Below, piece by piece: positions 1 to 13,036 of a DNA stretch of 13,036 bases (position 1 is the first letter of the stretch; every line of letters begins with the position of its first letter). The DNA comes from Thermotogota bacterium. Its GTDB lineage: Bacteria; Thermotogota; Thermotogae; Petrotogales; Petrotogaceae. The position numbers were made by a program, and so were the translations under genes. The notes beneath the pieces were generated by a model, which saw nothing but the letters and a program-made list of their open reading frames with translations, was not told where the DNA came from and ran no database searches. The DNA is taken from positions 1-13,036 of the forward strand of contig JBNJGY010000049.1 of NCBI GenBank assembly GCA_051748045.1, written 5' to 3'.

Positions 1-1722
1 AATCTTTTTGTTTTAGACAATAATGGTAATGCCATATTTTCTGAAAAATATAAAAATTATGTTGAAGGGGTGGACTTTTCACAGAGAGATTATTTTAAAA
101 AATCTATAAATGGAGAAGTTGCTTTTTCAGAAATTTTCTATTCAGACCCCGTTGAAAGTAATATAATTGTTATAGCTTCACCAATTTATAAAGATAATGA
201 AGTAAAAGGAACAGTAAACCTTATGTTTGATAGAGAATATTTAGATTCTCTCGTTCACGATGGAATAGAGGAAATTGGTGATTCAGGAGACGCCTATTTA
301 GTTAACGATAAAGGTTTGTTATTAACCAATACAAGGTTAGGTGAATACAAATCTAATGCTGCTATGGAAGAAACAATAAACACAAAACCAGTTAAAGAAT
401 ATAGAGAAAACTTAAATAATAGTTCATTTCTGGGTAGTGGTTTATATAATGACTATTTAGATCACCCAGTTTTTGGTTATTATGAAGTCGTTGATCTTCA
501 ATTTGGAAATGCTCTTATGATAATAGAAATAGACGAATCAGAAGCAATGGCAGCAGTTAATTTTATAACCAGACTGTATATTATAATGACAATAATTGCA
601 GTTTCAATAGGAATCATACTAATATGGTTTATTGCAAAAAGCATAACAAAACCATTAACTGCACTAAAAGATCATGCATCAATTTTAGCAAAAAATGATT
701 TTTCTAATGATGTAAAAGATGAAATAAAAAATAGAAAAGACGAAATAGGTGTACTATCTCAAGCTTTTGATAAATTAGCTAAGAATCTCAAAGAAGTAGT
801 AAATGACTTAAAAGGATATTCTGACCAAATGAATCAATCAAGTCAAAATTTAGCGTCTATTTCAGAAGAAAATACAGCAGCTACTGAAGAACTAGCATCA
901 CAAAGTGATGTTATTTCAAGAAACACTGAATCAGCAGCAGCGAACTCAGAAGAAATTAATTCTAGCATTGAAGAATTAGCTTCTGCAGCTGAAACAGTTT
1001 CAAAATTAGCTCAAGATCTATCAGAACTTGCTAAAGAAACTTCAAATGATTCAGAGGAAGGTACGACTGTAATTGAAAAAGTTGAAGGTTTTGTTGAAGA
1101 CGCTTCTAATAAATCAGACCAAACACTTAAATCTGTAAAAGTACTTGTAGAAAAGGCGAAAAACATTTCTAGTATAGTAGATACTATAAGCAATATTACA
1201 GAACAAACTAATTTATTAGCTCTTAACGCAGCTATTGAAGCAGCAAGAGCAGGAGAAGCAGGAAAAGGTTTTGCTGTAGTCGCAGACGAGATTAGAAAGT
1301 TAGCAGAAGATTCTTCTTCAGCTACAAATCAAATCGCTTCAATACTTAATGAACTACAAAAAGAAACTAATGATGTAAACGATCATACTGAAAGCACAGT
1401 AGGAATAATGAAACAAGTTAAGGAAAGCGCTTTTGAAGTTTCTACAAAATTTGAAGGTATAAAATCAAAAATCAATCAAATATCCACAAATATTGAAGAC
1501 CTTGCTTCAAATTCACAAGAACAAAGTGCTAGTACTGAAGAAATGAGTGGAGCTATAAATAAAGTAGTTGAAAGTTTTAATGGCATCACAGAAAAAGTAC
1601 AAAACCAAAACGACTCTATAAACGAACTATCTGGAACAACACAAACCATCAGTTCAAATGCAGAAGAATTATCTGCAATATCTGAAAATCTAAACGAAAT
1701 AGTTAATAAATTTAAAGTTTAA
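1..1722 (+). CDS. Methyl-accepting chemotaxis protein (Cache-type sensor, TM, HAMP, MCP signalling domain); 5'-truncated by the window edge
   Basis: Frame is open from base 1 ([16 protein letters not shown]... into the ORF-track sequence), so the GTG at 70 is not the true start. Cache-like DFSQRDYF and [10 protein letters not shown] segments, TM helix, HAMP ([11 protein letters not shown]) and the hairpin-tip motif [35 protein letters not shown]. Confidence 0.97.
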
Positions 1723-1727
1723 TTGCC

Positions 1728-1770
1728 TCCAAAGGCTCTCATGATTTAATGAGGGTCTTTGGAATCTTTT
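1728..1770 (+). terminator. Intrinsic terminator after the MCP gene
   Basis: 15-bp stem TCCAAAGGCTCTCAT/ATGAGGGTCTTTGGA with two G-U pairs on the + strand, 6-nt loop, followed by ATCTTTT. Confidence 0.75.
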
Positions 1771-1798
1771 AATAAAGATCTCATTTGGAGATGAAAAA

Positions 1799-3940
1799 AT
1801 GAAAAAATACAATTTAAAAAATTTATTATATAAGAAACCTCTTATAAGAAATTTAATATTTTTAATAGTCATTATATTAGTAATGTTTATAATGTATTTT
1901 GTTTTTTTTGAATGGTATACAAAAAAGGTTACTGATTATTATGTCAGTGAACTTGAAATTTATACAGAAATTTTAGAAAACGATATGTTAGAGATATATG
2001 AAGATAATAAAGAAAAAATTAGGGATTTAACAGAATATTATTCAAACGATTTAGAGAGTTTATCTGATTTAGGAAGAAATATTGAGCAGTTTGAAGATTT
2101 TCAGGAAATAAATTATTATCTAATAAATGAAAATGGAGTTATATACGAAACGGATTATGAAGAAGATTTAGGATATGACCTTAAAACTATTCCTGATTTT
2201 TGGCCAGAATTAAAAAATGAATTGAATGAACAAAAAATTTTAATACAACCAATTGGTATGGATAGTGCTGATGGTCATTTAAGAATTTTTTCTTATACCA
2301 AGCTAGCTAATGGAAATATTCTTGAAATGGGTTTTAAATTGAGAAGTTGTTTCTTGTGTGATATTATAAATTTTTGTGAAAATGATTCTAAGTTACCATT
2401 TTTAGATTATATTGGTTTATATAATTTTCAAAAAGTCCCTTTAACAGATAGTTTCAAAGATTTTGATTTTTCTATTTTTGGGGATAAGATTAAAAAAAAT
2501 AATGAAAAGGGTTTTTTTAAAAGATATAATATGAGGGTTTTCAGCAGTAATGTCTTTGGAAATTATAAGTTACAATGGTTAATTTTAGTTGAATATGATT
2601 TCTTTTATTCTCTTTACATACTTTTATCTTTTATAGTTGGGTTTTCCTTTTATTTTATCTATTTAATAACAAAAAATAAAAAAACAAATGACATAGTTTA
2701 TGATGATTTAAAAAATTTACACAAAGTATCAGACAATATGTCTAAGGATAATTATGATGAATTTATCAATTCTATAAAAACAAGAGAGATTAAAGAAATA
2801 AAAGATGTATTGATTTCATCAAAAGAAGAAATACAAACAAATACCGAAGAGCTAATTTCCAATAATGAAGAATTAGAAAATACATACAAAACTTTAGAAA
2901 AAACTTATAACAATTTTGATTTAGTTTTAGATGTTTTTTCAAACCTTTCAGATGATAGATTCGACGAAAAAAAATATTTAAAGAAAATTATTGATTTTAT
3001 AAAAAATTATATTCATGATTCGATATATGTGGCTATTTTAGTAAAATCACAATCTCCGTTAAACAATGGCTATATATTTCATTATAAAAATAAAGATTTT
3101 GAAGATAATTTTGTTATAAATAATTTAGATACAAAGAATATATGCACAGGAGAATCAATATATAATTTATTAGATAATAAGAACCCAGATCATAAAAAAA
3201 TAAAAAATCATATTGATGATGCTATGAATAAATTTTGTTATCCTATTATTAATAATAAACCTATAGGCTATATATTTATTGGTTTTGAAGAAAATTATGG
3301 TTCAGAAAAAGAGATAATAAATCAAATAACAAAGATTTTTAAATCTTATTATTTAATGAAAAAGTATACATATGAAGAAAGTAATTTAAAGATGAGAATT
3401 TTGAAAGTTATTTCAAAAACTCTTGATTATTATGATTCTTATACAAAAGGTCATTCAGATAATGTGGCAATATATTCTTTTAGAATTGCTAATGAAATGG
3501 GTTTAGATGAGAAAACATTAGACAAAATTTATTGGGCTGGGATATTACACGATGTGGGAAAAATATTTGTTTCTCAATCTACTTTGAATAAAAATGGTAA
3601 ACTGACAGATGAAGAATATGAAGAAATTAAAAAACATCCAGAAAAAAGTTTTGAACTAATTTCTTCTGTAGAAGGTTTAGAAGAGTATGCTGAAATAGTT
3701 AGATATCACCATGAAAGATATGATGGGAAAGGTTATCCAAAAGGTATTAAAAAAGATAAGATCCCAAAAGAATCAAGGATATTAGCGGTTGCTGATTCTA
3801 TGGATGCGATGTTAAGCACTAGACCATATAAAAAGGCTAAAAATTTAGAAGAAGCATTGATTGAATTAGAAAATAACAAAGGATTACAATTTGACCCCCA
3901 GATAGTTGATATAGCTAAAAAGATAAACTGGAACATATAA
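1799..3940 (+). CDS. Membrane-anchored HD-GYP domain cyclic di-nucleotide phosphodiesterase
   Basis: Two TM segments flank an extracytoplasmic region, followed by a coiled coil (TEELISNNEELE). The C-terminal HD-GYP domain has YTKGHS, LHDVGK, HHERYDGKGYP, ADSMDAM and RPYK. GGAG RBS at 1787-1790. Confidence 0.95.
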   Translation: MKKYNLKNLLYKKPLIRNLIFLIVIILVMFIMYFVFFEWYTKKVTDYYVSELEIYTEILENDMLEIYEDNKEKIRDLTEYYSNDLESLSDLGRNIEQFEDFQEINYYLINENGVIYETDYEEDLGYDLKTIPDFWPELKNELNEQKILIQPIGMDSADGHLRIFSYTKLANGNILEMGFKLRSCFLCDIINFCENDSKLPFLDYIGLYNFQKVPLTDSFKDFDFSIFGDKIKKNNEKGFFKRYNMRVFSSNVFGNYKLQWLILVEYDFFYSLYILLSFIVGFSFYFIYLITKNKKTNDIVYDDLKNLHKVSDNMSKDNYDEFINSIKTREIKEIKDVLISSKEEIQTNTEELISNNEELENTYKTLEKTYNNFDLVLDVFSNLSDDRFDEKKYLKKIIDFIKNYIHDSIYVAILVKSQSPLNNGYIFHYKNKDFEDNFVINNLDTKNICTGESIYNLLDNKNPDHKKIKNHIDDAMNKFCYPIINNKPIGYIFIGFEENYGSEKEIINQITKIFKSYYLMKKYTYEESNLKMRILKVISKTLDYYDSYTKGHSDNVAIYSFRIANEMGLDEKTLDKIYWAGILHDVGKIFVSQSTLNKNGKLTDEEYEEIKKHPEKSFELISSVEGLEEYAEIVRYHHERYDGKGYPKGIKKDKIPKESRILAVADSMDAMLSTRPYKKAKNLEEALIELENNKGLQFDPQIVDIAKKINWNI

Positions 3941-3973
3941 AAACATCTCGCTAAAAGCGAGATGTTTTTATAT
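3935..3973. terminator. Bidirectional intrinsic terminator between the convergent HD-GYP and PhzF genes
   Basis: Perfect 18-bp inverted repeat ATATAAAAACATCTCGCT-AAA-AGCGAGATGTTTTTATAT containing both stop codons (3938-3940 on +, 3968-3970 on -). Confidence 0.9.
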
Positions 3974-4828
3974 TTCAAGGCTTATTTCATCAATGATTAC
4001 TGCTTTTCCTCCAACTTTAACTTTATCATAATTACCATCTTGAGTTTCTACAATAGCTTTAATTTTTGATGGTTTTTTCATTTTATAACCTTGTTCAAAA
4101 ACCATTTCTGTATTTGGTTTGTATATTTTATGTTTAACAAAATAACTAGCTAAAGCACCACTTGCAGTTCCCGTGGCAGATTCTTCTTTAATACCTAAAT
4201 GTGGTGCAAAATTTCTGCAAGAAGCATGGAAATCTTTTTTTTCTAAATTAAAAATATGAAATCCAGCTGCATCATTTTCTATACTGATTTCACCTATTTT
4301 TTTGAAATCAGGTATTAAGTAGTTCATTTTATCAAAGCTTTTTATTGGTATAATTATATCTTTCAATCCTGTTGATACCATTTCAACAGGATATTCATCG
4401 TAGAATTCTTCTTCAGAAATATTAAGAGCGTCGGCAATAACTTTTTTATCCAAAAGGCCAGAGAAATAAGGTATGTTTTGATCCATCATTACTTCTTCTT
4501 TTGAATTAGTTTCAATGCCTAATACCCCTGCTTTTGTTTCTTGAGTATATTTTCCTGGCTTTATTATTTCTTTTTTCATTAATAGTGAAAAAGTTGCAAT
4601 AGTTGCATGGCCACAAAGATTTACTTCTTCCACAGGGGTAAAAAACCTAACTTTAAAATCCGCTTTGTTTGACTTAGAAACAAAAGCTGTTTCTGAATAT
4701 CCCACTTCTTCTGCAATGTATTTCATTTCACCTTCTTTTAAATTGTCTGCGTTTAAGACAACTCCTGCAGGATTTCCACCTTCTATATTATCAGTAAATG
4801 ACGTTAGTCTGTAAACTTTTATTTTCAA
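3968..4828 (-). CDS. PhzF/PhzC family isomerase/epimerase-like protein
   Basis: Motifs FTD..EGGNPAGVV, GYSETAF, VRFFTP..EV.LCGHATIA, STG and ESATGTA. TTG start with AGGAGGAGG RBS. Confidence 0.93.
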   Translation of the reverse strand: MKIKVYRLTSFTDNIEGGNPAGVVLNADNLKEGEMKYIAEEVGYSETAFVSKSNKADFKVRFFTPVEEVNLCGHATIATFSLLMKKEIIKPGKYTQETKAGVLGIETNSKEEVMMDQNIPYFSGLLDKKVIADALNISEEEFYDEYPVEMVSTGLKDIIIPIKSFDKMNYLIPDFKKIGEISIENDAAGFHIFNLEKKDFHASCRNFAPHLGIKEESATGTASGALASYFVKHKIYKPNTEMVFEQGYKMKKPSKIKAIVETQDGNYDKVKVGGKAVIIDEISLEI

Positions 4829-4849
4829 TTTAAAAACCTCCTCCTGATT

Positions 4850-4878
4850 ATTATATCAAAATATAGTAAGTTAGTTAA
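4850..4878 (-). promoter_or_regulatory. Candidate sigma-70 promoter of the PhzF-family gene
   Basis: Minus strand TTAACT (4878-4873), 17 bp, then TATAAT (4855-4850) with extended TGn (TGATATAAT). Confidence 0.6.
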
Positions 4879-5029
4879 ACTAAATAGTGGTAAAAATATT
4901 AGTTTATATCCATTTTATTCTCAGATATAATCAAATATTACAAATAATGACATATAATAAAAAACAATAAGAAAGAATAACATTTTGAGGTATAATAATT
5001 ATGATATTTTAAAAGTTGGAGGGATGATT

Positions 5030-5809
5030 ATGGCTGATTTTATTGATTATGTGATTCATGGGGATGATATGCAACTTGTTGAAATTGAATTAGACCCAAA
5101 TGAAGGGGTTAGAGCTGAAGCTGGGGCTATGATGTATATGGAAAATGATATTGAAATGCAAACAAATACTGGTGGTGGAATATTCAAAGGACTAAAAAGA
5201 ATGTTTACAGGAGAAAGTTTTTTTATAACTAATTTTATGCATAGAGGAGAAGGTAAAGGCCATGTAGCTTTTGGAGCTCCCTATCCAGGAAAAGTTATTC
5301 CAATTGATTTAATAGAATTCAATGGTAGCTTTATCTGCCAAAAAGATAGTTTTTTATGCGCTGCTAATGGTGTTGAAATAGAAATAGAACTAACAAAAAA
5401 ATTAGGTACAGGTCTATTCGGGGGAGAAGGGTTTATTCTTCAAAGATTAGAAGGACATGGTATGGCTTTTATACACGCTGGTGGAGCTTTAATTAAAAAG
5501 CATTTACAACCAGGCGAAGTTTTAAAGGTAGACACAGGTTGTATTGTTGGATTTGAAAAAACAGTGGATTATGATATACAATTTATCGGAGGATTTACCA
5601 ATGCTCTTTTTGGGGGAGAAGGGTTGTTTCTTGCTACTTTAAGAGGACCCGGGGTAATATATTTACAATCATTACCATTTTCAAGACTAGCAGACAGAAT
5701 AATGGCAGGAGCAAAAAAGACAGGTGCAACAAAAGGAGAACAAAGAGGATTTGCTGGAATTGGTGGAGATATTCTTGGAGGATTTTTAGGTGGAGATAAT
5801 AAACATTAA
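5030..5809 (+). CDS. AIM24 / TIGR00266 family protein (259 aa)
   Basis: Motifs GDDMQ.VEIELDP.E...AEAGAMMYM, TGESFF, FGGEGFILQRLEG, VDTGC and YLQSLPFSRLA. Start moved from 4985 to ATG 5030 because GGAGG at 5018-5022 lies 7 nt upstream. Confidence 0.93.
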   Translation: MADFIDYVIHGDDMQLVEIELDPNEGVRAEAGAMMYMENDIEMQTNTGGGIFKGLKRMFTGESFFITNFMHRGEGKGHVAFGAPYPGKVIPIDLIEFNGSFICQKDSFLCAANGVEIEIELTKKLGTGLFGGEGFILQRLEGHGMAFIHAGGALIKKHLQPGEVLKVDTGCIVGFEKTVDYDIQFIGGFTNALFGGEGLFLATLRGPGVIYLQSLPFSRLADRIMAGAKKTGATKGEQRGFAGIGGDILGGFLGGDNKH

Positions 5810-5817
5810 AATATAAT

Positions 5818-5853
5818 AAAAAATAAATCCTGCTTAAGCAGGATTTATTTTTT
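5818..5853. terminator. Bidirectional intrinsic terminator
   Basis: Perfect 36-bp palindrome AAAAAATAAATCCTGCTT|AAGCAGGATTTATTTTTT between convergent genes. Confidence 0.9.
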
Positions 5854-6276
5854 CGACATCAACTCTTTTATAGTTTCTTCTAATGCAGTGAATGCTTTAG
5901 AAGGTTTGTTTATATCAACAGTCGCCTTTTCCATTGGGCACATGTCATCGCCTGTATTATTTAAAATATATTTTGTTTCGTTATCATAGGTAAAAGGCAA
6001 ATCTTTATCTGCCAACAATTCTATGGCAGATTTACTCATTGTATAACCATGTAGTTCTTTAATTTTTGCGTATAAAACTAATAACGCTGCAGCTTTTCCG
6101 ATAATTTTATCAGCAACTGATGCTCCTTTTAATAATGATTTATTCTTTCTGAGAATTTTCATCAAAGGTTTAATACCATTTTCTTGTGAAGCAGCAATAA
6201 TTACATTGTCTTTTACTGCGACAAAAGTGTATTTACCTTTTTCTAAAAAATCTTTAGCTTTTTCTATATCCTTCAT
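5845..6276 (-). CDS. DUF1893 (TM1506-like) protein
   Basis: Motifs S...GIKPL, VADKIIGKAAA, MSK.A..LL and C-terminal ILNNTGDDMCPMEK. Overlaps the upstream ECF S-component gene by 23 nt. Confidence 0.88.
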   Translation of the reverse strand: MKDIEKAKDFLEKGKYTFVAVKDNVIIAASQENGIKPLMKILRKNKSLLKGASVADKIIGKAAALLVLYAKIKELHGYTMSKSAIELLADKDLPFTYDNETKYILNNTGDDMCPMEKATVDINKPSKAFTALEETIKELMSKK

Positions 6277-6796
6277 TTAGAAAACCCCTTTTTTCTAATA
6301 TTTTAACAGTTAAAGGAATCAAAACTATTTGTAGGGCTATACCCGGTAGTCCTGAAACAAAAGCACTTCCTACTCCAATTGCAGCAGGAATGTTTAACAT
6401 AAATATTTTTGATAAAACTATAATTCCCAAGCCATAAGATAAACGACCTAATATCATAGCTCCTATCAATGATACAAATACATTAGCTCTTTTTCTTTCG
6501 AATAAAAATCCCGCAACTAATCCATAAATAGGTAATTCGAACATCATTAAAAATAGTATTGGAGGAGATACAGGCGGCATTCCTGTTAACAAGGAACTTA
6601 AAACAGGTGTTAGTAACCCTGCAATAATCCCATAAAAAGGTCCAACAATAAACCCTGTAAGCAATACAGGTATATGCATAGGTAGTAAAATACCTCCCAA
6701 ATTAGGACCACCAATTAAATGAAAAATTTGTGGTAATAAAACTCCTAAAGCAATTAATATTGCAGCTGTAATCATCTTTTGTGTTTTAGACTTCAT
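6254..6796 (-). CDS. ECF transporter S component (substrate unknown)
   Basis: 180-aa, highly hydrophobic protein with about 5-6 TM helices. AxxxA-like TAAILIA in helix 1, LLPMHIPVLL.G...GP..G...G.LTP motif and GLPGIALQIVLIP tail. AGGGGTGA RBS. Confidence 0.88.
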   Translation of the reverse strand: MKSKTQKMITAAILIALGVLLPQIFHLIGGPNLGGILLPMHIPVLLTGFIVGPFYGIIAGLLTPVLSSLLTGMPPVSPPILFLMMFELPIYGLVAGFLFERKRANVFVSLIGAMILGRLSYGLGIIVLSKIFMLNIPAAIGVGSAFVSGLPGIALQIVLIPLTVKILEKRGFLNEGYRKS

Positions 6797-6829
6797 AAGT
6801 CACCCCTTAATCAAAATATATTCTTTGTT

Positions 6830-6858
6830 ATTATACAATAAAATGATTAGTATTACAA
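6830..6858 (-). promoter_or_regulatory. Candidate sigma-70 promoter of the ECF-S/DUF1893 operon
   Basis: Minus strand TTGTAA (6858-6853), 17 bp, then TATAAT (6835-6830). Confidence 0.55.
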
Positions 6859-6865
6859 ACTAAAT

Positions 6866-7474
6866 TTAATCTTTTAAGGAAGCTATTGCTAAAAAAAGTA
6901 TAGGTGTAGTTAATAATGAAAGCATATAAATTTTTTGGTAATTTAGATCTCCCCCTAAAAGGTATATATAAAACAACCCCATAGAAAGAAAAAAATAACT
7001 AAAAAATCCTAGAATTTTAGATTTTATTGCTATTATAGTAGCTAGTAATAATGCTCCTGGTAAAATGTATTCTTGTGGAATTGAAAATCCATGAGAACTA
7101 AAAGTAAATAAAAATAATAAAAGAGTTATAGTATATCCTGTTCGTTTAATTAAAATATCTCTTCCTCTTAAATAAAAGGTTCTATAAAGATTTATATATA
7201 TCAAAGGAATAAGTATAAAAATCTCTAAAAAAACAGGTTTTATATCTATTTGTAGAGAAACACTCACGACAGCTATGGACATTATTATATAAAGTGAATG
7301 TATAGATGATTTTCTATAAGCTTCTTTTCCTCCATTATCCAATTTTTTGAATTTAATATGTTCCATATAAAAAATTATAAAAAACAATAAAAAATAATAA
7401 CCACTAATATTTAGTAAGAAAATAATCCCAATTATCCCCACTAATTCAAGAAGAGACCATGTTCTAAATTTCAT
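6866..7474 (-). CDS. Hypothetical multi-pass membrane protein (202 aa)
   Basis: Hydrophobic throughout. Start moved from 7519 to ATG 7474 (MKFRTW) because GCGGGGTG RBS is directly upstream. No family confidently recognised. Confidence 0.75.
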   Translation of the reverse strand: MKFRTWSLLELVGIIGIIFLLNISGYYFLLFFIIFYMEHIKFKKLDNGGKEAYRKSSIHSLYIIMSIAVVSVSLQIDIKPVFLEIFILIPLIYINLYRTFYLRGRDILIKRTGYTITLLLFLFTFSSHGFSIPQEYILPGALLLATIIAIKSKILGFFSYFFLSMGLFYIYLLGGDLNYQKIYMLSLLTTPILFLAIASLKD

Positions 7475-7495
7475 TTTTTCACCCCGCATAATAAA

Positions 7496-7527
7496 TGTAA
7501 AATATGAGGCTTGCTCCACATTTTACA
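7496..7527. promoter_or_regulatory. Imperfect inverted repeat (candidate operator or leader hairpin)
   Basis: TGTAAAATATG-N10-CACATTTTACA, with 10 of 11 positions paired, about 20 nt upstream of the membrane-protein start. Confidence 0.45.
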
Positions 7528-7558
7528 GAAATTTAACTGATATATCTTTTCAAAGCCC

Positions 7559-7589
7559 TTGACATTTAGTACGCTTAACGTAATATAAT
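7559..7589 (+). promoter_or_regulatory. Consensus sigma-70 promoter with no long ORF downstream
   Basis: TTGACA at 7559-7564 and TATAAT at 7584-7589 (19-bp spacer). Alternative -10 TAATAT at 7581-7586 (16-bp spacer). Confidence 0.6.
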
Positions 7590-7593
7590 TATT

Positions 7594-7653
7594 ATGAAAA
7601 TATTCTTACCCACTATGTATTACTACAAAACTTTTAGAAGAGGGCGTTATTAA
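7594..7653 (+). other. Candidate small ORF/leader peptide MKIFLPTMYYYKTFRRGRY, or sRNA body
   Basis: ATG at 7594, TAA at 7651-7653. Lies between the promoter at 7559-7589 and the terminator at 7635-7672. No RBS, so it would be leaderless. Confidence 0.35.
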
Positions 7654-7672
7654 TTTAACGTCCTCTTTTATT
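7635..7672 (+). terminator. Intrinsic terminator, + strand oriented, overlapping the elaA 3' end
   Basis: 15-bp stem TAGAAGAGGGCGTTA/TAACGTCCTCTTTTA, loop TTAATT. Both non-Watson-Crick pairs are G-U on + (C-A on -), and the T-run is on +. Confidence 0.7.
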
Positions 7673-8104
7673 ATACAACATTTCTACATGTGGAATATCA
7701 TCCTCTAGGTAAACATCTGATACAGTATCGAACTTGAAACTATTATAAAATTTTTCTAGATATTTTTGACCAGATAATCTTATGGATGTTTCATTCATTT
7801 CTTTTTCTACAAAATCAATAGCATTTTGCAAAATTTTCTTTGCTAAGCCTCTACCTCTTTTATCTTCTTTTACTATAAATCTTCCTATAGATACTTCATT
7901 ATAAGAAACTCCTTTTGGAAGTATTCTTAGATAAGCAACAATTTCACTGTTTTCTTTTATAAAATGATGGATTGCCTTATAATCTTTTCTGTCTAATTCA
8001 GGATAAGGACAATTTTGTTCGACAATAAAAATATCTACTCTCAATTTTATTATTTCATACAACTCTTCTTTGGTAAGATCTTCAAAACTTTTAAAATATT
8101 CCAT
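7655..8104 (-). CDS. elaA: ElaA-family GNAT N-acetyltransferase
   Basis: Motifs F..L...ELY.I..LR..IF.VEQNCPYPELD..D, VAYLRI, SIGR, RGRGLA and YLEDDIPH.EM. AGGGGG RBS. Confidence 0.9.
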   Translation of the reverse strand: MEYFKSFEDLTKEELYEIIKLRVDIFIVEQNCPYPELDRKDYKAIHHFIKENSEIVAYLRILPKGVSYNEVSIGRFIVKEDKRGRGLAKKILQNAIDFVEKEMNETSIRLSGQKYLEKFYNSFKFDTVSDVYLEDDIPHVEMLYNKRGR

Positions 8105-8121
8105 ATTAAACCCCCTATATT

Positions 8122-8152
8122 AAAAAAAAGACTTCGCTTTTTGCGAAGTCTT
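8122..8152 (-). terminator. Intrinsic terminator-like hairpin in the elaA 5' leader
   Basis: Minus strand AAGACTTCGC-AAAAA-GCGAAGTCTT, a 10-bp perfect stem ending in an 8-T run, a few nt before the elaA RBS. Confidence 0.75.
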
Positions 8153-8171
8153 AAAATCGAGTATCATTAAA

Positions 8172-8200
8172 ATTATATCATGAAAAATAAAATTTGTAAA
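8172..8200 (-). promoter_or_regulatory. Near-consensus sigma-70 promoter upstream of elaA
   Basis: Minus strand TTTACA (8200-8195), 17 bp, then TATAAT (8177-8172) with extended TGn. Confidence 0.7.
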
Positions 8201-8311
8201 TAAAAATTTCAATGCTATTTTGTTAATTTTAAATATATGATATTTTTCACTATTAAAAATTTTCTATTATGAGATAATAAAAATAGATATTAAAAAAAGG
8301 GGGAATTTTAT

Positions 8312-8887
8312 ATGGGTAAAGTAGCATTTTATTTATATGATTCTATGGTTGATTTCGAGACATCTCTGTTATCTCATTTTATGAAAAGTTTTAGTGATAA
8401 AGAGGTGATCTATTTTTCAAAAGACAATTCAGAAGTTAAGGCATCTTCAGGTGTAATTTTGAAATCAGAAAAATCTATTGAGGAAGTTTTAGAATTTGAT
8501 GATATTGAGGCATTGATATTTCCAGGGGGGCTTGAAAGAAAAAAATATCCTGAACTAACAAAACTTATAAATAAAGTCTATGAGAATAAAGGTTTAATAG
8601 CTGCAATATGTGCAGGACCAGAATTTTTGACTGAAACTAATATATTGGATAAACACAAATATACAACTACTATGAAGAAAGAAGAATACGATAAAAAAGA
8701 AATGGAAGATCCTTTTAACAGAGAAAAATTTTCTTTGGATTTATTGGTTAGAGATGAGAATGTTATAACAGCTGTTGGTAGATCTTTTATTGATTTTACT
8801 TTTGAAGTTATTGATTACTTTAAAATGTTTAAAACAGAAGAAGATAAAAATACTTTTAAAAAGTTATATAAAGGGGAAAAAATATAA
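8312..8887 (+). CDS. DJ-1/PfpI family protein
   Basis: Motifs DFE, ALIFPGG, nucleophile elbow IAAICAGP and VRDENVITA. AGGGGG RBS. Confidence 0.92.
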   Translation: MGKVAFYLYDSMVDFETSLLSHFMKSFSDKEVIYFSKDNSEVKASSGVILKSEKSIEEVLEFDDIEALIFPGGLERKKYPELTKLINKVYENKGLIAAICAGPEFLTETNILDKHKYTTTMKKEEYDKKEMEDPFNREKFSLDLLVRDENVITAVGRSFIDFTFEVIDYFKMFKTEEDKNTFKKLYKGEKI

Positions 8888-8916
8888 GAAGGCTTTTATA
8901 AGTCTTCTTTTTTTTT
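8886..8916 (+). terminator. Intrinsic terminator after the DJ-1/PfpI gene
   Basis: AAGAAGGCTT-TTAT-AAGTCTTCTT followed by a long T run. Confidence 0.8.
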
Positions 8917-8924
8917 GTTATAAT
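8896..8924 (+). promoter_or_regulatory. Candidate extended -10 promoter of proC
   Basis: TGTTATAAT at 8916-8924. Weak -35 TTATAA at 8896-8901 (17-bp spacer), embedded in the upstream terminator. Confidence 0.55.
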
Positions 8925-8958
8925 TATTAATGAAGCTAACTAATTTGGAGGAGATAAT

Positions 8959-9741
8959 ATGAAAATAGGATTTTGTGGTTGTGGAAATATGGGATCAGCA
9001 ATATTAGGAGGAATTATTGAATCTAATGTTGTTTCACAAGAAGATATTTTTATACATGAACCAAGTGAAGAAAATGTTGAGAGAATATACAATAAATATG
9101 AAAGAGTTAATTTTTTAAAGTCAAATAAAGAAATAGTAGAAAAAAGTGATTTTATTTTTATTGCTGTAAAACCTTATTTGTACAAAGAAGTATTAAAGGA
9201 GATAAAAGAAAAATTAGATAGAGAAAAAATAGTTATAACTATTGCACCTGGTATTAGCATTGAAGATACAAAAAATATGATATCTAATAAAGCAAAAGTA
9301 GCTAGAACAATGCCAAACACACCAGCCCTTGTAAGAACTGGTATGACGGCGGTTTCATTTGATAAAGAGATTAAACAAGATGAAAAGACTAATTTAATTA
9401 GTATTTTAGAAGCATTTGGAGAAGTAGAAGAAATAAAAGAAAACCTCATGGATCATGTTCCAGCTGTTTCTGGTTCTTCACCTGCATATGTTTATATGAT
9501 GATAGAAGCCATGGCAGACGGAGCTGTAAAAGCAGGAATACCCAGAAATAAAGCTTATAAATTTGCAGCACAAGCAGTAATGGGTGCAGCAAAAATGGTT
9601 CTTGAAACAGGAGCTCATCCAGGTATGTTAAAAGACGCTGTTTGCTCACCAGGTGGAACTACAATAAAGTCTGTAGCTAAATTAGAAGAAAAAGGATTTA
9701 GAAGTGCTATAATAGAAGCAATGAAAGAATGTTACATGTAA
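8959..9741 (+). CDS. proC: Pyrroline-5-carboxylate reductase
   Basis: Motifs KIGFCGCGNMGSAI, AVKP, RTMPNTP, SGSSPAY and VCSPGGTTI. GGAGGA RBS. Confidence 0.98.
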   Translation: MKIGFCGCGNMGSAILGGIIESNVVSQEDIFIHEPSEENVERIYNKYERVNFLKSNKEIVEKSDFIFIAVKPYLYKEVLKEIKEKLDREKIVITIAPGISIEDTKNMISNKAKVARTMPNTPALVRTGMTAVSFDKEIKQDEKTNLISILEAFGEVEEIKENLMDHVPAVSGSSPAYVYMMIEAMADGAVKAGIPRNKAYKFAAQAVMGAAKMVLETGAHPGMLKDAVCSPGGTTIKSVAKLEEKGFRSAIIEAMKECYM

Positions 9742-9750
9742 GTTCAAGAT

Positions 9751-9778
9751 TAATTAAATTTTAACTTTCAACCGATAA
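9751..9778 (+). promoter_or_regulatory. Candidate sigma-28 (FliA/SigD) promoter
   Basis: ACCGATAA at 9771-9778 (7/8 match to GCCGATAA), with TAAT at 9751-9754 16 nt upstream (consensus TAAA-N15/16). Confidence 0.5.
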
Positions 9779-9802
9779 CATTAACACATGGAGGTGAAAG
9801 TT

Positions 9803-10165
9803 ATGAGAATTGATAGAATCAATGAAATAGAAAGAAAATATTCTGAGAGAACTCAGCCTGTTACAAATAACAGAGTAGAAAGTGTAAAAGATGATTATAA
9901 ACAATTTGATGAACATCTCCGAAGAGAAATGACAGAAGAAGAAAAAGAAAAAAACAAAAAAAATAAAAATAAAAGAAAATCTATGATTTTTTATCCTGAT
10001 ACTTTGGTTAGAAATGATATAGATTATAATAGAGTAATGTATACAAATCTTTCTGATAAAAAACAAAAACATGTAATAAAAAAAGATACATTTGAACTTT
10101 TTGCTGAAAGAAACAGCAAAATTAAAAAAGAGTCTAGAATCAAGCCAAGATATTTTAGAGGATAA
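9803..10165 (+). CDS. Hypothetical basic, charged protein (120 aa)
   Basis: Strong RBS GGAGGTGA at 9790-9797 supports ATG 9803 (MRIDRINEI) rather than 9788. It has its own terminator downstream. Confidence 0.75.
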   Translation: MRIDRINEIERKYSERTQPVTNNRVESVKDDYKQFDEHLRREMTEEEKEKNKKNKNKRKSMIFYPDTLVRNDIDYNRVMYTNLSDKKQKHVIKKDTFELFAERNSKIKKESRIKPRYFRG

Positions 10166-10166
10166 T

Positions 10167-10197
10167 AGCAAAACACCCTGACAGGGTGTTTTGTTTT
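10167..10197 (+). terminator. Intrinsic terminator
   Basis: CAAAACACCCTG-A-CAGGGTGTTTTG followed by TTTT, immediately after the stop at 10165. Confidence 0.88.
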
Positions 10198-10220
10198 AAA
10201 ATGATTTTTGGGGGGAAAAG

Positions 10221-11093
10221 ATGAATCCATTCAAGCAAATTAAAATTAGATATGTTTTTTTGGTAATACTAGGTTATATAGTTTTAAATATTTTTTTAGG
10301 TGATTATTTTGATGTTGAAAATAATATTTTAGGTGCTCTTTTAACACAAATTGGTTACCAATTGATTATATTTTTTTGGATGTTTTATGAGATGATAAAA
10401 GTTAATAAAACTGCTGACTTTAAAATACGGCATTTTTTTGAAAAAGATTATACTGAAAAAGACTTAACAACCGTTTATTTATTTTTACTATTTATAGCGT
10501 TGTTTTTTAGCAACATCATTTCTACTTCTATCATACAGTTAATGCCAGAATTTATACAAAATTATTTTGAAAGAATAATGAATGAGTACCAGGATGCAGT
10601 TGTTTTTTCACAGAACGGTTCTTTTCTGATTTCAACATTACAGTTTTTATCGATAGTTATCTTAGCACCTATTGTAGAAGAATTTTTTTATAGAGGATTT
10701 TTAATAAATAGGCTTTCATTGAAATTCAACTTGAGATGGGCTGTTTTAATATCGACAGTTTTGTTTACATTGGGCCATGGAGACATTATCGGAAGTTTTA
10801 TAAAAGGATATGCTTTTTCAATTTTATATATAAAAACTAAAAGTTTAAAATTACCTATTATTTTTCATGTTTTGAATAATTTAATAGCTTTTACCTTATT
10901 CAAAACTTTTGATTCTGTTGATGTTGAGAATCTCTATATTCCTAATTCTGTAGCGGTAATAATGTCTTTGCTAATTGTTATATCTTTTCCACTACTTATT
11001 CATTTTTTCTATATGTATAGAGTTAAAGATGAAAAAGTTTCACCATTTGAAAAAATATTTAATGGAGTTGATGAAAATGTACAAGATGAATAA
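10221..11093 (+). CDS. CPBP family (Abi / type II CAAX) intramembrane metalloprotease
   Basis: Motifs APIVEEFFYRG (EExxxR), FTLGH (FxxxH) and HVLNN (HxxxN). Multiple TM helices. Confidence 0.93.
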   Translation: MNPFKQIKIRYVFLVILGYIVLNIFLGDYFDVENNILGALLTQIGYQLIIFFWMFYEMIKVNKTADFKIRHFFEKDYTEKDLTTVYLFLLFIALFFSNIISTSIIQLMPEFIQNYFERIMNEYQDAVVFSQNGSFLISTLQFLSIVILAPIVEEFFYRGFLINRLSLKFNLRWAVLISTVLFTLGHGDIIGSFIKGYAFSILYIKTKSLKLPIIFHVLNNLIAFTLFKTFDSVDVENLYIPNSVAVIMSLLIVISFPLLIHFFYMYRVKDEKVSPFEKIFNGVDENVQDE

Positions 11094-12351
11094 ATCTGGT
11101 AATTTTGAATATATAAACACAAAAGCGAATAACAATAAATACATAACCCCTATGATTACTGATTCACATTTACATGTTATTAGTTATGGAGAAAAATTAT
11201 CTAATCCTGATCTAGAATTTAAAAGTATTTTAGAAATAAAGAATATAATTCAGAATAAATTAAAAGACAATCCAAAAAAACTTATTTTAAGAGGATGGTC
11301 AGAACCAGAAGTACCAAAAAAACAATTTTTAGATTCAATAGATAAGAATATTCCAATGATGATGGTTAGAAGATGTGGACATGTGGCAACAGTTAATTCT
11401 AAAATGCTAGAGAAAATTGATTTTTCTGGGTACGAAAGATATATTGATGAAAGAAATGGGATCATTTATGAACAAGCTTTAGAAATTGTTTATGGAGAAG
11501 TTGGTTATTACCAAAATATAGAAAAGTCTTTTAAAAAAGCCGAAGAAAAATTAATGGAAGATGGTTATGGTTTTATACATTCAGAAGATATACACGGAAT
11601 AACAAAAGATGATTTACCATTTAAAGATTCTAAAATTAAAGTTTATGAAAAAATAGCTGTAAATAATTTGCAAGAATTAAAGTTGTTTAAAAATCAAAAA
11701 TATTTTGAAGAATATAATTCAGTAAAAGTTTATACAGATGGGTCTTTTGGTGGCTGGACAGCTTTGATGAAAGATAATTATTCGGATAAAGCAACAAAAG
11801 GTAAAAAAGTATGGAATGATGAGGATTTAAAAAAGGTTCTCGAATTTTGTGAAGAAGAAAAACTACATTTGGCAATGCATGCTATTGGAGATGGAGCAGT
11901 TGAACAAATATTAAATATAGCAGAAGAAGTAAAACCAAAAGGGATGCATAGAATAATTCATTCTGCTGTTCTGCATGATAATCAATTAGACTTAATAAAA
12001 AAACACAATATAATCCTTGATATGCAACCCTCTTTTATCCCTTCAGATGAACCTATTTTAAAAAATAGATTAGGTGAAAGAACAAAAATAGCTTACAGAT
12101 TTAAAGATATTATAGATAAGAATATAAATTTATTTTTATCATCTGACGCTCCTGTTGAGGAGCCTGCTTGGATTAGATATTTCAATATTCTATCAAAACA
12201 GAATATTTCAAACAAAGATATATTAAACACTTTGATTTTTGCTCCTGAAATAATTGATGGTTTCGATAGAATAAAAGACATGGATGAAAGAAGATTAGTT
12301 TTTGAAGAAAACCCATTTGATAGAATAACAATACCAAATGTTGAAAAATAA
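11077..12351 (+). CDS. Amidohydrolase family 3 (YtcJ-like) metal-dependent hydrolase
   Basis: Motifs DSHLH, RGW, RRCGHVATVNS, K.YTDGSFG..TA, HAIGD.A, RIIH, MQP and SSDAPVE. Start probably ATG 11077 (GGAG at 11064-11067; 11071 and 11086 are alternatives), not 10975. Confidence 0.9.
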   Translation: MYKMNKSGNFEYINTKANNNKYITPMITDSHLHVISYGEKLSNPDLEFKSILEIKNIIQNKLKDNPKKLILRGWSEPEVPKKQFLDSIDKNIPMMMVRRCGHVATVNSKMLEKIDFSGYERYIDERNGIIYEQALEIVYGEVGYYQNIEKSFKKAEEKLMEDGYGFIHSEDIHGITKDDLPFKDSKIKVYEKIAVNNLQELKLFKNQKYFEEYNSVKVYTDGSFGGWTALMKDNYSDKATKGKKVWNDEDLKKVLEFCEEEKLHLAMHAIGDGAVEQILNIAEEVKPKGMHRIIHSAVLHDNQLDLIKKHNIILDMQPSFIPSDEPILKNRLGERTKIAYRFKDIIDKNINLFLSSDAPVEEPAWIRYFNILSKQNISNKDILNTLIFAPEIIDGFDRIKDMDERRLVFEENPFDRITIPNVEK

Positions 12352-12384
12352 AAAATAGCTTCCTGATTTCAGGAAGCTATTTTT
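12351..12384. terminator. Bidirectional intrinsic terminator
   Basis: AAAAATAGCTTCCTG-ATTT-CAGGAAGCTATTTTT directly after the amidohydrolase stop. Confidence 0.9.
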
Positions 12385-12541
12385 CTAATATTTCAAATAT
12401 GAGGGATGTTCTAAGGGTGATTATTACGGGCGGAGTTACACTCAACATTATATTACATCCAATAACTTAAAAAAAACTTATAAAAATCATTCCATAATTT
12501 TTGTTGGAGGTTGGGTAGCAAATTTTAATTTAGCTAAAAAC

Positions 12542-12570
12542 GAGATTTCTCCACGTTGGTCGAAATGACA
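12542..12570 (-). repeat. TGTC-tagged REP-like palindrome, short form, copy R1
   Basis: Minus strand TGTC-ATTTC-GA-C-CAACGT-G-GA-GAAAT-CTC; 24/29 identical to 12934-12962. Confidence 0.8.
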
Positions 12571-12585
12571 TGTTTAAAATTTGTT

Positions 12586-12606
12586 GTTGGATGTTGGAGG
12601 ATGGAG
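12586..12606 (+). repeat. Heptamer tandem repeat (GTTGGAN-like x3)
   Basis: GTTGGAT GTTGGAG GATGGAG. Related runs at 12503-12516 and 12772-12792. Confidence 0.6.
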
Positions 12607-12615
12607 GAAAAAATT

Positions 12616-12702
12616 GTTAAAAATAATCACAGCTGTCATTCTGAGAGAGTCACAAAGTGACGAACCGAAGAACCTCATCAGTAAATTTGCAAAGCAAATT
12701 AA
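12616..12702 (+). repeat. Long direct-repeat unit 1, containing the long-form TGTC-tagged palindrome U1 (12634-12676)
   Basis: Shares GTTAAAAATA, AGCTGTCATT, CATCAGTAAATTT and AAATTAA blocks with 12805-12893 (offset 189). Confidence 0.85.
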
Positions 12703-12804
12703 TAAGTAATTTAAAATAATAAATAGCGTTCTTCACAAGATCGAAAAAGTAGAAAATGTAAAACATTTTCTGTTGAAGGTTTATAGTTGGAAGTAAAAAA
12801 CATG

Positions 12805-12893
12805 GTTAAAAATAGCCATAGCTGTCATTTCGACTAAGATGCGTAGCATCGCATGGAGGAATCCCATCAGTAAATTTCACAAAGTGAAATTAA
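12805..12893 (+). repeat. Long direct-repeat unit 2, containing the long-form TGTC-tagged palindrome U2 (12823-12865)
   Basis: TGTC-ATTTC-GA-C-TAA-[GATGC-GTA-GCATC]-GCAT-G-GA-GGAAT-CCC, collinear with unit 1. Confidence 0.85.
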
Positions 12894-12933
12894 GCTTTTA
12901 AAACCATTCAATTTTCTTCGAAAATTTACTGAA

Positions 12934-12962
12934 GAGATGTCTCGACCTTGCTCGACATGACA
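12934..12962 (-). repeat. TGTC-tagged REP-like palindrome, short form, copy R2
   Basis: Minus strand TGTC-ATGTC-GA-G-CAAGGT-C-GA-GACAT-CTC, inverted relative to U2. Confidence 0.8.
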
Positions 12963-13036
12963 TACGCAACAGTTTTCAATACATGTTTTTACTAACAATA
13001 ATAAAAATTTTTGTACTATAATTCTCAATAGTTCAT

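Follow-up and report, generated by a model that had tools for sequence, protein, structure and literature searches.

Four TGTC-tagged palindromes (R1, U1, U2, and R2) near one end of the window, by which we mean the whole 13,036-nt stretch of Thermotogota DNA analyzed here, probably belong to the Ssn-related-motif (SRM) class of the CGTC/TGTC REP superfamily, as a G·A-mismatch variant that is orphaned in this genome. On this reading they are the GA/GA form of an established element rather than something new in kind. When single-stranded, the TGTC strand of each copy would present an unpaired 5′ TGTC tag and a 5-bp stem starting with A-T, continue through two opposed G·A/A·G mismatches to an S-S closing pair and a free loop or inner hairpin, and end in an unpaired tail beginning with C. 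The two G·A oppositions presumably form sheared pairs, and the hairpin would be a variant of the usual perfect palindrome bound and cut elsewhere by Ssn, so that an Ssn-type enzyme may, by analogy, recognize it. Because we found no ssn gene in this genome, the hairpins appear to be orphans that persist mostly as one module of a ~130-nt mosaic repeat multiplied to ~80 copies, probably by duplication and recombination of whole units, or in a past burst with the nuclease present. The Ssn mechanism explains recognition, not multiplication. With the element class published in 2013 and the nuclease partner in 2025, the finding is explained in its core, and its novelty is smaller than a preliminary description of the window had scored it.

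That description had placed four such elements from the sequence alone, and the sequence bears out their positions and strands as well as their paired stems and opposed GA/GA (Table 1). On its own strand, R1 reads TGTC ATTTC GA C CAACGT G GA GAAAT CTC. The pair N/N′ that closes the loop does alternate C-G, G-C, C-G, G-C through R1, U1, U2, and R2; alignment of R1 with R2 gives five differences, four of them forming two compensated pairs (7/24 and 12/19) and one in the loop, and U1 and U2 are identical at 24 of 43 positions, all as first reported. A copy of U1 with a perfect stem (AGAAT) was detected at C90:84-126, and R2 has a twin, differing in the loop only, at a Clostridia MAG locus (L142) beside a small GIY-YIG gene. 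The GA/GA oppositions had been called invariant, which is true of the four elements and slightly too strong beyond them: GA stands opposite TA in 13 further copies, and a copy in a congener (L041) has GAC opposite GTC and is fully Watson–Crick.

Table 1. Repeat features at the end of the window (positions are those of the whole window).
Feature	Position	Strand	Description or evidence
R1 host unit (second kind)	12515..12585	-	arms ~12518-12528 and 12573-12583 (GCAAATTTTAA / TTAAAATTTG) enclose R1
R1, TGTC-tagged hairpin, 29 nt	12542-12570	-	stem ATTTC/GAAAT, opposed GA/GA, C-G closing pair; 37.3 bits in covariance-model search
Mosaic unit A	12586..12702	+	nhmmer E 2.5e-17
U1, TGTC-tagged hairpin, 43 nt	12634-12676	+	stem ATTCT/AGAAC with one A·C mismatch; inner hairpin GTCAC-AAA-GTGAC; 52 bits
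Unit A second hairpin, AATTTGC-AAA-GCAAATT	12684..12700	+	sequence
Spacer module with AATAATAAATAG box and variable hairpin (12751-12771) preceding each unit	12703..12771	+	same module adjoins many units, before or after
Mosaic unit B, best full-length copy	12772..12902	+	nhmmer E 1.6e-36
U2, TGTC-tagged hairpin, 43 nt	12823-12865	+	stem ATTTC/GGAAT with one G·T wobble; inner hairpin ATGCG...CGCAT; 51.8 bits
Unit B second hairpin, AATTTCAC-AAA-GTGAAATT	12873..12891	+	sequence, alignment
Mosaic unit C, convergent with unit B; second hairpin 12910-12926	12910..12998	-	nhmmer E 9e-11
R2, TGTC-tagged hairpin, 29 nt	12934-12962	-	stem ATGTC/GACAT; both GA in CGAG context; 37.9 bits
Further intergenic repeat module with TTGTACTATAAT at 13011-13022, cut by contig end	13004..13036	+	sequence

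The full grammar occurs in 71 copies in this 2.4-Mb genome (G000). Among hairpin candidates with 5-bp arms, both GA were present in 71/1064 with a TGTC tag, compared with 1/259 for CGTC, 2/780 for AGTC, and 6/400 for GGTC (control tags); TGTC is the tag of all four window elements and of the 71 full-grammar copies, with CGTC in one copy. Base composition predicts 1.5 genomic occurrences of the word TGTCATTTCGA and 0.6 of TGTCATGTCGA, whereas 32 and 26 were counted; such copy numbers exclude chance as the source of the pattern. A covariance model built from the four window copies only, which had been put forward as a check, returned 56 genome matches at E≤1, of which 52 were new. Hairpin lengths were 28, 29, 37, 38, and 43 nt: the copies of 28-30 nt (32/71) have loops of 3-5 nt, while those of 37-43 nt (39/71) hold 12-18 nt inside the closing pair, with an inner hairpin in some types. 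Of the 71 copies, 55 have five Watson–Crick stem pairs, 66 a paired N/N′, and 65 a tail with C as its first letter; over all 71, the tails are CTC in 28, CTA in 14, CCC in 11, CTG in 5, and others in 13. The helix comprises eight positions, of which positions 6-7 are G·A/A·G, leaving only six of eight as standard pairs.

The stems were found to covary with pairing kept, as proposed from the four copies. In alignment A2, 98.1% of cells were paired compared with 79.1% in shuffles (0 of 500 shuffles reached the observed value), with both sides changing in four of the five pairs; slid controls gave 14-53%. Stem position 1 was A-T in 49 of 52 cells, position 2 was T-A in 45 and C-G in 7, and mismatches other than G·T were as frequent as G·T itself (5 vs. 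5 cells). The stronger claim that the fold rather than the sequence is being maintained did not survive, since sequence conservation across phyla extends to the tag, the 5′ GA, and the tail C, and in some cases to the entire hairpin. Neighboring hairpins within 150 nt of one another were inverted in 22 of 24 pairs, and the convergent arrangement was the commonest (17/24).

The naming of YGTC-tagged REPs as the likely class proved apt, as the form of the hairpins matches the CGTC superfamily. CGTC-tagged REPs have been described as families CGTC-1 to -4, including CGTC-3 of Kosmotoga olearia and Mesotoga prima, with stems of 8-9 bp and loops of 4-5 nt; the work left out any repeat whose stem held two or more mismatches and noted odd loops for its pair of Thermotogae hosts (Di Nocera, De Gregorio & Rocco 2013, PMC3733652). 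The hairpins of this genome share with them TGTC as a listed tag variant and a 3-nt tail, as well as inverted dimers, multiple intergenic copies, Thermotogae hosts, and no linked transposase; in the A-T character of the first stem positions and the eight-position helix they resemble them in part. They differ in having G·A at two of the eight helix positions and a tail of CYC or CTA instead of CCA (PMC3733652, as far as its text was available to us). The terms "sheared," "non-canonical," and "imperfect" are absent from the text of that paper, its figures and supplements aside, where a G·A form would lower the novelty of ours, and our search for literature on intergenic palindromic repeats of Thermotogae turned up no other account of these repeats.

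Ssn are small GIY-YIG ssDNA nucleases. For perfect-palindrome forms, the only ones in print, they have been demonstrated to bind hairpins of this class in ssDNA and to cut just upstream of them, on the tag strand only (Chenal et al. 2025, PMC11893778). SsnA relies for binding above all on the C that follows the palindrome and for cutting on the 3 nt that precede it, and it loses activity when the palindrome is changed with the hairpin preserved (PMC11893778). In the window hairpin family, these are also the most conserved positions. Like the SRM (NTS in Neisseria), as set out in the available text of PMC11893778, the hairpins are oriented, with an unpaired HGTC before the palindrome, a C after it, and a stem starting A-T/Y, and they occur in tens to hundreds of intergenic copies and in clusters. 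Unlike the SRM, they carry two G·A oppositions at stem positions 6-7 where the published motif is Watson–Crick, and they have AT-rich stems and loops that, with inner hairpins, are up to 20 nt long. None of the 71 copies and none of the four window elements fits the published degenerate SRM pattern, whose sole match in the genome is an unrelated site on contig C82; the pattern misses the G·A form entirely, so this form is under-counted in surveys. The words "sheared," "bulge," "non-canonical," and "imperfect" do not appear in the main text of Chenal et al., and our search for literature from 2025 on about Ssn GIY-YIG ssDNA nucleases and hairpin repeats found nothing besides that paper.

The preliminary description had suggested a trans-acting nuclease encoded elsewhere and had put GIY-YIG on its check-list. 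This part stood for other genomes, where hairpins of the same grammar bracket small GIY-YIG genes, and it did not stand for this one, in which we found no partner gene. In a Thermotogota genome with 418 pattern matches in an IUPAC grammar scan (G131), a small GIY-YIG gene interrupted by an IS21-family element has eight GA/GA hairpins directly upstream and six directly downstream. In a second genome (G123), two close upstream and one close downstream GA/GA hairpins are among the six YGTC hairpins of the locus. YGTC hairpins adjoin the gene in all eight Thermotogota genomes with this family, on both sides in seven; a ninth Thermotogota match, a YhbQ-like 111-aa GIY-YIG gene in G006, has none beside it. 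The gene family was examined at 80 loci in many phyla: 74 have one or more YGTC hairpins within 600 nt and 53 have them on both sides, giving 215 YGTC hairpins compared with three for a reversed control tag. GA/GA was present in 42 of these 215, some nearly identical to those of the window, and GA/GA hairpins were detected in the flanks of 13 of the 80 loci, from other phyla. The flanked proteins are 96-99 aa single-domain GIY-YIG proteins (Pfam GIY-YIG, 59-63 bits; SsnA is 94 aa), and they were assigned by Pfam GIY-YIG domain and length, the family used as SRM criterion being CDD cd10448. In a protein tree of 98 columns with few supported branches, the GA/GA label clusters (4 changes vs. 12.3 in shuffles), and the genes of G131 and G123 fall outside the main GA/GA group.

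An ssnA homologue is marked for Mesotoga infera, M. prima, and Kosmotoga olearia in Supplementary Data 4 of PMC11893778. A six-frame search of our genome with Pfam GIY-YIG returned no ssn-like gene, only a 574-aa frame of a size suggestive of UvrC and a 280-aa protein in which the GIY-YIG domain is C-terminal. The best E values were 0.086 for tblastn with pieces of the G131 gene and 0.09 for a profile of five intact Thermotogota genes, though in an assembly of 158 contigs that breaks at these repeats, a 300-bp gene enclosed by repeat arrays could have escaped detection. The four-helix-bundle family PF05635 was likewise not found in this genome. We also found no ssn gene in two congeners and three other repeat-rich Thermotogota genomes (G001, G002, G003, G042, and G052). 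Among the nine Thermotogota genomes with at least 17 pattern matches, the gene is present in only two, in each as a broken copy; GA/GA copies are few in the genomes where the gene is intact, while in hairpin-rich genomes it is lacking, split, or decayed. The four-copy covariance model, run over 40 relatives, gave matches in two congeners only plus one weak match, but this model is largely sequence-specific, so that scan says little about the class and the IUPAC grammar scan is more useful.

This distribution bears on whether Ssn spreads or restrains its sites, as hairpin-rich genomes tend to lack an intact nuclease gene. A bolder reading, which we think unlikely, is that the G·A/G·A hairpin would be a distinct specificity class, with a tandem purine mismatch standing for GA:TC and read by particular Ssn lineages, and that the nuclease would restrain its own sites, which multiply when the gene is lost or broken. 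Restraint fits because the hairpin-rich Thermotogota genomes have no gene or a split or decayed one, and those with an intact gene have few GA/GA copies.

The four palindromes had been presented as a self-contained array, and this did not hold up: three are modules of ~130-nt mosaic units, and the fourth, R1, lies in a different host palindrome. The mosaic intergenic repeat gave 81 nhmmer matches, 79 of them intergenic by a crude ORF call, and contains 55 of the 71 hairpins, with the other 16 outside any unit match. Unit A runs from a GGA-rich TTGGAGG tract through an A-rich tract to U1, a linker (TCAGTAAATTT), and a second hairpin. In other copies CAC-AAA-GTG or TC-GWA-GA stands at the place of this second hairpin, which indicates that it covaries too. 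The box AATAATAAATAG of the spacer module has 31 genome occurrences, and the TTGTACTATAAT module is also found at L008, in congener G001, and at L048, its 12-mer having six genome copies. In its own host, R1 lies on the minus strand and is followed by GTTTTTAGCTAAATTAAAATTTGC; its flanks recur near-exactly, one or two letters apart, at two other loci (C43:9784 and C16:16679), and the 24-letter right flank has exactly two genome occurrences.

Such large mosaic intergenic regions, in which a short tagged hairpin repeat is one module among others, are likewise known from the NIME of Neisseria and the BIMEs of Escherichia coli, and the interleaving of Neisseria CGTC-1 with other modules has been noted (PMC3733652, section 7). 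The partner modules here are different, namely a GGA-rich tract, an A-rich tract, and a second covarying hairpin, and the likeness drawn here is one of arrangement. It is possible, though we lean against it, that the multiplying entity is the ~130-nt unit itself, a MITE-, NIME-, or BIME-like composite moved by some transposase or by intergenic recombination, in which the TGTC hairpin is a passenger and an Ssn-type enzyme has no role in this lineage. The inclusion of most hairpins in the unit supports this, as do the conservation of flanks, second hairpin, and GGA-rich tract along with the hairpin, the convergent unit pairs that make ~240-nt palindromes, and the lack of a detected ssn gene in the genome. 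Modules also stand in different orders in this genome and in congener G001, and three orthologous spacers differ in module content. However, R1 and two other loci show the hairpin in a host of another, unrelated kind, 16 copies lie outside any unit match, and the hairpin grammar, far older and wider than the unit, recurs across further families of Thermotogota and other phyla, with tag and tail in every case. Nor did we see terminal inverted repeats with target duplications or a clean empty site. Empty sites, first suggested as a check in related strains, were looked for in three spacers orthologous between this genome and congener G001: a TGTC hairpin of our genome was missing from G001 in all three, and the spacers proved to be rearranged mosaics that showed neither a target duplication nor a clean boundary of excision or insertion.

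A role as RNA, in which the hairpins would act as terminators, stabilizers, or protein-binding sites transcribed with their neighbors and the tandem G·A as an RNA motif, is improbable. The repeats are intergenic, many units start 15-50 nt past the 3′ end of a gene, some stem pairs are G·T, and one strand matters because GA/GA would read TC/TC on the other. Two short contigs from one RNA-library run cover 12850-12903 and 12908-12962, which is only a weak hint as DNA is possible in such libraries and the contigs are strandless. Against these points, units occur in both orientations relative to their neighbors and are enriched between divergent genes (11 of 33 two-sided clusters vs. 227 of 2078 spacers genome-wide), mismatches other than G·T are as common in the stems as G·T, and the internal loop of the window hairpins is a symmetric 2×2 with no K-turn-like 3-nt bulge. 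SsnA, in addition, does not bind RNA (PMC11893778). An Rfam scan of 12000-13036 at E≤10 matched only at a terminator hairpin (12351-12384) and the gene end before it, with no family over the elements. Nearest-neighbor folding of the four elements, as DNA and as RNA and on both strands, did not favor the proposed fold, which was the minimum-energy structure for R1 only, and the tag-strand folds, RNA included, were no better than shuffles. Fifteen of the 16 folds had shuffle z-scores between +0.85 and -1.54; the outlier (z -2.12) was the strand opposite U2, without the proposed fold.

That a RAYT-type (Y1 HUH) transposase acts on the hairpins, in the manner of GTAG REPs, is very improbable. The resemblance to GTAG REPs or REPINs and their RAYT is in the short tagged one-strand palindromes, the inverted pairs, and a small enzyme gene bracketed by its own repeats, and contig C82 of this genome does carry a single RAYT-like gene, which falls just short of the NCBIfam REP_Tyr_transpos cut-off (79.2 vs. 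80 bits) and has a Pfam Y1_Tnp match. The tag here is TGTC and not GTAG, however, and the C82 gene is flanked by a different inverted repeat, GGGTCGGACC, with four genome copies and no TGTC hairpin near. No Y1_Tnp match was found in G131, the genome richest in the hairpins with its 418 copies, or in G001, and the available text of PMC3733652 reports that CGTC repeats were not found flanking tyrosine transposase genes. The ends of IS200/IS605 elements and their gene-less derivatives (PATEs) are also imperfect hairpins recognized on one DNA strand, but no element with ends like ours was found in the genome, in which the sole Y1 gene is the RAYT-like one with its other flanks.

That the units encode small peptides, or that the pattern is chance, has next to no probability: a GGAGG tract and TTG precede U1 and a 33-codon frame is open across unit A, but 47, 33, and 44 of 76 copies are open for at least 25 codons in the three frames, so that none is preferred, hairpin lengths differ by non-multiples of 3, and many copies lack the start codon, on which grounds we rejected coding, while the copy numbers exclude chance. 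The repeats are relevant to annotation all the same, as they yield spurious small ORFs and break assemblies. The contig ends 74 nt after R2, and in 17 of the 158 contigs a copy lies no more than 400 nt from an end. In the sequencing runs, a depth of ~4-8 on the gene gives way to one of several hundred on the repeats, which is what a multi-copy family should show; in the run survey, one DNA run has 0.82 of the sampled words and is probably the source, and the other 19 rows with any part have at most 0.11 each, all of them contigs that carry no strand, transcript ends, or expression level.

Our reading of the hairpins as a G·A-mismatch variant of the SRM class adds to the published picture that this form brackets ssn genes in several phyla and reaches up to ~400 copies in Thermotogota genomes. 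Ssn enzymes are under development as site-specific ssDNA cutters, so enzymes that recognize new sites could be of practical value. Thermotogota include many thermophiles, so the intact Ssn homologues present in this phylum might in some cases prove heat-stable.

The four palindromes near the end of the window (R1, U1, U2 and R2) belong to a larger family of TGTC-tagged hairpins in the source genome. Re-reading the sequence bore out the preliminary description of their strands, stems, flipping N/N' closing pair and opposed GA dinucleotides, and alignment returned the same counts of four compensatory changes among the five differences between R1 and R2, and of 24 of 43 positions in common between U1 and U2. 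The pattern exceeds chance, as three observations show: with only the four copies as its seed, a covariance model (the check that had been proposed) found 56 genome matches at E<=1; two 11-mers taken from hairpin 5' halves are present 32 and 26 times in the genome, where 1.5 and 0.6 copies would be expected; and a census whose sole requirements were the tag, a stem opening with A followed by either pyrimidine, and a complementary arm of 5 nt recovered both GA dinucleotides in 71 of 1064 TGTC candidates, compared with 1 of 259, 2 of 780 and 6 of 400 for the control tags CGTC, AGTC and GGTC. The opposed GA dinucleotides had been called invariant, which holds for the four elements but not for the genome, where 13 further copies carry GA opposite TA.

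Of the 71 full-grammar copies, 55 have a stem of five Watson-Crick pairs, 13 a stem with one mismatch and 3 a stem with one G.T. N and N' form G-C in 33 copies, C-G in 29 and A-T in 4, and do not pair in the remaining 5; the tail starts with C in 65. By length the copies fall into a group of 32 with 28-30 nt and a group of 39 with 37-43 nt. About nine stem types occur, all paired (ATTTC/GAAAT, ATGTC/GACAT, ACCCT/AGGGT, ATTCT/AGAAT, ATATT/AATAT, ATCTC/GAGAT, ACCTT/AAGGT, ACCTC/GAGGT and ATCCT/AGGAT). In the alignment derived from the model, pairing holds in 98.1% of cells versus 79.1% in shuffles (0 of 500 as high), and four of five pairs change on both sides (slid controls, 14-53%). These figures overstate independence, since related copies were aligned by fit to the structure. 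The distinct paired stem types are sounder evidence for covariation than these percentages. Minimum-energy folding as RNA and as DNA gave the proposed fold as the minimum for R1 only, and none of the four elements folded better than its own shuffles; thermodynamic prediction does not help the proposed fold.

The window hairpins represent a G.A-mismatch variant of the CGTC-REP / Ssn-motif class, to which they belong by form and by association. Members of the CGTC-tagged REP superfamily, as originally defined, carry a tag for which TGTC is an allowed form, have A-T at the opening positions of a stem of 8-9 bp, end in a tail of 3 nt and form inverted dimers; their hosts come from five phyla, Thermotogae among them, and no linked transposase is reported (Di Nocera 2013, PMC3733652). 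The window hairpins fit this form, and differ in having G.A at two of eight helix positions. The partner of the superfamily is SsnA, a 94-aa single-domain GIY-YIG protein whose target is the Neisseria NTS hairpin, composed of a CGTC tag, the dRS3 palindrome and a C after it; SsnA binds NTS and cuts a few bases upstream, in ssDNA only and on that strand only, and does not act on RNA; as a rule, an ssn gene lies between copies of its own motif (Chenal 2025, PMC11893778). The published Ssn-related motif pattern matches 0 of the 71 copies, and no Rfam family matches the four elements. We found no description of the G.A-mismatch variant in the main text of Di Nocera 2013, the text of Chenal 2025 or the other literature searched. 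For the class as a whole, the mechanism with the best support is that an Ssn-type nuclease recognises the TGTC strand in its folded, single-stranded state; the same recognition may apply to the G.A variant and the source genome.

Scanning 151 Thermotogota genomes with the pattern TGTCAY-NNN-GA...GA-NNN-RT-CY, we detected 56 matches in the source genome (reversed-pattern control, 0), 17 and 7 in two congeners, and 64, 131, 20, 56, 28, 20 and 418 in seven genomes of other genera, with 0-11 in each of the other 141, mostly near control counts. In the genome with 418 copies (G131, one contig), GA/GA hairpins directly adjoin a small GIY-YIG gene, eight upstream and six downstream, and an IS21-family element carrying rve and IstB has split this gene (L076 1495-1584, L080 1504-1695). 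A search with its C-terminal piece gave matches in 9 of the 151 genomes, eight of them to this gene family: six intact genes (96-99 aa), one decayed by stops near the 3' end (genome G123) and the split copy. YGTC hairpins adjoin the gene in all eight genomes, and in seven they do so on both sides; the ninth match, a YhbQ-like 111-aa gene, is without hairpins. A profile of five intact genes found 580 relatives in the species-genome collection, and we surveyed the flanks of the best 80 loci (Bacteroidota, Bacillota, Pseudomonadota, Patescibacteria, Spirochaetota and others). Among these best 80, a YGTC hairpin lies within 600 nt in 74 and on both sides in 53, with 215 YGTC hairpins in total versus 3 with the reversed tag.

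At helix positions 6-7, the 215 hairpins of the best 80 loci carry GA/TC Watson-Crick pairs in 89 cases, GA/GA in 42, GG/CC in 20 and CG/CG in 17. The 5' GA is thus widely conserved while its partner is either complementary (TC) or a purine mismatch (GA), with few intermediates, which argues that GA/GA is a maintained alternative, not decay. Some GA/GA hairpins of other phyla are nearly identical to those of the window outside the loop, one locus (L142) resembling R2 and three (L124, L164, L120) other subfamilies of the source genome. On the protein tree, which has weak support, 4 changes account for the 13 loci with GA/GA hairpins, versus 12.3 in shuffles (0 of 500), and the G131 and G123 genes are placed elsewhere than these loci.

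In the source genome the hairpins are orphaned, since no ssn gene was detectable by Pfam GIY-YIG, tblastn or profile searches (best tblastn and profile E 0.09), and they are embedded in a larger mosaic repeat. The Pfam search returned only two sequences: a frame of 574 aa, a size that points to UvrC, and a protein of 280 aa that has a long N-terminal part without family match and is not of the Ssn type. The gene was likewise not found in the two congeners or in three further genomes rich in hairpins. Nine Thermotogota genomes have at least 17 pattern matches; two of these carry the gene, each in a broken copy, and the genomes with an intact gene have 1-10 GA/GA matches. The one RAYT-like transposase gene of the genome is bracketed by inverted GGGTCGGACC at ~1328 and ~2300 (L001), a decamer with four copies in the genome; these flanking repeats differ from the TGTC hairpins, which speaks against this enzyme as their partner. 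A 117-aa ORF without family match lies just upstream of it. No Y1 gene was found in the genome with 418 hairpin copies.

The preliminary description presented the palindromes as an array and missed their wider context: three of the four are modules of a ~130-nt unit, and R1 lies in another host. Iterated nhmmer found 81 copies of this unit in the source genome, containing 55 of the 71 hairpins. Convergent pairs are frequent, units B and C of the window being one, and a spacer module with a AATAATAAATAG box and a variable hairpin produces the ~190-nt periodicity of the window repeats. The host of R1 is a different, longer palindrome shared with two other loci, which shows that the hairpin can have more than one carrier. 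A crude ORF call places 79 of the 81 units in intergenic DNA, and a coding reading was rejected for want of a preferred reading frame. Of the clusters flanked by genes at either end, 33 in all, 11 lie between divergent, 16 between co-directional and 6 between convergent genes, compared with 227, 1630 and 221 of 2078 spacers genome-wide, so the units bear no constant relation to transcription. Behind an invariant TCAGTAAATTT linker, the unit's second small hairpin takes the forms CAC-AAA-GTG, GC-AAA-GC and TC-GWA-GA; at 12873-12891, 12684-12700, 12910-12926 and in genome copies its stems vary (CAC/GTG, GC/GC, TC/GA) and pairing is kept.

Features of the window and of other contigs of the source genome
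Feature	Location	Strand	Remarks
R1	12542-12570	-	TGTC hairpin
U1	12634-12676	+	TGTC hairpin, in unit A
U2	12823-12865	+	TGTC hairpin, in unit B
R2	12934-12962	-	TGTC hairpin, in unit C
Unit A	12586-12702	+	copy of ~130-nt unit
Unit B	12772-12902	+	copy of ~130-nt unit
Unit C	12910-12998	-	copy of ~130-nt unit
~130-nt unit, in order			GGA-rich TTGGAGG-like tract, A-rich tract, ~10 variable bases, TGTC hairpin, linker WTCAGTAAATTT, second small hairpin
Last gene of window	10975-12351		amidohydrolase-family protein
Terminator-like perfect 16-bp inverted repeat	12351-12384		after last gene
217-aa ORF	6866-7519	-	no Pfam match
125-aa ORF	within 9761-10171	+	no Pfam match
136-aa ORF	within 9761-10171		opposite 125-aa ORF
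280-aa protein	contig C1, L003 946-1788		weak C-terminal GIY-YIG, 22.9 bits (cut-off 22.6)
RAYT-like tyrosine transposase, 256 aa	contig C82, L001 1444-2214		NCBIfam REP_Tyr_transpos, 79.2 bits (cut-off 80)

We compared three orthologous spacers with the congener G001: the TGTC hairpin is absent from the congener in all three, and the spacers are rearranged mosaics in which no clean insertion site was found. At one (L055 1420-1450 in the congener), another perfect hairpin, TTCCCTCTTGCGCAAGAGGGAA, stands where the source genome has a TGTC unit, within the same scaffold of flanking modules; here it looks as if hairpin 'cassettes' were exchanged within a conserved intergenic frame. In the congener spacer orthologous to L048 (L059 2250-2430), a gene start is directly preceded by a ~180-nt tract of hexamer repeats of the CAACCA/CAGCAA type, which may be either a C/A-rich leader without structure or a microsatellite in expansion. 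At its place the source genome has CAAC-rich modules, the reverse strand of the unit's GGA-rich TTGG tract.

The source assembly is a draft of 2.41 Mb in 158 contigs (28% G+C), with the window being the entire contig C49, non-coding and repetitive from the terminator to the contig end. The assembly is broken by the repeats, with 21 of the 71 hairpins within 300 nt of a contig end, and in the probable source sequencing run read depth rises from ~4-8 on the gene to hundreds on the repeats. Within the window, the Rce1-like protease ORF (10221-11093) and the amidohydrolase ORF overlap by 119 nt, and the TTG start of the latter was probably called too far upstream. A repeated, intergenic module with TTGTACTATAAT lies at 13011-13022 and at two further loci (L008 ~1680-1691, L048 ~1062-1073); this 12-mer has six copies in the source genome and includes a perfect -10-like TATAAT, and the module, also present in the congener, could be a portable promoter.

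Follow-up and report, generated by a model that had tools for sequence, protein, structure and literature searches.

The window, a 13,036-nt contig of a Thermotogota bacterium, ends in a stretch of DNA rich in small hairpins, which raises the question of what kind of element these hairpins make up and in which nucleic acid their fold matters. The preliminary description of positions 12616–12893 had distinguished five hairpins arranged in two direct-repeat units, and had proposed that the array acts as folded single-stranded DNA. Based on the analysis presented here, it is probable that the hairpin repeats clustered in segment 12490–13036, four in number and of REP type, belong to the CGTC/TGTC-tagged class, which includes the Ssn-related motifs, that the fold matters most likely as single-stranded DNA, and that the nuclease gene has been lost or left unassembled, or else that another enzyme is involved. 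This class of hairpin-DNA repeats is known and widespread in bacteria; the present case adds a host and a variant structure to it rather than an element of a new kind.

All five hairpins are present (12649–12661, 12684–12700, 12751–12771, 12838–12850 and 12873–12891), and four of their loops are closed by C–G, as described, while the fifth is closed by T–A. The two direct-repeat units are real as well: the repeat search of the window recovered 12608–12688 and 12797–12877 (81 nt, 70% identical, spacing 189 bp), together with two occurrences of TCACAAAGTGA. However, the region holds four cores rather than two, the additional two lying on the minus strand, and the family is found genome-wide. The source genome (G000) is a 2.41-Mb Thermotogota draft of 158 contigs that break at repeats; G001 and G002 are its congeners. 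The gene immediately upstream of the cluster (10975–12351) matches Pfam Amidohydro_3, and a related-locus search with this amidohydrolase found no relatives. The terminator of this gene and the sequence after it, as far as about 12486, are conserved in G001 at the orthologous, repeat-free site. Within the window, GC skew tracks gene strand. The features of the cluster and its upstream context are as follows:

12351–12384, plus strand: intrinsic terminator of the upstream amidohydrolase gene (terminator-like site, 15–16 pairs and a T-run), given as context and lying outside the repeat.
12496–12516, plus strand: G/T-rich tract of the TGTTGGAGGTTGG type (direct repeats, families D2 and D4), with which the cluster opens directly after the last base in common with the repeat-free G001 site.
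12542–12570, minus strand: short TGTC core with stem ATTTC/GAAAT, insert CCAACGTG and tail CTC, found as a core regex match (row L146, alignment A3); CM R1 matches 12537–12578 at 48.2 bits.
12581–12607, plus strand: G/T-rich tract TTGTTGTTGGATGTTGGAGGATGGAGG (families D2 and D4).
12608–12633, plus strand: A-rich leader module AAAAAATTGTTAAAAATAATCACAGC, 5' of the unit 1 core, part of repeat D1 and conserved among the listed copies.
12634–12676, plus strand: unit 1 TGTC core with stem ATTCT/AGAAC, a GA-bracketed 22-nt insert containing GTCAC-AAA-GTGAC (12649–12661) and tail CTC.
12679–12700, plus strand: accessory hairpin, the CAGTAAATT anchor followed by AATTTGC-AAA-GCAAATT, one of the 69 perfect hairpins counted for its class.
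12701–12750, plus strand: linker module beginning AATAAGTAATTTAAAATAATAAATAGCG, which recurs beside other copies (contigs C41, C33 and C19) and in G001.
12751–12771, plus strand: spacer hairpin AGAAAATGT-AAA-ACATTTTCT, of a separate module class (AGAAA..TTTCT, then GTT) with 35 copies genome-wide.
12772–12796, plus strand: G/T-rich tract (families D2 and D4).
12797–12822, plus strand: unit 2 A-rich leader module (repeat D1), within the best nhmmer match, 12779–12921.
12823–12865, plus strand: unit 2 TGTC core (core regex match) with stem ATTTC/GGAAT, a GA-bracketed 22-nt insert containing GATGC-GTA-GCATC (12838–12850) and tail CCC.
12868–12891, plus strand: accessory hairpin, CAGTAAATT followed by AATTTCAC-AAA-GTGAAATT (12873–12891), the commonest stem type (33 of 69).
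12892–12909, no strand: central spacer separating the two inverted arms of the dimer, placed by copy comparison and the DNA fold.
12910–12931, minus strand: inverted-arm accessory hairpin, CAGTAAATT followed by AATTTTC-GAA-GAAAATT (census row C49 −; inverted repeats I1, I2 and I20).
12933–12962, minus strand: inverted-arm TGTC core with stem ATGTC/GACAT, insert GCAAGGTC and tail CTC, the best CM R1 match (61.6 bits).
12963–12997, minus strand: inverted-arm leader module; the nhmmer minus-strand match 12997–12890 overlaps the plus-strand match 12779–12921.
13005–13036, plus strand: recurrent flanking module with TATAAT (AAATTTTTGTACTATAATTCTCAATAGTTCAT), cut by the contig end; the same module follows dimers on contigs C14 and C19 and is also found in G001.

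Accessory hairpin modules sit between the cores of the cluster. The unit 1 core has one stem mismatch (AGAAC, against AGAAT in its sister copies), and its insert is also found in sister copies on contigs C90 and C71; the unit 2 core has one T–G wobble in the stem and an insert containing GCGTAGC. The ATGTC/GACAT core, as found at 12933–12962, is the commonest core type of the genome, and the stem of the spacer hairpin shows a compensatory change between G000 and G001. In the minimum-energy DNA fold, the left arm pairs with the right arm around the central spacer 12892–12909. The TATAAT of the 13005–13036 module was not called in the promoter scan.

Comparison of the copies revealed a core with a constant order of parts: an unpaired TGTC tag, a 5-bp stem starting with A–T, GA, a variable insert, GA, the complementary 5-nt arm, and a C-rich tail. 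The first and last bases of the insert pair with each other (G..C in 35, C..G in 31 and A..T in 5 of 80 regex matches), and the stem comprises five Watson–Crick pairs, then GA opposite GA, then one or two pairs, that is, 8–9 positions, not all of which are paired. The first stem pair is A–U in all 29 distinct rows of the alignment, while the second is U–A in 21 and C–G in 8. The tag is invariant in the 30 aligned short cores, and among the 80 regex matches it reads TGTC in 77 and CGTC in 3, although both figures come from searches that were themselves anchored on the tag. The tails of these 80 matches (CTC 29, CTA 16, CCC 12, CTG 5, CCA 3, other 15) begin with C but are not typically CCA. Non-Watson–Crick stem pairs are few, with five G–T or T–G against three C–A or A–C, and these small numbers reveal no strand asymmetry. 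A hammerhead-like reading of GTC...CTGA..GAA was also considered and rejected, since the core positions misfit.

The claim that the stems are rewritten and still pair, made originally for the two units, turned out to be true genome-wide. Among the 30 short cores, 98.9% of the alignment cells pair, five of the six pairs change on both sides, and none of 500 shuffles reaches the observed covariation score, whereas slid controls of the same alignment leave only 18–47% of the cells paired. A further stem variant, ACTCT/AGAGT, occurs in G001. The stems are thus kept by compensatory change, which indicates that a single-strand fold is under selection.

In G000, the pattern YGTC-A(N4)-GA..GA-stem matches 80 times, against 24 times in a shuffled genome, and 72 of the 80 matches have family stems and inserts of at most 24 nt. 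The GA-bracketed inserts of these 72 cores are either 7–8 nt (30 cores) or 16–22 nt long (42 cores), and 70 of the cores are intergenic, coding sequence making up 90.7% of the genome. A profile HMM built from 20 seed copies gave 66 nhmmer matches at E < 1e-3. The cores are gathered in 44 clusters, 19 of which hold 2–4 cores, usually arranged as inverted heterodimers with the tags facing outward (with +ATTTC / −ATGTC as the main pair and ACCCT with ATTCT as the next); the whole unit is therefore an imperfect palindrome of roughly 220–300 bp. As had been suggested, modules are shuffled: the clusters are mosaic both between copies and between species. Upstream of the cores, G/T-rich words are common, at least two being found at −90 to −25 in 32 of 68 cores, compared with 143 of 2000 random 65-mers.

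Two empty sites were located in the congener G001. One lies downstream of the orthologue of the window's amidohydrolase gene, where blastn and tblastn find no counterpart in G000 of the gene located 3' of the site, so that the comparison bounds the window's cluster on its left side only; the other corresponds to the C66 locus, where the G/T-rich tract and its complement are kept and no dimer is present. In G000, copies are up to 95% identical, which suggests recent spread. The search with covariance model R1 (CM R1) found the family in the genus only, apart from one weak match in genome G013, and in none of 16 f2 genomes; as CM R1 contains family-specific flanks, this result is hardly informative on the class at large. 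The loose pattern YGTCANNNNGAN{6,10}GANNNNTC was at background level in four f2 genomes.

The loops of the mini-hairpins follow narrower rules than had been proposed. All five loops had been described as purine-N-A (R-N-A) triloops on one strand, and this is correct within 12616–12893. The third AATTT-type hairpin, at 12910–12926, lies on the minus strand (loop TTC on the plus and GAA on the minus strand), so the one-strand statement is true only inside the coordinates chosen. Genome-wide, the expected strand bias was absent, with 39 loops on the plus and 30 on the minus strand: loop polarity tracks the orientation of the unit, not the chromosome strand. As for the loop sequence, the R-N-A rule fits the AATTT-type accessory hairpin and the GATGC-type inserts but not the short cores, which mostly lack such loops. 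Among the 69 perfect AATTT-type hairpins, 59 of the 64 triloops are C–G-closed R-N-A; position 1 is a purine in 61, position 3 is A in 61, and position 2 is free. The spacer hairpin class occurs with both loop polarities (11 R-N-A and 13 T-N-C among 27 triloops).

The long core inserts carry a related signal. GCGNAGC or GCGNNAGC is present in the sense orientation in 22 of 30 long inserts, including GCGACAGC, GCGATAGC and GCGAAAGC, and in none in the antisense orientation, although GCGNAGC is not enriched in the genome as a whole (90 observed, 96 expected). In the part of the review by Kimoto & Hirao (2026, PMC13037366) drawn on here, exactly these words are described as extraordinarily stable DNA mini-hairpins, with melting temperatures of 72 °C for d(GCGACAGC) and 71 °C for d(GCGATAGC) within a listed range of 71–76.5 °C, compared with 39 °C for r(GCGAAAGC). 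The statement that GNA-type mini-hairpins are more stable as DNA than as RNA is therefore borne out by that source, which, in the same part, treats the motif as one of oligonucleotides and of phage and plasmid origins and not as a repeat family.

The closest published classes are the CGTC/TGTC-tagged REPs, as far as their description in PMC3733652 is used here, and the Ssn-related motifs (SRMs; PMC11893778). The former were described by Di Nocera, De Gregorio & Rocco (2013) as families CGTC-1 to CGTC-4, which include Neisseria dRS3 and Rickettsia RPE-4/6, and were reported in the Thermotogae K. olearia and M. prima. According to the sections of that paper considered, such a REP has a CGTC, TGTC or CCTC tag, an 8–9-bp stem starting with A–T and then T–A, a 4–5-nt loop and a CCA tail, with odd loops noted in the two Thermotogae species listed. 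The present family resembles this description in its unpaired tag, its A–T-first stem and its short C-rich 3' tail, in its inverted heterodimers, its spacers with stem-loops of their own and its dimers inside longer palindromes, as well as in being intergenic, lacking a flanked transposase gene and occurring in Thermotogae. It differs from the same text description of the CGTC families in that its stem is interrupted by GA/GA instead of being a plain 8–9-bp helix, its loops are 6-nt or 16–22-nt inserts rather than 4–5 nt, and its tail reads CTC, CTA or CCC where the published one reads CCA.

The SRMs, which include the Neisseria NTS (Chenal et al. 2025, PMC11893778), are likewise oriented tagged hairpins (HGTC tag) with many copies and free loop identity. 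The published SRM pattern matches G000 once, at a site on contig C82 that has nothing to do with the family, and five shuffled genomes gave 2, 0, 1, 0 and 1 matches; the pattern misses the family because GA faces GA in the stem, and surveys that use this pattern would consequently undercount the class. SsnA, a 94-aa GIY-YIG protein of the Ssn nucleases (CDD family cd10448), binds and cuts the CGTC-tagged NTS only as single-stranded DNA and only in one orientation, accepts altered loops, and makes its cut just upstream of the tagged hairpin (PMC11893778).

A similar arrangement of gene and repeats was detected elsewhere in the phylum, where Ssn-like genes were found in 10 of 151 genomes (none of the three genomes of the source genus), the homologues being 101–108-aa frames compared with 94 aa for SsnA. 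As in the NTS-ssnA-NTS arrangement (PMC11893778), TGTC hairpins flank small GIY-YIG genes in genomes G123, G131 and G032, although the genes of the first two are interrupted or fragmentary. In G123, which has eight matches to TGTC-ATTCC-GA-GCGAAGC-GA-GGAAT-C and its variants, a 68-aa reading frame with a Pfam GIY-YIG match of 49.9 bits begins 33 nt past a core of this type and is followed by more cores; PDB sequence and NCBIfam searches with this frame gave noise and nothing specific. G131 has 55 such matches and two fragments of the G123-type gene, both inside arrays of seven cores. G032 carries an intact Ssn-like gene between TGTC hairpins that have 8-bp Watson–Crick stems and a CTC tail.

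In contrast to the published SRM systems, no Ssn-like gene was found in G000 or its two congeners. The Pfam GIY-YIG model detected in G000 only a 574-aa (UvrC-sized) frame and a 280-aa protein, neither of which is located beside the repeats, and the latter is present in none of 40 relatives. The best tblastn E-value of the G123 protein against G000 was 0.52, and a by-eye listing of the reading frames between neighbouring G000 repeat clusters contained none resembling a small nuclease. As the assembly breaks at repeats, a repeat-flanked nuclease gene could be unassembled. The copies in G000 may thus be orphans, their gene having been lost or left unassembled, or another enzyme may serve them.

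By analogy with the Ssn system, the fold would most likely matter in single-stranded DNA. This step draws on the TGTC hairpins that flank small GIY-YIG genes in other Thermotogota and on the published action of Ssn on single-stranded DNA, and the conserved features of the fold are the facing GA/GA, the C–G-closed R-N-A triloops, and the GCGNAGC/GCGNNAGC inserts, the last being documented as far more stable in DNA than in RNA. The earlier proposal that the array acts as folded single-stranded DNA is therefore plausible by family analogy, although the folding energies are neutral on this point and the genome has yielded no Ssn-like gene. Recent spread in a lineage that has neither an Ssn-like gene nor a linked RAYT nor TnpB also leads to a less probable version, in which a second activity copies or maintains Ssn-type hairpins, or the accessory module is an independent single-stranded DNA signal that travels with the cores; we regard this version as quite unlikely. 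There, the strictly oriented CAGTAAATT followed by a C–G-closed R-N-A triloop hairpin, set between G/T-rich tracts, could serve as a priming site, exclude SSB, or act as a check on transforming DNA that enters the cell.

An RNA role is unlikely, if somewhat less so. The repeats would then be parts of untranslated regions or small RNAs, whose hairpins would confer stability on transcripts, terminate them or guide RNases, a role suggested for many REPs, and Di Nocera et al., in the part of their paper that bears on this, argue from location and G–T pairs that many REPs are transcribed (PMC3733652). On both strands, 12600–13010 folds better as RNA than all 100 dinucleotide shuffles (z −3.99 on the plus and −3.89 on the minus strand), but the same is true of DNA folding (z −3.47 and −5.20, respectively), and the comparison of DNA and RNA folding energies on both strands, suggested earlier as a check, does not discriminate between them. 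Metatranscriptome X3 contains short contigs on 12850–12903 and 12908–12962, as well as one on the neighbouring gene (11685–11897), yet these leave most of the repeat uncovered and do not by themselves show transcription. On the other hand, the cluster sits after an intrinsic terminator, no promoter-like or terminator-like site was called within the repeats, Rfam 15 has no match inside 12490–13036 at E-values up to 1, and both unit orientations occur within one cluster. The 27 clusters with both flanks called lie between 11 tandem, 10 divergent and 6 convergent gene pairs, compared with 204, 127 and 41, respectively, for background spacers of at least 150 bp; the clusters thus do not favour 3' ends. 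The loop and insert motifs, too, are reported to be far more stable in DNA than in RNA in the cited part of PMC13037366.

Two explanations invoke a transposase instead. The family resembles REPINs and BIMEs, as described in the passages of Bertels & Rainey (2011, PMC3116915) used here, in its inverted doublets foldable into one long hairpin, its mosaic clusters, and a presumed single-stranded DNA intermediate, and a single Y1 transposase gene, found in none of 24 same-family relatives, lies on C82 of G000, the genome with the largest expansion of the family. It is nevertheless very unlikely that the repeats are inverted REP doublets copied by a RAYT (REP-associated Y1 transposase) via single-stranded DNA hairpins: the tag is TGTC and not the GTAG of that description, the C82 gene, scoring 79.2 bits against a cut-off of 80 for NCBIfam REP_Tyr_transpos, has on its flanks a 12-bp inverted repeat of its own (GGGTCGGACCAA / TTGGTCCGACCC) rather than the TGTC family, the word GGTCGGACC has only two occurrences in the genome, G001 and G002 have repeats and no Y1 gene, and no TnpB (PF07282) was found in G000. 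Similarly, the portion of PMC3733652 that deals with this point reports no Y1 transposase flanked by CGTC repeats, K. olearia included. The chance that the repeats are classical MITEs moved by a DDE transposase, or double-stranded sites or cruciforms for a DNA-binding protein, seems smaller still. Insertion polymorphism between species and the size of the composite imperfect palindrome would suit either possibility, but sharp terminal inverted repeats and target-site duplications are not definable, because the ends of the composite are mosaic; moreover, facing GA/GA and strand-specific loop rules would be meaningless in a pure duplex, and the compensatory stem changes indicate intra-strand pairing.

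With the cluster read as TGTC-tagged hairpin repeats, a Thermotogota genus is added to the hosts of the CGTC/TGTC-tagged class, together with a structural variant in which GA faces GA within the stem and the loop can house a second mini-hairpin. Its apparent recent expansion, with no partner nuclease detected, offers a test of whether Ssn-type repeats need the nuclease to spread. The covarying stems and free loops might provide ready-made substrates for specificity studies of thermophile Ssn nucleases, enzymes that attract interest as tools for single-stranded DNA. Summed over the contigs of DNA run X1, depth is 4–9 in the unique part and reaches 611 over 12852–12903, a value that is not a copy number. 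In practical terms, this assembly is broken by the repeats: of the 66 nhmmer matches, 23 lie within 400 bp of a contig end.

A profile HMM built from 20 seed copies of the repeat has 66 matches (E < 1e-3) in the Thermotogota draft genome under study, G000 (2.41 Mb, 158 contigs, 28% G+C), of which the window is one entire 13,036-bp contig. Contig ends lie within 400 bp of 23 of the 66 matches, indicating that the assembly is broken by the repeats. Typically, a minus-strand match of greater divergence overlaps and follows a plus-strand one; thus, the full element is an imperfect palindrome, and its two arms pair with each other in the DNA minimum-energy fold. Read in its own sense, each arm is composed as follows:

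module 1, hairpin AGAAA..TTTCT (the spacer hairpin class; optional)
module 2, G/T-rich tract
module 3, A-rich leader
module 4, core
module 5, CAGTAAATT, then hairpin AATTT(CAC, TC or GC)-loop-complement (AATTT-type)

All five hairpins of the preliminary description were recovered in the window with exact coordinates, and a repeat search placed its two direct-repeat units 189 bp apart, with 70% identity and the word TCACAAAGTGA in common. The cluster contains four cores, two per strand, and three AATTT-type hairpins, two plus-strand and one minus-strand.

12608–12688, repeat unit 1 (81 nt)
12797–12877, repeat unit 2 (81 nt)
12779–12921, plus strand, HMM match
12997–12890, minus strand, overlapping HMM match
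12496–12516, 12581–12607 and 12772–12796, G/T-rich tracts (TGGAAG, TGGAGG, GTTGG words)

The segment 12600–13010 beats 100 of 100 dinucleotide shuffles on each strand with both DNA parameters (z −3.47 on plus, −5.20 on minus) and RNA parameters (−3.99 and −3.89, respectively), and its structure is therefore real. Comparison of the two sets of energies on both strands, proposed earlier as a check on a DNA-level role, did not separate DNA from RNA.

The TGTC-core family is under selection for an intra-strand fold. Its core consists of TGTC, a 5-nt arm with initial A, GA, an insert, GA, the complementary arm and a C-rich tail. The pattern YGTC-A(N4)-GA..GA, with at least 4/5 Watson–Crick pairs required, has 80 matches in G000 versus 24 in a shuffled genome, and 72 of the 80 combine an insert of up to 24 nt with one of nine stem types (ATGTC/GACAT, ATTTC/GAAAT, ATTCT/AGAAT, ACCCT/AGGGT, ATATT/AATAT, ATCTC/GAGAT, ACCTT/AAGGT, ACCTC/GAGGT, ATCCT/AGGAT). 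Since the first and last bases of the insert pair (G..C 35, C..G 31, A..T 5; n = 80), the two GA dinucleotides face each other between two Watson–Crick helices. The rewriting of stems that still pair, first noticed in the window units, extends genome-wide: in an alignment of 30 short cores, 98.9% of cells pair (18–47% in slid controls), two-sided changes occur in five of the six pairs, and the covariation score was reached by none of 500 shuffles.

The proposal that all loops are R-N-A triloops stood for certain modules. The AATTT-type hairpin has 69 perfect copies in G000, 64 with triloops, and 59 of these are R-N-A (AAA 24, GTA 16, GAA 7, ATA 6, AGA 3, GCA 2, ACA 1); the first loop base is a purine in 61/64, the second is free, the third is A in 61/64, and the closing pair is always C–G (64/64). 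DNA hairpins with C–G-closed AAA triloops have been the subject of NMR studies. The rule also covers the GATGC-type inserts, in whose hairpin variation is confined to the loop (GTA, GCA, ATA or AAA). Of the 30 long A-type inserts, 22 contain GCGNAGC or GCGNNAGC in the sense orientation, with no antisense occurrence. For such mini-hairpin words, the values presented in PMC13037366 include a Tm of 71–76.5 °C as DNA, and one of the words is listed at 39 °C as RNA. Outside the rule are the short-core loops (n = 30; e.g., ATC, AGG, TTG) and the spacer hairpins (35 copies), whose 27 triloops comprise 11 of the R-N-A form, 13 of its complement T-N-C and 3 others. Single-strand polarity was not borne out, as the loops follow unit orientation instead, with AATTT-type copies on the plus (39) and minus (30) strands of contigs.

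The family is polymorphic between species and built like tagged REPs. In G000, where crude ORF calls put the coding share at 90.7%, 70 of the 72 cores lie in intergenic DNA. For 17 of the 44 core clusters, the contig ends before a gene can be called on one side; the spacers of the 27 with both flanks are tandem in 11 cases, divergent in 10 and convergent in 6, versus 204, 127 and 41 among background spacers of at least 150 bp, so that 3' ends are not preferred. In the congener G001, the orthologue of window 9500–12486 is 77% identical, and the next gene starts directly at the point where the repeat cluster of the window begins (an empty site). At a second locus (C66 of G000), both the G/T-rich tract and its complement are present in G001 with no dimer (inverted core pair) between, and a third locus has rearranged modules and a spacer hairpin in which a stem change is compensated. 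Dimers are enclosed by outer arms made of G/T-rich tracts and their C/A-rich complements, and dimer-free ones occur in G001 (G001:C11, L231 about 2980–3110); the tracts resemble a distinct palindrome of low complexity, older than the dimers it hosts. By blastn, unit 2 matches 23 G000 sites, with identity reaching 95% at some, and, among 40 relatives, 2 in G001, 10 in the congener G002 and 23–32-nt scraps in three other genomes. An exact search of 185,579 species genomes with the AATTT hairpin module returned only two MAGs, 'uncultured Thermotogaceae bacterium' (three contigs) and another (one contig).

The element belongs, with a structural twist, to an already published class, of which the G000 family is an added member. 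CGTC-tagged REPs, as described in PMC3733652, often carry the tag TGTC, have stems starting A-T, T-A and a 3-nt tail, form inverted dimers (often heterodimers) with possible stem-loops in spacers, sometimes lie inside longer palindromes, and are presented there as lacking a transposase association; hosts span five phyla, including Thermotogae. According to the account in PMC11893778, the Neisseria member (NTS) is bound and cut on one strand, solely as ssDNA, by SsnA, a 94-aa GIY-YIG protein, and hairpins of this class typically flank ssn genes. The published Ssn-related motif pattern has one match in G000 versus 0–2 in shuffles, and does not match the cores of the family.

In a pattern search, the GA-bracketed core was also found in distant Thermotogota (G131 55, G123 8, G127 4, G108 1, G124 0), e.g., TGTC-ATTCC-GA-GCGAAGC-GA-GGAAT-C in G131. 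A small GIY-YIG reading frame of G123 opens 33 nt past a core, scores 49.9 bits in Pfam and meets an in-frame stop after 68 codons, with more cores downstream; G131 has two fragments of this gene, each within an array of seven cores. A 30-kb island (G131:C1, about 539000–570000) holds both fragments and 15 of the 55 pattern matches. In G032 the homologue is intact, and the TGTC hairpins that flank it have plain 8-bp stems and a CTC tail. An Ssn-like homologue was found in 10 of the 151 Thermotogota genomes sampled (G000 among the 151) and in none of the three from the genus of G000. The unit 1 insert GAGAGTCACAAAGTGACGAACC (12645–12666) and the G123 and G131 core inserts (GGAACGCAGTGACGAA type; in G123 at L255, G123:C4, 1370–1440) have the word AGTGACGAA in common, which makes the insert type older than the genus.

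The fold probably functions in single-stranded DNA, where it would be targeted by an Ssn-type nuclease or some functional analogue; this reading rests on the gene–repeat linkage in other Thermotogota, the published SsnA biochemistry and the DNA-favouring mini-hairpin words. The folded-ssDNA reading of the preliminary description has partial support, which family analogy provides to a greater degree than its own argument does. Against it, in G000 no partner gene was found and there is no energetic or strand-asymmetry signal. The Pfam GIY-YIG search of G000 gave nothing but a UvrC-sized frame and a 280-aa protein (C1 74529–75368; L240 946–1788). In the latter, the GIY-YIG domain (22.9 bits) is C-terminal and the N-terminal part matches no family; the protein is absent from 40/40 relatives, and its gene does not adjoin repeats.

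No TnpB was found in G000, and its one Y1 transposase gene (C82 4949–5719; L001 1444–2214; 256 aa) scores 79.2 bits against NCBIfam REP_Tyr_transpos (cut-off 80). This RAYT-like gene is flanked not by the TGTC-core family but by its own perfect 12-bp inverted repeat, the core word of which occurs only twice in G000. None of the 24 same-family relatives has it, the two repeat-carrying congeners included; the only matches, of 24–32% identity, are in 13 of 16 sister-family genomes, and the gene is probably a recent arrival.

In one metatranscriptome, available as contigs, two short contigs cover portions of the repeat and a third falls in the gene next to it, which is not proof of transcription. 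Just past the amidohydrolase terminator, intergenic window 12387–12470 has no Rfam match and is non-coding, yet its sequence is conserved in G001. The module at 13005–13036 was not called in the promoter scan; it carries a perfect TATAAT, recurs on C14, C19 and G001:C5 and follows the inverted arm of several dimers, the window copy being cut by the contig end.
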